Shown here one piece after another: positions 1 through 64,000 of a stretch of 64,000 bases of DNA. The stretch comes from Thermoproteota archaeon (lineage in GTDB: Archaea; Korarchaeota; Korarchaeia; B14-G2). The DNA is taken from contig JAVCBW010000008.1 of NCBI GenBank assembly GCA_037917675.1, forward strand, positions 1 through 64,000. Reading direction: 5' to 3'. The position numbers and the translations under genes were made by a program. Every line of letters begins with the position of its first letter. Within the stretch, counting starts at the first letter, position 1. Under the pieces are notes generated by a model. The model saw only the letters and a list, made by a program, of their open reading frames with translations, searched no databases and was not told the origin of the DNA.

Positions 1-866
1 GGAGAAGCCTTACCTGCTGTAATCCTCATTCCAGAGAGCTCAATCAGCCCCTTCACCTTATAGTAGTGTACTGCATCTATCTCATTAGATACATACACCA
101 TGGGCTTTTCGAGAGTGAAGTTGTAGAAGTGTGCATCTAGCCCTACTAGCCCAGGGATCTCATCTACTCCCTCAAATGTCACAGTGATCTCATACTGGTA
201 TATGTTCCCATTCTCAGGCCAAATCCACCTCACCATGTCTCCAGTCTGCTCATGGGGCTCTATCTCGTCTCCGAAGTCATCTATAGCTATAGCCTTTACA
301 GCCTCCACACCAGGTCCAAGCTTAAACACCATCTCATCTATCCATGCAGCAGGGTCTTCATAGTGCCATACATCTAGGAACGTGAACTTTATGCCTTCCT
401 CAACCCTCTCCCAGTTCCTAGCTCTAGGCCAGTACACTAGGAACTCCTGGTAGAAGCTGTGCTCCTCTTCATCGAGCTTAAAGCCCTGGAATGCAATGTA
501 CAGCATATAGTCTGGCTCATAGACAGTGAAGGCTGTTCCATTATGGTAGCCCAGCCCAATGAGGGTGTAGAAGTCCACTATTAGATTCCCCTGGGAAAGC
601 AGCTCAAATCCCCTCTGGACTGCAGGATCGCTCTTATACTCCTCCCACTCCTCTGGGGTAAGCTCCCTAGTTGCCCCTCCGAGCTCTCCCCATATTATCT
701 TGATCTTGTTCCTGTATATCATCGTCCCGTTGGCGAGGATAACAAACTCCTGTACCCCATGCCATAGGTAGCCTTCTTGAGCTACAGCTACACTTACTCC
801 AGCATAGGCTGCTGTCAGCAGCGCTATGGCAGCTAGCAGAGCAGCTAGCAGCTTTCTCCTCACCAT
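1..866 (-). CDS. Secreted/surface hypothetical protein, partial (runs off the left edge; absent from the ORF track)
   Basis: Manual translation from ATG at 866 gives MVRRKLLAALLAAIALLTAAYAGVSVAVAQEGYLWHGVQEF..., a signal-peptide-like N-terminus. The frame stays open to the window edge. Confidence 0.75.
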   Translation of the reverse strand, partial: MVRRKLLAALLAAIALLTAAYAGVSVAVAQEGYLWHGVQEFVILANGTMIYRNKIKIIWGELGGATRELTPEEWEEYKSDPAVQRGFELLSQGNLIVDFYTLIGLGYHNGTAFTVYEPDYMLYIAFQGFKLDEEEHSFYQEFLVYWPRARNWERVEEGIKFTFLDVWHYEDPAAWIDEMVFKLGPGVEAVKAIAIDDFGDEIEPHEQTGDMVRWIWPENGNIYQYEITVTFEGVDEIPGLVGLDAHFYNFTLEKPMVYVSNEIDAVHYYKVKGLIELSGMRITAGKAS

Positions 867-983
867 ACATACACCTCAAGCAGGCACATGATGTCAGCAT
901 CTCATGGGGTGTATTAAGCTTGACCTAAGCAGTGGAGAGCCCTGACATTGGAAGCTGCATGCTACATCAGCCTCCAGCTAAAG

Positions 984-3179
984 CTAGCTTTCGAAGGTTA
1001 TGCTCCATAACTCCTCGATTTCATCTGAATCTACCATGTGATCTCTGTCCGCATCTACCCAACCGACTACTACAGCCTTAGTGTTCAGGAAGACGTCTAT
1101 GTTACTGAGCAGGTATAGTGTAGCAGCTCTAGTCCCATACCTGGTTATCCCCTCTAGCATTATGAGATAGCCTCTCCTATACCTCTGTACTAGCGCTATA
1201 CCATAGTCTCTACTACCCCACATGCCTGGTGTGAACTCGAACTCCCTTTCTCCTACGAGCATGATGATGCTGCTGTCTTCTCTCCTAAACTGAAGCCAGC
1301 TTGGATTCCACTCTCTAGCCTTCCTATTGGAGAAGGGGCCTCCAACCACTATCCTGTCTACTAGGCTCTTGCCTCTTGAACCTATCAGCTCTGCTATCTC
1401 CCTGTCTGCGTCTGTTTCAGCTGTGACCTTGCCATTCTCAAGTGCGGCTCTCAGCCTGAGTGAAGGATAGCTAACTGGGTCTGCTCCAGCTCTGATCATC
1501 AGAGCTGGATCCCCGAGTAGACACATAGCGAACACGTTTTTCCTCGTCGCCTCATCGTCATATGAGCTGCCTGCAACGAGCATCGATATCTTGGCATTAT
1601 AGAGTGCTGACCCAGGGAAGTAGTTGCCCTCCTGGAAGATCTCCTTCCAGAACTCGTACTGCTGCCACTCTCTCCCAGTCCATATAGTCCTCGTTGCTCC
1701 TATGTATGCTACTGCTGAGCCATCTGGGTCCTTCATGAGCATCTCACCGAAGTAGTATGGCACTCCAAGCATGTCGAAAGCGTTGCTTGCGCAAGCATAG
1801 ACGAACGCTATGAAGCCTCTCCCCTGGAGTGTGAGCGTGTCTCTTATGCTGAGTATAGTCTCTCCACCTACCATCCTGGTGGCAAGCTCATACTCGTTGC
1901 CATGTGACCCAATGCTGACGAGCTGAGGGTCATATGTATTTATCGCCTTTAGGACACTAGAGTGCGTGAGGTTCCCATACCTCTCATATATCTTGATGAC
2001 TTCTACATCTGGTGGAGCGAACTTAGCTATGTAGTCTGCTATCTTCGAAGTGTCTTCATACTCATGTGTCTGGCAGCCTATCAGCAGCATGGTGAGCTTC
2101 TCAGGCGCTCTCTTCTCATAGCTCACTATCTTAGCAAGCATCTCTCTCAGCTCATCTGTGGTCCTGACGCAGAGCCTCCCCACATAGACCTCAGGAAACC
2201 AGTCAACCTCGTTTTCAGTAGAATTTCTCCTAGACTCCCCATATACTCCATCCCTGTCTTCGTCCCATGTGCCATCTAGGCAGGCATAGTACATGTCGGT
2301 TGGAGTATAGCCGACTGGTTGCTCGATGACTCCAAGCCTCTCTACCCCATCTGGGTTGTAAACATACCTCACTGGAATCTCCCATGACTTGTCAACCAGA
2401 TACCTAGGCTCCTTACTCATGTCATCTGGGTCAGCATCTCCAACTAGGAGGACCCACTTGACAGCACTTCTCCCATAGAGCTGCTTTATGTAGCTCCTCA
2501 CCTTCTCAGCTGAGTCTCTTCCACCTCGTGTCCTAAGGATATCCTCTAGCGTAGCAACCTCCACCCTAAAACCCAGCGACCTCTTCCAGTTCACAAAGCT
2601 CTGGAGGGTCTCAAGGAACATCTCTCTCGTTATAATCAGGTAGTCTACTGACATGTATACTGGCCTATAGCTTTCAAGCTCCCATGGGTTCAAGACGTTC
2701 CTCTCAATCCACCTCTTGACAGGAGGCATCTCATAAGGATAGACATAGCTTGCTGGCTTCAGCTTCAGCTTCAGCTTCACCCTCCTAACGAGCTCAGCTC
2801 TAAGCCCCTGGAGCCTCACTGCTCCAATAGACAAGAGAGCTATCCTATAGCCTCTGAACCCATAGGTTCCACCATACTCCAGTAGCTCCCCGCTGCTGAA
2901 GGAGAACCCCTCTCCTAGAGGCTCTACACTGACTGGCTCAGCTAGCACCTCACTGATCTCCCAGCCATTAGGCACAAGAAGCGCAAGCCCATACCTATGA
3001 ACCTCCACAGCAGGGTGGAAGCTCAGGTGTAGCTCTCCACCCTCAATCCACACTCTAGGCTTTGGGATATCTACTGTAAGCTCTAGACTCCTCTCCAGTC
3101 CTGCTGCAGGATAGGCAAGCATGGCAGACAGCGTGATGATCGAGGCTAAGGCCAGAGCCTCAGCTATCTTCAAACACAC
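984..3179 (-). CDS. C25 (gingipain-like) cysteine peptidase with signal peptide, propeptide-like region and S-layer-type C-terminal domain
   Basis: DYLIIT...WKRSLGFRV, VLLVGDA, TDMYYA.LDG, EVYVGRL, catalytic-dyad-like SHG and ACAS, AVAYIGATR, LLGDPAL. Confidence 0.85.
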   Translation of the reverse strand: MCLKIAEALALASIITLSAMLAYPAAGLERSLELTVDIPKPRVWIEGGELHLSFHPAVEVHRYGLALLVPNGWEISEVLAEPVSVEPLGEGFSFSSGELLEYGGTYGFRGYRIALLSIGAVRLQGLRAELVRRVKLKLKLKPASYVYPYEMPPVKRWIERNVLNPWELESYRPVYMSVDYLIITREMFLETLQSFVNWKRSLGFRVEVATLEDILRTRGGRDSAEKVRSYIKQLYGRSAVKWVLLVGDADPDDMSKEPRYLVDKSWEIPVRYVYNPDGVERLGVIEQPVGYTPTDMYYACLDGTWDEDRDGVYGESRRNSTENEVDWFPEVYVGRLCVRTTDELREMLAKIVSYEKRAPEKLTMLLIGCQTHEYEDTSKIADYIAKFAPPDVEVIKIYERYGNLTHSSVLKAINTYDPQLVSIGSHGNEYELATRMVGGETILSIRDTLTLQGRGFIAFVYACASNAFDMLGVPYYFGEMLMKDPDGSAVAYIGATRTIWTGREWQQYEFWKEIFQEGNYFPGSALYNAKISMLVAGSSYDDEATRKNVFAMCLLGDPALMIRAGADPVSYPSLRLRAALENGKVTAETDADREIAELIGSRGKSLVDRIVVGGPFSNRKAREWNPSWLQFRREDSSIIMLVGEREFEFTPGMWGSRDYGIALVQRYRRGYLIMLEGITRYGTRAATLYLLSNIDVFLNTKAVVVGWVDADRDHMVDSDEIEELWSITFES

Positions 3180-3228
3180 CCCTAGCGGCCTAGAGGCACC
3201 TGTATTTAAGCTCGACTACATAGCTCCC

Positions 3229-4101
3229 CTAGAGCCCCAGAGCCTCTACAAGATCACTTAACCCTTCACCTGTCCTAACGCTCGTCTTCACAACCCTGAT
3301 CTCCGGGTTAAGCTCTCTGGCGTCCCTTTCAAGAAGGCCTGGGTCTACCCCCATCTCCTCTGCTAGATCAACCTTATTTATGACAGCTACATCAGCTTCC
3401 TTGAATATTATGGGATGCTTCCTAACCATGTGCTCACCTTCAGTCACGCTAACGACAACAACCTTCTCATGGGAGCCTAGCGGGAAGTCAGCTGGGCAGA
3501 TCAGGTTCCCTACGTTCTCGATGAGCAGGAGGTCTATCCCACTGAGGTCAAGCTGGTATAGGGCTCTCCTCAGGATGTTAGCGTCGAGATGGCACTCTCT
3601 CCCAGTATTAAGCTGGATCACAGGTATGCCATACCTGCCGACTCTGTCAGCATCAATTGTAGTAGTCAGGTCACCTGCCACATACCCTATCCTATACTGC
3701 CCCCTGAGCCTCCCGATTAAGGCTTCAATCAAGCTTGTCTTCCCAGAGCCAATAGACCCCATGAACTCTATAGCATAGACTCCATTCTCGTCGAGAAGCC
3801 TCCTATTCTCCTCAGCTATCCTTCTGTTGACCTCGAGTAGCCTCTCCTCGACCTCTATGTCAAGGATCTCATGTCTTTCAGCTTCAACAACTCTCGAAGG
3901 GTGCTTCCCGAGGCTAGTGTACGCGCTCCTTATGGCTTCAGCTGCCTTGCTCATGAGCTCAGCTGCAAGCTCAAGCTTCTGAGAGGCTTCAGCAGCCCCC
4001 CTCTCCATAGCCTCCCTGGCATACTCACGGATCTTCTCAGCATGCTCAGCAGTATGCTCATGATAGTGCTCCAGAGCCCTCCTAAGCCTTTCAGCGCTCA
4101 T
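3229..4101 (-). CDS. hypB: Hydrogenase nickel-insertion GTPase HypB with an extra N-terminal His-rich helical domain
   Basis: GSIGSGKTSL, ECHLDA, ENVGNLICPADFPLG, INKVDL. Confidence 0.93.
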   Translation of the reverse strand: MSAERLRRALEHYHEHTAEHAEKIREYAREAMERGAAEASQKLELAAELMSKAAEAIRSAYTSLGKHPSRVVEAERHEILDIEVEERLLEVNRRIAEENRRLLDENGVYAIEFMGSIGSGKTSLIEALIGRLRGQYRIGYVAGDLTTTIDADRVGRYGIPVIQLNTGRECHLDANILRRALYQLDLSGIDLLLIENVGNLICPADFPLGSHEKVVVVSVTEGEHMVRKHPIIFKEADVAVINKVDLAEEMGVDPGLLERDARELNPEIRVVKTSVRTGEGLSDLVEALGL

Positions 4102-4168
4102 CTAGCTTCCCAGAGCCCCCCTCTCTAGTTTAAAAACATGCTGGTAGGAGATCCTAAGTAAGCTTAGG

Positions 4169-4543
4169 CTATAGTATCTCTGCCTTTATGCTCTTGACAC
4201 AGCAACCTCTGCCATCAAGCATCTCTGTCTCAAGGCTTCTACAGGCTGGGCACTGGACCACAAGTGGAGGAAGGTGGCTTTCCAGCTCAGCTGATGCTGC
4301 CATGCCCTCATAGCCACACTTCAGGCACCTTATCACAGTCCTTCTGACTTCGAACCTGAGCTTCGCGTCCTCTACTATGGTTCCCTTAGATAGCACTTTG
4401 AACGAGAACTCCAGCTGCTCAAGGTTCAGGAGGCTAAGCTCACCTACCTCCAAGGTGACTTCAAGAACTCTCCTGGCGCCATGCTTTGCTGCCGCCTTAA
4501 GCACAGCCTCTAGAACTAGCTGTGCAACTGAGAATTCATGCAT
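4169..4543 (-). CDS. hypA: Hydrogenase nickel metallochaperone HypA
   Basis: N-terminal MHE motif, two CxxC motifs (CLKC, CPAC), GR near the C-terminus, adjacent to hypB. Confidence 0.95.
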   Translation of the reverse strand: MHEFSVAQLVLEAVLKAAAKHGARRVLEVTLEVGELSLLNLEQLEFSFKVLSKGTIVEDAKLRFEVRRTVIRCLKCGYEGMAASAELESHLPPLVVQCPACRSLETEMLDGRGCCVKSIKAEIL

Positions 4544-4642
4544 ACTGCCACCTGCTACCAGACCTATCTACGCAGCCTAAAAGCTTACATGTCTTACAGC
4601 GAGCCTTTTAAACTAGGGTATGCTTGGAGCCTGGTGGCTGGC

Positions 4643-4825
4643 ATGTGTGAGTTCAAGGTATTCCTTGGTGGTGAAGTGATCTTTGAGGATGTCATATACG
4701 CTAGCCAGGAGGGCTCCAACGTGGTTCTAGTAGACATACTTGGTGAGAAGAAGGTTGTGAGCTCATGTATCATAGCAGAGGTGGATGTGAGGAGAGAGAG
4801 GCTTGTGCTAAAGAAGCCTAGCTGA
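4643..4825 (+). CDS. cooT: CooT-family small nickel-binding protein (start revised to ATG 4643)
   Basis: MCEFKVFL...EDV...LVDILGEKK pattern with Cys2, GGTGG RBS upstream, divergent from hypA. Confidence 0.8.
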   Translation: MCEFKVFLGGEVIFEDVIYASQEGSNVVLVDILGEKKVVSSCIIAEVDVRRERLVLKKPS

Positions 4826-6116
4826 GAGCTGCAGCTGAAGAGAGCTTGATCTGCCTCCCTGCCTTCAGCAGCCTGCTCACCTGGAGCCAGGCTTCCAGAG
4901 GCATCAGCATCCTCTCTGATATATGCTCTAGGGCTTCCTCCAGGCTACTGTACCTAGCTGGCTTCTGCCTGAGCGCCAGCCTGACGCTCTCTCTCACCTG
5001 CCAGACTCCAAGTGGCATTATGTGCCCTGGGTAAGCCTCCCTCAGGACTATGGCTGCAGCCTGTCTCCTCCTCTCATAGAGGTGCTCTGCTACAGCTAGC
5101 CTAGCTGCATAGTAGCAGCCGCCTATGCTAGCATAGCTTGACCTCCCATAGTAGCCTTCCCAGTCTGAGCCTATAGCTATGCTTTCGCTGCTAGGGTTCC
5201 ATGCAGTATAGGGGTACCATGCCTCTATAAGCTCATAGCTCCATGGTCTTGGAGCAAGCACTACAATAAACTTGTTGTCAAGCTTCTCAGCCTCATAGAC
5301 CTCATACTCACCTAGCTCCTCAAGACACCTCACCTCTGAGGCCAGCTTCAAGCCTATCATGGAGTCTACTGCTGTTATGCTCCACCTAGTTGGGACAAGC
5401 TTCCTCTGGCTTTTCAAGCCTAGTGCACCTAGGCTGAGAGCTCTTATTATGGCTGAGATAGGCACACCACTCTTATAGAGCTCAAGCACAGCTTCAGATG
5501 CCCTGAGATCCATGTCCTCATAGGCTTTCTCAACTCTCCTATCCACCTTAACGCCTTCTGTCCTGATATCCCTGAGTGGAGCTGAGGGGCCGAATGGCTG
5601 TGAGTCTGGGTCTAGCGGCATCCTGAAGGCTGGCTTAGACCTAAGCTCCATTTCAACCTCAGCTGGCCTAGACGATATCCCTAGCTCCACGATCTCCTCT
5701 AGCCTCCTGCCACGAGGCCTCCTAGCATCAACCTCAGCTACCCCCCTCACGAGTGAGAGCCTCCCTCTAACTATCTGCTCTCTGCTAAGCTGAAGCCACC
5801 TCTCAGGCTCAGCTAGAACTGAAGTATCACCTCTATAAGGTGGGACCAGAGCGCCTACCGTCACTCTAGGATATCTAGCTCTCCCAATAAAGACATCTGG
5901 TGGGCTGCTCCCACCTACCTCCATGCTCTGGAGGAGTGGAGCTAGTGGCGTATAGGCTTTCAGCTTGAAGAGCACTGGGCAGGCAGGTCTCCCACAGAGG
6001 AGCTTTACACCTCTACAGTGTAGGCAGCTGGCTTTCTGGCTCTGGTAGCCTAGGCTAAGCCACCTGTCTAGGCTCTTCCTCCAGGGTGCTCTAGCTCTGA
6101 ACCTCTTAGCTGGCAG
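4818..6116 (-). CDS. nreA: NreA (DUF650/DUF651) PCNA-interacting DNA repair protein; start probably non-canonical, upstream of the tracked GTG
   Basis: GSSPP.VFIGR..YP, RKLVPTRWSITAVDS, GGCYYAARLAVAEHL, PLGVWQVRE, C-terminal PIP-like QIKL. The in-frame upstream CLHCRGVKLLCGRPACP has no ATG/GTG/TTG before it; CTG at 6116 is proposed. Confidence 0.85.
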   Translation of the reverse strand: MPAKRFRARAPWRKSLDRWLSLGYQSQKASCLHCRGVKLLCGRPACPVLFKLKAYTPLAPLLQSMEVGGSSPPDVFIGRARYPRVTVGALVPPYRGDTSVLAEPERWLQLSREQIVRGRLSLVRGVAEVDARRPRGRRLEEIVELGISSRPAEVEMELRSKPAFRMPLDPDSQPFGPSAPLRDIRTEGVKVDRRVEKAYEDMDLRASEAVLELYKSGVPISAIIRALSLGALGLKSQRKLVPTRWSITAVDSMIGLKLASEVRCLEELGEYEVYEAEKLDNKFIVVLAPRPWSYELIEAWYPYTAWNPSSESIAIGSDWEGYYGRSSYASIGGCYYAARLAVAEHLYERRRQAAAIVLREAYPGHIMPLGVWQVRESVRLALRQKPARYSSLEEALEHISERMLMPLEAWLQVSRLLKAGRQIKLSSAAALS

Positions 6117-6151
6117 CCTCCTGCACCTAGCCTACCAGGAGGGCAGCTGCT

Positions 6152-6547
6152 CTAAATCTGCTGGCGTCCCTCCATTCTCTCTGTCCAGCTCCTTATTATG
6201 CTCTCAACTCTCGTGGCAGCTGTCTCGAGGACGAGGAAGAAGAGGCCTCTCACAGGGTTCCTGCCTGTCAAGGCTGCTATAACAGCATCCCCTGCCCCAA
6301 CAACTATCAGGTCGCCGTTCTCTCCACTTGCCATGACCTTCTTTAAGCCTCCTCTCCCAGTCCTGGTTAGAGCGTTCTCTGATGTAGCTAAGAGCGTGGC
6401 AGCCATAGCTGCAAGCTGCTCACTATCAACTCCCTCAGTCATCTCAGCTGCCATCAGAAGCCCATCTCTACCAGCTACAAGCACACCCTCTAAGTCAGGT
6501 AAGTTCTCCCTGACATCTGAAAGTACATTCTTAAGCTGTATGTACAT
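6152..6547 (-). CDS. Roadblock/LC7 (MglB-like) domain protein; start uncertain (6547-6574)
   Basis: LEGVLVAGRDGLLMA, EQLAAMAATLL, GGLKKVMASGENG pattern. Confidence 0.85.
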   Translation of the reverse strand: MYIQLKNVLSDVRENLPDLEGVLVAGRDGLLMAAEMTEGVDSEQLAAMAATLLATSENALTRTGRGGLKKVMASGENGDLIVVGAGDAVIAALTGRNPVRGLFFLVLETAATRVESIIRSWTERMEGRQQI

Positions 6548-6617
6548 GCTTTCTCTCACATACATGCACCACACCCTAATCTACTGGCTTTTTAAAAGAT
6601 ATGCTTTTTCACATACG

Positions 6618-8021
6618 ATGCAGGCTCAGCTCACAGCTATACTGCCAAGAGCAGGCAGGCTAGAGCACATAGCTGAGAGAGCTAAGGATGCTATGGCCTT
6701 AGTCTACGGAGGATGTAGGACAGCTGATGTACATGGGATGCTGGTGGCTCTCTCGAGAGGAGATCTAGCTGAGGGAGCTTGTACTCTGGTATCAAGCCAG
6801 GTTGAGGGGACATACCTAGAGAAGGCAGATGCACACGCCCTCCTAGAGGAGTACCTGAAGTCAGAGAGTGGCTTCATGACATCCATCAGGTCTCTGATGC
6901 AGAGTGAGCGTGGCCTACTCTCTCTAGTGATAGCGTCAAGGCACTACTTAGCTGCAGCAAGAGACCCAGCTGGCACAACCCCGCTCTACTATGCTAGCAC
7001 CCCTCTATACCTGGCAGTATCAACATCACCTCTCATCCTAGAGCTCTGCGGCTTCAAGAGCTACGCAAGCATACCAGCTGGATGCTGCTTAGCTGGAGAT
7101 CGAGCAGGAGAGGTCATAGCTCCCCTGACAAGCCTACTGTGGTGTAGGGGTGAGGGGTCTGCCAGAGAGGTGCTGAGGAAGCTCATGCTGCAGCTTTCAC
7201 ACTTAGAGAGGGCTGCAGTCATGTTTTCAGGCGGCCTAGACAGCTCTGTGCTAGCTGCAGCAATGAGGGACTCAGGATGCAGCATCGAGCTCTACACTTG
7301 TGCAGCCAGGGAGTCAGCTGACGAGCAGGCTGCACTTGAGGCAGCAGAAGCTCTAGGGCTCAAGCTCAACCTGGTGGAGCTCAGTGAGCAGGCTATCGAG
7401 GATAGGCTACCAGCTGTCTTAGCTCATACCTGTAAGCCTACCTTGATGGATGCTAGCATAGCAGTCCCAATACACATAGCTTCCCAGGAGGCCTCCTCCA
7501 GAGGCTTCAGGATCGCAGCCATAGGCCAGGGGGCAGATGAGCTCTTCGGTGGATACGCGAGGTTCGCTTGGAGGCTGAGAGAAAGCGGCTCAAGGGGGGC
7601 TCTAGACTCCATTGAAGCCAGCATACTCCAGCTTCAGAGAGGCTTTGAGAGAGACTACGCTGCCATCTCTGCAGCTGGCCTAGAGCTATCAGCCCCCTAT
7701 GTCTCACAGATGATAGCTGGAGAAGCTATTTCAGCTCCACTGGCTGCGAAGGTCCTAGCTGACGGCTCGAGGAAGCTTCTGCTGAGAGAGGTCGCTAGGA
7801 GCCTCGGGATCCCAGAGAGCATAGCTGAGAGGCCAAAGAAGGCAGTTCAGTATGGAAGCCTGTCAGAGAAGCTCATAAAGAAGGCTGCTGAGAGGAGAGG
7901 GTACAGGAGGGCAAGCGAGGTAGCCTACTACCTGAGAGCTCTAGGCGAGGAGGCTAAGCTCAAGCTGATAAGAGAGCTTACATCGCTTTCAACAGTTTCA
8001 GCAAGCAAGATTTTAAGCTAG
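6618..8021 (+). CDS. Asparagine synthetase-like ATP pyrophosphatase with a degenerate N-terminal glutaminase domain (start revised to ATG 6618)
   Basis: ARDPAGTTPLYY, FSGGLDSS, GQGADELFGGY, RPKKAVQYGS. No N-terminal Met-Cys. Confidence 0.8.
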   Translation: MQAQLTAILPRAGRLEHIAERAKDAMALVYGGCRTADVHGMLVALSRGDLAEGACTLVSSQVEGTYLEKADAHALLEEYLKSESGFMTSIRSLMQSERGLLSLVIASRHYLAAARDPAGTTPLYYASTPLYLAVSTSPLILELCGFKSYASIPAGCCLAGDRAGEVIAPLTSLLWCRGEGSAREVLRKLMLQLSHLERAAVMFSGGLDSSVLAAAMRDSGCSIELYTCAARESADEQAALEAAEALGLKLNLVELSEQAIEDRLPAVLAHTCKPTLMDASIAVPIHIASQEASSRGFRIAAIGQGADELFGGYARFAWRLRESGSRGALDSIEASILQLQRGFERDYAAISAAGLELSAPYVSQMIAGEAISAPLAAKVLADGSRKLLLREVARSLGIPESIAERPKKAVQYGSLSEKLIKKAAERRGYRRASEVAYYLRALGEEAKLKLIRELTSLSTVSASKILS

Positions 8022-8047
8022 AGTAGAGCAGCCTACTGGGGCAGGCT

Positions 8048-9874
8048 TTGTGTGGCATAGTAGGCTGCATACTCCAGGGAGGCAGCAGGGTGGCTATAGT
8101 CCTCAGAGAGGCTCTGAAGTCCCTCGAGTACAGGGGCTATGACTCAGTTGGGGTAGCCGTCTATTCAGATGGCAAGATCATAGTGAGGAAGGATGCTGGC
8201 AAGCTAGAGGAGGTAGACAGGAAGCTGAGCTTCCAGGAGCTCAAGGGGAGCATAGGGATAGGCCACACTAGGTGGGCTACACATGGGAGGCCAAGCCAGG
8301 AGAACGCCCACCCCCACCTAGACTGTACTGGGGCCATAGCTGTAGCTCACAACGGGATAATAGAGAACTACTCTGAGCTGAAGAGTGAGCTGAAAGCTAG
8401 AGGACACACCTTCAGGTCTGAGACAGACAGCGAGGTCATCCCACACCTCATCGAGGAGGGCTTAAAGAGGGGATTAGAGCTCTATGAGGCCTTTAAGCAG
8501 GCTGTATCGAGGCTAGAGGGCTCCTATGCCCTGGTCATGATGTCCACGAAAGACCCCAAGAGAATCTACTTCGCTAGGAAAGACAGCCCCCTAGTCCTAG
8601 GGCTAGCTAAGAAAGCATGCTACATCTGCTCAGACATACCTGCAATCCTAGGCTACACTCGTGACATAGTAACATTGAGAAACTATGACATAGGCTACAT
8701 CGGGGTAGGAGAGCTCTGGATAGAGAACCTCAGGCTGAAGGCTCCAGTAAAGAGAGCTCCAATGAAGGTCACATGGTCAGCTGAGGCAGCTCAGAAGGGA
8801 GGCTACCCACACTTCATGCTCAAGGAGATACATGAGCAGCCGACATCACTCAGAGAGAACTCCAGGATAAGCAGAGAGCAGATCGAGAAGGTAGCCAAGC
8901 AGATAGTTGATGCAGACAGCGTGCTGCTGATTGCAGCTGGCACATCATACCACGCTTGCCTAGCTGGAGCAATCCAGCTCCTAACATATCTTAGAAAGCC
9001 TATATCAGCCATGGTATCCTCAGAGGTACAGTTCATGAAGCCCCACATAGATGCTGAGACAGCTGTCATAGCAGTATCTCAGAGCGGTGAGACGATGGAT
9101 ACGCTGAAAGCCATGAGGTACGCTAAGAAGATGGGGGCTAAGGTACTCTCAATAGTAAACGTGTTCGGCTCAACCATACACAGGGAGGCAGACTACACAG
9201 TGGTCATGTTTGCAGGCCCAGAGATCGGTGTCGCTGCTACAAAGACCTTCACAGCACAAGTCCACACGCTCAGCTTGATCTCCGTCAAGGCAGCTGAGCT
9301 ATCTGGAGCAGTAGGCTACACTGAAGCCCTGGAGCTAGAAAAGCAGCTCAGAGTGATATGGAAGGCTGCAGGAGAGGTTATAAGGAGATCTGAGATTAAG
9401 GCTAAGGTTCTGGCAGAGTACTTCGCTAGAAGGCACAGCTGCTTCTACCTAGGCAGGGGGATAGGCCTGCCTACAGCCCTAGAGGGAGCCCTGAAGATGA
9501 AGGAGATAGCATACGTGCATGCTGAAGGCTATCCTGCAGGGGAGTCTAAGCATGGCCCTATAGCCCTAGTAGAGGTAGGCTTCCCAGTAGTCTTCATAGC
9601 CCCAGGAGACGAGACGAGAGCTAAGATAGCTGGGAACATAGAGGAGATGTCAGCTAGGGGAGCTAAGCCGATCATAGTATGCGAGGAAGGAGACAAGATT
9701 GCAGAGTACACCCAGCCAGGATGGGTGTTCCAGATTCCACCAGGATACTCTCCTCTCTTCTCACCGATACTCTACGTACTGCCACTTCAGCTCCTAGCAT
9801 ACTACACTGCCATAACAAGGGGATATGACCCAGATAAGCCAAGGAACCTAGCTAAGAGCGTGACTGTAGAGTAG
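8048..9874 (+). CDS. glmS: Glutamine-fructose-6-phosphate transaminase (isomerizing)
   Basis: MCGIVG, LEYRGYDS, GHTRWATHG, SQSGET, C-terminal PRNLAKSVTVE. Confidence 0.98.
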   Translation: MCGIVGCILQGGSRVAIVLREALKSLEYRGYDSVGVAVYSDGKIIVRKDAGKLEEVDRKLSFQELKGSIGIGHTRWATHGRPSQENAHPHLDCTGAIAVAHNGIIENYSELKSELKARGHTFRSETDSEVIPHLIEEGLKRGLELYEAFKQAVSRLEGSYALVMMSTKDPKRIYFARKDSPLVLGLAKKACYICSDIPAILGYTRDIVTLRNYDIGYIGVGELWIENLRLKAPVKRAPMKVTWSAEAAQKGGYPHFMLKEIHEQPTSLRENSRISREQIEKVAKQIVDADSVLLIAAGTSYHACLAGAIQLLTYLRKPISAMVSSEVQFMKPHIDAETAVIAVSQSGETMDTLKAMRYAKKMGAKVLSIVNVFGSTIHREADYTVVMFAGPEIGVAATKTFTAQVHTLSLISVKAAELSGAVGYTEALELEKQLRVIWKAAGEVIRRSEIKAKVLAEYFARRHSCFYLGRGIGLPTALEGALKMKEIAYVHAEGYPAGESKHGPIALVEVGFPVVFIAPGDETRAKIAGNIEEMSARGAKPIIVCEEGDKIAEYTQPGWVFQIPPGYSPLFSPILYVLPLQLLAYYTAITRGYDPDKPRNLAKSVTVE

Positions 9875-9882
9875 GTGGTAGC

Positions 9883-11133
9883 TTGAAGGCATGTATTCTA
9901 GCTGGAGGATATGGGAGGGAGCTGGAGCCATTCACTCAAACAAGGCAGAAGTCCATGTTCCCAATCCTAGGGAGGCCTCTCCTCGAGTGGATAGTCGAGG
10001 GGCTGAAGAAAGCTGGCATAGTAGACCTCGTCATGGTGACAGGCTATCTAGGCAGCCAGGTCAGAGAGCACTTCGCTAGCGGAGAGAAGCATAGAGTCAA
10101 GGTAAGCTATGCAAGCTGCAATCCAGATCTGGGAGTAGAGGCTGCAATACTCTCAGCAAAACAGCACATCGAGCAGGAGGAGCAGTTCCTCCTAGTCTAT
10201 GGAGACATAGTAGCTGACCCAGAGATATACTCTAGGACACTCAGCGCCCACCAGAACTGGGGTGCAGACCACACTCTTTGCGTGACCTTGAGCACTGTAC
10301 TGAGCGACTTCGGCGTAGTGAAGCTTGAGGAGGGAGGTAGAGTAGTTGACATAGTCGAGAAGCCTGAGGTGGAGCTGGGCTACGGGAACTACGTGGCAGC
10401 AGGAGTCTACGTAGTGGGTAGGAGCCTACTAGACAGGCTAGAGGAGGGCCTCAGCCTAGCCTCAGCCTTCAGAGCTGAGCTGGAAGCTGGGAGAGAAGTC
10501 TATGCAGCAATATGGGAGAGAGCATGGGTAGACCTAGGGAGGCCATGGAACATCATTGAAGCAAACCAGCTGATGCTATCGAAGCTATCGAAAATAGAGA
10601 TATCAGCTGAGGCGCTAGTAGAGAGAGGAGTCAGGGTAAGCGGCCCACTAGTAGTCGAGAAGGGAGCTGTAGTAGAGAGCGGGGCAGTAATAAGAGGGCC
10701 ATGCTACATAGATGAGGAAGCCTACATCGGTAACAATACGCTCATAAGAGACTCAGCATACATAGGGAGGAAAGCCATAGTAGGCTTCTCAACAGAGATA
10801 AAGAACTCCGTGCTACTAGACTCCTGCGAGATAGGAGGCAACTCGTATATAGGAGATAGCGTCATAGGAGAGGGAGCTCAGATAAGGCCTGGAACAGTCA
10901 CGATGAACATGAGCCCAACAGGTAAGCCAGTCAAAGTCAAGGTCGGAGGCAAGCTCACTGACTCAGGCATGAGGAAGCTTGGAGCCTTCATAGGAGATGG
11001 CTCTAGGATTGGAGCGAATGTCACATTCTATCCTGGAGTGAAGGTTGGTAGCAGAGCAACAGTCCTCTCAGGAACTGTGGTAGATAGAGACATAGAGGCT
11101 GAGGAGATCTACCCTGAGGATCAGAGAAGCTAA
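9883..11133 (+). CDS. glmU: Archaeal bifunctional sugar-1-phosphate nucleotidyltransferase/acetyltransferase (GlmU-like)
   Basis: ILAGGYG nucleotidyltransferase N-terminus, hexapeptide left-handed beta-helix C-terminus with RKLGAFIGD, directly after glmS. Confidence 0.8.
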   Translation: MKACILAGGYGRELEPFTQTRQKSMFPILGRPLLEWIVEGLKKAGIVDLVMVTGYLGSQVREHFASGEKHRVKVSYASCNPDLGVEAAILSAKQHIEQEEQFLLVYGDIVADPEIYSRTLSAHQNWGADHTLCVTLSTVLSDFGVVKLEEGGRVVDIVEKPEVELGYGNYVAAGVYVVGRSLLDRLEEGLSLASAFRAELEAGREVYAAIWERAWVDLGRPWNIIEANQLMLSKLSKIEISAEALVERGVRVSGPLVVEKGAVVESGAVIRGPCYIDEEAYIGNNTLIRDSAYIGRKAIVGFSTEIKNSVLLDSCEIGGNSYIGDSVIGEGAQIRPGTVTMNMSPTGKPVKVKVGGKLTDSGMRKLGAFIGDGSRIGANVTFYPGVKVGSRATVLSGTVVDRDIEAEEIYPEDQRS

Positions 11134-11944
11134 GCCAAGTGACCGCAGGGAGGTAGCTGAATTCACGTATAGCACATGGAGCTGGGGAGACTACGTGATG
11201 GATGTCTGGAGGAGGTGGCTGAGAGACCCAAGCATCAAGCTCCTGATAGCAGAGGAGGGAGGGAAGCCCATAGGGATCATGGCAGTGAAGCTGAGGGAAG
11301 AAGATAGTGAAGCCTTCCTGTGCGCTGCCAGAGTACACCCAGTATACAGGAGGAGAGGGGTTGCAACGGGTCTCGCGTTAGCCTGCTTAGAGTACGCCAG
11401 GGAAGCTGGAGCAGCATACGCAAAGCTATGTACAGAGATCAAGAACAGGCCTGCAGCCAGCCTGGCTGAAAAGCTCGGCTTCAAGCTAGCAGCATCATAC
11501 AGAGAGGTGAAAGCTTCACCGAAGAAACCCAGGCTGGAGCCTAGAGTGCAGCCTATCCAGCCAGATGAAGCTGAGAGGGCCGTCAGCGTCTCAAGGAGGT
11601 TCACAGGAAGCCCGATGCTGTTCAGCTTCTACGAGTGGCTCCCACTGACAGAGGAGAGGGCTAGAGAGTACTGTGAGGAGGGCTTCGCAGCCTCAGCTGA
11701 GGACGGGGTGCTGCTATACCAGCCTCTCACATTCTACAGGAGAGCCCAGCTTGTCATAGACCTACTCTACGCGACGAGAAGTGCTGCAGCCCACCTTGGG
11801 GCGCACCTGAGGCATGAAGCCTACAGGCTAGGCTGCGCTGGGGTAGCTGGCCTCACCCCCGAGGGAGAGGCTCTACTCGGCTTAGCTGAAGCACGCTACA
11901 GGATACTGAAGTCAGGGCACCTCATATACACCATGAAGCTCTAG
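11114..11944 (+). CDS. GNAT-family N-acetyltransferase; CTG start at 11114 proposed
   Basis: RVHPVYRRRGVA acetyl-CoA motif. The in-frame upstream IREAKPSDRREVAEFTYSTWSWGDY looks like a GNAT N-terminus, and GAGGAG lies 7 nt before the CTG. Confidence 0.8.
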   Translation: MRIREAKPSDRREVAEFTYSTWSWGDYVMDVWRRWLRDPSIKLLIAEEGGKPIGIMAVKLREEDSEAFLCAARVHPVYRRRGVATGLALACLEYAREAGAAYAKLCTEIKNRPAASLAEKLGFKLAASYREVKASPKKPRLEPRVQPIQPDEAERAVSVSRRFTGSPMLFSFYEWLPLTEERAREYCEEGFAASAEDGVLLYQPLTFYRRAQLVIDLLYATRSAAAHLGAHLRHEAYRLGCAGVAGLTPEGEALLGLAEARYRILKSGHLIYTMKL

Positions 11945-11949
11945 GCCTA

Positions 11950-12048
11950 GCTAAAGCATCTTTTTTTAACTGCAACTTAAAGTTAAAAAAGATGCTTTTT
12001 TAACTGCAGCTAAAGCATCTTTTTACCGCAACTTTTTTTAACTGCAGC
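11950..12048. repeat. AT-rich block of interlocked direct and inverted repeats upstream of leuS
   Basis: TTTTTTAACTGCA x3 (11962, 11996, 12034), GCTAAAGCATCTTTTT x2 (11950, 12009), inverted copy GTTAAAAAAGATGCTTT (11982-11998). Confidence 0.9.
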
Positions 12049-12080
12049 CTAAGCCATCAGCTAGGTGATCTCTATTCTCC

Positions 12081-14969
12081 ATGAGAGCCAGCTGGCGTGA
12101 GATCGAGGAGAAGTGGCAGCGCCGCTGGTCTGAAGCCAAGCTCTTTGAATCTGAACCAGACCCAAGCAGGCCGAAGTTCTTCATCACAGTAGCCTACCCA
12201 TACCCAAACAGCCCACAGCACATAGGTCATGCTAGAACATACTCGCTGACAGACGCCTATGCAAGATACCTGAGGATGAGAGGATACAACGTGCTTTTTC
12301 CAATGGGCTTCCACTACACTGGGACACCAATACTAGCTATGGCTAAGAGGATAGCTGCAGGAGACCCTGAGATGGTCAAGGCTCTAACAGACCTATACAA
12401 GGTGCCAGAAGAAGACCTCAGGCAGCTGACTAGCCCACTGAAGATAGCTAGGTACTTCCATGAGGAGATAAAGCAAGGCATGAAGGAGATGGGCTTCTCT
12501 ATAGACTGGAGGAGAGAGTTCACTACAATAGACCCAATGTACAAGAAGTTCATCCACTGGCAGTTCAAGAAGCTGAGTGAGAAAGGCTACCTAACCAAGG
12601 GAAGCCACCCAGTAGGCTGGTGCCCAAGCTGTGAGAGCCCTCTAGGCCAGCATGACACACTAGGGGATGTAGAGCCTGAGATAGAGGAGTTCACCCTCAT
12701 AAAGTTCAGGATAGATGGCAAGGTGCTTCCAACCGGGACCCTGAGGCCTGAGACAGTATATGGCGTGACCAACATATGGGTCAACCCTGAAGCAAGCTAT
12801 GTGGAGGCTGAAGTCGATGGTGAGACATGGATTGTCAGCAGGCAGGCAGCTGAGAAGCTAAAGCTCCTAGAGAAGTCAGTAGGGCATGTAAGGCCATTCG
12901 ACATAAGGAGCATACTAGGTAGGAAGGCAGTTAACCCAGCGACAGGCCTAGAGGTCCCAGTGCTCCCAGCCTCATTTGTAGACCCAGAAAGCTGTACTGG
13001 AGTGGTCATGTCTGTGCCAGCTCACGCTCCATACGACTACGCTGCTCTCATAGACCTAAAGAGAGACCCAAGCTATGCTGAGAAATACGGGGTCGGCAGA
13101 GAGCTCATAGAAAGGCTAAAGCCGATTCCAATAATCAAGCTAGAAGGCTATAGCGAGGTTCCAGCTAGGGATGCAGTGGAGAGGCTTGGCATAACGAGCC
13201 AGAGAGATGAGGACAAGCTTGAAGATGCCACGAAGGAGATATACAGCACAGAGTTCAGGAAGGGTGTAATGCTCGACAACACACCCTATGCTGGGATACC
13301 TGTATCAGAAGCCAAGCAGAAGGTCAAGGAAGACCTGATAGCAGAGGGCAAAGCTGACACAATGTATGAGGTGATAAACAGCCCTGTCTACTGTAGGTGT
13401 GGAGCAAAGTGTGTAGTAAAGATGCTCAGAGACCAGTGGTTCATAGACTACAGTAAGCCAGAGTGGAAGAAGCTTTCCAGAGAGTGCCTCGAGAACATGA
13501 GGATAGTCCCAGAGAAGCTCAGACAGGAGTTCAGGGATGCAATAGAGTGGGTTAAACAGAAGGCATGCGCCAGAAAGTATGGTCTCGGCACCCCACTCCC
13601 ATGGGACCCAAGCTGGATCATAGAGAGCCTATCAGACTCAGTGATATACATGGCATACTACATTATAGCGAAGTACGTCAACAGCAAGCTGATAGACCCT
13701 GAGAAGGTCAAGGACAGCTTCTTCAGCTACGTCTTCCTAGGAGAAGGAGACCCTGCTGAGGTTGCTGCAGAAAACGAGATCCCAGAAGAGACCTTAAAGG
13801 AGGTCAGAAGAGAGTTCCAGTACTACTATCCACTTGACAGCAGGCACTCTGGCAGAGACCTCGTATGGAACCACCTGACATACTTCATATTCAACCATGT
13901 AGCGATATTCCCAAGGAGCCTATGGCCCAGGCAGATAGTGGTCAATGGAAGCGTCCTAAGAGAGGGGAGAGCCATGTCGAAGTCGCTGGGGAACATAGTG
14001 CCACTAAGGCAGGCTATAAGGCAGTATGGTGCTGACACCATAAGAGCTACAGTCCTGAGTACAGCAGGTCTGCTAGCTGACGCAGAGTTCAATGAGAAGC
14101 TCGCTGCATCCGTGTTCAAGGCCATCCAGGGATGCTACAGCATGGCTCTGAAGCTAGTAGAGTCCTCAGAGGAGAAGGAAGAGGACATCCTAGACAAGTG
14201 GATCCAGTCAGTCATGAGGAAGAGGGTTAAGCAGGCTACAGAAGCCATGGATGAAGTCGAGCTCAGAAACGCCATCCAGGTAGCCATGTACATGATACCA
14301 AGAGACATAGGCAGGTATCTGAGGAGGAAGATGGGCAGCAGCCCAGCTAGGAGCACTGCTATGAAGATAGCTAGGGTGTGGGCTAGGCTCCTTGCTCCAG
14401 TAGTCCCTCATACAGCAGAAGAGCTCTGGAGCAAGCTGGGTGGAGAAGGCTTCATCTCAGTAGCTAAGTGGCCTACTCCAGATGAGCTGCCTGAAGACAA
14501 GGAGGCTGAGGCAGGAGAGATGCTGATAGACCTAGTGCTAGAGGATGTGGAGAGCATAGTTAAGGCAACGAAGCTGAAGCCTAGAGTAGTCCACATATAT
14601 GCTGCGCCAGCCTGGAAGTGGGATGTATACAAGGCTGCAGCTAAGCTAGCACTAGAAGGCAGCCTTGACCCTAGGAAGCTGACTAGGCTGACTATGGCAA
14701 GCCCTGAGATGGAGGCTAGAGGAAGAGAGGCAGCTGAGCTAGCTAAGAGGGCCTGTGAGGATCTGAAAGCTGCTCCAAGGGAGCTCATAGAGTCCATTCT
14801 AGCCATGGGAAGCGAGCTAAGCTACCTGAAGCAAGCTAAAAGCTACCTTGAGGCAGAGCTTGGAGCTGAGGTCAAGCTTTATAGCGCAGATGACCCACAG
14901 AGATATGATCCAGCTGACAGGGCGAAGCGAGCACTCCCGATGAAGCCTGCAATATACCTAGAGCAATGA
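12081..14969 (+). CDS. leuS: Leucine-tRNA ligase, archaeal type
   Basis: AYPYPNSPQHIGH (HIGH motif), TLRPET, GVVMSVPAHAPYDY editing domain, AMSKS. Confidence 0.97.
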   Translation: MRASWREIEEKWQRRWSEAKLFESEPDPSRPKFFITVAYPYPNSPQHIGHARTYSLTDAYARYLRMRGYNVLFPMGFHYTGTPILAMAKRIAAGDPEMVKALTDLYKVPEEDLRQLTSPLKIARYFHEEIKQGMKEMGFSIDWRREFTTIDPMYKKFIHWQFKKLSEKGYLTKGSHPVGWCPSCESPLGQHDTLGDVEPEIEEFTLIKFRIDGKVLPTGTLRPETVYGVTNIWVNPEASYVEAEVDGETWIVSRQAAEKLKLLEKSVGHVRPFDIRSILGRKAVNPATGLEVPVLPASFVDPESCTGVVMSVPAHAPYDYAALIDLKRDPSYAEKYGVGRELIERLKPIPIIKLEGYSEVPARDAVERLGITSQRDEDKLEDATKEIYSTEFRKGVMLDNTPYAGIPVSEAKQKVKEDLIAEGKADTMYEVINSPVYCRCGAKCVVKMLRDQWFIDYSKPEWKKLSRECLENMRIVPEKLRQEFRDAIEWVKQKACARKYGLGTPLPWDPSWIIESLSDSVIYMAYYIIAKYVNSKLIDPEKVKDSFFSYVFLGEGDPAEVAAENEIPEETLKEVRREFQYYYPLDSRHSGRDLVWNHLTYFIFNHVAIFPRSLWPRQIVVNGSVLREGRAMSKSLGNIVPLRQAIRQYGADTIRATVLSTAGLLADAEFNEKLAASVFKAIQGCYSMALKLVESSEEKEEDILDKWIQSVMRKRVKQATEAMDEVELRNAIQVAMYMIPRDIGRYLRRKMGSSPARSTAMKIARVWARLLAPVVPHTAEELWSKLGGEGFISVAKWPTPDELPEDKEAEAGEMLIDLVLEDVESIVKATKLKPRVVHIYAAPAWKWDVYKAAAKLALEGSLDPRKLTRLTMASPEMEARGREAAELAKRACEDLKAAPRELIESILAMGSELSYLKQAKSYLEAELGAEVKLYSADDPQRYDPADRAKRALPMKPAIYLEQ

Positions 14970-15445
14970 GGCTAGAAAGGCTTCTAAAAGCTTACTCCAA
15001 GTGTCTGATCACACTAGATGGCCTCTGGTTTCTTGCTGCTGAGAGGAAGCTTGGGCTGGAGGAGGCAACAAGCTTAGACGCTGAGGTCTGGAGGGAATAT
15101 GCCAGCAGAGAGCTCGAGAGGGTAGCTGAAGCAATAGGAGTCGAGGTCGAGAGCATGAGCATTACGAGCCTAGCTGACGTAGCTCCCTACCTCCCGTGGC
15201 TCACGCTAAACGACTATGTGATAGAGGTCAGTGGAAGCAAGCTACTGCTTAAAGTGACCTACTGCAGGCCTCAGGAAGCCAGGATACGTAGAGGCCTCAA
15301 GCCCTTCCCATGCAAGCCTGTTGGAGAAGCCTACTTCAGGGCGCTAGTAGAGTGCCTCAAGAGGCCTACTGAAGTGAAGTGCTTAGGCTGCCCTCCTGAG
15401 AAGCCTGCTGGAGCATGGTGCATCTGGGAGATATCAGAGAGATAG
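14966..15445 (+). CDS. DUF6125-like protein
   Basis: LDGLWFLAAE...A..LD.EVW, C.PQ.AR...GL..FPCK, C..CPP...WC.W; overlaps the leuS stop. Confidence 0.7.
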   Translation: MRLERLLKAYSKCLITLDGLWFLAAERKLGLEEATSLDAEVWREYASRELERVAEAIGVEVESMSITSLADVAPYLPWLTLNDYVIEVSGSKLLLKVTYCRPQEARIRRGLKPFPCKPVGEAYFRALVECLKRPTEVKCLGCPPEKPAGAWCIWEISER

Positions 15446-15577
15446 GCTGCCACAGCTTCAGGGCCACTAATCCTGAGCATAGGAGGAAGAGAGGAGAGAA
15501 ATGAGAGCTCTCTTTTATTTAGAATTTACTGAAAAAATTAAAAATACAGTTGATACCATAACTACTAGTGGTATAGG

Positions 15578-16111
15578 ATGGAGGACAGAGAAGCACTAAA
15601 GCTAGTCAAGCCTATACTCGATGCATATGGAGAGGTATTCAGGGGATGGGGGCTAACATATCAGGCTGGTGTCATATATGGGATACTCCTCTTCTCAAGC
15701 AAGCCTCTTGAGGCAAGGGAGCTGAGCAGGCTAGCAGGCTGCTCCCTCTCAACAGCCTGGAGCTCCCTCACAGCCCTCGAGAGGATAGGGTTGGTCAGAA
15801 GGACGAGAAGTGAGAGCTCAGGTAGAGTTGGAAGGAAGAGCTTCAAATTCAGGGTAAACAAGCCTGTCATAGACGTGCTCAAGAACATATTCAAGCTGAT
15901 GCTCCTCAGGAGCATTGAGCGGATGCTGGCTGCCATAAGCCAGGTTGAAGCAGGCCTCTCAGGCAGAGAAGACCTACAGCTAGCCTCCAAGATAAGAGAG
16001 GTCAAGCTGCTCTACTCATCAGCCTGGAGGGTTGTGAAGGCCTTCATAGAATCACCTAGCCTCCTGGAGTTTGAGAAGGTGATCGAGAGAGGGATGAGAG
16101 GTGAAAGCTGA
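15578..16111 (+). CDS. GbsR/MarR-like HTH transcriptional regulator
   Basis: WGL...AG.IYG.LL.S.KPL...EL......S.ST...SL..LE..GLV; first gene of the ABC operon. Confidence 0.75.
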   Translation: MEDREALKLVKPILDAYGEVFRGWGLTYQAGVIYGILLFSSKPLEARELSRLAGCSLSTAWSSLTALERIGLVRRTRSESSGRVGRKSFKFRVNKPVIDVLKNIFKLMLLRSIERMLAAISQVEAGLSGREDLQLASKIREVKLLYSSAWRVVKAFIESPSLLEFEKVIERGMRGES

Positions 16112-17879
16112 CAGAGCCAAGCTGAAGCTGCTTACCCTGCTATCGATAGCCTTGATGCTACCTACCTCAAGCTCAGCTTCTCTCCCAAACCTAGCTCTGA
16201 AATCCTATGTTGCCAACGAGGGGTCACCTATCTATCCTGGCATGGATGATATACCTCTGCTTGTCATCCTACAGAATGTTGGGTCAGAGGCTCTGATGAG
16301 GGTCGTTGGTAGGCTAGACCTCTCAGGCACGCCTTTCACGACTCCAATGGGCAAAGTAGGGTATGCAGCCTTCAGTGGGGTAGCTCAGCCTGGCATGCTC
16401 ATAAGCCTCTTCTACAACCTCAGTGTCAGCAGCGAGGCTGAGGCTGGAAGCTATACAGCAGTCCTCTCAGTAAGCTACCAGACGCCTTCAGGAGGCGCCA
16501 GAGCAGAGGAATTCACTCTAGAGCTTAAGGTAGGCGTGGAGGCAGGTAGGCTCATCATATCAATAAGCCAGGCTAGCGTGAGGCCAGGTGAGGAGGGTGT
16601 CATGCTCATACAGCTCACAAACCCAGGTGATAAGCCCATATACTCCATCAGCGTCTCAGCCTCCCCACTCACATCCCTCAGGAGAGAAGAGCTCCCTCTA
16701 GTCGAGGAGCCCATATACTTGCCCTCCCCCTCCCCAATAGCTCTCAAAGGACACGTAAGCTACTTTATCAGAGAGCTTCCAGCAGGCAAGTCAGCTACCC
16801 TAGCGTTCAGGTTCATGGTCTCGCTAGACGCCAAAGAGGGAACCTACCCACTATACCTGAAGGTGAGCTATACCTCAAGCAGCGTAGTCACCGAAACATA
16901 TGTAGCTGGCATCACAGTCCTGAAGCCTGTAAAGCAGCCTGAAGAGCAGGAGCCTCAGAAGCCAGTCCTCAGCATCTCCTCTATAAAGGTGGAGCCTAAC
17001 CCCGTTAGCCCTGGAGGAGAGTTTGAGCTCAAGATCACACTCGAGAACCTAGGTGATGCCCCAGCTCTAGAGGTTAAGCTCGAATACGCTGAGGAGCCTA
17101 CGCAGCAAGCTGAAGTAGACGTGACGTCACTGCTCACTGGAGCCCAGCCTCAGGCTTCCCAGCAGCCTCAGATGTTCTTCCTGCCATCAGGCCCCCCTTC
17201 CGTGTTCATCTATGAGGTGCAGCCAGGCGAGCTTGCTTCGCTTGCAATGAGGCTCATAGCAGATCTAGCTCTAGAGGAGGGAGTATACCCAGCTCAGCTT
17301 AAGCTAGAGTACAAGGATCCACTAGGCAACACATATGAGTCTCAGATAACAGTTGGAGTCAAGGTCATCGAGGAGCCACTCCTGAAGGTATATGCCATCA
17401 GCTTAAACAGGCTCTCAGAGAGTAGAGCAGAGCTCACAGGCACAGTCGCCAATATAGGCCAAGGCAAAGCTCAAGGTGTAGCACTCGAGGTCTACTGCAA
17501 TGGGAGAGCATACACCTACTACATAGGGAGGCTTGAGCCAGGTGAATCAGAGGACTTCCTGCTTACAGTCGAGGTCCCAAATGCAAGTACAGTAGAAGTT
17601 GACGTGAAGGTCCTCTATACAGACACGCAGGGAAGAGAGCTCCAGAACATGGTCCACAGGAGCATAGCTATCCCCCCAGCTGAATCTAAAGCTGAGAGCA
17701 AGAGCAGCATCAGGCTGCTCACCATTGCAGCCACAGCCATAGCTGCAGCTGTGATACTGCTTCTCATCAGAGGGAGGGTGATCAGCAGGAGGATAGCTCC
17801 ACACTATGAGCCAGAGGAGCCTGAGGCTCTAGCTGCCTTAGGTGATGGAAGTGCTAGAGCTGCTAGTGATTCCAGCTAG
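16101..17879 (+). CDS. COG1361-type S-layer/Ig-like repeat protein with signal peptide and C-terminal TM anchor
   Basis: Repeated L.N.G...A / G.Y...L...Y beta-sandwich units, hydrophobic termini, precedes the ABC permease. Confidence 0.75.
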   Translation: MKADRAKLKLLTLLSIALMLPTSSSASLPNLALKSYVANEGSPIYPGMDDIPLLVILQNVGSEALMRVVGRLDLSGTPFTTPMGKVGYAAFSGVAQPGMLISLFYNLSVSSEAEAGSYTAVLSVSYQTPSGGARAEEFTLELKVGVEAGRLIISISQASVRPGEEGVMLIQLTNPGDKPIYSISVSASPLTSLRREELPLVEEPIYLPSPSPIALKGHVSYFIRELPAGKSATLAFRFMVSLDAKEGTYPLYLKVSYTSSSVVTETYVAGITVLKPVKQPEEQEPQKPVLSISSIKVEPNPVSPGGEFELKITLENLGDAPALEVKLEYAEEPTQQAEVDVTSLLTGAQPQASQQPQMFFLPSGPPSVFIYEVQPGELASLAMRLIADLALEEGVYPAQLKLEYKDPLGNTYESQITVGVKVIEEPLLKVYAISLNRLSESRAELTGTVANIGQGKAQGVALEVYCNGRAYTYYIGRLEPGESEDFLLTVEVPNASTVEVDVKVLYTDTQGRELQNMVHRSIAIPPAESKAESKSSIRLLTIAATAIAAAVILLLIRGRVISRRIAPHYEPEEPEALAALGDGSARAASDSS

Positions 17880-19017
17880 GGAGATAGAGCACAGGAAAAT
17901 CCGCAGCTTCCTCACAGTACTAGGTGTAGCCATGGGTGTAGCTACGATAGCCCTCCTCCTATCTGTAGGCTACAGCCTCAGAGAGACCATACAGAAGGAG
18001 CTCAACGAGCTGGTTGGAGCAGGCTTCTTCATCCTCCCAGAGGGAGAGACCCTTATGTCAGCTTCAGGAGGAACTCTAGACACAGAGCTAGTCAACACGG
18101 TGAAGAGCATAAGAGAGGTAGATGATGCTATCCCTCTACTCTATGAGAATGGGGTAATCGAGGAGCTAGGAACCCTCCCAGTGCTCCTCATCGGGGTACC
18201 AGTAGATGGAGCTAGCTCATTCGGCTACGTAAGAGTGAGTGAGGGGAGAGGCTGGGTTCCAGCTGACGAGGGTAGACCCATATGTGCCCTAGGCAACTTG
18301 ATAGCAGACCAGCTTGACGCTAAGGCAGGAGACGTCATAGTTGTAGAGGGGCTCAAGGAAGGCTTGACCATGAGGCTAAAGGTGGTAGCTATACTAGAGC
18401 CTACAGGATTCCTTGAGCAGGACCAGGCGATATACATCCCGCTTAAGACGCTCCAGGAGGCATTCAATGAGAGGGGGAAGGCGACAATGATACTAGTACA
18501 GGTCAAGGACCCATCTAAAGCCGACATAGCAGCTAGGAAGCTCGAAAGAGCTCTGAGAGGATACAGGATCCTAGAGAAGGAGAGCATCCTCAAGAATGCT
18601 GAGGACATAATGGGAACCATAGAGGCAGTCCTGCTGACACTAGGCAGCATCTCCCTGTTTATAGGCGGGATAGGCGTGATGAACACCATAATGACCAGCG
18701 TCCTAGAGAGGACGAGGGAGATAGGCATGCTTAAGGCTATAGGGGCTACGACAAGACAGGTAATGTTCATGTTCCTAGCTGAAAGCCTCCTCCTAGGCAT
18801 GCTCGGTGGGCTAGCTGGCTCAGCTCTCTCAGCTATAATGGTTTTAGCAGGTAACAGGGTACTCTTCAAGATGGGATTCACATTCAAGATATGGATAGCT
18901 CCCTACGCCATAGCTCTAGGCTTCGCCTCCTCTATCGCCATATCAGCTGCAGCAGGCATATACCCATCATGGAGAGCTGCTCAGCTCTCACCAGTAGAGG
19001 CTATGAGATATGGCTAG
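17845..19017 (+). CDS. MacB/FtsX-type ABC transporter permease
   Basis: RSFLTVLGVAMG, SVLERTREIGMLKAIGA, YPSWRAAQLSPVEAMRY. Confidence 0.92.
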   Translation: MEVLELLVIPAREIEHRKIRSFLTVLGVAMGVATIALLLSVGYSLRETIQKELNELVGAGFFILPEGETLMSASGGTLDTELVNTVKSIREVDDAIPLLYENGVIEELGTLPVLLIGVPVDGASSFGYVRVSEGRGWVPADEGRPICALGNLIADQLDAKAGDVIVVEGLKEGLTMRLKVVAILEPTGFLEQDQAIYIPLKTLQEAFNERGKATMILVQVKDPSKADIAARKLERALRGYRILEKESILKNAEDIMGTIEAVLLTLGSISLFIGGIGVMNTIMTSVLERTREIGMLKAIGATTRQVMFMFLAESLLLGMLGGLAGSALSAIMVLAGNRVLFKMGFTFKIWIAPYAIALGFASSIAISAAAGIYPSWRAAQLSPVEAMRYG

Positions 19018-19708
19018 CAGAGAGGCAGTAAAGCTCGTTAAAGTCTCAAAGGTCTACAAGATGGGCAGAGTATACGTAGTGGGACTCAGAGACGTCAACA
19101 TATCCTTCACAAGAGGCGAGTTCACCTCTATAGTAGGGCCAAGCGGCTCAGGTAAGACCACCATGATGAATCTGATAGGAGGCTTAGATAGGCCTACCAC
19201 AGGCCACATATACGTTGACGGTGTAGACACCATATATCTGAGCGAAGATGAGCTAACTGTCCTCAGGAGGACGAAGATAGGATTCGTATTCCAGTTCTTC
19301 AACCTGATACCTACACTCAATGCCCTAGAGAACGTGATGCTCCCGATGTCCCTAGCTGGCAAGTATAGTAGAGAGGAGAGGAGGAGGAGAGCTCTAATGC
19401 TGCTCAGGCTAGTAGGCTTAGGGCATAGAGCAAGGCATAAGCCAGACCAGATGAGTGGTGGAGAGAGGCAGAGAGTTGCTATAGCTAGAGCTCTAGCAAA
19501 CAACCCTACAATAGTCCTAGCAGATGAGCCGACAGGCAACCTAGACTCGAAAACTGGGAGGAGTGTAGTGGAGCTGATGCAGAAGCTAAACAGAGAGCAG
19601 CATGTGACATTCCTCATAGTAACACATAACATGGAGGTAGCAGACATGACTAGGAGGATAATCCATATCAGAGATGGCAGAGTCACATCAGATGAATACC
19701 GAGAGTAA
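19010..19708 (+). CDS. ABC transporter ATP-binding protein (LolD/MJ0796-like)
   Basis: GPSGSGKTT, MSGGERQRVAIARAL, LADEPTGNLD. Confidence 0.95.
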   Translation: MASREAVKLVKVSKVYKMGRVYVVGLRDVNISFTRGEFTSIVGPSGSGKTTMMNLIGGLDRPTTGHIYVDGVDTIYLSEDELTVLRRTKIGFVFQFFNLIPTLNALENVMLPMSLAGKYSREERRRRALMLLRLVGLGHRARHKPDQMSGGERQRVAIARALANNPTIVLADEPTGNLDSKTGRSVVELMQKLNREQHVTFLIVTHNMEVADMTRRIIHIRDGRVTSDEYRE

Positions 19709-19738
19709 ACCTTTTAGCAGCATAGGCAAAAGTAGTAC

Positions 19739-21016
19739 ATGAAAGGCTCCTCTAGGATACCTGGCTTCTATAAGCTCAGCCCAGAGGAGAGGCTTAAGAA
19801 GGTAGCTGAGCTCACTGAGCTTACAGAAGAAGAGAGGAAGCTCCTGCTCTCAGGAGGCCTCCCCCTAGATGTAGCAGATAGGATGATAGAGAACGTGATA
19901 GGCATAATGGCTTTCCCACTCGGGATAGCAGTGAACTTCCTGATAAACGGCAGAGACTACCTGATACCAATGTGCATAGAAGAGCCTTCAGTAGTAGCTG
20001 CAGCAAGCCATGCAGCTAAGCTAGCTAGGCCAACAGGAGGGTTCAAGGCATGGAGCACGCCTCCAGTCATGATAGGCCAGATACAGCTAGCTAAGGTCAA
20101 GGACCCATATGCAGCTAGGCTGAGAGTCCTTGAGGCAAAGCAGGAGATACTTGAGAAGGCAAATGAGCAGGATCCTATGCTGGTCAAGCTTGGCGGTGGA
20201 GCAGTAGACATCAGAGCAAAGCCCCTGCTCACACCAGCAGGCCCCATGCTCATAGTAGAGCTCCTAGTGAACGTCGTGGATGCCATGGGAGCTAACGCTG
20301 TGAACACGATGGCTGAAGCTGTAGCACCGCTCATCGAGAAGGCAGCTGGCTCAGGCAGAGTCTACCTCAGGATAATATCGAACCTAGCAACTGAGAGAAT
20401 GGCCTTCGCCACAGCAGAGTGGAGCAAAGAAGTCATAGGAGGAGAGGAGGTTGTCGAAGGCATAGTTCTCGCATGGGCTTTCGCAGCATCAGACCCATAC
20501 AGGGCTACAACACACAACAAAGGCATAATGAACGGGATATCAGCTGTGGTAAGGGCGACTGGAAACGACACTAGAGCAGTTGAGGCAGGAGCACACGCAT
20601 ATGCAGCCCTAGGAGGACGCTATAAGCCACTCACAACATATGAAGTAAACGATAGAGGAAACCTAGTTGGGACAATAGAGCTCCCAATTGCAGCAGGCAT
20701 AGTGGGAGGAGCGACACGTGTACATCCTCTAGCGGAAGTAGCCTTAAAGATTCTCGGAGTGAAGTCTGCTAGAGAGCTATCTGAAGTCCTAGCTTCAGTC
20801 GGCCTAGCCCAGAACTTCGCAGCACTAAGAGCTCTAGCGACAGAAGGCATCCAGAGAGGCCACATGGAGCTACATGCTCGGAGCCTAGCCATGATGGCTG
20901 GAGCCAGAGGAGAGCTAGTAGACAAGATAGCTGAGATAATGGTCAAGGAGAGGGACATAAAGTTCCATAGAGCAAAAGAGCTGCTAGAGCAGCTCAGCAA
21001 GCAAGCCACCAGCTGA
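19739..21016 (+). CDS. mvaA: Hydroxymethylglutaryl-CoA reductase, class II
   Basis: SRIPGFYKL, MIENVIG, EEPSVVAAAS, DAMGAN, THNKGIMNG, GNDTRAVEAGAHAYA, EGIQRGHM.LH. Confidence 0.93.
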   Translation: MKGSSRIPGFYKLSPEERLKKVAELTELTEEERKLLLSGGLPLDVADRMIENVIGIMAFPLGIAVNFLINGRDYLIPMCIEEPSVVAAASHAAKLARPTGGFKAWSTPPVMIGQIQLAKVKDPYAARLRVLEAKQEILEKANEQDPMLVKLGGGAVDIRAKPLLTPAGPMLIVELLVNVVDAMGANAVNTMAEAVAPLIEKAAGSGRVYLRIISNLATERMAFATAEWSKEVIGGEEVVEGIVLAWAFAASDPYRATTHNKGIMNGISAVVRATGNDTRAVEAGAHAYAALGGRYKPLTTYEVNDRGNLVGTIELPIAAGIVGGATRVHPLAEVALKILGVKSARELSEVLASVGLAQNFAALRALATEGIQRGHMELHARSLAMMAGARGELVDKIAEIMVKERDIKFHRAKELLEQLSKQATS

Positions 21017-21149
21017 CCTAGAGCTAGCCAAGGTGCCCAAGAGGCTATAGAAGCCAGGAAAAACTGCGCTTGCCAAAGGAATGGAGCTGTATCCGCAGGC
21101 TATAGAGCAGGTGAGAAGCTGCTCTAACATGACTGAGCACCATAGCCTG

Positions 21150-22062
21150 TCACAGGTATCTTCTGTACATGAGGTCTCTTACATCTGTGAGCTGTCTCCT
21201 ATCAGGTATCAGTGCTAGCTTAAGGTCCTGTATCAGCCTGCTCCCCTCCTCTGGGAGCTTAGCATCCTGCACTGGATAGGGGTCGACACGTGGTCAAAGC
21301 AGACTACACTATCCACTTTAAGCCTCTCCACGATCCCAAGAGCCTCTCTAAGCGCTTCATGTGGAGTCAGTAGCTGGAACTCACCATTCATGTACCACTC
21401 ATAAACCTGTGTCCCAGGAAGAGAGGCTAGCGTCCTAAACCTCATGAACTGGGGATTTATCTCATCGAGTACCCTAGCAGTCTCCTCCACATGCTCCCCA
21501 CTGAGCTCTCTGCCTCCAAGACCTATCATAACATACTCTGAGACCTCGAACCCAGCTTCCTTAGCTTTAGCAGCTGCCTCAATCATCTCCTGCGGTGTTG
21601 CTCCCTTACTCACCCTAGCTAGGACCTCCCTGCTCCCACTCTCCAGCCCCATGTGAAGCCTACTGAGCTCAGCCTCCCTCAGCTCAACCAGGTGCTCCAG
21701 CCTCTTCCTATAGATTGTCTTGGCTCTAGCATAGCTTGTAACCCTAGCTACCGTAGGCACTATCTTCCTCAGGAACCTAAGAACCTCAGCGAAGTCTGAT
21801 GACCTGATTATCAGGGTATCTGAGTCTCCTATAAAGGCTGTCCTAGGAGGCCTACCGTAAACTGCCATATACCACTCCCTAGCTTTCAATATGTCCTCCT
21901 TAACCTCTTCAACACCCCTAACCTGAAACCTGACTCTCTTATACATCCCGCAGAAAGCACACCTGTTCCAAGGGCATCCTCTCGTCACCCTAAGAAGCAG
22001 GCTACACTCTCTTCCCTCATTAGGAGGCCTATAGGGAGCATCTCATAGATCACAGGCTCCAC
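21150..22062 (-). pseudogene. Radical SAM protein with two frameshifts
   Basis: Core CPWNRCAFC. The N-terminus VEPVIYEM shifts frame into PYRPPNEG..SLLLRVTRGC near 22040. The C-terminus shifts near 21285 into YPVQDAKLPEEGSRLIQDL...RRYL*. Confidence 0.75.
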
Positions 22063-22283
22063 CAGCTCTCATAGGCAGAGCTACAACTTAAATTTCTACT
22101 CAGTGAAGACAGCTCCAAGACAGGGCAGCCTAAGCTGGCTTCGGCTTCAGGGCATGCAGCTCACCTCCAGCCAGAAGAGAAAGCTCTGTTTAATGCAGAT
22201 AGCTCCTGTAGACAGCAGTCAAGATCTTTTGCCTCCAGCATATGGGCAGGTAGCTTAATAAAAGAGCTCTGCTAGCCTCTCCC

Positions 22284-23498
22284 ATGAGCTCTAGCCTTAA
22301 CCTACAAGCTAGCCAGAAGCACCCCTCGAGGAAGGGCTTCAGGAATGTGGTGGCGCTAGGTGCTGTCAGCTTCTTCACAGATGTCTCAACTGAGATGGTC
22401 TTAGGCCTGCTCCCCGTTTTCATAGTAGAGGAGCTAAAGGCCTCCAGAGCCATACTAGGGCTCATTGATGGTGTAGCTGACTGCATCAGCTACATTCTTA
22501 GGGTATTCTCAGGTGTCATATCAGATGTCCTGAGAGCTAGGAAGCCTATAGTCCTCTTAGGATACACCATATCAAATCTAGCTAAGCCTACATTCGCCTT
22601 CGCTAAGACATGGATTCATGCCTTTTCGATAAGAGTTGTAGATAGGGTTGGGAAGGGTGTTAGGACCTCTGCGAGAGACGCCCTGATAGCAGACTCTGTC
22701 TCAGAGGGAGAGTATGGGAGGGCATTCGGCTTACATAGAACTCTAGACCAGGTGGGAGCTGTCGTTGGCCCAGGGCTAGCAGCCTTACTCCTCCCCTTCC
22801 TAGGGTTCAGGAAGGTGTTCCTACTATCTCTAATCCCAGGGCTAGCAGCTCTCATGGTGCTCACACTCATGGTCTCTGAGGTCAAGCCGAGTGGAGAGGT
22901 ATCTAAGCCGATAGAAGGCTTGTCGAAAGCTCTGTCAGGAGACTTCAAGCTCCTCCTCACAGCAGTCACACTCTACTCTCTCGGAGCATACAGCTTCTCC
23001 TTCATGCTTCTCAAGTCTAGGGAGGCTGGTGTCAGTGCTGTAGCTGTCCCCCTAGTCTATGCGCTCATAAACATAGCTCACGTAGCCTCAGCTATGCCAG
23101 CAGGCATCCTATCAGATAAAGCTGGCGCCATAAGGATGCTAGCAGCAAGCTATATGACATTTGCTATAGCATCAGCTATAGCAGGCTACGCTGGCATGTC
23201 TATCTCAGCTATGCTAGCTTCCGCAGCCATATATGGAGCATATGCTGGAATGGCTGAGACAGCTCACAGGGCAGCTATAGCAGAGCTGTCACCACATGAG
23301 CTCAAGGCGACAGCATATGGCATACTCTATCTGGTGATTGGGCTAGCTAGCTTTGCAGCAAACACCATATTCGGCTTCATATGGGACCACTATGGAGCTA
23401 AGATAGCATTCACATATAGCTTAGCCCTAGCTCTAGCTTCACTACCAGCTCTAGCAGCCCTACAGCTAAAGAGAGCTAGACGACTTCAACCAGCTTAA
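22284..23498 (+). CDS. MFS transporter
   Basis: About 12 hydrophobic segments; VSFFTDVSTEM, DRVGKGVRTSARDALIA, GRAFGLHR. Confidence 0.9.
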   Translation: MSSSLNLQASQKHPSRKGFRNVVALGAVSFFTDVSTEMVLGLLPVFIVEELKASRAILGLIDGVADCISYILRVFSGVISDVLRARKPIVLLGYTISNLAKPTFAFAKTWIHAFSIRVVDRVGKGVRTSARDALIADSVSEGEYGRAFGLHRTLDQVGAVVGPGLAALLLPFLGFRKVFLLSLIPGLAALMVLTLMVSEVKPSGEVSKPIEGLSKALSGDFKLLLTAVTLYSLGAYSFSFMLLKSREAGVSAVAVPLVYALINIAHVASAMPAGILSDKAGAIRMLAASYMTFAIASAIAGYAGMSISAMLASAAIYGAYAGMAETAHRAAIAELSPHELKATAYGILYLVIGLASFAANTIFGFIWDHYGAKIAFTYSLALALASLPALAALQLKRARRLQPA

Positions 23499-24852
23499 CC
23501 CTAGAAGCCTCTCTCTCACGCTCTAACTCAATGGCGAAAAGCGGAGTCCAAGGTCTAACTCCATGCAGCAGTAGAAAACCCTCCCTATACTCAAGCCTCA
23601 AGTAGACATCAGACATGTTCCTCTGCTCCGTAACAGTCTTGAGCTCCGGGTGTATAACTCCAATCCCGAGGTGCCCTCCCTCCCTGTATGCTGTAACCCC
23701 TTTGCTCATGTTATATATGCTCATCTCTCTACCGAAGTACTGCTCATATATATCGAAGGTTGTGATGTCTAAGAGGGGGCCATGCCTCCTAGAAAGCTCC
23801 TCAAACTCTCTTTCAAAGGCTGAGAAAGACTCCCTCTTGTCATCTAGCTTCCTAGGTATGATGCAGGGGTCACTTGACTCCTTAACATTGAAGTCTAATA
23901 TCCTAACCAGCTTCTCAACCTTCTCCTCACCAAACACATCTATAAGATCCTCCTTGAACCTCTTAGAGCTCATGCCAGCCGGCAAGACCACGAGCACCCC
24001 CCTATTCCTCTCTATAAACGTCCTCATCAATGGGATGAGAAGAACCATGGATGCAGAAACAGAGGTGTCAGCTGACACCTCAATTACATTATAGCTTCCT
24101 CTAGGGAATCCTCCTCCGAGAGCATCATCTAGTAGCTTGAAGCCAGTAGTAAAGAACTCCCCACTCTCCTCTCTAGGATCACTCCTCACATCAGGCTTCA
24201 TTCTAAGCAAGCTGGCGGGTCTTATGCACCTAAGCCTTGAGCCCTTCAGTGTGAAGATGTAGGATGGCCTCCTCCTCTCAACCATCCTACTCTTCTCAAC
24301 TACAAGTGTCCTCAGGCACTTCCCCTCATAGCACTCTTGATGAAGTGTAACTACACCATCTGCCAGGTAGTCTAGCTTACTAGCTCCACTGCCCTCTAAG
24401 GTCATGACGAAGCTTACCTCCATTGCCTTAGAGAGCTCCACTAGCCTACGTAGAGCCTCCTCTCCTCCAGCTAGCTCTGCTATGGCGTTGACGCTATCAA
24501 TCACGACGACCCTAGCCTTAGCTTCTCTGCAGGCTATATACACTCCCTCAGCGAACCCTGGGAGATCCTGAGACAGCCTCAGCCTCATGAAGTCAAGCTC
24601 TCTAGCTGGAGGCACAACAGCCTCAGTGGCATCTATCACATTAGATGGGTCAAGCTTCCCCCTCAACCATGGAAACTGAGCATAGAGCTCATCTGGATAA
24701 ACTCTAGTCGAGACGTAAACTCCCTCACCTTTAAAGACATCAGACAGAATCTGGAGAGCAAGTGTAGTCTTTCCCGTGCCAGCATCTCCCTTAATGAGGA
24801 GGACATATCTTCCTCTAGAGACTGCTTCAGCAATTTCCTGGATAACATGCAT
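23476..24852 (-). CDS. RAD55/KaiC/GvpD-like double-domain P-loop ATPase
   Basis: GDAGTGKTT, VVIDS, LDYLADGVVTL, VEKSR. The second domain (TTGF..LD..LGGGFPRGS) has no intact Walker A. Confidence 0.8.
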   Translation of the reverse strand: MHVIQEIAEAVSRGRYVLLIKGDAGTGKTTLALQILSDVFKGEGVYVSTRVYPDELYAQFPWLRGKLDPSNVIDATEAVVPPARELDFMRLRLSQDLPGFAEGVYIACREAKARVVVIDSVNAIAELAGGEEALRRLVELSKAMEVSFVMTLEGSGASKLDYLADGVVTLHQECYEGKCLRTLVVEKSRMVERRRPSYIFTLKGSRLRCIRPASLLRMKPDVRSDPREESGEFFTTGFKLLDDALGGGFPRGSYNVIEVSADTSVSASMVLLIPLMRTFIERNRGVLVVLPAGMSSKRFKEDLIDVFGEEKVEKLVRILDFNVKESSDPCIIPRKLDDKRESFSAFEREFEELSRRHGPLLDITTFDIYEQYFGREMSIYNMSKGVTAYREGGHLGIGVIHPELKTVTEQRNMSDVYLRLEYREGFLLLHGVRPWTPLFAIELEREREASRVKLVEVV

Positions 24853-24921
24853 ACAGACCCAAGCCGAGAGCTCCTTAAAAAGTTGCTGCTAAGCTATTAA
24901 GTGAGCTTACGTGAGCTTGCT

Positions 24922-25343
24922 ATGAGGCTGCTGATGGTACACTGCTCCTACTTCAGGTATGAGGTGAAGGCTAAAGGGAGGTCGAGGATTGTGGAGAGCA
25001 TATCTTCTAGGAGAGCTAGAGGTGAAGTAAGGAACCCTCTACTTGTCCTCGTGTCCGTGGAGAGGAGAGACGAAGATGACCTGAGCTCAGCCTGCCAGAG
25101 GGCAGCAGATGAGGTTTCAAAGCAGTGTGAGAGGCTAGGCTTGAAGAGCATCGTGCTACACTCATTTGCCCACCTCTTTGCTGAGCTGAGCTCACCTCAG
25201 GCAGCTCTAGAGGCCATGGTTGAGCTTGAGAAGATCCTCAGCGACAGAGGCTACTGGGTGGTGAGGACGCCCTTCGGTGGCTCCATGAAGTTGAGCTTAA
25301 GGCCAGAGGCCACCCATTGTCTAGGGTAGCTAGGCAGGTGTAG
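24922..25343 (+). pseudogene. Free-standing archaeal threonyl-tRNA synthetase editing domain, frameshifted near 25278
   Basis: MRLLMVHC..F.Y, LHSFAHL. Adding one base in TTCGGTGG restores the conserved PFGWLHEVELKARGHPLSRVARQV*. Confidence 0.8.
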
Positions 25344-25348
25344 CTTAG

Positions 25349-26527
25349 ATGGAGCCTTCTGGCAGAGTGGTCTTGAGCAGGGAGGGCGTGAGGCTTGTGA
25401 AGAGAGGTGCTCTAAGCATATACAACAAGTGGGTCTTAGATGCGACTCCAGGATTGAAGGCAGGCGACGTAGTCAGAGTCTATGGGGTCGAGGAGGGCTT
25501 CCTAGGGGTGGGGTTCTATGAGACATATGGAGCCATAGGTGTCAGGCTTCTGAGCGAGGTCGACGAGCCTATCGATGAGCACTTTCTGAAGAGGAGGCTG
25601 AGAGCTGCAGCAGAGAGGAGGCTTAGGATGGGCTTAAGGGAGTTCTACAGGCTGATACATGCTGAAGCAGACCAGATGCCAGGCCTCATAGTAGACTACT
25701 ACAAGGATATAGCTGTAATCCAGTCTAGCTGTAGCGGCTTCGACAGGCAGCTTACAGTGCTAGCTGAGGCCATAGCTGACGTGCTGGGGGTGAGCCAGGT
25801 CTATGTGAGGAATGATGTCAGAAGCAGGAGAGAGGTAGGTCTCCCGACATATAGGGGTAGGCTGCTAGGCAGTGGAGAGAGCAGGACTACCATAAGAGAG
25901 GGGGCAGCTGTCTTCATAGTAGATGTGCTCAGAGGCCAGAAGACAGGCTTCTACATAGATCAGAGGCCTAACAGGATCGAGCTGGAGCACTATGTGAGAG
26001 ATGGAGATAGGGTGCTAGACCTATATAGCTATAGTGGAGGATTCGGGATACATGCTGCCCTAATGGGAGCTGAAGTCACATTCGTGGAAGAGTCTCCTAT
26101 AGCAATGGAGCTCTGTAGGGAGAACGCCAAGCTGAATGCCGTAGAAGGCCACTGTAGGTTCATACAGGCTAAGGTAAGAGACTTTCTGGCCAGGGATGAG
26201 AGCAGATATGATGTGATAGTCATAGACCCCCCTGCCTTAGCTCAGACACAGGAGCAGCTTGGAGATGCTGTAAAGACATACTTCGCAGTCAACAGGTCAG
26301 CTCTATCTCACCTGAAGTCTCCAGGTCTGCTCTTCACAAGCAGCTGCAGCTTCTTCGTCTCACAGCCCCAGTTCAGGAAGGTAGTCTTAGATGCATTCAA
26401 GAGGATAGGGTTGAAGCCATACTTCATGGGGCGTGTGAGAGGCCCCTCACCATGCCACCCAATAGACCCCAGGAGCCCTGCTACAGCATACCTCAAGGCG
26501 TACTATATCCTGGCAGAGAAGCCTTAG
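25349..26527 (+). CDS. RlmI-like class I SAM-dependent rRNA methyltransferase with PUA domain
   Basis: RLIHAEAD.MPGLIVD, GQKTGFYIDQR, VLDLYSYSGGFG, IDPP, TSSCS. Confidence 0.9.
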   Translation: MEPSGRVVLSREGVRLVKRGALSIYNKWVLDATPGLKAGDVVRVYGVEEGFLGVGFYETYGAIGVRLLSEVDEPIDEHFLKRRLRAAAERRLRMGLREFYRLIHAEADQMPGLIVDYYKDIAVIQSSCSGFDRQLTVLAEAIADVLGVSQVYVRNDVRSRREVGLPTYRGRLLGSGESRTTIREGAAVFIVDVLRGQKTGFYIDQRPNRIELEHYVRDGDRVLDLYSYSGGFGIHAALMGAEVTFVEESPIAMELCRENAKLNAVEGHCRFIQAKVRDFLARDESRYDVIVIDPPALAQTQEQLGDAVKTYFAVNRSALSHLKSPGLLFTSSCSFFVSQPQFRKVVLDAFKRIGLKPYFMGRVRGPSPCHPIDPRSPATAYLKAYYILAEKP

Positions 26528-26860
26528 CTAGCCTTCTTGCATGCTAGCTATCACAAGCTCCCTCCCCTCAACAAGCATTGTGGCAACCTTCCTCCTAGCT
26601 GAGTCGAGGCATCTCCAGACAGTCCCTCTTGAGACACCCATCCTCTCAGCTGCCTGCTCCTGAGTAAGCCCCTCATAGTCAACTAGCCTAAGAGCCTCAA
26701 GCTCATCTAGCCCCATCACAATGGGCTCAGAGCTGGAGGGGGGGCCTGTAGTGACTGGGATGACCCTAATCAGCTTAGGCATGAAGCTGATGAACCTAGG
26801 CTCCATAGGCCTGCCTCTACCCCCCCTCCACCTCCACCTGTAGCCCAATCGCACCACCAA
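26528..26860 (-). CDS. DUF134 (UPF0251) HTH protein; start uncertain
   Basis: GRP..PR, ELEALRLVDYEGLTQEQAAERMGVSRGT...L.SARRKVA. Confidence 0.88.
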   Translation of the reverse strand: MVVRLGYRWRWRGGRGRPMEPRFISFMPKLIRVIPVTTGPPSSSEPIVMGLDELEALRLVDYEGLTQEQAAERMGVSRGTVWRCLDSARRKVATMLVEGRELVIASMQEG

Positions 26861-26890
26861 GAGCTCTTCCCTAGCTTCTCTTATAAGCCT

Positions 26891-27688
26891 TCACCAGCTT
26901 AGTAGCCTGATGAACTTAGGTGGTATATGCCTTACAACATAAACTCTGCTGCTAGCCTTATAGATCTCAACACCCTCCTCGAGAGCTTTCCTAGCATCCA
27001 CAGCTAAGATGACAGGCCTCCTACACTCCCCGACTGCAGCAGCATCCTCTATGCTGCTTGACAGGTGCACCATCATTCTCCCCATGGGCTTCAGCCGTTC
27101 TGGCTCTCTGCTACTTTCGTTTCCTTTTTCACTTGTAGCAGAGAGCTTCTCGCCTCAGTTTTCATTGGTGGGCTTTCGGGGTGGAGGGGTGAAGCCCTAC
27201 ATCTATCTGCTTGTTTAGCTCTGCTCTTTCAGGCTTACCCTCCCACCACATCCTGAGCAAGCCTATCTAAGCTGGCCAGCCCCCTATAAACCCTCACAAA
27301 ACCATCATATGTCACATATACAACCCTAGTCGCTTCTGCCTTCTCTCAGCATTCTAGCTGCAGCCTCAGGTGTGGTCCCATGGTATAGGATGTCAGGTAC
27401 CTCTTTGCTCTCATAGCATAGCTCTACTGGAATCGAGTGCCCATACCTGGCACGCACTCTGCCATCTTTCAGCTCGAACCTCCCCTTGGGATCTAGCTTA
27501 GCTACAGCTTTGATGTGCTCCTCTCTAGCCCACCTGAGCCCAAGCCTCCTAGCTGCCTCTGCGAGCTCACCTACGCCTACAAACCCACATGGGTCGAGCT
27601 TAAGCCCACCTAGCTCAGGCCTATGCCTCAGCAGTAGGCTCATCAGCTTGCTCAGCCTAAGCCTCCTCTCCTCACTGAGCAGTAGCAT
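26891..27688 (-). pseudogene. kptA: RNA 2'-phosphotransferase KptA/Tpt1 split by a 243-bp insertion
   Basis: 5' part: LSKLMSLLLRHRP, DPKGRF, RARYGHS, LYHGT...MLREG. 3' part: LKPMGRMMVHLS, VY....IPP.FI. Removing 27095-27337 restores EG-LKPM in frame. Confidence 0.9.
27095..27337 (-). mobile_element. Non-autonomous IS607/IS200-IS605-type miniature element with a tnpB-3'/omegaRNA-like module
   Basis: Interrupts kptA with no target duplication beyond shared G bases. Perfect 12-bp stem GCTCTCTGCTAC/GTAGCAGAGAGC. CACCCCGAAAGCCCACCAATGAA motif. Homologous to 48977-49066. Confidence 0.75.
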
Positions 27689-27808
27689 GCAGCTAGACCC
27701 ACAGTGCACTCTGCCTTCAACGCTTCTCCACAGACCCTATACTGTACACTGAAGGCATATGCCTCCAATAGCTAAGCTTTTATTCTACCTTAAGTATGTG
27801 GCTCCAGG

Positions 27809-28219
27809 ATGGCCTTGGAGGAGATAGTGAGGTTCGGTGTAAGTGTCCCAAGGAACCTACTTGAGGAGTTCACTAGGGTGTCAAGGGAGGTGGGGTTTGC
27901 TAACAGGTCTGAGGCGATAAGGGCAGCTATGAGGCTTCTGATAATGAAGGAGGGCAGGGTAGCCTCAGCTAAGGGGGGGATAGGTGTGATCATCGTGCTA
28001 TATAGCCATGAGAAGAGAGGGTGTGAAGAGGAGGTGACTGAAGCTCAACATGAGTATAGCAGCATAGTAGTGAACTCAAGCCACATACACCTCGGAGAAG
28101 ACTGCCTAGAGATCATAGCATGCAGGGGGAGCAGTGAGGCCATAAAGGAGCTGTATAGGAGGATAGAGAGCATAAAGGGAGTAAAGTGGGCTGACCTCTC
28201 ACTTACTCCAGTCCTCTAG
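27809..28219 (+). CDS. nikR: Nickel-responsive regulator NikR
   Basis: RFGVSVP..LL..F, NRSEAIR, QH, SSHIHL...CLE. Confidence 0.92.
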   Translation: MALEEIVRFGVSVPRNLLEEFTRVSREVGFANRSEAIRAAMRLLIMKEGRVASAKGGIGVIIVLYSHEKRGCEEEVTEAQHEYSSIVVNSSHIHLGEDCLEIIACRGSSEAIKELYRRIESIKGVKWADLSLTPVL

Positions 28220-28855
28220 CCAGATGCTGTCGACGACCTCTAGAGCAGCCTTTACGCCGCTCTCGCATGCTCTGGCCTGAAGTATCAGGTTAGGCTCCCA
28301 GGGTGAGACAGAGAGTGCTAGCACTCTTCCATCTGAGAGTGCTTTAGCAGCTCCACTTGAAAGCAGCACTCTAAGCCCATCAACTCTCCTATCAGACCAT
28401 GCGACAACACCCTGCCCAGCTTCAAGCAGCCCTTCACTAGGTGCTCTAGCCTCAAGCCTCGAGGCAAGCCTATAGCTCCTTGAAGCTGCCTCCAGCCTAG
28501 CCCTAGGCTTGCTCTTCAAGTTCGCCTTGATAATGACCTTGTCAACCTCGCCTAGAGCAAGCTGAATAGGGTAGTGTACTGGGTTCTCTCTGTCTAGCAG
28601 CAGGAGGTCTAGCTCTAGCCTATGAGGCACTCTACTCTTAGGTTTTGCTGCCAGTATCCTGAAGCCGCTTGAGCCAAGCGGCATGAAGCTGAAGCTCTCA
28701 TATCTCTTAGCCAGCTCAGCTCTTATATGCCTCCATACCCTCCTCTGAAGCCTCCTATTCCAGAGCTTGCCTAGGAAGTAGTAGAGCACAAAGGCTACTG
28801 ATATAGCTATGATGAGCTGTAGAGGCGTCATCAGATCTCTACTCCAGGCCTCCAC
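28199..28855 (-). CDS. Single-pass membrane-anchored protein, last gene of the cstA-ATPase cluster (possibly DUF1682/CCDC47-like)
   Basis: N-terminal TM helix followed by YFLGKLWNRRL; overlaps the upstream ATPase stop. Confidence 0.7.
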   Translation of the reverse strand: MEAWSRDLMTPLQLIIAISVAFVLYYFLGKLWNRRLQRRVWRHIRAELAKRYESFSFMPLGSSGFRILAAKPKSRVPHRLELDLLLLDRENPVHYPIQLALGEVDKVIIKANLKSKPRARLEAASRSYRLASRLEARAPSEGLLEAGQGVVAWSDRRVDGLRVLLSSGAAKALSDGRVLALSVSPWEPNLILQARACESGVKAALEVVDSIWLEDWSK

Positions 28856-29856
28856 TTCATCATGTCTTCAGCTAGCTTAGCTACCATCTTCACTCCAATG
28901 ATCTCACTCTCATATAGTGGTATCATAGACCTGACCAGAGGCCATAGGTCTCTCCTTATCAGCTCCATGTACCCCTCCTGCTCCATATACTTGTTCACCA
29001 GGTAGTCTTCTGCTCCCTCCCTCATGGCGAGAGCCTTTGAGAGCACGCCATTCACGAACACGCCGCCAACTGGTATGTCAAATCCCTTCACCATGTTGAT
29101 GAACCTCTTTACCACTGAGATCGGGAGCGCGAGAGGTAGCGTGACGAAGAAGAAGGCTGTCTTATCAGGGTTGTTGAACACCTTTTTGGCTTCTTTGATC
29201 CTCTCTCTCATATCCATGAGGTCTCTCATCATGGGGTCCTTCCTGATCTCCTCCATGACCTTCTCCTTCCTAAAGGACAGCTTGACTCTGAGTGATAGTG
29301 CTTCTTCTCTGCTCTTTATCATCCTGTCAAGCCAGAGGTCATATATCTTGCTCAGCCCGAGGAGCCTCACTGCATTAGCTACAGCAGCACAGTCAAAGAC
29401 TATCTTATCATAGTTCTCCCCCTCCTTAAGCATGATGTCAATCATGTTGTCAAACATAGCTGACTCCTCGAAGGCTGGGTTTGTGGCTGCTATCTCGATG
29501 AATGGCTCAGCTTTAACCGGGATGTCAGCCCACTTCAGGAACCACCTGAGCCTCTCAGCTAGCTGCTTCTTGTATGCCTTAACCCTGTCCTTTATGTCGA
29601 CCTCTATGGCATACAGGTTCTTGACGCCTTCCACCGGCTTTACAACACCACCCCAGAGCTCCTGCTCAAACAGGCTGGAGAGGGAGTGCACTGGGTTAAG
29701 TGAGGCGAGGAGAGTCTTCTCGCCGCTCTCAGCGAAGTGGTATGCGAGCCCAGCTGCACACACTGTCTTTCCTACGCCTCCCTTCCCTCCTGTGAAGAGG
29801 AACTTCAAGCGTGGCTTTGAAGCCAGGTAGTCAGCTAGCGGGACAGGCTCACTCAA
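28831..29856 (-). CDS. ArsA/Get3-family ATPase, degenerate copy
   Basis: GGKGGVGKT intact. Switch I reads SLNPVHSL (usually STDPAHSL) and switch II reads DCAAVAN (usually DTAPTGH). Confidence 0.9.
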   Translation of the reverse strand: MSEPVPLADYLASKPRLKFLFTGGKGGVGKTVCAAGLAYHFAESGEKTLLASLNPVHSLSSLFEQELWGGVVKPVEGVKNLYAIEVDIKDRVKAYKKQLAERLRWFLKWADIPVKAEPFIEIAATNPAFEESAMFDNMIDIMLKEGENYDKIVFDCAAVANAVRLLGLSKIYDLWLDRMIKSREEALSLRVKLSFRKEKVMEEIRKDPMMRDLMDMRERIKEAKKVFNNPDKTAFFFVTLPLALPISVVKRFINMVKGFDIPVGGVFVNGVLSKALAMREGAEDYLVNKYMEQEGYMELIRRDLWPLVRSMIPLYESEIIGVKMVAKLAEDMMKWRPGVEI

Positions 29857-30866
29857 GCCACATCAACCTCCCAAGGCTTCTCAAACATGTGTTCAGCTAC
29901 CTTAGCTATCATCTCAAGCCCCTTAGGCTCCCTATCGAACATAGGGACAAGAGCTCTGATGTACTTCTCGAACTTCCCCCAGATCACCTCCATATACTTC
30001 TGCTGCATCTCAACTCTGTTTCTGAGGAATGTACTTATGTTCGGGTTCTTGAGGAGTGAAGGTGGATAGATCTGGTTCACAACTATTCCACTGAGCTTTA
30101 TGTCCAGCTTATCGAACATCTCTAGAGCTCGCTCAGTGTCCAGTATGGCCATCTTCTCAGGTATGATCACCATGAAGAAAGCGCAAGTCTTCGGGTTCGT
30201 CAGTGTCTCCCTGAAGAAGTCTAGCTTCCCTCTGATGTTTCTCAGCTCAACCAGAACCTCGTCTTCAGCTCTAGCTGAGAGCCCTCTGAGCCTAGCTACA
30301 GCCTCCTCGTATTCAGCTGCCCTCTTCCTAGTCTCCTCCATCTTATCTATCCAGGCATCGAGTATCTGAGCCATCGAGATCATCCTGACTCCATGCCCGA
30401 AGGGAGGCATGTCAAATATGTAGATGTCATATTCGCCTTTAGCTAGGAGCTCAGCCATGGCATCGTATGTAGCTGACTCGTGCATAGCTGGCTCGGCAGC
30501 AGCTGTCTTTATGTACTCATCTATCTCAGCTGGGATCTCCTCTACCTTGTAGAGCTCCTTGATCTTAGCTCTGACTTCCTCCTGGAACTCAGCTATCCTC
30601 CTGTCAGCATCTATCTCAACTACATAGAGGCTTGGAGCAACCTCTATGACGCCTCTACCGAAGATATCTCTCTCGAATATGTCGCTAAGCGAGGCCTGTG
30701 GGTCTGTGCTGAAGCATAGCGGCCTCTTGCCTCTCTTAGAGAACCAGTATGCTGTTGCGGCGCTAGCTGTAGTCTTCCCAAGCCCACCCTTACCAGCATA
30801 CACCACTATCCTCAGCTCAGGATTCTCCTCAAAGAAGTCCTTAAGAGACTTAGGCATGGCAGCCAC
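29853..30866 (-). CDS. ArsA/Get3-family ATPase
   Basis: AGKGGLGKTT, STDPQASLSD, FDMPPFGH, V.IPEKMAILDTER, VVNQI. Confidence 0.92.
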   Translation of the reverse strand: MAAMPKSLKDFFEENPELRIVVYAGKGGLGKTTASAATAYWFSKRGKRPLCFSTDPQASLSDIFERDIFGRGVIEVAPSLYVVEIDADRRIAEFQEEVRAKIKELYKVEEIPAEIDEYIKTAAAEPAMHESATYDAMAELLAKGEYDIYIFDMPPFGHGVRMISMAQILDAWIDKMEETRKRAAEYEEAVARLRGLSARAEDEVLVELRNIRGKLDFFRETLTNPKTCAFFMVIIPEKMAILDTERALEMFDKLDIKLSGIVVNQIYPPSLLKNPNISTFLRNRVEMQQKYMEVIWGKFEKYIRALVPMFDREPKGLEMIAKVAEHMFEKPWEVDVA

Positions 30867-31178
30867 CTAGTATAGTAGGTCAGTGACGTCACGCTCACGG
30901 AACAAGCTTCTCTTCCAGGTCTTAATGTGCGGTATAGCATATGGCAGCAGCTTCAGTGAGTAGTATGGTGGCAGTATTGGGAACCCAAGCATATCTCCTA
31001 GCGTTATCAGCATAAAGAGGTGCTCAAGGTACATCCTGGTCTTCAGCATGTATCTTACCATCCCGTGAGAAGCCATGCCATAGAATATCCCCTTGATAGC
31101 CTCTTTAGCCTCCTCCTTAAGGCTTTCTCTCTTCTTAACCTCCTCCTCCTTGCTCTTCTTAAGCATAGGATCCCCCAA
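30867..31178 (-). CDS. Small hydrophobic CstA/ArsA-associated protein (cory-CC-star-like)
   Basis: EHLFMLITLGDMLGFPILPPYYSLKLLPY; lies between cstA and the ATPases. Confidence 0.75.
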   Translation of the reverse strand: MGDPMLKKSKEEEVKKRESLKEEAKEAIKGIFYGMASHGMVRYMLKTRMYLEHLFMLITLGDMLGFPILPPYYSLKLLPYAIPHIKTWKRSLFRERDVTDLLY

Positions 31179-31179
31179 C

Positions 31180-31222
31180 TGTAATGTAGGGTGTTACTTT
31201 TATAACTTTTCCAAAAAGAATG
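31180..31222 (-). promoter_or_regulatory. Probable T-rich terminator after cstA plus an internal BRE/TATA promoter for the downstream genes
   Basis: Minus strand reads TTCTTTTT then GAAAAGTTATAAAA, about 20-25 nt before the TTG at 31178. Confidence 0.45.
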
Positions 31223-31226
31223 AGGG

Positions 31227-32909
31227 TTAGCTGGCTGCCTTAGCCTTCCTATAGGATCTGAAGGCATCTATGGCGACTACTAGGCCTAGTATGAACAGCA
31301 CTATCCCAACTACTCCGAATATGGCATTTAGGGCTTTAGCAGCCAGCGTTCCAGCCTTCATTGGAGGCCTGACTAGCTGCCCCATCTTCAGGAAGAAGTC
31401 CTTCGTCTCCCATAGCAGAGCTGCTTCACACGTAACTATCATGAAGAGCGCTGGACCCAGGGTATATATTGTCGGCTTCTTGACTCTAGCCAAGTATATC
31501 GTGACCAGTGTGAGAGCTAGCCCAGCTAGCAGCTGGTTTGAGCCACCGAACAGCAGCCATAGGTTGATCCAGGCTCCAGTGTAAGCAAATACCCCTGCTA
31601 CCAAGAGCCCTACTATGGTGCCACCCCACTTTCCACCTAGTGTGGCCTTCAATGGTGGTATTCCACTCGTGACCTCGCCGAGTGTCAGCCAGAAGAACCT
31701 TATGGCTATCATGGCTATTGTGAGCGCGTAGAGCTCAAGCCACATGCCATAGAATGCCTCTATGTAGGGTTCTCCGCCTGTTATCGGTGCTATGAGCTTC
31801 TTCGCGCCACAGACTAGGCAAGCCCAATTTACACCACCTAGCTTCTCGATCTCAGCTGGAGTTAAGACCATGTATGCTGCCAGCGACATCAAAGCTAGGA
31901 GGCCCTCAGTCAGCATTGCACCTCCACCTACTGGTAAGGCATCTGTCTCAACATCGAGCTGTGAGGCTGAGCCTGAAGTGCTTATCAGGCTGTGCCACCC
32001 TGATATCGCCCCACATGCTATAGAAACTGTCAGGAGAGGCCATAGTGGCCCCGCCTTAGCCATGAAGCCGAGGTAGCCTGGCTGCTCGATCCTCACACCT
32101 GTAGCTGGAGACGCTAATGCAGCGATGAACAGCAGCAGTATCCCGAATATAGCTGGGAAGGAGGCTACATAGACTACTGGCTGAGTGACCCACATTAGTG
32201 GGGCGACAGCTGCTATGAAGAGTATGGCTGCTGTAAAGACCATCCAGAGAACTAGGCTCGGGTGCTTTATTGGAACCTTTACTCCAAGCACTACGCCTAT
32301 TACTGTTATGATCAGCCCTACTAGCGTGGAGGTTGCGACTCCCCACTTAGCTTTGTAGAGGAGGACTCCACTGATCACTCCACCTATCACTAGGAAGACC
32401 ATTGCTAGGACTGAAGCAGGGAAGACCTTGAAGAACAGCGAGCAGAGGACCATAAAGACTGCTATGATCAGGATGAGGTAGAACACGAGGAAGCCTAAGA
32501 GCGCCCTCCTAGCTCTTGGGCTTATCAGCTCATAGCTGAGTGGCCCCATCGTCTTGCCTTCATTTCTCACTGAGAGCATCAGGGAGCTGTAGTCGTGTAT
32601 CCACCCTATGAAGAAGTTGCCTAGGAGTATCCATATGAGGGCTGGAACCCACCCATACATCAGTGCTATGAATGGGCCTAGTATTGGTCCTAGGCCAGCT
32701 ATCCCCTTGAACTGGAATCCATATAGCACGTACTTGCTGACTGGGAAGAACGTTATTCCATCCATGTAAGTGTGAGCTGGAGTAGGCTTCTTCGGGTCAG
32801 GCTCCCATACGCGTCTGTCATACCACTTGGCGTAAGCGAAGTAGGCTAGTGCGTATATTATCACACCTAGGACGACGAACCATATTGGATACATTCTAGC
32901 ACCTACCAC
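31227..32909 (-). CDS. cstA: Carbon starvation protein CstA-family transporter
   Basis: PTPAH..MDG..F.P, L.G.QF..IAG.GPILGP, WPLL..SIACGAISGWHSL, GAMLTEG, W.LFG.SNQLLA. Confidence 0.93.
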   Translation of the reverse strand: MVGARMYPIWFVVLGVIIYALAYFAYAKWYDRRVWEPDPKKPTPAHTYMDGITFFPVSKYVLYGFQFKGIAGLGPILGPFIALMYGWVPALIWILLGNFFIGWIHDYSSLMLSVRNEGKTMGPLSYELISPRARRALLGFLVFYLILIIAVFMVLCSLFFKVFPASVLAMVFLVIGGVISGVLLYKAKWGVATSTLVGLIITVIGVVLGVKVPIKHPSLVLWMVFTAAILFIAAVAPLMWVTQPVVYVASFPAIFGILLLFIAALASPATGVRIEQPGYLGFMAKAGPLWPLLTVSIACGAISGWHSLISTSGSASQLDVETDALPVGGGAMLTEGLLALMSLAAYMVLTPAEIEKLGGVNWACLVCGAKKLIAPITGGEPYIEAFYGMWLELYALTIAMIAIRFFWLTLGEVTSGIPPLKATLGGKWGGTIVGLLVAGVFAYTGAWINLWLLFGGSNQLLAGLALTLVTIYLARVKKPTIYTLGPALFMIVTCEAALLWETKDFFLKMGQLVRPPMKAGTLAAKALNAIFGVVGIVLFILGLVVAIDAFRSYRKAKAAS

Positions 32910-33006
32910 AGCAGGCTAATGCCCCTACGTCAGGAGACTTAAAAAAGCTTTCGGAAACCATCGAAGAAGAGCTTCCCTTTCGACATAAAACAAAGCTCTC
33001 TGAGAG

Positions 33007-33516
33007 CTAGTGGCATGTGATAGAGGTGAGGAGTTCAAGTATCTCATGCAGACAGCTATCTACGTGGTCTGGAGCCCCCTCGACAGCTAGCCTCATGGTA
33101 CGCTTGGTTTCATGGCAGTACAGCACCATTTTGACCTCCATTCTCCTTCCTCCAAAGAGGCTCTTAGCTTCTCTCACAGCATAGTATGCCCTATGTCCTC
33201 CTACCATGGCCTCGCTTATACTCTCCACACCTACACCGAGGCTTCTTGCAGCTCTCCTCCTAGTTAGATCCCTACTAGATCTCCTAGCTCTGATCTCGAA
33301 CCTCAGAGGCTTCCTCCTGCCGGCATAGAGGTCTAGGATTATATAGCCGCTGGCAGCCCACCTCATCCCCTGGTGCTCAGTGTACTCCTCGACATCAGGA
33401 GGATAGGGGGTGGGCCTTATAGCCCATCCCTCAGGCAGCTTGAACTTAGCGAACACACATTCTCCTAGCACAATGTTCCTAGCCCACACTGTTGACTCCA
33501 AGCATACTACCTCCAA
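33007..33516 (-). CDS. Hypothetical protein upstream of cstA, ending in TCH
   Basis: 169-aa ORF filling the gap, TTG start, host-like codon usage. Confidence 0.6.
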   Translation of the reverse strand: MEVVCLESTVWARNIVLGECVFAKFKLPEGWAIRPTPYPPDVEEYTEHQGMRWAASGYIILDLYAGRRKPLRFEIRARRSSRDLTRRRAARSLGVGVESISEAMVGGHRAYYAVREAKSLFGGRRMEVKMVLYCHETKRTMRLAVEGAPDHVDSCLHEILELLTSITCH

Positions 33517-33577
33517 GCTAGCCTGCTACAAGCCTGCCCAAAAATTTATACGCTGCTAGCTCACATGATATGGGATA

Positions 33578-33832
33578 GTGTTGAGGGGGCTTAAGAGGAA
33601 GATCAGGGAGCTCCTTTTCGGGTTCCTTGTCTTAGAGCCTGTTAAGACTCTGGAGAAGGCTAAGTTCAGAGAGGAGTGTGCTATGATGACTGCTACGCTA
33701 GGAGACATGCTTGGGATCCCATTCACACCTCCAATCTACAGGCTGAGGCTTCTCGCAGCCTGGGCTCCACTAGTTGGGCTCTGGAAGAGGGAGGTTTTCA
33801 GAGAGAAGGACATAGTCGAGAGGCTAGAGTAG
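33578..33832 (+). CDS. Second small CstA/ArsA-associated protein, paralog of 30867-31178
   Basis: TLGDMLGIPFTPPIYRLRLL...WKREVFREKDI aligns with TLGDMLGFPILPPYYSLKLL...WKRSLFRERDV. Confidence 0.8.
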   Translation: MLRGLKRKIRELLFGFLVLEPVKTLEKAKFREECAMMTATLGDMLGIPFTPPIYRLRLLAAWAPLVGLWKREVFREKDIVERLE

Positions 33833-33862
33833 CTTTATTACCTACGTACCCAATGGGTACCT

Positions 33863-35137
33863 ATGAGCTTAAGCTGGGCTAGCAGCATAGAGACTAAGCT
33901 ACTCTACTATGATGACCCATATCTCAGCGAGTTTGAGAGCAGGGTTGCAGTAGCCCGCAGTGAGGGCGGTAAGCTATATGTCGTGCTGGAGGAGACATGC
34001 TTCCACCCTGAGGGAGGTGGGCAGCCTGGTGACACAGGGATCTTAGAGTGGGGCGGCGGCGTCTTGAGAGTAGTAGACACGAAGCTCTCTGGCAGAGCTG
34101 TAGTCCACGTGTGTGAGGGGAGACAGCTTCCTAGAGCAGGAGAGCTCGTCAGAGGCAAAATAGACTGGGGTAGAAGATACCAGCTGATGAAGAGTCACAC
34201 AGCATCCCACATAGTCTTCTCAGCTGCTAGACGCGTCCTCGGCGTAGAGAAGCTGGTATACAAGGGCTTCCAGATAGATCTAGAGAAGGTTAGAATGGAC
34301 ATCAGCTATGGGAAGCCTATAGCTAGAGAGCAGCTTGAGAGGATAGAGCAGCTAGCTAACACCATAGCCATGGAAGGTAGGAGAGTCAGGTGGATGATGA
34401 TGAGTAGAGAGGAAGCTGAGAGGAGGTATGGGAGTAAGCTTGGGGTCACAGAGGTCACGCCAGCAGGTGAGGTGAGGGTTGTTGAGGTAGAAGGCTGGGA
34501 TGTCTCCTTGTGTAGTGGCACACATGTCAAGCTGACATCTGAGGTATCTCCTATAAGGATTCTAGGGAGGACGAGGCTTCAGAAGGGTGTTGAGAGGCTT
34601 GAGTTCGCAGCTGGAGAGCCAGCCTATAAGGCTGTACTCCAGCAGCTTAAGCTAGCTGAGCAGGCAGCTAGGATCCTAGGAGTTAGCTTAAGCAAGCTCC
34701 CTGATGCAGCTGATGCTGCAGCAAGAGAGAAGAGCAAGCTGAGGAAGGAGCTAGCTAAGCTTAGTGCTCAGCTGGCAGAGTATGTGGCCAGCGAGCTAGC
34801 TAGGAAGGCTGAGCAGGCTGGGCAGGTCAGGTACCTTGTAGGGAAGCTGAGCCTCCCGCCAGATGTACTGAAGAAAGCTGCCCTCACAGCTGTAGCAAGA
34901 GACCCAAGCCTAGTTGTGATATTAGGCAGCGGAGGCTCCTTAGCCATAGCAGCTGGCTCAAAGGCTGTAGAGGCTGGCGTGAGCTGCATACAGCTATTCA
35001 AGGAGGCTACCAGAGAGAGGGGCAAGGGAGGAGGTGGAGTGAAGTTCGCTCAGGGCTCGGTTGGAGGGAGTCTAGAGCAAGCTCTCAAGGAGGCTGCTAG
35101 CCTGCTCCATAGGATGCTAGGTGTAGAAGCTCTCTAA
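33863..35137 (+). CDS. Free-standing alanyl-tRNA editing protein (AlaX, long form with C-terminal DHHA1/C-Ala domain)
   Basis: LYYDDPY, FHPEGGGQPGDTG, HTASH and CSGTH zinc motifs, KGGGG..FAQG. Confidence 0.88.
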   Translation: MSLSWASSIETKLLYYDDPYLSEFESRVAVARSEGGKLYVVLEETCFHPEGGGQPGDTGILEWGGGVLRVVDTKLSGRAVVHVCEGRQLPRAGELVRGKIDWGRRYQLMKSHTASHIVFSAARRVLGVEKLVYKGFQIDLEKVRMDISYGKPIAREQLERIEQLANTIAMEGRRVRWMMMSREEAERRYGSKLGVTEVTPAGEVRVVEVEGWDVSLCSGTHVKLTSEVSPIRILGRTRLQKGVERLEFAAGEPAYKAVLQQLKLAEQAARILGVSLSKLPDAADAAAREKSKLRKELAKLSAQLAEYVASELARKAEQAGQVRYLVGKLSLPPDVLKKAALTAVARDPSLVVILGSGGSLAIAAGSKAVEAGVSCIQLFKEATRERGKGGGGVKFAQGSVGGSLEQALKEAASLLHRMLGVEAL

Positions 35138-35740
35138 GGTCGCTTCCTCTCCTCTCGACTTCCTTAGCAGGCTACCTAGCTTGCTCCAATCCCTAAACAT
35201 CGCTTCTCTGAGCGGCGGCTTATAGAGTGCTGCAGCAGGATGGTACATTGCTACAACAGTCACCTCACCATACCTCAGCTCTCCTCTGAAGGCTTTGCCG
35301 TGTATCGATGTTATAGCTCTAGGCTTGACCCCTATCTTCTCTAGGATGTATTCTGCTGAGAACCTGCCCAATGTACATATCACCCTAGGCTCTATGCACG
35401 TGATCTGCCTGTCTAAGAATGGAGTGCAGGCCTGTACTTCAGCTGGAAGAGGGTCTCTATTGCCTGGCGGCCTGCACTTCAGCACATTCGTTATGTATAC
35501 CTCTTCTCTTGAAAGCCCTGCTGCATTGAGGAGCTCACCCAGCAGCTTCCCAGCTGCTCCCACAAAAGGCCTACCATGCTGGTCTTCACTCCTACCAGGA
35601 GCCTCTCCTATGAGCATGACTTCAGCTTCCTGAGGGCCCTCACCTGGGACAGGGTTTGTCCTGGTCTTCCAGAGGCTACACCTCTTGCACTCAGCTACCT
35701 CCCTAGCTATATCCTCCAGCTCCCTCCCCATACCAACCAC
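35117..35740 (-). CDS. udg: Family 4 uracil-DNA glycosylase
   Basis: CKRCSL, IGEAPG, GRPFVGAAG, KCRPPGNRDP, YHPAA. Confidence 0.95.
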   Translation of the reverse strand: MVGMGRELEDIAREVAECKRCSLWKTRTNPVPGEGPQEAEVMLIGEAPGRSEDQHGRPFVGAAGKLLGELLNAAGLSREEVYITNVLKCRPPGNRDPLPAEVQACTPFLDRQITCIEPRVICTLGRFSAEYILEKIGVKPRAITSIHGKAFRGELRYGEVTVVAMYHPAAALYKPPLREAMFRDWSKLGSLLRKSRGEEATLESFYT

Positions 35741-37026
35741 TAGATGACGAAGAGCTCTCTCTGCACTCTCCTAGCTCTCAGGCTCAGGTCCTCTACCTTA
35801 AATCTCCTTCCACCATAGAGCTCAGCCTCCTCTCTGCCAAAGTAGAGTGCTGCAGCTATCCTGCCGACGGCATCAGCCTTCATGATCCCACTTCCACTTA
35901 AGCCTGTCGCCACTATGAGCCCTGGCTCCTTCAGGACTACTGGCTGGGCATCAAGGCTGTTCACAGCATAGAGGCCTGCGAAGGCGCTAGCTGGCCTTGC
36001 TCCCTCGAAGTGAGGCATGTACTTCGAGAGAATCGGGTATATGCCATAGCTATAGTAGTTTTCCTCAGGCTGAGGGTCCTCCTCAAGCTTGAAAGGCCTC
36101 CCCAGATCGTCTCCGAGCCCAACCCAAAAGCTGACCTCCTCTAGGTTAGGCCTCACATATATTCCATTTGGAAGTATCGTCATGGGTAGGCAGCCTTCTT
36201 CATTGAAGCCCTCCACTCTGAGGAGGTCAGCTAGCCTCCCTGACCTAGCTGATATCACGAAGACCTGCCTCTTCTTAGGCTTAGTTAGGCAGTCTACTCC
36301 AAGCGGGTCTAGGAGCTGGTAGGACCATGCTCCTGCAGCCACTATGGTCGCTTCAGCCCTTATCTCGCCTTTAGTCGTCTCTGCTCCAGATACCCTGGGG
36401 CTCTGCCATGGGTAGGGCTCCCCTGGCATCCCAAGCTTCTCCTCAGGCTCAAAGAGGAGCCTCTTGACCTCAGTGTTATATGAGGCTTCTCCACCCAAGT
36501 CCCTGAACTCCCTCTCATAGTACTTTACAAGGAGCTCTGGGTCTAGCAAGCCTGCCTTTATGCATTGTACTCCGACCTCAATGTCCTCTAGCCCAAGCTC
36601 TCTAGCCTCCTCTTCCCCAGAGACCCTGGCTTTGAGCCCTATCTTCTCCTCGAGCTCGCCTGCATCATACACCTTATACTCGAGCCCCCTCCTCCCCATC
36701 TCCTCTATCACAGGCTTAAGCCTCTCATACTGCCTCCCAGAGAGGAGGAAGAGGTAGCTTACAGCCTTAAGCTTGAGGTCAACACCCTTGCTCTGTAGGT
36801 CCATGTAGAAGCTTACTGAGCTATCAGCTAGCAGGAAGTTTGTCTCAGAGTAGAAGAAGTTTCTGAAGCAGGCAGCGCTCCTAGCTGTGTTCCCCTGGCC
36901 AGCTGCACCATGCTTATCCACTAGGAGGACCCTGAGGCTAGGGTCTTCCCTCTTAATGTGGTAGGCTGTGCTACAGCCTACTATGCCAGCTCCAATAACG
37001 AGGACATCATACACAGAGCTCACCAC
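35740..37026 (-). CDS. FAD-dependent oxidoreductase (DAO/sarcosine-proline dehydrogenase beta-like)
   Basis: IGAGIVG, GNTARSA, AAGAWS, AGLY...LDAQP, GLSGSGIMKA. Confidence 0.88.
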   Translation of the reverse strand: MVSSVYDVLVIGAGIVGCSTAYHIKREDPSLRVLLVDKHGAAGQGNTARSAACFRNFFYSETNFLLADSSVSFYMDLQSKGVDLKLKAVSYLFLLSGRQYERLKPVIEEMGRRGLEYKVYDAGELEEKIGLKARVSGEEEARELGLEDIEVGVQCIKAGLLDPELLVKYYEREFRDLGGEASYNTEVKRLLFEPEEKLGMPGEPYPWQSPRVSGAETTKGEIRAEATIVAAGAWSYQLLDPLGVDCLTKPKKRQVFVISARSGRLADLLRVEGFNEEGCLPMTILPNGIYVRPNLEEVSFWVGLGDDLGRPFKLEEDPQPEENYYSYGIYPILSKYMPHFEGARPASAFAGLYAVNSLDAQPVVLKEPGLIVATGLSGSGIMKADAVGRIAAALYFGREEAELYGGRRFKVEDLSLRARRVQRELFVI

Positions 37027-37147
37027 CTTACTACTGTGCTGTGAAAAACTTTTCCACGCATTGTCTCAGCTACCATGCCACGAAGACGCTGCCTAGCATA
37101 TGAGGGAACTGTTAAAAAATCTGTGTCTCCAGCAAGCTGGTGGCTGC

Positions 37148-38092
37148 ATGAGCTCTGACGTATATGATGTGATCGTCGTAGGGGCTGGGCCAGCTGGCTT
37201 GACTGCTGCAATATATGCCTCTAGGCTTAAGCTGAAGACTCTAGTGATAGGTGCTGTGCCAGGAGGCCTAGTCACTGAGGCATACATTGTAGAAAACTAC
37301 CCTGGCTTCAAGTCGATAAGGGGTTTCGAGCTTGCATCGAGGATTGTTGAGCATGCAAAGGAGTGTGGAGCTGAGATCCTAGAGGGCCAGAGGGTAGTCA
37401 AAGCTAGGAGGCTAGATGGGCTCTTTGAGGTTGAGACAGACTGGGGTGAAGCCTACAGGAGCAGAGCTCTGATACTAGCCTATGGGCTAAGGAGGAGGAA
37501 GCTAGGTGTGCCAGGTGAGGAGAAGCTAGCTGGCAGAGGCGTAAGCTACTGTGCAGTCTGTGATGCACCACTCTTCAAGGGTAAGGTCGTAGCAGTCATA
37601 GGAGGCTCAGATTCAGCTGTGACAGGAGCACTCCAGCTTGCTGAGGTAGCTGAGAAGGTCTATATAATATATAGGAGAGGGAAGCTTAGAGCTGAGCCAG
37701 CCTGGGTCGAGAGGGCTCTAGGCAACCCTAAGATAGAGGTTATATACAACACGAAAGTCGTGGAGATAGTAGGAGAGGAGAAGCTCGACTACGTCATCTT
37801 AGACAGCCCATATAAGGGGAGCAGAGAGCTCAAGCTAGATGGCCTCTTCGTGGAGATAGGGTTTGAGCCAGACCCTACGCTAGCGAGGCAGCTTGGAGTA
37901 GAGCTGGATGAGGAGGGGCTCATAAAGATAAAACCAGACTGCTCAACAAGCATCCCAGGGGTTTTTGCTGCTGGAGATGCTACAACAGGCTCAAATAAGC
38001 TGAGGCAGATAGTGACCTCAGCAGCAGAAGGAGCTATAGCAGCTGAAAGCGTCTACCTCTACCTGGCAAGGCAGAAGGTAGAGAGAGGTTAG
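37148..38092 (+). CDS. trxB: Thioredoxin reductase (start revised to ATG 37148)
   Basis: GAGPAGLTAAIY, GVSYCAVCD, GVFAAGD. Confidence 0.93.
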   Translation: MSSDVYDVIVVGAGPAGLTAAIYASRLKLKTLVIGAVPGGLVTEAYIVENYPGFKSIRGFELASRIVEHAKECGAEILEGQRVVKARRLDGLFEVETDWGEAYRSRALILAYGLRRRKLGVPGEEKLAGRGVSYCAVCDAPLFKGKVVAVIGGSDSAVTGALQLAEVAEKVYIIYRRGKLRAEPAWVERALGNPKIEVIYNTKVVEIVGEEKLDYVILDSPYKGSRELKLDGLFVEIGFEPDPTLARQLGVELDEEGLIKIKPDCSTSIPGVFAAGDATTGSNKLRQIVTSAAEGAIAAESVYLYLARQKVERG

Positions 38093-38093
38093 C

Positions 38094-38822
38094 TTGCCAG
38101 AGGATAAGCTGCTTCTCATGGCATCGCTTGCTCTGCTAGCCATATCACAGGCTACTGCAGTAGTGTCAGCTATCTCAGGGAGAGGAGAGCTAGGCTTCAC
38201 CATAGTAACTGCATCGATCGCCTTAGCTTCTATGCTCCATGCAGCATGCACCCTACACTGGAGAGCTCTAATAGCGATAACCTTAGCCCTCCTCATAGGC
38301 TTCACAGCAGAGGCTATAGGAGTTAGAACAGGTCTCCCATTCGGCAGGTACGTATACAACATGAGCCCAATGGTGCTAGGTGTCTCAGTGATAATACCTC
38401 TATACTGGTTTGTAGCAACATATGCATCTTACTGGGTAGCTTATGCAACAATCAAGTCCCAGAGCCTGCTGCTATCAGCTTACACAGGAGCCTGTGCAGC
38501 TCTATGGGATCTGATCATGGATCCCGTGATGTCTAACCTGGTTAGAGCATGGACTTGGCTTGATAAGGGGCCGCTCGGCATCCCGCTGACAAACTACATC
38601 GGGTGGTTCCTCACATCCACTGTCATAGCAGAGGTCTATAGGAGGATAGATCCTAGAGTTCAGAGCAAGCTCACACAGGCCATAGGAGTACTCACTTACA
38701 TGTCTCTCCTGTCCTCTATAGCAGTGTCCTCAGCTGCACTAGGTAGGTTAGACTACATCCTGCTAGGCTCAGGGGCGCTAGCTTCCTCAGCACTGGCATC
38801 AGCTAGGCTCATCAAGTCCTAG
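38094..38822 (+). CDS. CruF/DUF422-like carotenoid-biosynthesis membrane protein
   Basis: AEAIGVRTGLPFGRY.Y, WDLIMDPVM, W.W, GIPLTNYIGWF. Confidence 0.8.
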   Translation: MPEDKLLLMASLALLAISQATAVVSAISGRGELGFTIVTASIALASMLHAACTLHWRALIAITLALLIGFTAEAIGVRTGLPFGRYVYNMSPMVLGVSVIIPLYWFVATYASYWVAYATIKSQSLLLSAYTGACAALWDLIMDPVMSNLVRAWTWLDKGPLGIPLTNYIGWFLTSTVIAEVYRRIDPRVQSKLTQAIGVLTYMSLLSSIAVSSAALGRLDYILLGSGALASSALASARLIKS

Positions 38823-38950
38823 GATAGGCTTGACATCTCATGCTCCTCTTAGTTTCCCTATCCCCTCACTTGAGATGCAGCCCCAGGAGAGCTTTTTAGC
38901 GCTATGCTCTCCAGCACCATGCTTCTCCCAGAGCACCCATGACACGTAGG

Positions 38951-41044
38951 CTATGGCTTGAAGCTTTTCACCCACTCTGGCTGTGGTGGAGCTATCCCCT
39001 GGCTTAGCATCTGCCTCCACTGCTCATCTGTCAGCCTCTCTCCTTGAGGTCGCGTGAACTCGTAGTAGCTTAACGCTGCTCCAGCTGAGGCCAGCAGCCT
39101 CCCATCTGGGGTAGCATACACAACTATGATCAGGTCGAAGTACCCTGTCCCAGCTTCAAGTACTCTATTCGTGTTTGGGTCTGTGAACACGTCTGCTATC
39201 ACACGTGGGTCCTTGAAGCTAGGCTTCCTCACTGAGAGCAGCCTGTCTACTGCTGAGGGGAATCTCTCAATCACCTTGAGCTCGTCCTCTGAGAGCTGTC
39301 TGCCCTCAAGCTCCTTCACCGATATCTCCTCAAGGCTCTCAAGGAGCTCAGCCAGCTCAGTGAGCTTAGCCTCCAGCTCAGCAGGAAGGATCTCCATGCC
39401 CTTGAGGCCCTCTCGCGTAGCTTCAGCTAGCATCCTGAGCCTAGCGTACACGAGTGGAAGAGGCTCAATGTACCCTGGGTGAGGTGGCTTAGCTGGCAGC
39501 GCTACCTTAGCAGCATAAGGCTGCTTAGCATACAGTATAGTATCATGTCTGAGATGAGCCCAGCTACCCATAGCTGCCTCAAGAGACCTGTCAAGCCAAG
39601 CTTCTGTCCTCATGTATGGTGGGTATCCTTCTCCTGGAGGCTGGAGCTCAGCTCTGATCGCGTAAAGCCACATCATGTAGAGGCTTTGAGTCCAGTTCTC
39701 AGCCTTCAAGGAGCTCACGTGCTCCCTTAGCTCCTTGAGCTTCTCAGAGTACCCGGGGTACCTCTCAGCTTCCTCCTTGAGATGCTGTAGCGCTCTCTCT
39801 GAGCCTAGTGCAGCCATCACATCAAGCCCCTTAGCCATCGTCCTGCCAGCTACATTGGGGTAGCATAGCATCTGGTGTATGTACCCATCTAAGATGAACC
39901 TCTGCCCCATGAACCTCAGCCCACTCATCTTCTTGCGCTCATGGGGGTACCATGGTGAGCTCACCATCCTAGACCTATCGAGCTCCATGAGCTTGCTCCT
40001 AAGCTCGCTGAGCTTCCTCCTGTCCTCAACGTCCTTTGGCTCGAACTCCCCGTAAACCTCCTTCATGACCTTAGCGTAGTCTAGGAACGTGAGGTCGTCA
40101 GCGTAGCCTACGATGAAGGCTGTTGGAGCATAGATTCTCATCCAGGTGTCTAGGGTGAGCTCCCCACTTGGAAGCCTAGTCCTCTGCATGAGGTAGGTGA
40201 GCAGCAAGGCCTGTGCTGTCTGGAGCTCAGCTAGCTCAGGCCTCTCCTTGTCCTCGAGCATAAACCTCATCCTGCCAAGCCACATCACTGCCTTAAAGTA
40301 CCTCATCAGCCTCTCGCTTGCTGTGTAGTGGCCTCTAGGCCTGTACTGCGTGTAGTCCTCGGTGTACTTGAATATAGGGCTCTTAACCTCTGCTCTCTTA
40401 GCCTCTGTTATCAGACTCACCTCAGCTTCGACAAGCTCCCTAGCTTCAGCTGGCACCCTAAGCTCTGGGTCAAGAAGCTTCGCAGCGACACTGAGGTAAG
40501 CTAGGTTCCTTAGTGAGGCCTCCTCCACAAGCCCGCTGGAGCCTTTAAGCAGCTGACCTTGAGCTTCAACCAGGGAGCTGACGAGGTCTAGCAGCAGGCT
40601 GTAGAAGACCTGCTCCTCAAGCTCTGCCAGGAGCTGCTGGAACAGAGCATGGTACATGAAGAAGACGCTGTCAGCTGATATGTAGAGGGGTAAGCCAGCG
40701 TCAGCAAGCCCCCTGTACGTCTCAGCTAGGTCACAGCTCCTCCAGTAAACGACGGCGAAACCGTTCTTAAGCAGGAGGTCAGCTGCCTCCTTGCTTAGAT
40801 ACCTCCTGACATCATACCAGTTCTCGATCTCGCCTTCGCTGAGAGGAAGCTCATACTGAGGTGCGTTAGCTGTGAGGGAGGGCTCTCTCAGCGAGAACTT
40901 AAACTTCAGCCTCTCAGCCTCAAAGCCTGCCAGATAGGTGGTTGGAGCGGGACGTGTATAGGGCTTCACTCCGCCTTTTAAGGCCCATAAGCCTGAAGCC
41001 AAGGCTACTAGAGCTATGGCTATAGCAGCTCTCCTCCAGTACAT
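38951..41044 (-). CDS. DUF3160-domain exported protein
   Basis: Signal/anchor, LL.NGF, EDYTQYRPRGHYT, YFKAVMWLGR, GSWAHLRHDTILYAKQ, SYYEF...RLTDE.W. Confidence 0.85.
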   Translation of the reverse strand: MYWRRAAIAIALVALASGLWALKGGVKPYTRPAPTTYLAGFEAERLKFKFSLREPSLTANAPQYELPLSEGEIENWYDVRRYLSKEAADLLLKNGFAVVYWRSCDLAETYRGLADAGLPLYISADSVFFMYHALFQQLLAELEEQVFYSLLLDLVSSLVEAQGQLLKGSSGLVEEASLRNLAYLSVAAKLLDPELRVPAEARELVEAEVSLITEAKRAEVKSPIFKYTEDYTQYRPRGHYTASERLMRYFKAVMWLGRMRFMLEDKERPELAELQTAQALLLTYLMQRTRLPSGELTLDTWMRIYAPTAFIVGYADDLTFLDYAKVMKEVYGEFEPKDVEDRRKLSELRSKLMELDRSRMVSSPWYPHERKKMSGLRFMGQRFILDGYIHQMLCYPNVAGRTMAKGLDVMAALGSERALQHLKEEAERYPGYSEKLKELREHVSSLKAENWTQSLYMMWLYAIRAELQPPGEGYPPYMRTEAWLDRSLEAAMGSWAHLRHDTILYAKQPYAAKVALPAKPPHPGYIEPLPLVYARLRMLAEATREGLKGMEILPAELEAKLTELAELLESLEEISVKELEGRQLSEDELKVIERFPSAVDRLLSVRKPSFKDPRVIADVFTDPNTNRVLEAGTGYFDLIIVVYATPDGRLLASAGAALSYYEFTRPQGERLTDEQWRQMLSQGIAPPQPEWVKSFKP

Positions 41045-41105
41045 AACATATCGTATATGTGGGCTTACTCAAGCTGATAAACCTTCTCATATGCTTCAGC
41101 TTGCG

Positions 41106-42344
41106 CTAGAGTAGTGGTAGTATGGCGAAGACCTTAGCGTCGCCTACGAGGTTCTCTATTTTGGCATACTCATTTGGCTGGTGAGCTGTCTCATCTACAG
41201 TGCACCAGACTGCAGCAGGATAGCCTCTAGCCCTGAATATGGCAGCATAGGTTCCTCCTCCTATCCCACCTGGCTTCGCCTCAATGCCTCTAGCTACCCT
41301 TATAGCCTCCTGAAGCCTCTTTACAACCTCGCTGTCAGGGCTGGTTGGGGGAGGTGCATCTATCCTATTCACAACAGATGCCTCCACTCTGACTCCAGGG
41401 TAGGCTTTCTCAAACACCTCTGTGACAGCGTCAGCTGCCTCTATTATGTCGTCAAGCCTATAGCTCGGTAGCACCCTACAATCAAAGTAGAACACATCTT
41501 CCCCTGGTATAGTGTTCACATTCTCTACGTTAGCCTCATGCTTTGTAGGCTCGAAGGTCGAGTAAGGAGGGTCGAACAGGCTGTCATGGCCGCTGAACCT
41601 AGTCCTGAAGAGCTCATCTAGTGCTATGGCAAGCCTCATCCCGATCCTATGCGCGTTAAGAGCCCTGTGGGGCATGCTGGCGTGCCCCTCTCTCCCCTCA
41701 ACCCTGAACTTCAGCCAGATGATCCCCTTCTCAGCAACCTCAATCAGAGTTCCACTAGGGTTCCCTGCATCAGGTACAACAATCAGGTCCTCTCTCCTGA
41801 AGCCTACCTTATCAAACATGTACTCTAACCCAAGCTTGCTGCCAGCTTCCTCGTCAGAGGCATACACCAGGCCTACGGTGAGCTTAGGCTTGGCTCCAGC
41901 TTCAACTATGGCTCTAGCAGCAAGCAGAGTAGACGCTATAGCTTGACCATTGTCCTCAGCTCCCCTCCCATAGACTCTCCCATCTTCAAGGACAGGCTTA
42001 AAGGGATCTGTCCTCCATAGCCTCAAGGTTCCAGCTGGGACAGTGTCAAGGTGGCTGACCAGCCACAGGGTCCTCTCACTCTCACCCCTCAGCTTAGCTA
42101 CCAGATTGGGCCTAACTCCCTCAGGAACCCTTCCATCTGGCGCATCAAACCTCTCAACACTCAGCCCAATGCTCTCAAGCTCCCCCTCGATGAGCTGAGC
42201 TCTCTTATACTCTCCCTCTCCACCAAAGCTCGGGTTGACAGCCTTCTCCTCAACGACTCTCATCAGGAGCCTTGTAGCCCAGCTACTGAGCTCACCAACC
42301 TCCCTCATGACTTCATCTAGCACAGGACCACCATAGGCTACCAC
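41106..42344 (-). CDS. M20-family metallohydrolase (ArgE/DapE-like)
   Basis: SHLDTVP, GRGAEDN, DEEAGS, AEKG, GHASMP, AHQPNE. Confidence 0.92.
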   Translation of the reverse strand: MVAYGGPVLDEVMREVGELSSWATRLLMRVVEEKAVNPSFGGEGEYKRAQLIEGELESIGLSVERFDAPDGRVPEGVRPNLVAKLRGESERTLWLVSHLDTVPAGTLRLWRTDPFKPVLEDGRVYGRGAEDNGQAIASTLLAARAIVEAGAKPKLTVGLVYASDEEAGSKLGLEYMFDKVGFRREDLIVVPDAGNPSGTLIEVAEKGIIWLKFRVEGREGHASMPHRALNAHRIGMRLAIALDELFRTRFSGHDSLFDPPYSTFEPTKHEANVENVNTIPGEDVFYFDCRVLPSYRLDDIIEAADAVTEVFEKAYPGVRVEASVVNRIDAPPPTSPDSEVVKRLQEAIRVARGIEAKPGGIGGGTYAAIFRARGYPAAVWCTVDETAHQPNEYAKIENLVGDAKVFAILPLL

Positions 42345-42590
42345 TGCTCACACTATAAAAAGAGGGTGGGAGACGCCATCAGCATATGGCTGCCAGCTCT
42401 GCTAGCAGCTTGCTCCAATAGCTCTAGCCTAAGCATGAGCTTAGCTGAAGGCTGCTCTACATGTGCTCTAGGACATGAGGCTCCCAGCTCAGCAGCCGCA
42501 CAAGTACCTCTAAGCTTCAGCTCAATGCGAAGCATAAGGTGCCAGCTGAGAAAGGGATATAAGCTTCCTCAAGGGGAGGTATGAGGGCAC

Positions 42591-43040
42591 TTGGATTCAA
42601 AGGATCTGAAGATATTGAAGCTGATCCAAGAGGACTGCAAGATGACTGTAAGGGAGCTAGCTAGGCTCCTCAGGTCTCCAACCACAACAGTCCACTCTAG
42701 AATCAAGAAGCTTGAGAAGGCAGGCGTCATAAAGGGGTACAAGGCTATAGTTGATGCTGGGAAGGTGGGGTTCAAGACTACTGCATTCATACTCGTCTCC
42801 TTCTCATATGATGGCCTATCACAGAGGGAGGTTGCTAGGAGAATAGCTAGCATCCCAGAGATCCAGGAGGTGCACATAATAACTGGAGACTGGGACATGA
42901 TCCTCAAGGTCAAGGTTAGAGACGTAGAGGAGCTCGGGGAGCTGGTTATAGACAAGCTTAGGACCATCGAGGGAGTCGAGAAGACGCTTACATGCGTCGT
43001 TCTAGAGACTACAAAGGAGACAACCGAGCTTCCTCTCTAG
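42591..43040 (+). CDS. Lrp/AsnC-family transcriptional regulator
   Basis: DSKDLKIL..IQED, RIKKLEKAGVIKGY, ITGDWD. Confidence 0.93.
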   Translation: MDSKDLKILKLIQEDCKMTVRELARLLRSPTTTVHSRIKKLEKAGVIKGYKAIVDAGKVGFKTTAFILVSFSYDGLSQREVARRIASIPEIQEVHIITGDWDMILKVKVRDVEELGELVIDKLRTIEGVEKTLTCVVLETTKETTELPL

Positions 43041-43060
43041 GGATAGCAGCATGCTACCAG

Positions 43061-43483
43061 CTACTTTATCCTCTCTAGGAGTATTGCTGGACAGAGCTTG
43101 ACTACACCCTCTATCCTCCCATACTTCGTGTGGATTAGCTCATTGAGGTGTCTTGCATCTCTAGCCCAGACCTCCATCATTATCATGTGGTCTCCAGTAG
43201 AGGCAAAAACCTTCTTGACCTCAGGGAACTTGGCTAGCGCCTCAACTACAGCAAGATATTTCTCAGGGACGACATCGACTCCCACAATAGCTACCATGCT
43301 ATATCCAAGCTTGCTAGGATCTACTACTGCAGTATACTTCTTTATGACACCTGCCCTCTCAAGCTTCTTGATCCTCTTTCTCACAGAAGACTCACTTATA
43401 CCAACCCTCTTAGCTATCTCCACATATGGTGTCCTAGCATTCTCCTCTAAGATGCTGATTATCATAAGGTCCTTGCTATCCAT
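43061..43483 (-). CDS. lrpA: Lrp/AsnC regulator, LrpA-like
   Basis: ENARTPYVEIAK, VDPSKLGY, STGDHMIM.EVWA, LCPAILLERIK. Confidence 0.85.
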   Translation of the reverse strand: MDSKDLMIISILEENARTPYVEIAKRVGISESSVRKRIKKLERAGVIKKYTAVVDPSKLGYSMVAIVGVDVVPEKYLAVVEALAKFPEVKKVFASTGDHMIMMEVWARDARHLNELIHTKYGRIEGVVKLCPAILLERIK

Positions 43484-43712
43484 AGCTATCCTGCTAGCTT
43501 GATGTAGTTAAAAACCTTCAGGCTGAACTCAGAGCCAGCTGACAGCATGACCTGCTAACTATAGCTCATGTAGCAGGTCACTACACGAGTAGCTTATAGA
43601 TGTAGAGCTGCCTTAGCTTCTCTAGCCTCATGCCAGCTCCAAACTCTGTATCCTGAGGGGCCTTGAGGCGGCAATAAAAGGAGAAGGGCTTGTAGCCTGT
43701 ATCTCCTTTACC

Positions 43713-44018
43713 CTAGCTTTCTTTGAGCTCCTTTTCGGTTTCCCTCCTCTTTACTGCTCTGTCAAAGAGTATCCAGTTGCTGTACCATTCCTCGTTTTCC
43801 TTACGCAGTAGCTCTAGCATGGTTCTAGTGAGGTCTTTGGCTGTCACCTCGCTTACACCCTGCTCAAGGAGCTTCGCTGTAGCTATGAGCGCCACTTTGC
43901 GAGCTGACTCAGGGGTGGCTCCAGACTTTAAGGCGCTGACGACGAGCTTCTCCGGCGTGAACTCCTCAACTCGCCCATCACGTTTAACTACCCTAATTCC
44001 AAAGCTACCTAACTGCAT
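43713..44018 (-). CDS. Stand-alone ATP-cone domain protein; start uncertain
   Basis: VVKRDGRVEEF..EK...S..KSG; no catalytic domain follows. Confidence 0.8.
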   Translation of the reverse strand: MQLGSFGIRVVKRDGRVEEFTPEKLVVSALKSGATPESARKVALIATAKLLEQGVSEVTAKDLTRTMLELLRKENEEWYSNWILFDRAVKRRETEKELKES

Positions 44019-44194
44019 TAGGAGACCCAAGCGTGGATGCCGCTATCTCCTTAAATACTTTGATCTTAAGAGAGCCTCTGACACACCAGGAGCCTGTAGA
44101 GCATTAAGAGCTAATGTGCTCATATAGGCTGTAGCAAAGACAATTGAGGCTGAAGACGCCAGTTGAGAGCCATTGAGAGACGTGAGAGCAGCTG

Positions 44195-44479
44195 CTATCC
44201 GCCTGAAGAACCCACGATGTCTAGGAAGACCTTGCTATACACCCTCCACTTCAGCTTCCCATACTCCCCTGTCTCCCATGTGAAACCCTCCCTATGAAGC
44301 TGACATGGGAAGCTGCTGCACTCAAAGCAGCACCTAGCTCCCTTGTCCACGGCGCACTTAGCAAACAGGCACTCTCCTATGTGTGCATCACAGCCCTCAC
44401 ATAGATCCCTCACGTAAGCTGGACAGAGCTCACAGAGTAAGCCACAGTAGGAGTAGAGCACACCACCTAGCTCTGGCAT
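44195..44479 (-). CDS. DUF3795-like Cys-rich protein (start revised)
   Basis: YCGLLCELC, CEGC, C...KC...G..CC.EC..FPC. Confidence 0.75.
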   Translation of the reverse strand: MPELGGVLYSYCGLLCELCPAYVRDLCEGCDAHIGECLFAKCAVDKGARCCFECSSFPCQLHREGFTWETGEYGKLKWRVYSKVFLDIVGSSGG

Positions 44480-44805
44480 ACATACACCAGAAGCCGGCTT
44501 CAGCAGCAGCATTAAAGCTTGGGGTTCAGTGAAATGTCCGCATTGGCGAGCGTCCCACATAGCGTGCCTACTGTGTCCTCATGTCTCTCCTGGGAAACCT
44601 GTGTTTTGTGTCAGCTACGTGCTCTGAAATGCTTCCTCCACATCCTTCCTTGAGGTAGCGTCTATGTCTCTCCCCTCTGTGGCTGAAGCCAGGGCTTCAA
44701 GAGCTCTCACCACCTTGATGCCATTGAGCTCAGGATGGAGCTGTGTAAGCTTCACAGCACTCCTGTTCTCTGCCAGGGAGGGCATGCTGTACCCATGTTC
44801 ATAAG

Positions 44806-45228
44806 CTAATGTACTGGGATGACTACTGCTGGCTTAGCTAGCTTCCTTAGCACCTTTGACATGGTGTCTGCTCCAACAGCCCTAGTTATGGCTTTCACAG
44901 CAACCTTCTTCCTCTTGAAGAGGACTACTGCCTCATACTGCTCCTCTGCCTCAGTTAAGATTGCTTCAGCTGCGTCCCTGCTCAGTACTACCTTAGACTC
45001 CACTGAGGCGAAGCTAGGCTGCAAGCTTTCTTCCAGCTCTGAGATCCAGGCTTCAGCATCCTCTATCTCCCCCCTGAACTGCTCCTCGTAGAGGAGTGAT
45101 GTCATGGGGACCTCCACTACATGGAATAGGACAGCATGCATCTGCTTTGACTTCAGGAGGCGTGGTAGCTCAAATAGCGCATTCCTGATCTTTGGGTCCT
45201 TTACGACGCAGACTAGCAGCCTACGCAT
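44806..45228 (-). CDS. Universal stress protein (UspA-like)
   Basis: LFHVVEVP, SRDAAEAIL.EAE, VG.....VLR....PAVVIP. Confidence 0.8.
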   Translation of the reverse strand: MRRLLVCVVKDPKIRNALFELPRLLKSKQMHAVLFHVVEVPMTSLLYEEQFRGEIEDAEAWISELEESLQPSFASVESKVVLSRDAAEAILTEAEEQYEAVVLFKRKKVAVKAITRAVGADTMSKVLRKLAKPAVVIPVH

Positions 45229-45231
45229 CTG

Positions 45232-45507
45232 CTATACCTCAACTTTCCTGCCTTCACGCTTATGCGTGTAGAGTATGACGACGCTGCTCGTTGACCGCAC
45301 GCCTTCTACTGCGAGTATCCTCTCCTTGAGGAGGTTTCTGAACGTCACTACATCTGGTGCCTTGACTAGTGCTACCACATCAAAGTCTCCAGTGACCTCA
45401 TAGAGATCTACCACCCAGGGGTAGTCTCTCAGCTTCCTCACGACTTCATCCAAGCTCTTAGGCTCAACAACGATGTTGACTATTATGCTGACTTCAGGGC
45501 TAGCCAA
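45232..45507 (-). CDS. Stand-alone Lrp/AsnC ligand-binding (RAM) domain protein (start revised)
   Basis: YEVTGDFDVVALV...I..VEGVRSTSS; no HTH. Confidence 0.82.
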   Translation of the reverse strand: MASPEVSIIVNIVVEPKSLDEVVRKLRDYPWVVDLYEVTGDFDVVALVKAPDVVTFRNLLKERILAVEGVRSTSSVVILYTHKREGRKVEV

Positions 45508-45557
45508 AGTATCCCCAGAACCTAGCTCACCTAGCTTCAAAAAGCTTCTGCATCCAG

Positions 45558-47429
45558 CTACCACCTCTTCTTCAAGGCTATCAGCTTTCCTCCAACAATG
45601 CTTGTCAGATGCTCCGTCATGCTCTTCTCAGCTCCCTTGTCTTTTAACCTAGCCTTCCTCCTCCTGAAGACGACCACAAAGTCGTATGTCGGCTTAGAAG
45701 CCTCTCCAGCAGCCCTGCCAAACACATCTCCTATAGCAGCCTCATGTGTCACATCAAAGCCTCTCTTCCTCAGCGAGCTGGCGAGCCTCTCAAGCTCAAG
45801 CTCAGCTTCAAGCCTCACTGCCTCAACTGACTCAGGCTTCATCACCGAAGGGTCTATGATGCTCATCAGATGGAGAGTGAAGTTCCTGCTTAAGTTCCTT
45901 GAGATCACGTCTGCTATGCTATCTAGCTTCTCTGGTAGCCTCACGAGGACTAGCGTATGGAACTTCACCATCCCTGGAGCAACCATCTGAGCTCCTAGCC
46001 TAGATGCTACTGGCAGCCTGCTGCTCCACCTATATAGCGTGTAGACTAGCATGCCAGCTAGAAGCCAAAGGAAGCCTAGTACTCTGCCAGTTGGGTGGAA
46101 TGCTACGACCATCAGCCATATTGCTGTGCACGATGCCAGCCCGAACACTCCCACCAGGGGGAGCTCTACCCCCTTCACCCTGACTGCTACCGGGGTCTTC
46201 CAGGGCCTGTAGGCCTCTTTATCTCTGTTCCTTAAGGCTATCAGAGAGTAGTGGACGAAGATGTATGAGAGCAGTGCCCCGAAGTTATATAGGTCAGCTA
46301 CCCTCTCAAGCTTCTCTAGCGCAGTTAGCAGAGCACCCATCAAGCCGAACACGAGTATTGTTCTCACTGGAGTCCTCGTTTTCGGGTGGACGCTGTAAAA
46401 CCATCTTGGGAGGAGCTTAAACTTCCCCATCGAGAACACAACCCTTGAAACACCTATCACACCAGTGTTAGCTGAAGCCAAAGTCACTAGGAAGCCTGTC
46501 ACAGCTACTAGCATCGAGAAGTGCCTGCCCACATAGGGTATCCTACTGGAGAGAACTGACAGTGGATTTGATATGTCTGCTGTAAACTCCCTTAGAGGCA
46601 TGACCCCTAGGGCTAGCACAGACATCCCCAGGCAGAAGAAGAGGACTACAGCGACAGAGAGCTTGGAGGCTCTCGGAATCCACTTATATGGCCTCCTAGT
46701 CTCCTCTGCAGCCTGAGCTATCGACTCTATTCCTATGAACGAGCTCATGGCTAGCGTGAGCCCATAGAGCGTGTTCTGAGCCCTTATACTCATCCACCTG
46801 CTATAAGTGACCTCCATGTAGAATGGTGCTCCAAGCTCCCTGACCTGCCTTAGGAAGAGAGCTGGGCTGAAAGCTAAGGCGAATCCCAAGATGAGTATCG
46901 AGAGCTGGACTATCAGAGAGGGGGTGACCATCACCTCATTGAACCTAGAGCTCTCCCTCACCCCTACGAGGTTTATCGCTATCAGGAATGCTATCAGCGT
47001 CATCGACACGATAGCCATAGGCCCAAGCTTAGCTGGCCCAAGATACACGTGTATGGCCTTGAGCTGAGGGAATATGAAGAAGAGGTAGCCTGCGCTAGCC
47101 ATCGAGAACAAGGCTATGTCAACTATGTAATCTAGCATTATAACCCAGCCAGCTAGGAAGCCCATGAGGTCATTGGTAGCCTTCATGCTATAGACTTGAG
47201 CTCCACCAGCATAGGGGTATGTGCTGGCTAGCTCAGCGTACGCTAGCCCAGTAGCGACGTAAGCTGATGCAGCAGCCAGAAATGCCAGTGGGGCTCCACC
47301 CCATGCGTAAAGCGCTACCAAACCTAGAGCTATATATATGTCAGCTCCGACATCAGCATAGCCCATAGAGAAGCTGCCATACCACCCAACTTCCCTCTTG
47401 AGGCTATGCTCCTCCCGCCTTGCTGACAA
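45558..47429 (-). CDS. APC-family amino acid permease with C-terminal USP-like domain
   Basis: YAELAS.YP.AGG, FIGIESIAQAAEE, SRVVFSM, HPKTRTP; soluble C-terminal ~130 aa. Confidence 0.88.
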   Translation of the reverse strand: MSARREEHSLKREVGWYGSFSMGYADVGADIYIALGLVALYAWGGAPLAFLAAASAYVATGLAYAELASTYPYAGGAQVYSMKATNDLMGFLAGWVIMLDYIVDIALFSMASAGYLFFIFPQLKAIHVYLGPAKLGPMAIVSMTLIAFLIAINLVGVRESSRFNEVMVTPSLIVQLSILILGFALAFSPALFLRQVRELGAPFYMEVTYSRWMSIRAQNTLYGLTLAMSSFIGIESIAQAAEETRRPYKWIPRASKLSVAVVLFFCLGMSVLALGVMPLREFTADISNPLSVLSSRIPYVGRHFSMLVAVTGFLVTLASANTGVIGVSRVVFSMGKFKLLPRWFYSVHPKTRTPVRTILVFGLMGALLTALEKLERVADLYNFGALLSYIFVHYSLIALRNRDKEAYRPWKTPVAVRVKGVELPLVGVFGLASCTAIWLMVVAFHPTGRVLGFLWLLAGMLVYTLYRWSSRLPVASRLGAQMVAPGMVKFHTLVLVRLPEKLDSIADVISRNLSRNFTLHLMSIIDPSVMKPESVEAVRLEAELELERLASSLRKRGFDVTHEAAIGDVFGRAAGEASKPTYDFVVVFRRRKARLKDKGAEKSMTEHLTSIVGGKLIALKKRW

Positions 47430-47555
47430 ATAGGAGGTCCCCTACGCTCACAGCATCAGGCACTTAAACCTTACCTCATGCTACCAGCTGCTTGCAGCGG
47501 ATCTGAGCATAGGCTGTGAGGCTGGCTCTCTGACAGCTGGTGGCGCTCAGCTTCA

Positions 47556-48782
47556 CTAGGCTTCTACTAGCCTCACCCCTGTGCAGCTGCAGTAGCTCTT
47601 GACCTCTCTTCTAAGGTCTCCTTCTGCCAGAGCTAGGTGGTTTTCCGGAAGCGCATTTATTATCTTCTCGATGTCAGCTTCAAGCTCAAGCTGCGCCCTA
47701 CATACGTCACCTATCTTAGGCTGAGGGTCAGCTACCCTAGCATAGCTTGCTAGAAGCGTACAGTAGTCTCCTGTGAACTTGGCTAATGTGACGCTGCTAG
47801 CCTTGAACCTCCCGGTCACAGCAGCATAGCTCCTAGACTCGAAGTGTGTCGTGACCTTCACATCATCTAACATGGCTAGTGGAGCTGTGCAGTGAGCTAG
47901 CAGAAGCCTTCCTCCACTGGCTCTAGCTATGTTAGCCATCCAAGCTGGCTTCCCTGATAGCCTGCTTAAGAGCATCATGCTTAGAGTAGACTTTAAGTCC
48001 CCCTCACAGGAGAAGATGAAGCTACTTGAGTTCAGGAGGGCTGCTGCGATGCATGGTGTTGTCTTAAGCTCGCCCATAAGCCTGAAGCAGTCTATGGTGA
48101 TTGCTGTGAGGCTCAGTCTCTCAGCTATAGCCTTGAGCGCAGCAGCTAGCTTAGCTGCCTTCTTAAGCTCACCTTCATCCACTGCTATCTCTGCTGCTCC
48201 TAAAGCCTCTAAGCTAGCGCTAGCCTTCTCAGCCCACTCTCTGACCAAGCTGCTCTTCACGTAAACAACCGTAGCTCCATGCACGGCCTTAAGGGCCCTA
48301 GCCTCAGCTATAGAGGGCTTCTCATATCCAACTACCCCGATCCTAGACTGCCTTATCCAAGCTGACGCAGCTACAGCCTTAGCCTCCACCTCCAGCCCTC
48401 TGCTCTCCCCAGTTTCCTCTATGCAAGCTGGCCTAGCCCACCCTCCAAGCCTCCTTATCCTAGAGTGAGCTTTGACAGCAGAAGCATACCCATTCTCCGC
48501 AACCAGCCCAGCTACCAGCACTGGCTTACCGCAGCTAAGCCAGAAGTCAGTGATCACCCCTCCTGTCCCACCGCTACCAGCTAGCAGCAAGAGCATGTCA
48601 GCCTTCCTAGCATGCTCCAAAGCCTCTCTAAGCCCCTCTCTTCCAGCTATGACACCAGCCTCATACGTCTCCACACCAAGCCTCCTAAGCTCCTCTGAAG
48701 CCCACCTTAAAGCCTCAAGGCTCTCCTCTCTACTCCCATGCATCTCTGATACAAAAGCCACAGCAGTACACTTAAGCTTCAA
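47556..48782 (-). CDS. L-fucose isomerase-like protein
   Basis: IDCF, TPC, SCEGD, LAHCTAP, THFES, CR.Q, NH. Confidence 0.75.
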   Translation of the reverse strand: MKLKCTAVAFVSEMHGSREESLEALRWASEELRRLGVETYEAGVIAGREGLREALEHARKADMLLLLAGSGGTGGVITDFWLSCGKPVLVAGLVAENGYASAVKAHSRIRRLGGWARPACIEETGESRGLEVEAKAVAASAWIRQSRIGVVGYEKPSIAEARALKAVHGATVVYVKSSLVREWAEKASASLEALGAAEIAVDEGELKKAAKLAAALKAIAERLSLTAITIDCFRLMGELKTTPCIAAALLNSSSFIFSCEGDLKSTLSMMLLSRLSGKPAWMANIARASGGRLLLAHCTAPLAMLDDVKVTTHFESRSYAAVTGRFKASSVTLAKFTGDYCTLLASYARVADPQPKIGDVCRAQLELEADIEKIINALPENHLALAEGDLRREVKSYCSCTGVRLVEA

Positions 48783-48976
48783 GCCTCCACCTAAAGCCCT
48801 AATGATCCTATGGTAAAAGCTTTAGCATAGCTGTGCTATGCCAGCTCTATAGACTCAGGATGCAGCTTCAACACCTATGAAGCCTATGAGAGCTACATGA
48901 CCCTATGATACATCTCCTCTAGCATTTACCATCCAGATCTCCTCTAGCTAAGCTCACATCTACTCTAGCAGACATA

Positions 48977-49066
48977 CCGCTCTGGCTCTCCGCCACTCTC
49001 ACGGCTTTGCTTCACTCACGGCGGGAGCCTTCCCTCCTCAGGCTTCATAGGAGGGCTTTCAGGGTG
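48977..49066 (-). mobile_element. Truncated second copy (right end/omegaRNA-like module) of the miniature IS element
   Basis: Minus strand CACCCTGAAAGCCCTCCTATGAAGCCTGAGGAGGGAAGG...GAGAGCCAGAGCGG aligns with the copy at 27095-27183. Confidence 0.75.
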
Positions 49067-49358
49067 AACTCCTCTCAGGGTGCTGTCTACGTGAGTTAAA
49101 GGAGGAAACAGGCATTGAGGCCAGGGTCATAAAGCATGCTGCAACAGTAGAGAGAGTGTTTGGTGACGGCTTCCACATACTCTACGTAGTCTACTGGTGT
49201 GCTCCAGAGATGACGGAGCTTAGGCTTGGACTGAAATCTCTGAGGCAAAGTGGGCTCTAGTAGAGGATCTCTCAGAGCTGGTTGGAGAGCTCCATGAGGA
49301 CACCTTAAGAATACTCGCTGAAGCAGGTCTGCTTCCAGAGCTATCAGAAGGAAGCTAG
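49063..49358 (+). pseudogene. 5'-truncated, frameshifted Nudix hydrolase
   Basis: GELLSGCCLRELKEETG Nudix-box remnant with no start codon; frame change near 49230 into TEISEAKW. Confidence 0.75.
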
Positions 49359-49524
49359 CTGCTGCTCTAGGCTGTAGCCATGTACAGGAGAGCTTCTTCC
49401 ATCTAGCAGATTAAGTGCATTTCAGCCTGCTCTAAGCTAGCTTAGAAGCTACAGTCAAAACTGGCATATAGCTTAAGTAAAGTTTTAAAGTTACAGCTTG
49501 TACCTGACTAGGATCTGCTTGAGC

Positions 49525-50892
49525 ATGCCTACAGAGCTCCATGAGGCCTTTAGCAAGTTCCCTTCACTCATGCTTCTCATTAGGGGTGAGACTGGGACAG
49601 GCAAGACCACCTTAGTGCTAGAGCTCCTCTCTAAACTCAAGTCTAAGGGCAGAAGGGTCTGTTACATATCATCGAGGGTCTCTTATAGCGTTCTGCTAGC
49701 CCAGTTTCCTTGGGTGAAGAGTGTACTTGATGAGAGCTCTATAGTAGATGCTAGCAAAGTGATCTCACAGCCCAAGACCTCTCCTTCATTCCGGTTTATG
49801 GAGGAGCCTGCTTTCCTTCAAGCTGCCTACGACTTCGCTAAATCACATAAGGAGGCTGCTATAGCAGTCGATAGCCTTGAGGCTATCAAGTCGACTATAA
49901 AGGCTACATCGAGCTTCGAGAGGGCCTTAAGAGAGATAGCTGAGGAGACAGGATGCCATCTCATCGTAGTTTCAGAAGAGATGTCGCCACAGCCCCTAGA
50001 CTATATAGCTGACTGCGTAGTCACCTTAGTCTCTAGAGTTGAGCATGGCAGGCTCATCAGAGAGCTCTACATAAACAAGGTTCGAGGAGTCAGGATAAGG
50101 CAGCCAGCATACACCTTCACTCTACATGACTCGAGATTCACGTGCTTCAAGCCTCTCGAGATATCTTTGCCGGATTCAGCTGAGAAGCATAGGCCTCAGC
50201 CAGACTCATACTCTATGTTCTCAACAGGCTGCAGGGATCTAGATACTATACTCGGTGGAGGCTATCCTAGAGCTGGTGCAGTGCTCATTGAGGCAGATGG
50301 GAATGTTCCCTACCCAGCCATAGCCATGGCCACAGGAGTCACCATGGAGAACTTCATAGCACATGGGAGGTCTGTGATCTCAACTCCGGTAGCAGGGTAC
50401 ACTACTCAGCGTCTCAAGTCTAAGCTCAAGCTCCTAGTAGGCGAGCAGCCTGTAGAAAGATACCTAAGGATGTTCGAGGTGAGAGGGCTCCAGGAGCCTT
50501 GTAAAGAATACGCTCTCACAGGAGATCTTGAGAGAGACATTAGGGACTTTGGCTCATCAGTAGTGAAGGCATACCAGAAGACTTCTCAGCCTCCATTAGC
50601 TGTGATTGATCTACAGGTGCTAGCTGCCCTATACCATGAAGCAGGCCTCTCCCGCTTCATAAGGACGATGACTGCTGTATGCAGGGAGCTAGAGGCCCTG
50701 ATAGTCTTCGCAACAAAGCCTGGAATACATGTGAATCAGATGCTGAGAAACATATGTGACATCCATATGTCACTCAGGTTCATAGATAGGAGCTTATTCC
50801 TCTATGGGTGTAAGCCTGAGACAGGCTACTATAATGTCCATCTCGACACCAGTGTACCACATCCAACAATGAGGCTCACTCCAGTAGAGTAG
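49525..50892 (+). CDS. Second RAD55/KaiC/GvpD-like double-domain ATPase; start uncertain (49498-49525)
   Basis: GETGTGKTT, AVDS, LDYIADCVVTL, INKVRG, STG..DLD.ILGGGYPR; paralog of 23476-24852. Confidence 0.8.
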   Translation: MPTELHEAFSKFPSLMLLIRGETGTGKTTLVLELLSKLKSKGRRVCYISSRVSYSVLLAQFPWVKSVLDESSIVDASKVISQPKTSPSFRFMEEPAFLQAAYDFAKSHKEAAIAVDSLEAIKSTIKATSSFERALREIAEETGCHLIVVSEEMSPQPLDYIADCVVTLVSRVEHGRLIRELYINKVRGVRIRQPAYTFTLHDSRFTCFKPLEISLPDSAEKHRPQPDSYSMFSTGCRDLDTILGGGYPRAGAVLIEADGNVPYPAIAMATGVTMENFIAHGRSVISTPVAGYTTQRLKSKLKLLVGEQPVERYLRMFEVRGLQEPCKEYALTGDLERDIRDFGSSVVKAYQKTSQPPLAVIDLQVLAALYHEAGLSRFIRTMTAVCRELEALIVFATKPGIHVNQMLRNICDIHMSLRFIDRSLFLYGCKPETGYYNVHLDTSVPHPTMRLTPVE

Positions 50893-50941
50893 CCTCCGAT
50901 AAGGCAAGCCTCCTCTAGCGGAAGCCTGTTATCAGCCTATT

Positions 50942-51919
50942 TTAGAGCTCGACCTCAGCTCCCAGCCCTACTTCAGCAGCCTTCTCATATGCTAGCCTAG
51001 CTACAGCAGCATCTTGGACAGCTTGCCCGACGCTCTTCCATAGTGTGATCTCGCTTTCACTCACTCTGCCAGGCTTCTCCCCAGCTATTATCTCACCTAT
51101 CTCAGCGTAGATGTGCTCCTTGCTCATCACACCCTCCCTTATCGGTATGATTATGTCACCTGACTCAGCTAAGACAGCCTCCCTAGAGTCCACTACAAGC
51201 TTTGACATCAATACAGTTTTTGTGTCAAGCTCTCTCGCATCAGCCCCCATCCACCCTATGGAGTTCAGGTGGGCTCCAGGCTTCACCCAGTCTCCACTTA
51301 TGGCAGGCTCCTTAGCTGTAGTGGCCAGGACAACTATGTCAGCTTGCTCGACAGCCTCCCTGCAGCTGCCAGCAGCCTTAGCCTCGACACCAAGCCTCCT
51401 GAGCTCCTCAGCTAGCTTCTCACTCCTCTCCACACTGATGTCATAGATCAGAGCCCTCCTGATGCCTCTGACCTCCATCACAGCCTTAGCCTGGAATGAT
51501 GCCTGGAAGCCCGCCCCCACTATAGCAAGAACCTCAGAGTCCTCTCTAGCAAGGTACTTAGTAGCTACACCTGTCGCAGCTCCAGTCCTCAGTGCAGTGA
51601 GGTAGCCTCCCTCCATCACAGCTAGAGGCATGCCGCTCTCAGGGTCGATAAGCAGGACTGTCGCGAAGATCGTTGGCAGCCCCCTCTCTGGGTTCCTCTC
51701 AAAGACTGACACAGTCTTCACAGTGAAGCTCTTGGCAGCAGGATAGTAGCATGGCATATTCAGCACATAGCCTCCAGCAGCCTCCACAATACTCCTCAGA
51801 GGCTGCCTGACCTCCCTCCTGTAGAGAGCGAGAAAAGCCCTCTCAACAGCCTCAATAGCCTCCCTCATAGAGACAGCCTTCTCAAGGTCTCTTCTACCGA
51901 GTACAAGCACACCCAGCAC
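50942..51919 (-). CDS. Ornithine cyclodeaminase/mu-crystallin family protein (archaeal alanine dehydrogenase-like)
   Basis: NP.RGLPT, LTALRTGAA, GAGFQA, KSVG.AVQD. Confidence 0.9.
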   Translation of the reverse strand: MLGVLVLGRRDLEKAVSMREAIEAVERAFLALYRREVRQPLRSIVEAAGGYVLNMPCYYPAAKSFTVKTVSVFERNPERGLPTIFATVLLIDPESGMPLAVMEGGYLTALRTGAATGVATKYLAREDSEVLAIVGAGFQASFQAKAVMEVRGIRRALIYDISVERSEKLAEELRRLGVEAKAAGSCREAVEQADIVVLATTAKEPAISGDWVKPGAHLNSIGWMGADARELDTKTVLMSKLVVDSREAVLAESGDIIIPIREGVMSKEHIYAEIGEIIAGEKPGRVSESEITLWKSVGQAVQDAAVARLAYEKAAEVGLGAEVEL

Positions 51920-51929
51920 CCAGAGCTAC

Positions 51930-52151
51930 CTATGGGGAACTAAGATTTAATTGTTCTGCCTGACAGTTGCTCAATCTAGCAGTCTGCTCTTTGCGCAGCA
52001 TCTCCCAAATTGCCCTAGCATATATCTCAGCCTCTTCCTCCTCTGAAAGGGCGGTTGCTATCCCATTATTCCCAAGCCTATTTAGCAGATCTTTTCTAGC
52101 ATTTGGTAACATGATCCTCTCAAAATCTCTAACAATAGATACACGCGCCAT
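51930..52151 (-). CDS. Small hypothetical protein in the AT-richer island
   Basis: ORF beginning just after the cyoE stop; no recognisable motif. Confidence 0.3.
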   Translation of the reverse strand: MARVSIVRDFERIMLPNARKDLLNRLGNNGIATALSEEEEAEIYARAIWEMLRKEQTARLSNCQAEQLNLSSP

Positions 52152-52156
52152 TCTTT

Positions 52157-53029
52157 TTAAGCTGTCAAAAGCTCGTTTAAAACCCATAGTGTGAAAAACA
52201 CCACTATGTAAGGGCTTGTAAACTTGAAAAGCAGCCAAGCGTTTCTAGCGGTAGGTTTTAGTAGCAGGTTTAAGCTTAACAGCGCTAAGACAGCGTTTAG
52301 TGCAAACACCGCTAAAAGCAGGTATGTGTGCTTTATCAGCATAAGCGATATAGCATAAGAGGAGAGGACTAACAGTAAGCCAGCTAGAAAAACGAGCTTT
52401 TCGCCTCCGACCCTTAGCGGTAGCATGGGGATTTTAGCTCTAGCATAGTCGTCCCTCCACTTCAACACAATGCTCCAAATGTGTACAGGTATCCACACCA
52501 CAACGAGAATAGAGGCTAAAACAGGTTGAATGGCTAGAGGTCTAGTAGAAACCCATCCTCCTAAAACTGGCATAGCTCCAGTCGGGCTAGCTAGCAGTAT
52601 GTTTAGAGGACTCCTCCTCTTGGTTAAATAGTTGTATATGATAACGCTGTTAATAGCGCCCCATAGCAGGAAGATTGTGAACAGCAAATTTATGGTTAAA
52701 GCTATAAGGACAGATGATGTGAGTAGTGCTAATCCGAAGTATAGAGCTTTTGACGGTGGGTCTATAGCTCTAGACGGCAAAGCCCTTCTCCTAGTTCTTT
52801 CCATTAACGCGTCTATGTCCCTATCCACGTAGTTTGTAAGGGCTGTAGCCCCCATAACGCTTAAGATCAATGCTGCAGCAACGCTTAATGCTGTAATCAA
52901 GCTAACTCGGGGGTTGGCGGTAATCATTGAGCACAAGCCCAAGTATGTTAGAGCTAGTGACTGTCTAGGCTTAGACAGGTTTAGGTAGCTCTTAAAAGCT
53001 TTTCTCAAATTAAAACCCCAGCTAAACAT
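52157..53029 (-). CDS. cyoE: Protoheme IX farnesyltransferase (heme O synthase)
   Basis: LSKPR, NYVDRDIDALMERTRRRALP, KRR, GAMPVLGGW, WIPVHIW, DDY....IPMLP. Confidence 0.9.
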   Translation of the reverse strand: MFSWGFNLRKAFKSYLNLSKPRQSLALTYLGLCSMITANPRVSLITALSVAAALILSVMGATALTNYVDRDIDALMERTRRRALPSRAIDPPSKALYFGLALLTSSVLIALTINLLFTIFLLWGAINSVIIYNYLTKRRSPLNILLASPTGAMPVLGGWVSTRPLAIQPVLASILVVVWIPVHIWSIVLKWRDDYARAKIPMLPLRVGGEKLVFLAGLLLVLSSYAISLMLIKHTYLLLAVFALNAVLALLSLNLLLKPTARNAWLLFKFTSPYIVVFFTLWVLNELLTA

Positions 53030-53129
53030 TTTCACACACCCTGCTAGAGCCTCACATGGCGTTAATGAGTACCCCTCCATGCAGGGAGAAGGATTTAAGC
53101 TTATAGATTTCATGTCTTTAAGCTAATGT

Positions 53130-53195
53130 CTATCTGGGCTTAGACAGGTCTAAGTAGTTCATAAAGAACTTATAAAAGCTTACGCCGCTCCTCAA
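53130..53195 (-). pseudogene. Truncated 5' fragment of a second cyoE-like gene
   Basis: MRSGVSFYKFFMNYLDLSKPR* matches the cyoE N-terminus YLNLSKPRQ; GGTGA RBS upstream. Confidence 0.55.
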
Positions 53196-53979
53196 TGCAT
53201 CACCAAACTCCTTTGCAAGCAAAAGCGCTATATCCTTAATTTCCTCCTTTATTTCTTCTTATGGAGCTCTTTTCTTCGAGTTAGATGCTAAATGCCTGAT
53301 TTTGAGAGGAAGTGGATGACAGTCTACGAGTTTGCTTCTCTTTTCTCAGGAATCACCATAGCATATTTCAGCTACGTCTCTTATAAGATCACTAGGGCTC
53401 CTCTACTATCCTACCCTTAGCTTGCATATAGAACAGGTAATCCTTCTCACATAATTAGTTAAGTGAGATACCTATAGTTGTTTTGAGAGTTGATGCAATA
53501 ATTGATGGTGAAGAGTTACCGATTGGGCTGAAAAAGCTGTTAGTCCAACTCTCAAAACATCCTTATATACCCTGAAATGCCTGCAATTACCAAATCTAAA
53601 GAAGCCATTGAGTATAAGTTGGGTCTTATGAATCTAAGTCCTTACAAGGAGACCTTGAAAGAAGGAGATATCGTGGATAATTAAAGTATAAGACCATTGA
53701 GGAAGAGCCAGAAGAATGCAAATATGGTTGAAGATATGGAAGCACTGGGAAAGAGACATCGAATAAGATAGGCTCATGTCTTGAGTTCTGTTAAAAAGGC
53801 TAGATCAACGGCTCAGGTGCTCTTACTCCTAGGGTTGGGCGTCCTGTGTGCTCAATAACAGGAAGTCTATTACTCAACATCCTGATGCCTCGCTAGCAGC
53901 CAGAAAAGTCCTAACTTTCTCCCCTTTGCAAGTGACTGTAAGCGAAAGGGGGATAAATTTCTCTCCGCTAAGGAAGCCT

Positions 53980-54390
53980 ATGCCTAAATGTAAGGTTAAA
54001 ATACAAGTGCCAGAGAGGCGCTTACTGTCTTCTGCATATTCCACGACCCAGATCTCTGGAAGGAGAAGCCAGAAGAGGCCGTAGAAGAGCTTCACAGGGA
54101 GCTCCTAGAGGGGATTGAAAGGAAGAGAAAGCTCGACTTCATAGGCTGTAACCTTCCGTGGGTAGACCTTTCCTCGAAGAAGGCACAGGAGCTAGGGTTC
54201 AAGAGGTTCAAACCTCTGAAAAAAGACTCTTAAATGCAAGGTTCCACGGTCTCTTTGAAGCGTCAGGAACTTTGTTTAGAGGGAGACACATACTTCCGAG
54301 GGGCTGAGTTCAAGCGGCTTCCACGCTTTTGCCTTACTCTCTCCTGCCATCTGTCTCCTCTGTATAAGCGCCTTTTCAGCGAGAGCCCTT
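53980..54390 (+). pseudogene. Decayed pentapeptide-repeat protein
   Basis: Pieces in different frames: MPKCK, FCIFHDPDLWKEKPEE...LDFIGCNLP.VDLS, NARFHG, GDTYFRGAEF. Confidence 0.55.
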
Positions 54391-55576
54391 AGCCTTCATG
54401 CTGTAGTCGTTTAAGTCTCCTGTAGACTTCTCTGGCTTTCTCTAGGCAGCTTCTCAGAGCATGCTCTAGGCTTTGAGCTGCTGATGTTATGCTGCAGACT
54501 GGAGACCTAGCCTCTACAGCAGTCCCTGGTGGAGGTGTGTCTCTCACTCCATCTATGTCATGTAGGTAGCCTACTATACAAGGCTGCTTAGCATATACTA
54601 TGAGCCTAGCTACATGCCTTCTCGCCTTCAGCTCACCTGGAAGCTCACCTCCTAGGGCTTTGAGGTGCAGGGATATCAGGTTGATGCCGTAGGCTTCCTC
54701 TATGCACTCGAGGGTCGCTTGGAGCCTCGGGTTGACTTCCATGACATAGGCTTCTCCACCTCTCACCACGAGGTCTACTCCAACTGAGCCTCTCAGCTTC
54801 AGCCTCCTACAGAGCTCCTCACATGCTCTCCTGATCTCGCTCTCAGCTCTACCGAGCCTCAAGGGGGTTATGTTCCCTGAGTAGCCTAGTGGCTCAAGCT
54901 GGCCGAGCTCTCTCAGCCCTAGGATCTGCCTGTTGACTGAGATGGCTACAGCTTCTCTCCCTGTTGAGAGCAGCGAGATGCTTGCGTCCACTCCACTGAT
55001 GTACTCCTGGACAACTACATGCCTCCTGCTATGAGATGCAACAGGCCTGAAGAGCCTCACAGCCTCATCTATGTCTTTAGCAACCCTGATGCCATAGCCT
55101 CCTGACGTCCTGTCTGGCTTGATGACAGCTGGCAGCCCCACTTCTCTAGCTGCCTCAGCTACCTCACCTGGAGTTCTACATAGAGCTGTCTTAGGTGTAG
55201 CTAAGCCAGACCTAGATGCAGCCTCCATGACCACCCTGATGTCTCTCGCCTGCTTGAACTCACGTGGAGAGCAGCCGAGGACTCCCACAGCCCTGTGGAG
55301 CTCAGCTAGAGCATCCAGCTCGTCATCTAGCCCACCAGCAACCAAGACGCCGCTAGCACCATGCTCTAAAGTAGCCTTCAACACAGCCTCTACAAGCCTC
55401 CTAGGGCTCCAGTACCTCAGGCTCTGCAAGCCACGTGGGCAGAGGCTGTAGCTGGCGAGACAGGAATCCACTAGATCCAAGTCACCAAACAAGTCTACTG
55501 CAACAACCTCAAGCCCAGCTCTAGCAGCTGACATAGCAGCCTGTCTACAGTCGATTCCAGCAACCAGAACCCTCAT
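54389..55576 (-). CDS. ATP-grasp protein (COG2232-like; start revised)
   Basis: VDLFGDLD, VIKP...SGGYG, QEYISG...S, EVNPRLQ, D.P..GT....PVCS. Confidence 0.85.
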   Translation of the reverse strand: MRVLVAGIDCRQAAMSAARAGLEVVAVDLFGDLDLVDSCLASYSLCPRGLQSLRYWSPRRLVEAVLKATLEHGASGVLVAGGLDDELDALAELHRAVGVLGCSPREFKQARDIRVVMEAASRSGLATPKTALCRTPGEVAEAAREVGLPAVIKPDRTSGGYGIRVAKDIDEAVRLFRPVASHSRRHVVVQEYISGVDASISLLSTGREAVAISVNRQILGLRELGQLEPLGYSGNITPLRLGRAESEIRRACEELCRRLKLRGSVGVDLVVRGGEAYVMEVNPRLQATLECIEEAYGINLISLHLKALGGELPGELKARRHVARLIVYAKQPCIVGYLHDIDGVRDTPPPGTAVEARSPVCSITSAAQSLEHALRSCLEKAREVYRRLKRLQHEG

Positions 55577-56056
55577 CCAAAGCATAATAGGCAAGCTCAT
55601 TAAAGCCTTTCCACTACACGTCCACATGGCAGCTTCCCCTGAGCTTCAGCTACCTTAACATGCTTCAGAAGACCTCAGCTGACACCAGACTCCCATGATG
55701 ACATAATCCATCCAGCCACTCTCACCTGCTGTAGCATGGCTAGTCTTCCTCTCTAAGCTCATGTGGAGAGCTCTCCAAGCAATTTCAAGGTCATTAGGCG
55801 CCACTTGCCTAGCTCATCAGCGAGCTGAAGCCTGAGCTTCACGCTTCCTAGCAGCTTTCAGGGATATTTAGCAAGCTAAGCAAGAGGCTTCTCAGCCCTC
55901 GTATGCTCAGAGCTAGATGTCAGCTAGCCTCTCTAGATGAGCTCTCGAAGGCTTACATGAGAGCCACGTGACTACTTTTATAGCAGCCTGCTCTAGACCA
56001 CATAGCTAGGAAGGTGGCTATGTGAAGCAGACGAAGCCTAGCTCAGGGCGTATATC

Positions 56057-56691
56057 TTGATGAGGTCTTGTGCTATAGGCTTCACAGCAGCTGTGCTGCT
56101 AGCCTCTCTATTAGCTTGCACTAGGTGCTCACCTTGGCTGAGATCTGGCCTCCATGCTGCCTTAGAGAGCTCTCATGTAGAGGTCTTGTACTCTGGCTAC
56201 CTGGTGGCTGAGCTGAGAGCTGAGCCAGCTGTCTGGCTCACCTACTGCAATGCATCCACTGCCCTCTATGAGTCTAGGCATGCTAGAGCGCTTGTAGAGG
56301 TATCTAGCAGCTTCCTCAAGGTGGTGGTGAGATCTGATGTAGGCTGGGCTGGAGTCTCCTGTAGGGTCTCTGGCGGCCTCCTCTGGGCTCCCTGCGGCCT
56401 CCCTCCAGTAGGCGAGGTTAAGTGGCCTCTGAGATACAGGCTTGAGCTCTACACTCCACTAGTAGTCTACTACTGGCCTAGTAGAGGCATTGGGTTTGTG
56501 CTCTGCTGCCCTCCTGGTCTCAGCTTCCGTCTCTCAGCTTCCGTCTCTCAGCTAGCATCCTGGAGGCTAGAGTAGGCAGCCTAGCTAGAGGAAGGCAAGT
56601 TGAGTTCTGGCTGATACCCTATAGAGGAGGCCCACTCCTAGGAGCTCTCACCTACCTGGCTGAAGCTGGAGCTATAAGCTTAGAGCCCTAA
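56057..56691 (+). pseudogene. Exported hypothetical protein frameshifted by a 14-bp tandem duplication
   Basis: Signal-like N-terminus; removing one TCTCAGCTTCCGTC unit extends the ORF to TAA 56689-56691, abutting the convergent gene. Confidence 0.55.
56518..56553. repeat. 14-bp tandem repeat (about 2.5 copies)
   Basis: TCTCAGCTTCCGTC TCTCAGCTTCCGTC TCTCAGCT. Confidence 0.9.
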
Positions 56692-56692
56692 G

Positions 56693-56926
56693 CTAGCTCT
56701 TGACTATATCAAGGTAATCTGGCATCCTCTTTGCTCTGACAGCTGACTCATATACCCTCCAGATCCTCTTCGTGCTCACATGTACTGTACAGAATCCCCT
56801 CTCTTCAAGCTTCTCTCTAACTGCAGTCGGTAAGTCACCTGGGTGGATGAGAGGGCTCTCTGAGAGAACTGCTAGAATAGCTTCCTCTATGTCTCTAACT
56901 CTAGGGTAAGGCTTCTTAGAAGGCAA
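56693..56926 (-). CDS. Small hypothetical protein, winged-helix-like pattern
   Basis: P...DI..AI..VL...P..HP.D....VRE.LE..GF....V..KRIWR.YE..V....MPD.L. Confidence 0.65.
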   Translation of the reverse strand: MPSKKPYPRVRDIEEAILAVLSESPLIHPGDLPTAVREKLEERGFCTVHVSTKRIWRVYESAVRAKRMPDYLDIVKS

Positions 56927-57186
56927 GATGTCACGCTATAAGGCAAGGCTCCACCTGCCCTTTTAAACCGTTGCATGCGTCATATTCCGGGGGCTCAAGC
57001 TCAGATAGCAGATGAATCCGAGGAGGGCCTCCACTATACATGCATCAAAGCTATAAGGTAGCGGAGAACTAGAACGGGTAATAGGAGCATTGGGGCTAGG
57101 TCTCAGCAGGGAGGGAGCTAGAGTGGTAGGAGGGAGCTAGTTCAATAGGAGGATTGTAGATAGAAGCCTTACCTAGCATTTAAATC

Positions 57187-57957
57187 GTGGTGTGGCTTAT
57201 GGCGCCCATGAAGGTCGTCTATCATAATGACTATAGGACTGTCTATGCGTCTGATCCTGCTGCAGCTCCAGGCAGGATGGAGGCTATTCTCGCAGAGCTA
57301 CAGGGGTATGAGCTAGTTGAGCCTCAGCCAGCTTCAGAGGGAGACATCCTCCTAGTACATAGCAGAAGCCACCTCGAGTATGTGAGGAGCCTTGGCGTTG
57401 TCTACAGGATAGCTCTCCTAGCTGCTGGAGGCGCGATCAAGGCAGCAGAGCTAGCGTTAATAGGTGAGCCTGTATTCGCGTTAATAAGGCCACCAGGCCA
57501 CCATGCTAGCAGAGACTCAAGCTGGGGGTTCTGTTACTTCAACAACATAGCTATAGCAGTAGAGAAGATGAGGGTAGAGGGGAGAATAAGGACTGCTGTG
57601 ATACTAGACATAGACCTCCATTATGGTGATGGGACAGCTAGCATATTCTCAGCTACCTCAGAGGTCACTTACCTGCACCCAGACTCCCGGAGCAGAGAAG
57701 AGTACATGAGAGAGGTTGAGGAGCTATTAGCTTCAGCTGGGAGAGCAGACATTATAGCTGTGTCAGCTGGGTTCGATAGGCATATAGAGGACTGGGGGCA
57801 TCAGCTCTACACAGAAGACTACAGGAGGATAGCTCAGCTAGCTAAGGAGTACTCTGAGAGCAGCTGCAGCGGGAGAAGAATGGCTGTACTAGAGGGAGGC
57901 TACAACCATAAGGTGCTAGGCAGGAATGTCAGGGCTTTCCTAGAGGGGTTCAGGTAG
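57187..57957 (+). CDS. Histone deacetylase/AcuC-family protein
   Basis: RPPGHHA, GFCYFNN, DIDLHYGDG, SAGFD, LEGGY. Confidence 0.92.
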   Translation: MVWLMAPMKVVYHNDYRTVYASDPAAAPGRMEAILAELQGYELVEPQPASEGDILLVHSRSHLEYVRSLGVVYRIALLAAGGAIKAAELALIGEPVFALIRPPGHHASRDSSWGFCYFNNIAIAVEKMRVEGRIRTAVILDIDLHYGDGTASIFSATSEVTYLHPDSRSREEYMREVEELLASAGRADIIAVSAGFDRHIEDWGHQLYTEDYRRIAQLAKEYSESSCSGRRMAVLEGGYNHKVLGRNVRAFLEGFR

Positions 57958-58114
57958 CTAGGGCCCTCTAGGATGCTAGAGGCTTCAGGTGCTCAAGGGT
58001 AGCTGGCTCTCTAAGCTAAAGGCTCCTAGGTAAGCCGCCTGGCAGCTGGCACCTAGAATAGGGCTACTGCAGACATGCTGCCTTGACCTAGCTAGGCAGG
58101 CATCCTGCTAGCAT

Positions 58115-59317
58115 TCAGTTGCCTCTAACCCTCTTAACAAGGTTCTCAGCTATCTCAGCTATCCTATCATATTCTTCTCTCTTTGGAGGCCCATTGACCT
58201 CTATCTCACCTACTAGCTCTATCTTCATGGGAGCTAGGATATCCTTAGCCTGCCTTAAAGCTCCACCTCCCCAGCCATATGAGCTTAAGATGACTCCATA
58301 CTTCAAGGGCGGCTTCAACGTCTTAACGAGATGTGCGCCAAAGACTGCTAGAGGATGCATGCCTCCAAGCACAGCTGGAGCACCGAGGACTATAGCTCTA
58401 GAGTCGACGAGGTCCTTTGCTACATCGCCGATGTCTGCTGCTGCAAGGTTATATAGAGCAACCTCAACTCCTCTTGCCAGCAGCATGTCTACGAGATGCA
58501 TAACCATCTTCTCAGTAGACCTCCACATGCTCACATATAGTACTATAACCTTCTCCCTTGTCTCTCCGCTAGTCCACTTCCTATAGGCATTGAGGATCTT
58601 CTCTGGGTTCTTGTAGATGGGGCCGTGGCTTGGAGCTATAATCTTGATTTCAAGGCCTCTGATCTTGTCGAGAGCCTCCTCACCCATCCTGCGGAAAGGC
58701 ATCATTATCTCTCCAAAATACCTCTTTGCGAGAGGCAGTAGCTCCTCAACTTCTTCATCATAGAAGCCGAAGGCTGTGTGTGCACCAAAGAAGTCACATG
58801 AGAACAGGATTTTCTCCTCTTCCAGGTAGGTGAACATCGTCTCTGGCCAGTGAAGGAAGGGAGCCTCTATGAACCTCAGCGTCTTCTCACCTAGATCAAT
58901 AGCCTCACCATCCTTGACTACTCTCATCCTTTCAGCTGGGACGCCATAGTAGATGGAGGCCATCCTTGCTCCTCTCTCAGTAGCAACCAGCTTAACTCTA
59001 GAGTTGCCTCTGAAAACATAGGGGATTGCTCCAGCGTGATCTGGCTCTGCATGGTTCATTACAAGATACTCTATGTCTCTCATCTCTACTATCTCATTCA
59101 CTTTCTCCTCAAGCTCTCTTTCAAAGCCTGGGTTCACAGTGTCTATGAGAGCTGCCTTACCATCTCCTACAACAAGGTAGGCATTATACGTTGTGCCATC
59201 TGGTAAGGGGATAAGTGAATCAAAAAGCCTACGGCTCCAGTCTTTTACACCAACCCAGTATACTCCATCTGATATCTTAACAGCCTTCTCTCCTCTCACA
59301 CTCCCCCTTCCATGCAA
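58115..59317 (-). CDS. fprA: Flavodiiron protein (FprA, A-type flavoprotein)
   Basis: GTTYNAYL, NHAEPDH, LHWPETM, FSCDFFG, APSHG, flavodoxin domain with SYGWGG. Confidence 0.93.
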   Translation of the reverse strand: MHGRGSVRGEKAVKISDGVYWVGVKDWSRRLFDSLIPLPDGTTYNAYLVVGDGKAALIDTVNPGFERELEEKVNEIVEMRDIEYLVMNHAEPDHAGAIPYVFRGNSRVKLVATERGARMASIYYGVPAERMRVVKDGEAIDLGEKTLRFIEAPFLHWPETMFTYLEEEKILFSCDFFGAHTAFGFYDEEVEELLPLAKRYFGEIMMPFRRMGEEALDKIRGLEIKIIAPSHGPIYKNPEKILNAYRKWTSGETREKVIVLYVSMWRSTEKMVMHLVDMLLARGVEVALYNLAAADIGDVAKDLVDSRAIVLGAPAVLGGMHPLAVFGAHLVKTLKPPLKYGVILSSYGWGGGALRQAKDILAPMKIELVGEIEVNGPPKREEYDRIAEIAENLVKRVRGN

Positions 59318-59721
59318 GCTAAGGCTGGCTTTTAAGCGTTTGGCCTGAGCCTCGCCTAGATCGAGGATGTCACCAGCTAAGATGTCTTTAGCTGCTAGCA
59401 GAGCCTTAAGCTCCTAGAGCACCCGGAAGCCATCAGATATCAACCATCCTCCAGAGAATGGGGCTCATGCCAGTTAGCTGCCCAAGTCTCCTCTACTGGC
59501 AGCCTCAGCTCCAAGCGTGTTTAGTGTGCTCTAAGGGAGAGCTGCGTATATGGCGTCTGTATCAGCTAGCAGCTCACCCTCCCTGACATACCCTTAGAGG
59601 GCAGATCCTGCCCTAGCTTTACATAGCTCAACACTAGGCTAGCAGCTATGCTACTAAAATATCATGAGCAGGCTCATGCTAATGAGGGGCTACAGCACGA
59701 GCTGTCAGCTGGTGGGCTAGC

Positions 59722-60423
59722 ATGCAGCTCATTCAGCTTGAGGCTGTCTCATGTGTCGTGTTGCATAGAGTGAATAGGTTTGTGGTCGAGGTCTCTTTGG
59801 CTGATGGGATTGAGCTCGCCTACTTGAATAATACTGGGAGGCTTGAGAGCTACCTAAGTAGAGGTAGGAGAGGCTACTGCATAAGGCATCCTGGCGGGAG
59901 AACCTCCCTTAGGCTTTTTGCTGTAGAGGATGGTGGGCTTGCTGTTATCTTGGATACTAGGCTTCAGATGAGGGCTTTTGAGAGGGCTGCTGGCCTTAGG
60001 CTTCTCCCCTGGATGAGTGGATGCGTCATCTCTAGGAGAGCTCCTAAGCTAGGGTCTTCTAGGCTCGACTACCTGCTTGACTGTGATGGTAGAGCTGTTT
60101 ACTTGGAGGCTAAGAGTGCTGTCATGAGAAAAGGTTTCTATGCTCTCTACCCAGACTGCCCTACAGCTAGAGGTAGGAGGCACATAGCTGAGCTAGCTTC
60201 TCATGTTGAGGCTGGTGGGATGGGTACTCTGCTGTTCATAGCGGCTGTCCCGTATGCTAGAGCTTTTAGACCTAACTGTGAGGCTGATCCTATGCTCTGT
60301 AGGCTGCTTTCGAGGGCTGTTGACGCTGGCGTCGCCGTCAAGGCTATAGGAATCTACTATAGCCCAGTTGACTCCTGTATCCACTTGTATAATCCTGATC
60401 TTAGAGTTGAGCTGCCTACTTAA
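59722..60423 (+). CDS. sfsA: SfsA-family DNA/RNA nuclease
   Basis: R.NRF, NTGRL, SRLDYLL, E.KS, YPDCPT.RGRRH. Confidence 0.88.
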   Translation: MQLIQLEAVSCVVLHRVNRFVVEVSLADGIELAYLNNTGRLESYLSRGRRGYCIRHPGGRTSLRLFAVEDGGLAVILDTRLQMRAFERAAGLRLLPWMSGCVISRRAPKLGSSRLDYLLDCDGRAVYLEAKSAVMRKGFYALYPDCPTARGRRHIAELASHVEAGGMGTLLFIAAVPYARAFRPNCEADPMLCRLLSRAVDAGVAVKAIGIYYSPVDSCIHLYNPDLRVELPT

Positions 60424-61084
60424 GCACCTTACCTGTCTTAAGATACCAGAGGTAGAGGTCTAGTTCAGCTAGGGTGATTCTAAGCTTCTCAGCTATCTTC
60501 TTCAGCTTCCCTTCTATCTCGAGGTACCTTTTTCTCGTGAGTGTCTTTGGCTTCTCAGTGATGCCATAGGACTCTAGTATGCTTAGGACATGGGTGTCGA
60601 GTATGGCTAGGTCTGTGAAGCCTATGTTTCTCAGGAAGTGGCTTGCCTCCTTGTAGCCTATGCCCCTTATCCTCTTAGCCAGCCAGTCTCTTAGCTCAAG
60701 CTGGCTTCTAAAGGACTCTATGATACCTTTGAGCTCTTCTGCTATCCAGCGTGCTTCCACGATGTACTTTGCTCTAGCTTCAGGATACCTGTGGCCTAGC
60801 TTCCTGAGCCTCCATGCGAGCTCGCTTTCACTAAGTGTGAGGAAGCCATCTCCAACCTCCTGCTGGATCCTCATGCTCCTCTCAGCGCTGAAGTTGGCTG
60901 TCAGGATGCAGAAGCATAGCTCTCTGAAGAGCTCTCTGCTAGGCTTCCTCCTGTTCTCTCTGAACTCCCTCACTCTGGCTTCAACTAGCTCTCTGACCTC
61001 GCTCTCCATGAGCTCCTTCACCCTAGAGATGAGCTCTTCAGCTCTGCTCGAGCTCAAACTCGACCACAGCTCCATCTTCCACAT
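60416..61084 (-). CDS. ogg: 8-oxoguanine DNA glycosylase/AP lyase (Ogg2 type); true start may be ~61057
   Basis: ELCFCILTAN, GIGYKEASHFLRNIG, ILD.H, C-terminal LDLYLWY.KTGKVLK. Confidence 0.93.
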   Translation of the reverse strand: MWKMELWSSLSSSRAEELISRVKELMESEVRELVEARVREFRENRRKPSRELFRELCFCILTANFSAERSMRIQQEVGDGFLTLSESELAWRLRKLGHRYPEARAKYIVEARWIAEELKGIIESFRSQLELRDWLAKRIRGIGYKEASHFLRNIGFTDLAILDTHVLSILESYGITEKPKTLTRKRYLEIEGKLKKIAEKLRITLAELDLYLWYLKTGKVLK

Positions 61085-61295
61085 CAGCTATGTCAGTTAT
61101 CCTAGCTTTGACTCCTAGGTCTAGGAGCACGTACCTGAAGTCGTCGAAGTAGTCGTAGAAGCCGCAGGATGTGCAGAATGGCCCTGTGAACTCCACTTTG
61201 AACTTCTTTCCCTCAATGGATATGAGGCTGGCAGCTACCTCAGGAGACCTATGCTTGTTGTATTCTCTGATGGCTTTCTCCAGTATACTTCTCAT
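61038..61295 (-). CDS. Small hypothetical CxxC protein
   Basis: YN..RSPE..A, F.GPFC.SCG.YDYF.D. Confidence 0.65.
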   Translation of the reverse strand: MRSILEKAIREYNKHRSPEVAASLISIEGKKFKVEFTGPFCTSCGFYDYFDDFRYVLLDLGVKARITDIADVEDGAVVEFELEQS

Positions 61296-61480
61296 GGGCT
61301 GCCAAGGCACCCTACTTAAATAAGGCTCAAGCTCTCTCTAGGCTCACTCTAGGGGGTCAGGCTGCTAGCACTATGCTGTAGCTGCCTGCTGCTCTGGTGC
61401 GGGCTTCGGCTTCCCGCTGGCTTCATAGCTTTGCTAGAGTCGTCAACCGTTAAATAGGCGATCCTAGGGTGTGCATCAGC

Positions 61481-62251
61481 TTGAGGCTGGCCTTTCTCGT
61501 TGGAGACGAGTATGGGAGGCGTGTGATAGGGAACCTGATAAACTACAGTAGCTTCTGCCAGGCTTGTGGTAGCATCTGTGACTACTGTAGGATCTCATAT
61601 GGCTCCTATGTCTCAGACATAGTGTTTGTACACGAGTTTCCACCTGGCCTCCCATCCCTCATAGATGATCCCTCCAAGTACATGCCAGAGCTCCCAAGCT
61701 GTGATGTGGTCTTGGCGATAGGCTTACACCACGACTTGCTTCTCGCTACACCTGAGGCAGCTGAGAGGGCTGGTGCTAAGGCTGTGATCGCTCCCATAGA
61801 GGATCCAAGGTGGATTCCACGAGGTTTGAGGAGGCAGGTGATGGAGGAGCTGGAGGAGAGGGGCTTGGAGCATGCTTTTCCGAAGCCATTCTGCACGCTG
61901 AAGCCTACAGGCCAGCCTACTGTAGACAGCTTCATTCAGAGGTATAAGGTAGGTAAGCCTGTGCTGAAGGTGGAGGTGGCAGGAGGCTACATATCATCAG
62001 CGACCGTGGTGAGGAGCGCGCCATGTGGGGAGACATGGTATCTGGCTCAGAGGATTAAGCTGAAGAAGATAAACCCAAGAGAGGAGCTCTATGATGTGAT
62101 AGCGAAGGCTCATCATGCATACCCTTGTACTGCAAGCATGGAGATAGACCCTGAGATAGGAGAGCCTATCTTGCATGAAGGAGGCTACATGGCAAGGGAG
62201 GCTGTGGAGAGAGCTATAGAAGAGGCTCTCAAGAGGAGGCAGAGAGTGTGA
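61481..62251 (+). CDS. DUF166-family protein with an N-terminal CxxC-x3-CxxC motif
   Basis: IDDP, LHHDL, PKPFC.L, RSAPCG.T, YPC.ASM. Confidence 0.8.
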   Translation: MRLAFLVGDEYGRRVIGNLINYSSFCQACGSICDYCRISYGSYVSDIVFVHEFPPGLPSLIDDPSKYMPELPSCDVVLAIGLHHDLLLATPEAAERAGAKAVIAPIEDPRWIPRGLRRQVMEELEERGLEHAFPKPFCTLKPTGQPTVDSFIQRYKVGKPVLKVEVAGGYISSATVVRSAPCGETWYLAQRIKLKKINPREELYDVIAKAHHAYPCTASMEIDPEIGEPILHEGGYMAREAVERAIEEALKRRQRV

Positions 62252-62386
62252 GCTGCTTCCCTTAAGCCACCTGGATGCTTTCCCCAGGTCTCTCCTGGAA
62301 GCCTACAGCTGCCCCTGAGGCATATAGGCTGCTGCCCAGTTGAGATACCCTTTTAAAAAAGCGGTAGAGCTGGGGACTGATGCACG

Positions 62387-62821
62387 ATGGGGTTTGCAGG
62401 TTTTCTCTATCTCCTTGTGAAGATGGGCCTATTCCTCCTCATGGTGCTTGCTGCAGCCGTCTACTCTACTGCCAGGTCTGGTGTTAGAGGTGGGCTGCTG
62501 TTCATGGGTGCTTTAGCTTTTGGCCTCGGAGCTGCAGTTGGGCTTAGAGCTTTCTCGCTGGTAGGTGGCTTGTCTCTCACGTCTCTAGCCTGCCTCGTAG
62601 TAGGCTTGTGCTATGTAGGCGTCTTCCTGTCTCCTCCTAGGATAGGCCTTCTGGAGAAGGTTGGAGCGTCACTTGGCGTCTCCATGCTAGCCTACTTCTC
62701 ACTAGAGCTGCTTAAGGCCTTTGGTGTCATGTTGGCTGACAGCTTCCTGGTTAGTGCTGCTGTCTTCCTGGTTCTAGTCGGGTTAGCTCTGCTATCCTCA
62801 GCGAGAGGAGAGCCCAGGTAG
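62387..62821 (+). CDS. Hypothetical membrane protein
   Basis: About 5 hydrophobic segments; upstream TTTTAAAAAA promoter-like motif. Confidence 0.6.
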   Translation: MGFAGFLYLLVKMGLFLLMVLAAAVYSTARSGVRGGLLFMGALAFGLGAAVGLRAFSLVGGLSLTSLACLVVGLCYVGVFLSPPRIGLLEKVGASLGVSMLAYFSLELLKAFGVMLADSFLVSAAVFLVLVGLALLSSARGEPR

Positions 62822-63517
62822 AGCCAGCTTCATTCTCCTGCCGAGCTCCAGAGTCTCTCTGGCATTATGTAGCATGTCATGGTTGTTGTTGAAGAAGACA
62901 TAGATCTTCTCTGGGCTTGTGGAAGCTGCCTCAGCTAGCATCTCTGCTATCTCCTCTCTGGTGTAGCAGTAGCTGTACCACTCTGTCCTCCCATGGAGCC
63001 TAGCGTAGACTACTCCACTGGTGTTGTAGGCTTTGAAGGGCTTCTCAGGGCTGTCAGGGGACACTAGGGTTATCCCAATCTCTCTAGCCCACTCCACATG
63101 CTCTCCTGTGAACCAGTCTAGGCTCCTAGGCTCAAGGGCAAGCCTCCAGCTGAGCTCCTCAGCATATGCTTCAACTCTCCTCTTTATCTCCTCACTGGCT
63201 CTGAGAGATGGAGGAAGCTGGAAGAGGTAGAAGTCCACTATGCTGTCTAGAGGCTCAAACAGACTCCTGAACTTCCTCCATGTCTCAAAGGCTCTCCCAC
63301 CCATCTTCCTCAGGTGCGTTATGCTCCTATGGACCTTCACAGCCCACCTGAGCTTTCCTCCCTGCCTGCTCCACCCCTTGACCTGGCTTGGGAATGGGAA
63401 CCTGTAGAAGCTTGCGTTGAGCTCTACAGCATTCAGGCCAGAGCTGCTAGCATACCACCTGAAGCCATCTGGGTTCCAGCTATAGCTCCAGCCAGATGTG
63501 CCAGCATACAGCTCCAA
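62798..63517 (-). CDS. DUF72-domain protein
   Basis: GTSGW.Y, VELNASFYRFP, FQLPPS, LEPR, Y.RLHG, YVFFNN. Confidence 0.9.
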   Translation of the reverse strand: MELYAGTSGWSYSWNPDGFRWYASSSGLNAVELNASFYRFPFPSQVKGWSRQGGKLRWAVKVHRSITHLRKMGGRAFETWRKFRSLFEPLDSIVDFYLFQLPPSLRASEEIKRRVEAYAEELSWRLALEPRSLDWFTGEHVEWAREIGITLVSPDSPEKPFKAYNTSGVVYARLHGRTEWYSYCYTREEIAEMLAEAASTSPEKIYVFFNNNHDMLHNARETLELGRRMKLALPGLSSR

Positions 63518-63547
63518 TAGGCCACCACCAGCCTTCCTCAGTAGCCT

Positions 63548-63763
63548 CTAAGCTGGCTGCTGCGCTTTCCTTAAGCTAGCTGCCAGCTTCCTCAGCTCCT
63601 CTATGTTCCACTCGTGTGCTGTCTTCCTCCTCTTATCTACTGGTATCTTGAGCTTCCTGGCTTCAGCTAAGGTTATGCCAGCTTGCTTGAGCTCCTCTAT
63701 GCTAAACCCTCTGCCAGCTCTGATCTTTAAGCCATGTGCACCATATACCCTAGGCTTAGACAT
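63548..63763 (-). CDS. rpl13e: 50S ribosomal protein L13e
   Basis: R.GRGFSIEELKQAGI....ARKL.IPVDKRRKT.H..N. Confidence 0.92.
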   Translation of the reverse strand: MSKPRVYGAHGLKIRAGRGFSIEELKQAGITLAEARKLKIPVDKRRKTAHEWNIEELRKLAASLRKAQQPA

Positions 63764-63767
63764 TGGT

Positions 63768-64000
63768 TCACCCTGCCTCATATACGATCTTCCCTCCTTT
63801 TATAACGGTCTCAACCAGGTTTGTGCCTATGTGGTATGGTATGTGCTCGTAGCTCCTTGCATCTAAGACTATGATGTCAGCTTTCTTCCATGGCTCTAGG
63901 CTCCCTACCTCAAGCCCTCTACCTACTGCATGTGCTGCGTTAACTGTTGCAGCTGTGATCGCTTGCTCTGGTGCCATCCTATACATGAGGCAGGCAAGCT
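63768..64000 (-). CDS. hutI: Imidazolonepropionase-like amidohydrolase, C-terminal part only
   Basis: LAC..YRM.PEQAITAATVNAAHA.G, GSLE..KKAD, IPYH.G.N.VETVIKGG. Confidence 0.8.
   Translation of the reverse strand, partial: LACLMYRMAPEQAITAATVNAAHAVGRGLEVGSLEPWKKADIIVLDARSYEHIPYHIGTNLVETVIKGGKIVYEAG

Follow-up and report, generated by a model that had tools for sequence, protein, structure and literature searches.

A protein-less mobile element of 244 nt lies within the kptA gene of a Thermoproteota archaeon and appears to have broken the only copy of this gene that the archaeon has. The element is almost certainly an internally deleted derivative of an IS607-family insertion sequence (IS). 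Taken as a whole, the best explanation is that this derivative was moved in trans and specifies a putative omegaRNA whose guide is provided by the flanking DNA, and we regard this as likely. The positions given below are those of the window, the 64,000-nucleotide stretch of contig JAVCBW010000008.1 that was analysed.

A 243-nt insertion splits the kptA gene

The gene for the RNA 2'-phosphotransferase Tpt1/KptA was found on the minus strand in two parts:

27338 to 27709, minus strand: N-terminal part of kptA, last residues ...MLREG (ORF and translation)
26891 to 27094, minus strand: C-terminal part of kptA, first residues LKPMGRMMVHLSS, natural stop at 26891 (translation)

The two halves, one ending in ...LREG and the other beginning with LKPM..., are kept apart by an extra 243 bases (27095-27337), and the frame of the N-terminal part runs into in-frame stops within this insert (RSD*). 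In the Pfam search, the N-terminal part matched profile positions 2-119 of PF01885 (E=3.6e-21) and the C-terminal part matched positions 123-175. These two halves accounted for both of the PF01885 matches in the genome searched, which comprises 1.78 Mb on 62 contigs and is 92.7% complete. In G001, a genome of the same genus, kptA is uninterrupted, with the N- and C-terminal parts directly abutting (...ILREGLKPMGRRMVHLSS); its kptA shares 81% nucleotide identity with the N-terminal part of the split gene. Since the G001 gene is intact at exactly the same point, the extra 243 nt represent an insertion relative to an empty site. A sequence-only reading of this region had proposed a 243-bp insertion with in-frame stops that splits kptA at EG|LKPM, and the translation, the Pfam halves and the G001 empty site all agree with it.

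The interruption could in principle be an assembly artefact in which a repeat was misplaced inside kptA, but the probability of this is next to nil. The sequence is indeed a multi-copy repeat, and contigs of sequencing runs break inside the element. However, contigs of two public DNA runs from two studies (X1 and X2) cross both junctions with 0 differing letters, extending from unique flanking kptA sequence over 36 nt of the right end and 12 nt of the left end, and both kptA halves stop exactly at the GG boundaries of the element. X1 and X2 may include the source sample, so their support for the junctions is not fully independent. No empty-site kptA joint was listed in the contigs of the two DNA runs, a search of contigs only, from which rare alleles could escape. 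A further run, X3, contributed no contigs to this search, and the public runs listed as containing the locus included none of RNA.

Anatomy and boundaries of the mini-element

The inserted sequence and its immediate flanks contain the following features:

27095 to 27338, minus strand: transposed unit of 244 nt, a protein-less IS607-family mini-element that begins just past the left GG and includes the right GG
27339 to 27340, minus strand: left core GG, target-derived in the IS607 model; the preceding base is A, whereas it is mostly G in the family (junction list)
27257 to 27338, minus strand: left end with TGTGA/TATGA repeats and promoter region, homologous to the left end of a full-length IS607 up to the tnpA start
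27285 to 27290, minus strand: putative promoter element TTTATA, which resembles a TATA box and precedes the first paired base of SL1 by 26 nt
27217 to 27264, minus strand: stem-loop SL1, from the zinc-finger coding part of tnpB; spans LLRMWWEGK and has a 1-nt deletion in its 5' strand
27260 to 27162, minus strand: small ORF of 32 aa containing ..LRMWWEGK.. (ORF list)
27095 to 27218, minus strand: right-end omegaRNA module with three helices, a CCCCGAAAGCCC..ATGAA core and the terminus ..CCAGAACGG
27149 to 27172, minus strand: helix 2 (CCCACC ... GGCGAG), with two of six pairs mismatched here and in the sibling on contig C15 (alignment A1)
27103 to 27146, minus strand: terminal hairpin of 12 perfect base pairs with a 20-nt loop, 27146-27135 pairing with 27114-27103 (repeat search)
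27075 to 27094, minus strand: predicted guide, the first 20 nt of the kptA flank past the right GG, placed by the guide position of TnpB omegaRNAs

The features first noticed in the letters alone (the repeats, TTTATA, LLRMWWEGK, the CCCCGAAAGCCC..ATGAA module, the hairpin and the end ..GAGAGCCAGAACGG) were all recovered where that reading had placed them. Together with both flanking GG, the element occupies 27340-27095, as judged by the identity that it has in common with a 99% identical copy. A family HMM covers it over profile positions 1-256 at 27340-27095 (E=2.9e-67), and a left-end (LE) HMM matched at 27340-27257 (E=1.1e-16). The mini-element has no serine-recombinase tnpA gene of its own, its sole internal ORF being that of 32 aa, and is therefore non-autonomous. 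Of a full element it retains the left end, with the TnpA-binding region and the putative tnpA promoter, as well as SL1 and the right-end module. The deleted parts are tnpA, the greater part of tnpB and a stretch of about 75 nt that separates SL1 from that module.

The junctions read GAA-GG-CAGAAGC... and ...CCAGAAC-GG-CTGAAG, with GG at both ends and no target duplication. Insertion at G-G without target duplication had been proposed earlier, and the junction letters fit the rule for IS607, in which recombination occurs at a GG core without duplication according to the accessible part of a study on this family (10.1101/2023.11.20.567912). No terminal inverted repeats between the left and right ends were detected in the mini-element by the repeat search.

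The length of the insert requires two figures. The 243 bases proposed at the outset hold as the net gain relative to the G001 empty site, but not as the transposed unit, which is 244 nt when defined by its GG core and by identity with the twin copy. This difference implies that one base is missing at a junction. An in-frame kptA was recovered solely when one base of the unit stays behind (a 200-aa frame at offset -1), and the lost base would be either the one after the right GG or, if the ancestral glycine codon was GGG, one G of the left-junction run. Restoration of an ORF was also tried as a boundary test on the copy at C25:34917-35185, where removal gives a 748-aa frame; the test was dropped as ambiguous because one half belongs to a radical SAM/SPASM gene and the other to a separate UbiA gene.

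A net insertion that is a multiple of three, in a kptA gene without a second copy, could also suggest an intervening sequence that is removed from the kptA mRNA, either as a bulge-helix-bulge intron or as an IStron-like self-splicing intron, so that kptA would stay functional; IS607 and IS605 elements fused to group I introns do exist, as described in the part of 10.1101/2023.11.20.567912 that is accessible. We nevertheless consider splicing extremely improbable. A length of 243 rather than 244 is in frame by a one-in-three chance, and the in-frame length is therefore no evidence for splicing. No Rfam intron family matched at E<=10, and the other copies of the element are located outside genes. 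Furthermore, the fold places the 5' junction in a hairpin loop and contains no two 3-nt bulges 4 bp apart (z=-1.3). A bulge-helix-bulge intron was rejected, as the motif is absent from the fold with flanks and the junction sequences are alike rather than complementary: the starts of the intron and of exon 2 share the purine-rich GAAGC, which precludes the central helix.

Copies in the same genome and an IS607 relative

The insert recurs in its own genome, where eight of the 27 matches listed reached E<0.01 and one was 99% identical over 243 nt. Because the stretch recurs, its features go far beyond chance. The closest copies were C15:9452-9207 (99%) and C23:242-507 (71%), and the identity with the C15 twin begins at GGCAGAAGC and stops at ..AACGG. 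A family profile was built from six copies and searched against the genome with nhmmer, giving 25 rows at E<=1. The repeat family comprises about 8 full and about 10 partial copies in the 1.78 Mb genome. Full-length matches (profile about 1-256) were located on contigs C23, C61, C15, C2 and C25, and copies that are full but degraded or split into two pieces on C12, C53 and C21. Right-end-only pieces were found on C8, C12, C61 (49069-48979), C1, C21 and C5, and left-end-only pieces on C8 and C23.

Contig C25 begins inside an IS607-type element (C25:1-1589). It encodes a PF00239 resolvase (C25:54-371) and a PF07282 TnpB of 361 aa (C25:389-1471; E=1.2e-20), which is the one close, full-length TnpB in the assembly and whose best solved relative is the IS607-derived Fanzor2 9b0l (E=1.3e-10). 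Over its right 170 nt, the kptA insert matches this copy at the 3' end of tnpB and at the right end, the shared terminus ...CCAGAACGG included. Within the ~120 nt past the tnpB stop, C25:1499-1589 has 77% identity with the final ~90 nt of the insert, and both sequences end alike with ..AGAGAGCCAGAACGG. The search of the genome for tnpA/tnpB parents, which had been suggested as a check, thus yielded an IS607 of the same family. A full-length parent of the kptA/C15 subfamily itself was not present in the 92.7%-complete assembly, the C25 right end being just 77% identical.

Relatives in other archaeal genomes

Species-representative genomes were scanned with a pattern of the shared module, which gave 87 stretches, and 80 loci were fetched. 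The family HMM matched 31 of these 80 loci, all with archaeal record titles; many of the others were chance bacterial hits. Near-full TnpB proteins, 55-79% identical to the C25 protein, were encoded at 11 loci, eight of which had a serine recombinase upstream. The right 125 nt of the mini-element align to the C25 right end and to 11 further tnpB-linked ends, so the case that would have spoken against the sequence-only reading, a lack of likeness to any tnpB-bearing IS end, did not arise. The proposal of an internally deleted IS607-type element with an orphan TnpB guide scaffold is borne out by this end homology and by the relative with serine tnpA and tnpB in the same genome.

The left end has a counterpart in a full element as well. 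At locus L098, the full element starts with GGCAGAAG.., followed by a TTTATAA box and then by the tnpA ATG about 65 nt in, and this left end could be aligned base for base with the leftmost 65 nt of the kptA insert (by-eye reading, with LE profile hits). Mini-elements of the same build were present at two Thermoproteota-titled loci (L065 and L034) and three Thermococcus-titled loci (L090, L023 and L033). G001 also has a mini-element of its own, the flanks of which map to positions 5420-4852 and 4807-4270 of the window (G000); the 44 nt between these flanks are too diverged for placement of the junction. For the C15 twin, just a distant flank (query 6-203) was matched in G001, and the site is not comparable.

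A conserved RNA fold in the right part of the element

In full elements, SL1 lies within the tnpB zinc-finger codons and the right-end module follows the stop codon, ending ..AACGG. The mini-element retains both parts. This location settles the stretch LLRMWWEGK, which had been put forward as a possible remnant of the helix-turn-helix (HTH) of TnpA. That assignment was rejected, as the stretch aligns with the zinc-finger coding region of tnpB, where another frame gives the codons for the first zinc-ribbon CxxC (..CPTCGRRLSPNGW..), and it forms part of a covarying stem-loop.

Both parts are held by paired substitutions across the family. In SL1 (18 sequences), 93.9% of the cells in a 10-bp helix were paired, as against at most 49.4% in slid controls, and 7 of 10 pairs showed compensatory changes. 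For the right-end module (alignment A1, 25 sequences), the corresponding values were 88.8% and at most 55.2%, with 11 of 23 pairs compensatory, and the A1 covariation score was reached by none of 500 shuffles. As related sequences can beat shuffles on covariation without any structure, the control with slid partners is the stronger of the two. Among the individual helices, the terminal hairpin was 91.6% paired across the family with compensatory changes at 8 of 12 pairs, helix 2 was 88.7% paired with the consensus CCCTCC/GGAGGG, and helix 1 was the weakest right-end helix, with little covariation. These alignments support the right part of the mini-element as a putative TnpB omegaRNA scaffold. 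In the nine protein-less copies alone, pairing in the four helices reached 90.7%, as against no more than 50.5% in slid controls, and 14 of 33 pairs were compensatory. This argues that protein-less elements as a class have probably been kept functional as RNAs in general, a pattern that cannot vouch for the kptA copy.

A covariance model (R1) was built without the kptA and C15 copies. The scores were 89.1 bits for the kptA copy (E=7e-27) and 82.5 bits for its C15 twin. Seven of the eight training members from the same genome scored 95.6-126.4 bits, matching by construction, and the eighth, a right-end remnant at C61:48977-49094, scored 82.8 bits. The full model found 19 loci in the genome, 17 of them without an adjoining PF07282 domain; the two that abut a TnpB-domain match are C25:1465-1589 and C32:16773-16856. 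At E<=1e-5, R1 matched in 21 of 41 genomes (the window's own counted), one of which has 24 matches.

A scan with curated models of the omegaRNA/HgcC type, another check suggested from the letters alone, was less productive, and no curated Rfam family covers the RNA of the mini-element. Rfam 15 gave nothing relevant at E<=10 in 26500-28000, where a miRNA model hit the hairpin spuriously and nothing else hit the element. A scan of the parent IS together with three related loci yielded a tRNA and chance rows at E<=1 but no other match.

A putative promoter at a transcription-start distance from the scaffold

A TTTATA/TTTATATA box precedes the first paired base of SL1 by 26-35 nt in 8 of 8 mini-elements, and by 26 nt in the kptA copy. 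In full elements, the TATA region of the left end precedes tnpA. In archaea, transcripts usually begin about 24-28 nt past the first base of the TATA box. If this spacing holds here, the primary transcript would start at or just before SL1. Furthermore, the element is oriented like kptA and would also be covered by transcripts reading through from the kptA promoter. Transcription of the mini-element as an omegaRNA-like RNA appears somewhat probable.

Target-adjacent motif, guide and the kptA alleles

The target-adjacent motif (TAM) of the family was deduced from 14 junctions and by analogy to a homologue from bacteria. Of the 13 LE-profile junctions, 10 have G immediately before the left GG, and inclusion of L098 raises this to 11 of 14. 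The exceptions are the kptA copy, which has A, a left-end-only piece that is degenerate and a copy that aligns poorly. Well-preserved right ends in alignment A1 all read ..CGG. For a bacterial IS607 TnpB, the accessible part of 10.1101/2023.11.20.567912 gives the TAM as TGGG, with the G at -3 as the most discriminating position, and reports that a TCGG right end escapes self-cleavage. The family pattern of an xGGG flank and a ..CGG right end parallels this TGGG TAM and TCGG right end. By that logic, the rejoined site of the kptA copy (..GAAGG|CTGAAG..) would have a poor TAM, and its left flank reads AAGG, unlike the family xGGG that would be the cognate motif. In a G001-type in-frame allele, the match to the guide is preceded by GGGA and not by xGGG; only a kptA allele with a GGG glycine codon would show AGGG in register.

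The kptA copy also has defects in its RNA part. Like the C15 twin, it carries two helix-2 mismatches and the 1-nt deletion in SL1. Elsewhere in the assembly, no second target with two or fewer mismatches in the first 16 nt of the guide was found (343 sites had four or fewer). The sequence-only reading had the guide target intact kptA alleles. Its placement of the guide in the flanking kptA bases is retained as a prediction, whereas the targeting is doubtful in view of the AAGG flank and of an in-frame allele one base longer than a precise excision would leave. That the RNA of the kptA copy directs TnpB cleavage of a kptA allele is, in our estimate, rather unlikely.

A possible course of events and its main rival

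The preferred explanation can be set out as follows. A serine-recombinase TnpA acting in trans would recently have moved the mini-element by GG-core recombination, and the sole kptA gene would thus have been knocked out. Transcription from the left-end promoter, and also by read-through from kptA on the same strand, would pass through SL1 and the right-end module into the kptA flank, and the resulting omegaRNA would carry the guide CUGAAGCCCAUGGGG.... This RNA could load a TnpB made elsewhere, for example that encoded at C25:389-1471. After excision, the TnpB-RNA complex would cut the rejoined site, upon which the element would be copied back. For the kptA copy, this last step of cutting and copying back is doubtful because the base at -3 is A and not G, a junction base is missing, and helix 2 and SL1 are defective.

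The serious rival is that the insert is an inert scar, a dead deletion derivative carried passively by TnpA, with its RNA part unused and the kptA knockout as its sole effect. The ends of the element suffice for transposition, and the helix-2 mismatches, the SL1 deletion and the non-consensus -3 base of the kptA copy, as well as the absence from the assembly of a TnpB of the cognate subfamily, are all in line with such a passenger. Nevertheless, we judge it to be quite improbable. All four helices are held by compensatory changes in the protein-less copies as a class, the TATA box keeps its fixed distance from SL1 in every one of the eight copies compared, and in two archaeal lineages the deletion has left precisely SL1 and the right-end module in place. 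The kptA copy itself attains 89 bits on a model trained without it.

Relation to known systems

The closest described system is the IS607 of Clostridium botulinum (10.1101/2023.11.20.567912, accessible part). As in the kptA mini-element, GG cores are found at both boundaries, without duplication and without inverted repeats; its TGGG TAM and TCGG right end follow the same logic as the G flank and ..CGG end of the mini-element family; and, as in the mini-element family, its omegaRNA scaffold overlaps with the 3' end of tnpB and terminates at the right end. In the same account, a laboratory mini-IS607 without both genes was excised by TnpA supplied in trans. The kptA element differs in being natural, archaeal, protein-less and without a group I intron, and its scaffold is not in Rfam 15. 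The TnpB of its family seems only distantly related to that of C. botulinum, the identity of 55-79% being that within the archaeal relatives.

Stand-alone omegaRNAs have been described before. Mobilised omegaRNAs without an effector or transposase act in trans with a compatible effector in the same genome, according to the accessible part of a text (PMC10691335) on Altae-Tran 2021, and PATE-like non-autonomous IS200/IS605 elements are discussed by Meers 2023 (PMC10055086, in the part accessible). Like the kptA element, these have neither effector nor transposase and retain ends and omegaRNA. As far as these sources describe them, the known cases belong to IS200/IS605, with a tyrosine HUH TnpA, hairpin ends and ssDNA transposition, or to IscB, and are mostly bacterial. 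In contrast, the kptA element has IS607-type ends, a putative tnpA promoter 26-35 nt before the first scaffold helix and a 75-nt deletion in the scaffold region. Classical archaeal MITEs are also short, multi-copy, protein-less IS derivatives that are mobilised in trans and can disrupt genes. Unlike them, however, the kptA element is without terminal inverted repeats and target-site duplication, and the term MITE therefore fits it loosely. Among the papers listed by our literature search, none described natural IS607-derived protein-less omegaRNA elements in archaea. As stand-alone guide-RNA elements are already known in principle, the kptA element adds a clean example to them rather than founding a new type of system, and the known picture of how OMEGA systems function is unchanged by it.

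Biological meaning

The interruption indicates that the lineage tolerates losing its only KptA/Tpt1. It also places a natural archaeal IS607-type stand-alone guide element in a datable event, marked by a 99% identical twin, by a sister species whose site is empty and by a gene that is intact in other respects. The natural deletions outline a minimal scaffold of SL1 and the 125-nt module, which would be useful for trimming thermophilic TnpB omegaRNAs, and the xGGG versus ..CGG pattern extends to archaea a self/non-self rule that was measured in one bacterial IS607. The build of the mini-element is seen again in genomes of the Thermoproteota and Thermococcus types, and in the present genome it exceeds TnpB genes in number by about 17 to 2. 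One tentative idea, for which we see a modest chance at best, is that the mini-elements were selected as a "guide-RNA gene on wheels", in which the tnpA promoter sits at a transcription-start distance from an omegaRNA minimised by removal of the 75-nt spacer. If true, a single TnpB would be programmed by dispersed, transposing guides, a step towards a guide array, and gene knockouts such as that of kptA would be held in place by the cutting of revertant alleles.

Possible guide-scaffold pairing and target site of the kptA insert

In the protein-less IS607-family mini-element that interrupts kptA, the right end's final G, together with 9-10 nt at the start of the predicted guide (the kptA flank past the right GG), is able to pair with the scaffold stretch GGGCUUCACCC; window 27086-27096 is 91% complementary over 11 nt to 27187-27197. 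This stretch is part of the scaffold helix-1 region and was found only in the kptA/C15 subfamily, where the flank of the twin copy on contig C15 differs from that of the kptA copy. A single-sequence fold predicted that GGGCUUCACCC would be paired with the loop of SL1, the stem-loop at 27217-27264 (minus strand). The pairing with the predicted guide could represent a sequestered guide, or chance.

Immediately to the right of the insertion, the kptA sequence CTGAAGC (window 27089-27094) resembles CAGAAGC, the first bases of the element (27332-27338), and the kptA target therefore looks like the element's own end-to-end junction. No such likeness between flank and element start was seen in a by-eye check of five other copies.

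Module copies and TnpB domains in the genome

Beyond the kptA insert, matches to R1, the covariance model of the right-end omegaRNA module, and additional TnpB-domain matches were located as follows.

Further omegaRNA-module and TnpB-domain matches
Window 48977-49094, minus strand: right-end-only copy of the omegaRNA module (R1 82.8 bits)
Window 56978-57077, plus strand: degraded, weak omegaRNA-module match (R1 26.5 bits; nhmmer E=0.012)
G000:C25:24354-25678: TnpB-domain match
G000:C26:1156-1332: TnpB-domain match
G000:C22:35414-36254: TnpB-domain match

The right-end-only copy was flanked by a 421-aa ORF and a 104-aa ORF, with neither a left end nor tnpB adjoining it. Elsewhere in this genome (G000), a full copy (L004, C25:34917-35185) lay exactly between two genes, one for a radical SAM/SPASM protein and one for a UbiA prenyltransferase; the stop codon of the radical SAM/SPASM gene fell within the opening bases of this copy. 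At C21:131247-131489, two tandem or overlapping module matches with an adjoining left-end match possibly represent a nested or duplicated element. The G000 scan placed no R1 match beside any of the three TnpB domains, one of which holds internal stop codons; each is presumably either a decayed copy or a member of another TnpB family.

Copies in relatives and in the sister species

Among the 41 genomes searched, the largest expansion was that of the relative G019 (87% complete, 1.4 Mb), with 24 omegaRNA-model matches. In a Thermococcus-titled record, a tRNA gene is followed, after a few tens of bases, by a mini-element of the same build, with left end, SL1 and right-end module (L090:1333-1415). 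The sister genome G001 carries its own mini-element (L065/L107), the flanks of which map to window 4270-5420, where only ~44 diverged nt occupy the place of the G001 mini-element and its near flanks. The insertion is not common to both species.

Follow-up and report, generated by a model that had tools for sequence, protein, structure and literature searches.

The window, by which is meant the whole 64,000-nucleotide stretch of DNA that was analyzed, encodes two adjacent, single-domain ATPases of 337 and 341 residues, referred to here as ATPase 1 and ATPase 2. Their genes lie in a single minus-strand row with cstA, cstX, and cstY as neighbors, and no ars genes are located nearby. Besides the two ATPases, the cluster comprises the CstA transporter, CstX (DUF7990), the membrane protein CstY, and a PsbP-like protein. 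No matches came from Rfam and tRNA scans covering the complete window. The features relevant to this analysis are as follows.

28199..28855, minus strand: CstY, 218 residues, one N-terminal membrane helix and a cytoplasmic α/β domain (from hydropathy and the model)
28831..29856, minus strand: ATPase 2, the Asn-type paralog, 341 residues (ORF)
29374-29394, minus strand: switch II of ATPase 2, DCAAVAN
29680-29703, minus strand: switch I of ATPase 2, SLNPVHSL, with Asn54 encoded by AAC at 29695-29697
29764-29787, minus strand: Walker A of ATPase 2, GKGGVGKT
29853..30866, minus strand: ATPase 1, an Asp-type ArsA/Get3-family ATPase, 337 residues (ORF)
30393-30413, minus strand: switch II of ATPase 1, DMPPFGH
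30687-30710, minus strand: switch I of ATPase 1, STDPQASL, with the catalytic Asp55 at 30702-30704
30771-30794, minus strand: Walker A of ATPase 1, GKGGLGKT
30867..31178, minus strand: CstX, a small conserved protein (DUF7990/PF25952), likely start ATG at 31166, 99 residues
31227..32909, minus strand: CstA-family transporter, 560 residues (PF02554, E = 1.7e-97)
33007..33516, minus strand: soluble protein of 169 residues with a PsbP/Mog1-like fold, at the head of the row
33578..33832, plus strand: second, divergent CstX paralog, 84 residues, divergently transcribed from the cluster

The ATPase pair and its gene cluster

The two ATPase reading frames overlap by 4 bp (GCTTGAGTG), with the TTG start of ATPase 2, its sole in-frame start, positioned on the TGA stop of ATPase 1. 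A GGAGGT sequence lies 9 nt upstream of this TTG. The motifs, the positions of the pair, and the overlap had all been described in an earlier note on this DNA and were confirmed from the open reading frames. Both proteins score above the curated cut-offs for PF02374 (223.4 bits for ATPase 1 and 180 bits for ATPase 2 versus 24.3) and TIGR00345 (212.9 and 184.9 bits versus 135), and they share 31% identity with one another (104/337, E = 5e-52). In alignments to the Get3 structures 3ug6 and 3zq6 and to the algal ArsA1 structure 5zme, the ATPase 2 segment "aslnpvhsls" pairs with "vstdpahsls", and "fdcaavana" pairs with "fdtaptght". Because of these alignments, Asn54 can be assigned to the position of the switch I Asp. 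Judged by its profile scores, ATPase 2 appears to be a catalytically divergent member of the ArsA/Get3/TRC40 family, and the motif asymmetry of the pair is not a chance feature. The absence of the Get3 zinc CxxC from both copies, likewise reported in the earlier note, holds as well, for the CEFC of 3zq6 pairs with STFL in ATPase 1 and with AEDY in ATPase 2, and neither family alignment contains an invariant Cys. A third, separate ArsA/Get3-family paralog is encoded in the same genome and occupies a very long branch in a quick ML tree.

The CstA encoded in the window shares 29% identity with its E. coli counterpart (E = 8e-46) and is single-copy in this genome. CstA lies near the pair in 58 of the 79 loci examined, the CstX family in 65, the CstY family in 36, and the family of the 169-residue protein in 23. 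These four proteins stay nearby although gene order varies among lineages. In a sample of 32 genomes of the phylum, 18 carry both ATPases and 14 carry neither; none has a match at E ≤ 1e-40 while lacking ATPase 2, and in one of the 32 (G017) ATPase 1 is cut by the contig start. CstA is present in exactly those 18 genomes that contain the pair. A Foldseek search with the model of the 169-residue protein (pLDDT 93.5) brought up PsbP, Mog1, Tsi3, and Eag-type chaperones (TM about 0.5), and His108, Cys134, Cys168, and His169 are invariant in its family alignment. A gene for a thioredoxin-like CxxC protein, whose Pfam matches fall below threshold, occurs in 19 related loci; it was not found in this genome (92.7% complete) with one protein query. 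Records with the module belong to Asgard archaea, Thermoproteota, Thermoplasmata, Chloroflexota, and Bacillota. The species-representative genome collection contains at least 610 stretches that encode CstX, and many of these come from anaerobes that have not been cultured, for example Bathyarchaeia, Asgard archaea, and Chloroflexota.

A cstA-cstX-cstY cluster with ArsA homologs was already described by Castillo and Saier (2010, Int J Microbiol, PMC2963123). The available portions of that paper give 26 instances, with single-domain ArsA homologs of ~330 residues adjoining cstA, a cstX of ~90 residues, and an archaeal, single-helix cstY of ~210 residues; they also note that the Asp can be replaced by Asn, and they view the ATPase as a generic energizer of CstA. 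In those same portions the word "heterodimer" has 0 occurrences and the pair is not read as an asymmetric heterodimer, the Asn is not said to mark one of two obligate paralogs or a catalytic position, and neither CstX nor CstY is given a structural reading. By sequence and gene context, the pair is the ATPase part of this cluster, a setting that the earlier note does not mention. In the literature searched, CstX and CstY are used in this sense only in PMC2963123, and experimental follow-up was not found.

Conservation and age of the Asn-type ATPase

Asn is found in all 18 ATPase 2 orthologs of related genomes, in 37/37 aligned sequences from archaea and bacteria (Asn54), and in each of the 67 partner ATPases that turned up in 78 loci, of which 50 are from archaeal and 28 from bacterial records; Asp occurs at this position in no locus. 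A single transition interconverts Asn and Asp, and no reversions were seen. One representative within the Asn clade, P0122, displays Ser-Thr at the Asn position, and therefore the Asn itself is not absolutely required.

The invariant residues in the 37-sequence alignments are K26, K31, T32, D55, D152, P155, G157, H158, and N264 for ATPase 1 and K25, K30, T31, N54, D155, A157, A160, and N269 for ATPase 2. The ATPase 2 family thus keeps the Walker A motif, the Walker B Asp, and the A-loop Asn without exception. The deviant Walker A motif, xKGGxGK[ST], including its signature Lys, is invariant in 37/37 sequences of each family. A bacterial ATPase 1 at locus L080, outside this alignment, contains GAGGLGKT. 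Switch II of the ATPase 1 family, D-M/L-x-P-x-G-H, keeps the D, P, G, and H of the DTAPTGH signature, whereas that of ATPase 2, D-T/C-A-A/P-V/T-A-N/H, departs from it. Indeed, the switch II change described for ATPase 2 in the earlier note proved to be conserved, with the Gly replaced by Ala in 37/37 sequences and the His replaced in 23/37. ATPase 1 is without the canonical switch I His, having an invariant DPQAS instead of DPAHS, and ATPase 2 retains this residue as His57.

The mean pairwise identity is 0.568 for ATPase 2 versus 0.571 for ATPase 1, and the two identity matrices are correlated with r = 0.95. In the quick ML tree, the two ATPase types form sister clades (SH-aLRT 99 and 100) with a joint node of 98 and mirrored topologies, and every outgroup single-domain relative carries Asp. 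On the basis of the tree and the alignments, the Asn in ATPase 2 appears to predate the divergence of the archaea and several bacterial phyla, and it is evidently ancient and selected.

As the earlier note had pointed out, orthologs with mostly Asp would have signaled recent decay, namely that ATPase 2 is a degenerating duplicate. That explanation has nothing in its favor beyond the motif change itself and can be regarded as refuted. The Asn is universal over archaea and bacteria, the Asn type constitutes an old monophyletic clade, and the reading frame is intact at every complete locus. Additionally, because its nucleotide-binding residues are invariant and its rate equals that of ATPase 1, ATPase 2 is not a decaying copy.

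Among the 68 loci that could accommodate both genes, 67 have them side by side. No genuine natural fusion of ATPase 1 to ATPase 2 was present among 12 longer-protein matches to one query. The three closest candidates (48-53% identical) were frame-garbled gene calls from high-GC bacteria, and the remaining longer matches were ordinary two-domain ArsA-like proteins with 24-28% identity.

Models of CstX and CstY

The cstX gene is positioned directly upstream of that for ATPase 1 in related loci. The hydrophobic core of the protein, ...LFMLITLGDMLGFPILPPYYSLKLLPY..., shows about 65-85% identity across archaeal phyla. CstX as such is only marginally hydrophobic, with a maximum 19-residue hydropathy of 1.47. 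The divergent paralog encoded on the plus strand is 36% identical to CstX (alignment A1), has GDMLG.P..PP.Y and WK in common with it, and falls into the same BLAST family. Two CstX genes are observed in many related loci. CstX matches the NCBIfam "cory-CC-star protein" weakly (28.3 bits versus a cut-off of 80), and a literature search returned no mention of PF25952, NF041419, or cory-CC-star. A relationship to YbdD, the small protein adjoining E. coli cstA, was considered and was not detected by hhalign (probability 0.5%).

A complex of ATPase 1, ATPase 2, and CstX was modeled with custom alignments, three chains, and no ATP, a set-up that differs from the one used to calibrate the tool. The resulting score, which covers CstX only and not the contact between the ATPases, was 0.66 versus 0.15 for the best of three controls, and it fell to 0.15 when ATPase 2 was replaced. 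Of 80 solved complexes, 58 attain the mark applied to this score, as do 2 of 110 mismatched pairs. The model runs share at least 65% of their contacts, and the pLDDT for CstX is at least 62. In the model, residues 39-83 of CstX abut residues 94-132 and 158-214 of ATPase 1 and residues 99-136 and 161-179 of ATPase 2. The core of CstX is thus predicted to lie in a groove to which both ATPases contribute, which is a new result. Because solved Get3-client complexes exist, the pass may reflect a likeness to these. The model places CstX at the helical subdomain of both chains. In this subdomain, the region lengths (88-91 and 73 residues) and the hydrophobic fractions (0.43-0.45) are like those of Asp-type single-domain relatives; as a discriminator for client binding, this composition was uninformative.

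The model of CstY has a pLDDT of 93.2, and a Foldseek search with it matched 7tm3_4 with E = 1.2e-8. By VIA-align, it superimposes on chain 4 of 7tm3 (chain residues 135-398) with Z = 16.2 and an rmsd of 2.8 Å over 205 residues. Further matches are chain 4 of 9i78 (Z = 14.0), TtfA (6t84, Z = 11.0), and chain 7 of 6w6l (Z = 9.8), with the next below Z = 8. The matched chains of 7tm3, 9i78, and 6w6l are presumably CCDC47, an assignment for which the Pfam result also speaks. In that result, 16 of 34 CstY family members match PF07946 (CCDC47) at E ≤ 1, the best at 2.8e-7, with the CstY encoded in the window at 15.1 bits, below the Pfam cut-off of 27.7. The ESM Atlas feature score of CstY to a CCDC47 cluster is 0.79 (rank 22). 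The modeled fold of CstY is accordingly described here as CCDC47/TtfA-like, and this is likewise a new result.

Possible mechanism, alternatives, and known systems

The ArsA/Get3 ATPases are textbook examples of symmetric or pseudo-symmetric two-site motors. Here we favor, with a probability of roughly 0.6, the reading that ATPases 1 and 2 are the halves of one obligate heterodimer that is the cytoplasmic motor of the conserved CstA-CstX-CstY membrane module. Each subunit would bind ATP, and binding would close the dimer. Only the ATPase 1 site, with its Asp55, would be capable of hydrolysis. The site of ATPase 2, with Asn54 and the Gly to Ala change in switch II, would hold its ATP unsplit and would therefore function as a latch or sensor, such that one ATP is spent per cycle. 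The closed dimer would provide a composite helical groove for the hydrophobic core of CstX, and hydrolysis at the single active site would open the groove, with CstX released or moved toward the CCDC47-like CstY and CstA. A one-time delivery of CstX, as in assembly of the transporter complex, is slightly favored over cycling at each turn as in gating or energizing transport.

The adjacency of the genes, their joint presence or absence, the equal rates, and the predicted two-chain groove are consistent with an obligate heterodimer in which a single site hydrolyzes ATP. The motifs with their deep conservation, and the inheritance of the ATPases together with each other and with CstA, are observed directly, and the association of the two ATPases, ATP binding without hydrolysis by ATPase 2, and the role given to CstX are inferred. 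The statement in the earlier note that the D57N substitution in yeast Get3 allows ATP binding and blocks hydrolysis agrees with the available text of PMC12506534, in which the variant is described with ATP bound, the dimer closed, and no hydrolysis. As counterpoints to a dimer with one engine, both signature lysines are conserved, which also fits two active sites, and E. coli CstA, annotated as a pyruvate transporter, works without any ATPase.

Castillo and Saier (2010) proposed, in the portions of PMC2963123 available, what amounts to an ArsAB-like pump, in which the ATPase, irrespective of its subunit composition, would energize substrate transport by CstA in each cycle, with CstX and CstY as permanent coupling subunits and not as client and receptor. 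We regard this as possible if doubtful. The identical distribution of the pair and CstA over the 32 genomes (18 with both), the single CstA of this genome, and the clustering kept in 58/79 loci would all be expected of a pump, and TtfA, which shares the CstY fold (Z = 11.0), is a transporter accessory factor. The pair, however, has neither fused domains nor a conserved Cys and scores only 87 and 79 bits against the ArsA cut-off of 650; its closest solved relatives are the archaeal Get3 targeting factors, and CstX is modeled where Get3 holds its clients. A different arrangement, two separate homodimers with ATPase 1 hydrolyzing in Get3-like fashion and ATPase 2 serving beside it as a constitutively ATP-locked holdase or scaffold, seems improbable. 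Single-domain Get3 proteins that have been characterized occur as homodimers or tetramers, according to an excerpt of PMC6593721, the engineered Get3 D57N forms stable closed dimers (PMC12506534, in part), the signature lysines are conserved in both ATPases, and no fusion of the two was found. Against it stand the strict gene adjacency with a start-stop overlap, the identical rates and mirrored trees, and the absence from both ATPases of the CxxC zinc clasp that joins known homodimers. The joint presence or absence argues in the same direction, although it would equally fit two proteins of one pathway. Moreover, the modeled CstX site needs both chains, given the drop from 0.66 to 0.15 upon replacement of ATPase 2.

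Both sites could also be active, with Asn54 and a compensating residue supporting hydrolysis, in which case the heterodimer would be symmetric in function and the motif difference would serve only in partner recognition. In principle Asn54 could be compensated by another residue, and ATPase 2 does retain the Walker A motif, the Walker B Asp, the switch I His57, and the A-loop Asn; ATPase 1 is without the canonical switch I His, and the sites may therefore be composite. In related deviant-Walker-A ATPases such as Soj, MinD, and ArsA (Asp45), however, replacement of the Asp with Asn kills hydrolysis. The same change abolishes hydrolysis in Get3, as stated in the accessible part of PMC12506534. 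With the switch II Gly of ATPase 2 also replaced in 37/37 sequences and its His in 23/37, two active sites are considered highly improbable.

If the obligate heterodimer is correct, the pair would represent a natural, ancient, and widespread version of a two-site motor with one site silenced by the same substitution with which Get3 is trapped in the laboratory, and it would offer a ready-made system for asking what purpose the second ATP site serves. The "carbon starvation" cluster, without a mechanism since 2010, would gain a testable architecture consisting of an asymmetric motor, a groove-held CstX, and a CCDC47-like partner. A more speculative and rather unlikely extension is that the cluster represents a prokaryotic relative, dedicated to one client, of the machinery for membrane-protein biogenesis in eukaryotes. 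The asymmetric heterodimer would take up the tail-anchor-like core of CstX in its composite groove and pass CstX to CstY as a CCDC47-like membrane receptor, which would assemble it with the multipass transporter CstA. Were this true, CCDC47 would go back to prokaryotes, and it would have been paired with a Get3-type ATPase before eukaryotes arose. The CCDC47 link, if real, would be relevant to how the ER insertion machinery of eukaryotes originated.

With respect to known systems, CCDC47, a component of the PAT complex and multipass translocon, is a eukaryotic biogenesis factor described as "conserved across eukaryotes" in the text available of PMC7505659, whereas CstY is shorter and prokaryotic. 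The mycobacterial TtfA, which shares the CstY fold, is named in its PDB title as an accessory factor for the transporter MmpL3. Among solved structures, those closest in sequence to both ATPases are the archaeal Get3 proteins from M. thermautotrophicus (3zq6) and M. jannaschii (3ug6), to which ATPase 1 (E = 7.8e-56 and 2.4e-52) and ATPase 2 (E = 1.1e-39 and 6.5e-40) align end-to-end, including the helical insert. The helical subdomains are equal in length. Archaeal Get3 proteins, however, form homo-oligomers with Asp in all sites and a CxxC clasp (CEFC, CDFC) and are encoded by stand-alone genes, whereas the pair consists of two non-equivalent paralogs without the Cys residues and in a fixed transporter context.

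The E. coli ArsA of the ArsAB arsenite pump (1f48) belongs to the same superfamily and is a pseudo-dimer with two non-equivalent sites and a membrane transporter as partner, but it is a fused two-domain protein, unlike the single-domain ATPases 1 and 2. ArsA employs a Cys-based metalloid site and has Asp in both halves. The resemblance to a split ArsA A1/A2 suggested in the earlier note is a loose one: most two-domain representatives carry TDP in both halves, and the ATPases reach only 87.3 and 79.1 bits against the cut-off of 650 for the ArsA equivalog TIGR04291. BagA and BagB of M. tuberculosis (Rv3679/Rv3680), deposited together in PDB 6bs3 as chains A and B, are likewise encoded by two adjacent Get3-like genes, and Whitaker et al. 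2020 call them "two interacting ATPases" in their title. Their relationship to the pair is very distant, with profile scores of 40.0 and 42.4 bits versus 400 for BagA (NF053622) and 38.4 and 25.3 bits versus 521 for BagB (NF053621), and with matches to 6bs3 (E = 3.5e-5 and 1.9e-5) over partial lengths only. Engineered Get3 D57N is the laboratory equivalent of the natural Asn in ATPase 2, but it is artificial and dead in both sites, unlike the one-site asymmetry proposed for the pair. The precedent for a motor with one consensus and one latch site comes from the heterodimeric ABC exporters with one degenerate site, proteins whose fold differs from that of the ArsA/Get3 ATPases.

The ATPase pair and its motifs

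The two ATPases lie on the minus strand in a row of genes that runs from the 169-aa gene through cstA, cstX, ATPase 1 and ATPase 2 to the gene for a membrane protein, CstY. The features of this region are as follows.

33578-33832, plus strand: second CstX paralogue, 84 aa, divergent
33007-33516, minus strand: 169-aa gene, head of the gene row
31227-32909, minus strand: cstA, CstA-family transporter
30867-31178 (likely start 31166), minus strand: cstX, small protein, 5' of ATPase 1
29853-30866, minus strand: ATPase 1, 337 aa; GKGGLGKT, STDPQASL, DMPPFGH
28831-29856, minus strand: ATPase 2, 341 aa; GKGGVGKT, SLNPVHSL, DCAAVAN
28199-28855, minus strand: cstY, membrane protein of 218 aa, 3' of ATPase 2

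Both ATPases exceed the curated cut-offs of PF02374 and TIGR00345, and they are 31% identical to one another. The asymmetry of their motifs is as described in the earlier note. Both motif sets read as given there, and HMMER alignments against archaeal Get3 (3zq6, 3ug6) and algal ArsA1 (5zme) match the ATPase 2 Asn to the switch I Asp of S-T-D-P and the DCAAVAN segment to DTAPTGH. The absence of the Get3 zinc CxxC, also claimed in that note, is borne out as well, with non-Cys residues in both proteins at the CxxC positions of 3zq6 and 3ug6, and the coordinates bear out the reported 4-bp overlap of the genes. The junction sequence is GCTTGAGTG. The TTG start of ATPase 2 overlaps the TGA stop of ATPase 1, and GGAGGT lies 9 nt upstream, an arrangement that suggests translational coupling of the two.

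A third ArsA/Get3-family paralogue of 301 aa is encoded on another contig of the same genome (C53, L002:1498-2403). Its motifs are SDPTPSL, DTAPAGG and CNC, and a methyltransferase-like gene adjoins it. It is a candidate for a general Get3-like factor apart from the CstA module.

Conservation and descent of the Asn

Orthologues of ATPase 2 occur in 18 of 41 related genomes at 54-93% identity. The earlier note had considered that they might mostly carry Asp; all 18 have Asn, within S[L/T]NPVHSL. STDPQASL is present in all 17 full-length upstream neighbors, the 18th being truncated by a contig start. A search with the CstX alignment against a one-genome-per-species collection yielded 610 confirmed relatives. 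Of these, 78 loci were retained, and their record titles assign 50 to archaea and 28 to bacteria. The archaeal loci include Thermoproteota, Bathyarchaeia, Thor- and other Asgard archaea, Thermoplasmata, Methanobacteriota, Nitrososphaeria and Methanoperedens, and the bacterial loci include Chloroflexota, Symbiobacteriaceae and other Bacillota, and Syntrophobacterales. Both ATPase types were recognized by motif at 66 of the 78 loci, with L080 providing a 67th. Ten of the 78 are truncated by a contig end, and one from Thorarchaeota (L075) has a small cstX gene without either ATPase. No Asp-bearing second ATPase was seen among the 78 loci.

In the family alignments, which hold 37 sequences per ATPase type, the invariant residues of ATPase 2 are K25, K30, T31, N54, D155, A157, A160 and N269, and those of ATPase 1 are K26, K31, T32, D55, D152, P155, G157, H158 and N264. 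The fixed changes in ATPase 2 are at the catalytic Asp and the switch II Gly, both constant in 37/37 sequences; an alignment of this kind had been proposed in the earlier note. With its nucleotide-site residues invariant, ATPase 2 retains those needed for ATP-Mg binding. Among 1.84 billion cluster representatives searched, every full-length sequence in the Asn clade carries Asn except P0122 (SLSTLHSL).

A quick maximum-likelihood tree was calculated from 104 rows (74 family sequences, 29 single-domain representatives and the third paralogue of the genome). The ATPase 1 and ATPase 2 types each form one clade (support 99 and 100, respectively), these clades are sisters (support 98) with identical internal groupings, and all other single-domain relatives have Asp. 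Pairwise identity averages 0.571 within ATPase 1 and 0.568 within ATPase 2, and the two identity matrices correlate with r = 0.95. It follows that gene duplication and the replacement of Asp by Asn both date far back, and that both copies have been inherited jointly under equal constraint.

In a phylum sample of 32 genomes of at least 80% completeness, ATPase 2 is present in 18, in every case adjoining ATPase 1 (the G017 copy is cut by the contig start), and neither ATPase is present in the remaining 14. CstA, which is single-copy in the genome of the window, is found in exactly the same 18, a pattern that varies within three genera, although the sample genomes are related and hence not independent.

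Two further observations concern ATPases outside the window. The ATPase 1 orthologue of L080 (6325-7299, Anaerolineae record) reads GAGGLGKT, the single such case among 67, and has thus lost the signature Lys. In this class of ATPases the Lys extends into the nucleotide site of the partner subunit, and its loss fits a non-catalytic partner site. At least two of the two-domain ArsA-like representatives, P0138 and P0223, both of which fall outside the Asn clade, carry Asn in place of the switch I Asp in one half (SVNPAHSL with DMAAGAH, and SINPSHSL, respectively). Within the superfamily, degeneration of just one side seems to have occurred repeatedly.

The gene cluster and models of its products

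Neighboring open reading frames were clustered across the 78 loci and the window (n = 79). Recurring are a CstA-family transporter (58/79 loci), CstX (65/79, frequently in two copies), a ~210-aa protein with one N-terminal membrane helix (36/79), a ~167-aa protein (23/79) and a ~125-aa thioredoxin-like CxxC protein (19/79). The order depends on lineage; the gene set is nevertheless kept together. One further "family" was discarded, as it consisted of antisense reading frames of high-GC bacteria. The ~125-aa protein (for example, L031:8613-8978, L078:6249-6629 and L106:2466-2858) has its CxxC near the N-terminus and sub-threshold thioredoxin matches; one query did not find it in the genome of the window, which is 92.7% complete. 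Elsewhere in the window, positions 53114-54388 comprise ~1.3 kb without a reading frame of at least 80 aa. This is the lowest-GC part (0.42 versus ~0.51), with no Rfam or tRNA match, and the sole repeats in it are two short imperfect direct ones and an inverted one of 14 nt.

The precomputed label of CstX is PF25952, named DUF7990 in ESM Atlas output, and the protein is ~65-85% identical across archaeal phyla. A comparison with E. coli YbdD showed no relationship. The second CstX paralogue is 36% identical to CstX and is transcribed divergently from the cluster; tandem pairs of CstX genes are common among related loci. With two such genes at many loci, a CstX heteropair mirroring that of the ATPases is a possibility.

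A nucleotide-free complex of three chains (ATPase 1, ATPase 2 and CstX) was predicted with family alignments. CstX scored 0.66, against 0.15 for the highest-scoring of three controls. Among solved complexes 58 of 80 attain the mark applied, among mismatched pairs 2 of 110; these rates are only approximate for a three-chain job. The runs share at least 65% of contacts, with a partner pLDDT of at least 62. In the model, the conserved core of CstX (39-83) contacts residues 94-132 and 158-214 of ATPase 1 and 99-136 and 161-179 of ATPase 2. These are the helical subdomains flanking switch II, which in Get3 form the client-holding region. When an unrelated protein replaced ATPase 2, the score dropped to 0.15. 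Structures of Get3-client complexes have been solved, and the pass may thus reflect likeness to them.

In the multipass-translocon entry 7tm3, chain 4 gives the best superposition with the CstY model (pLDDT 93.2), at Z = 16.2 and an rmsd of 2.8 Å over 205 residues. Behind it come 9i78 chain 4 at Z = 14.0, TtfA from mycobacteria at Z = 11.0 and 6w6l chain 7 at Z = 9.8, all remaining matches having Z < 8. The three chains other than TtfA we take to be CCDC47, a subunit of the eukaryotic PAT complex/multipass translocon. The Pfam CCDC47 family (PF07946) matches 16 of 34 CstY family members at E ≤ 1, weakly, the best at 2.8e-7. As modeled, CstY has the CCDC47/TtfA fold. CCDC47 is described as conserved eukaryote-wide in the portion of PMC7505659 consulted, and the CCDC47 literature, as far as searched and in the excerpts seen, mentions no prokaryotic relative. 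The 169-aa protein (pLDDT 93.5) is predicted to have a PsbP/Mog1-like fold (TM ~0.5); its family-invariant His 108, Cys 134, Cys 168 and C-terminal His 169 look like a putative metal site.

Proposed mechanism and known systems

The sequence asymmetry of the pair is real, ancient and widespread, and the two copies are co-inherited. The best-supported reading is that of an obligate heterodimer in which hydrolysis would take place at the ATPase 1 site alone and ATPase 2, binding nucleotide without hydrolyzing it, would provide an ATP latch. We infer that CstX is the element on which the heterodimer works, inside a module dedicated to CstA. Counting against this reading are that no natural fusion of the two types was found, that the signature lysines are conserved in both ATPases, that one Asn-clade member is without Asn and that CstX is weakly hydrophobic by hydropathy.

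The heterodimer could act in two ways. In one, CstX would be delivered once to CstY and CstA during assembly, and it is towards this version that the Get3-like groove model of CstX and the CCDC47-like CstY lean. In the other, repeated cycles would gate or energize transport, as was proposed in 2010; the perfect phyletic match of the pair to CstA and the precedent of TtfA lean towards such coupling.

The cst cluster was described by Castillo and Saier in 2010 (PMC2963123). According to the parts of that paper seen, genes for ~330-aa ArsA homologues accompany cstA, cstX (~90 aa) and, in archaea, cstY (~210 aa) in 26 instances, two organisms have adjacent pairs of such homologues, the ArsA homologue was proposed to power CstA via CstX, and the D of the SXD motif "can be substituted only by N". 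Thermococcus kodakarensis ("Tko") is listed there as a carrier of the cluster, and the two organisms with adjacent pairs are abbreviated Par and Sth; we take Sth to be Symbiobacterium thermophilum, the species to which the record L094 belongs. Nowhere does the paper use the word "heterodimer". No later literature using CstX/CstY in that sense was found, nor any joining "carbon starvation protein" with Get3. Both the cluster and the D/N variation had been published before; absent from the literature searched are the asymmetric heterodimer with one engine, CstX in the groove and a CCDC47-like CstY.

The ~125-aa CxxC protein and the ATPases recall the ArsD-ArsA pairing, although Pfam gave no ArsD match. 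The PsbP/Mog1-like fold of the 169-aa protein is also found in Eag chaperones, which bind membrane helices. For the pair itself the comparison is with Get3, in which, according to the part of PMC12506534 seen, Asp 57 is the catalytic residue and the D57N variant binds ATP and closes the dimer without hydrolysis.
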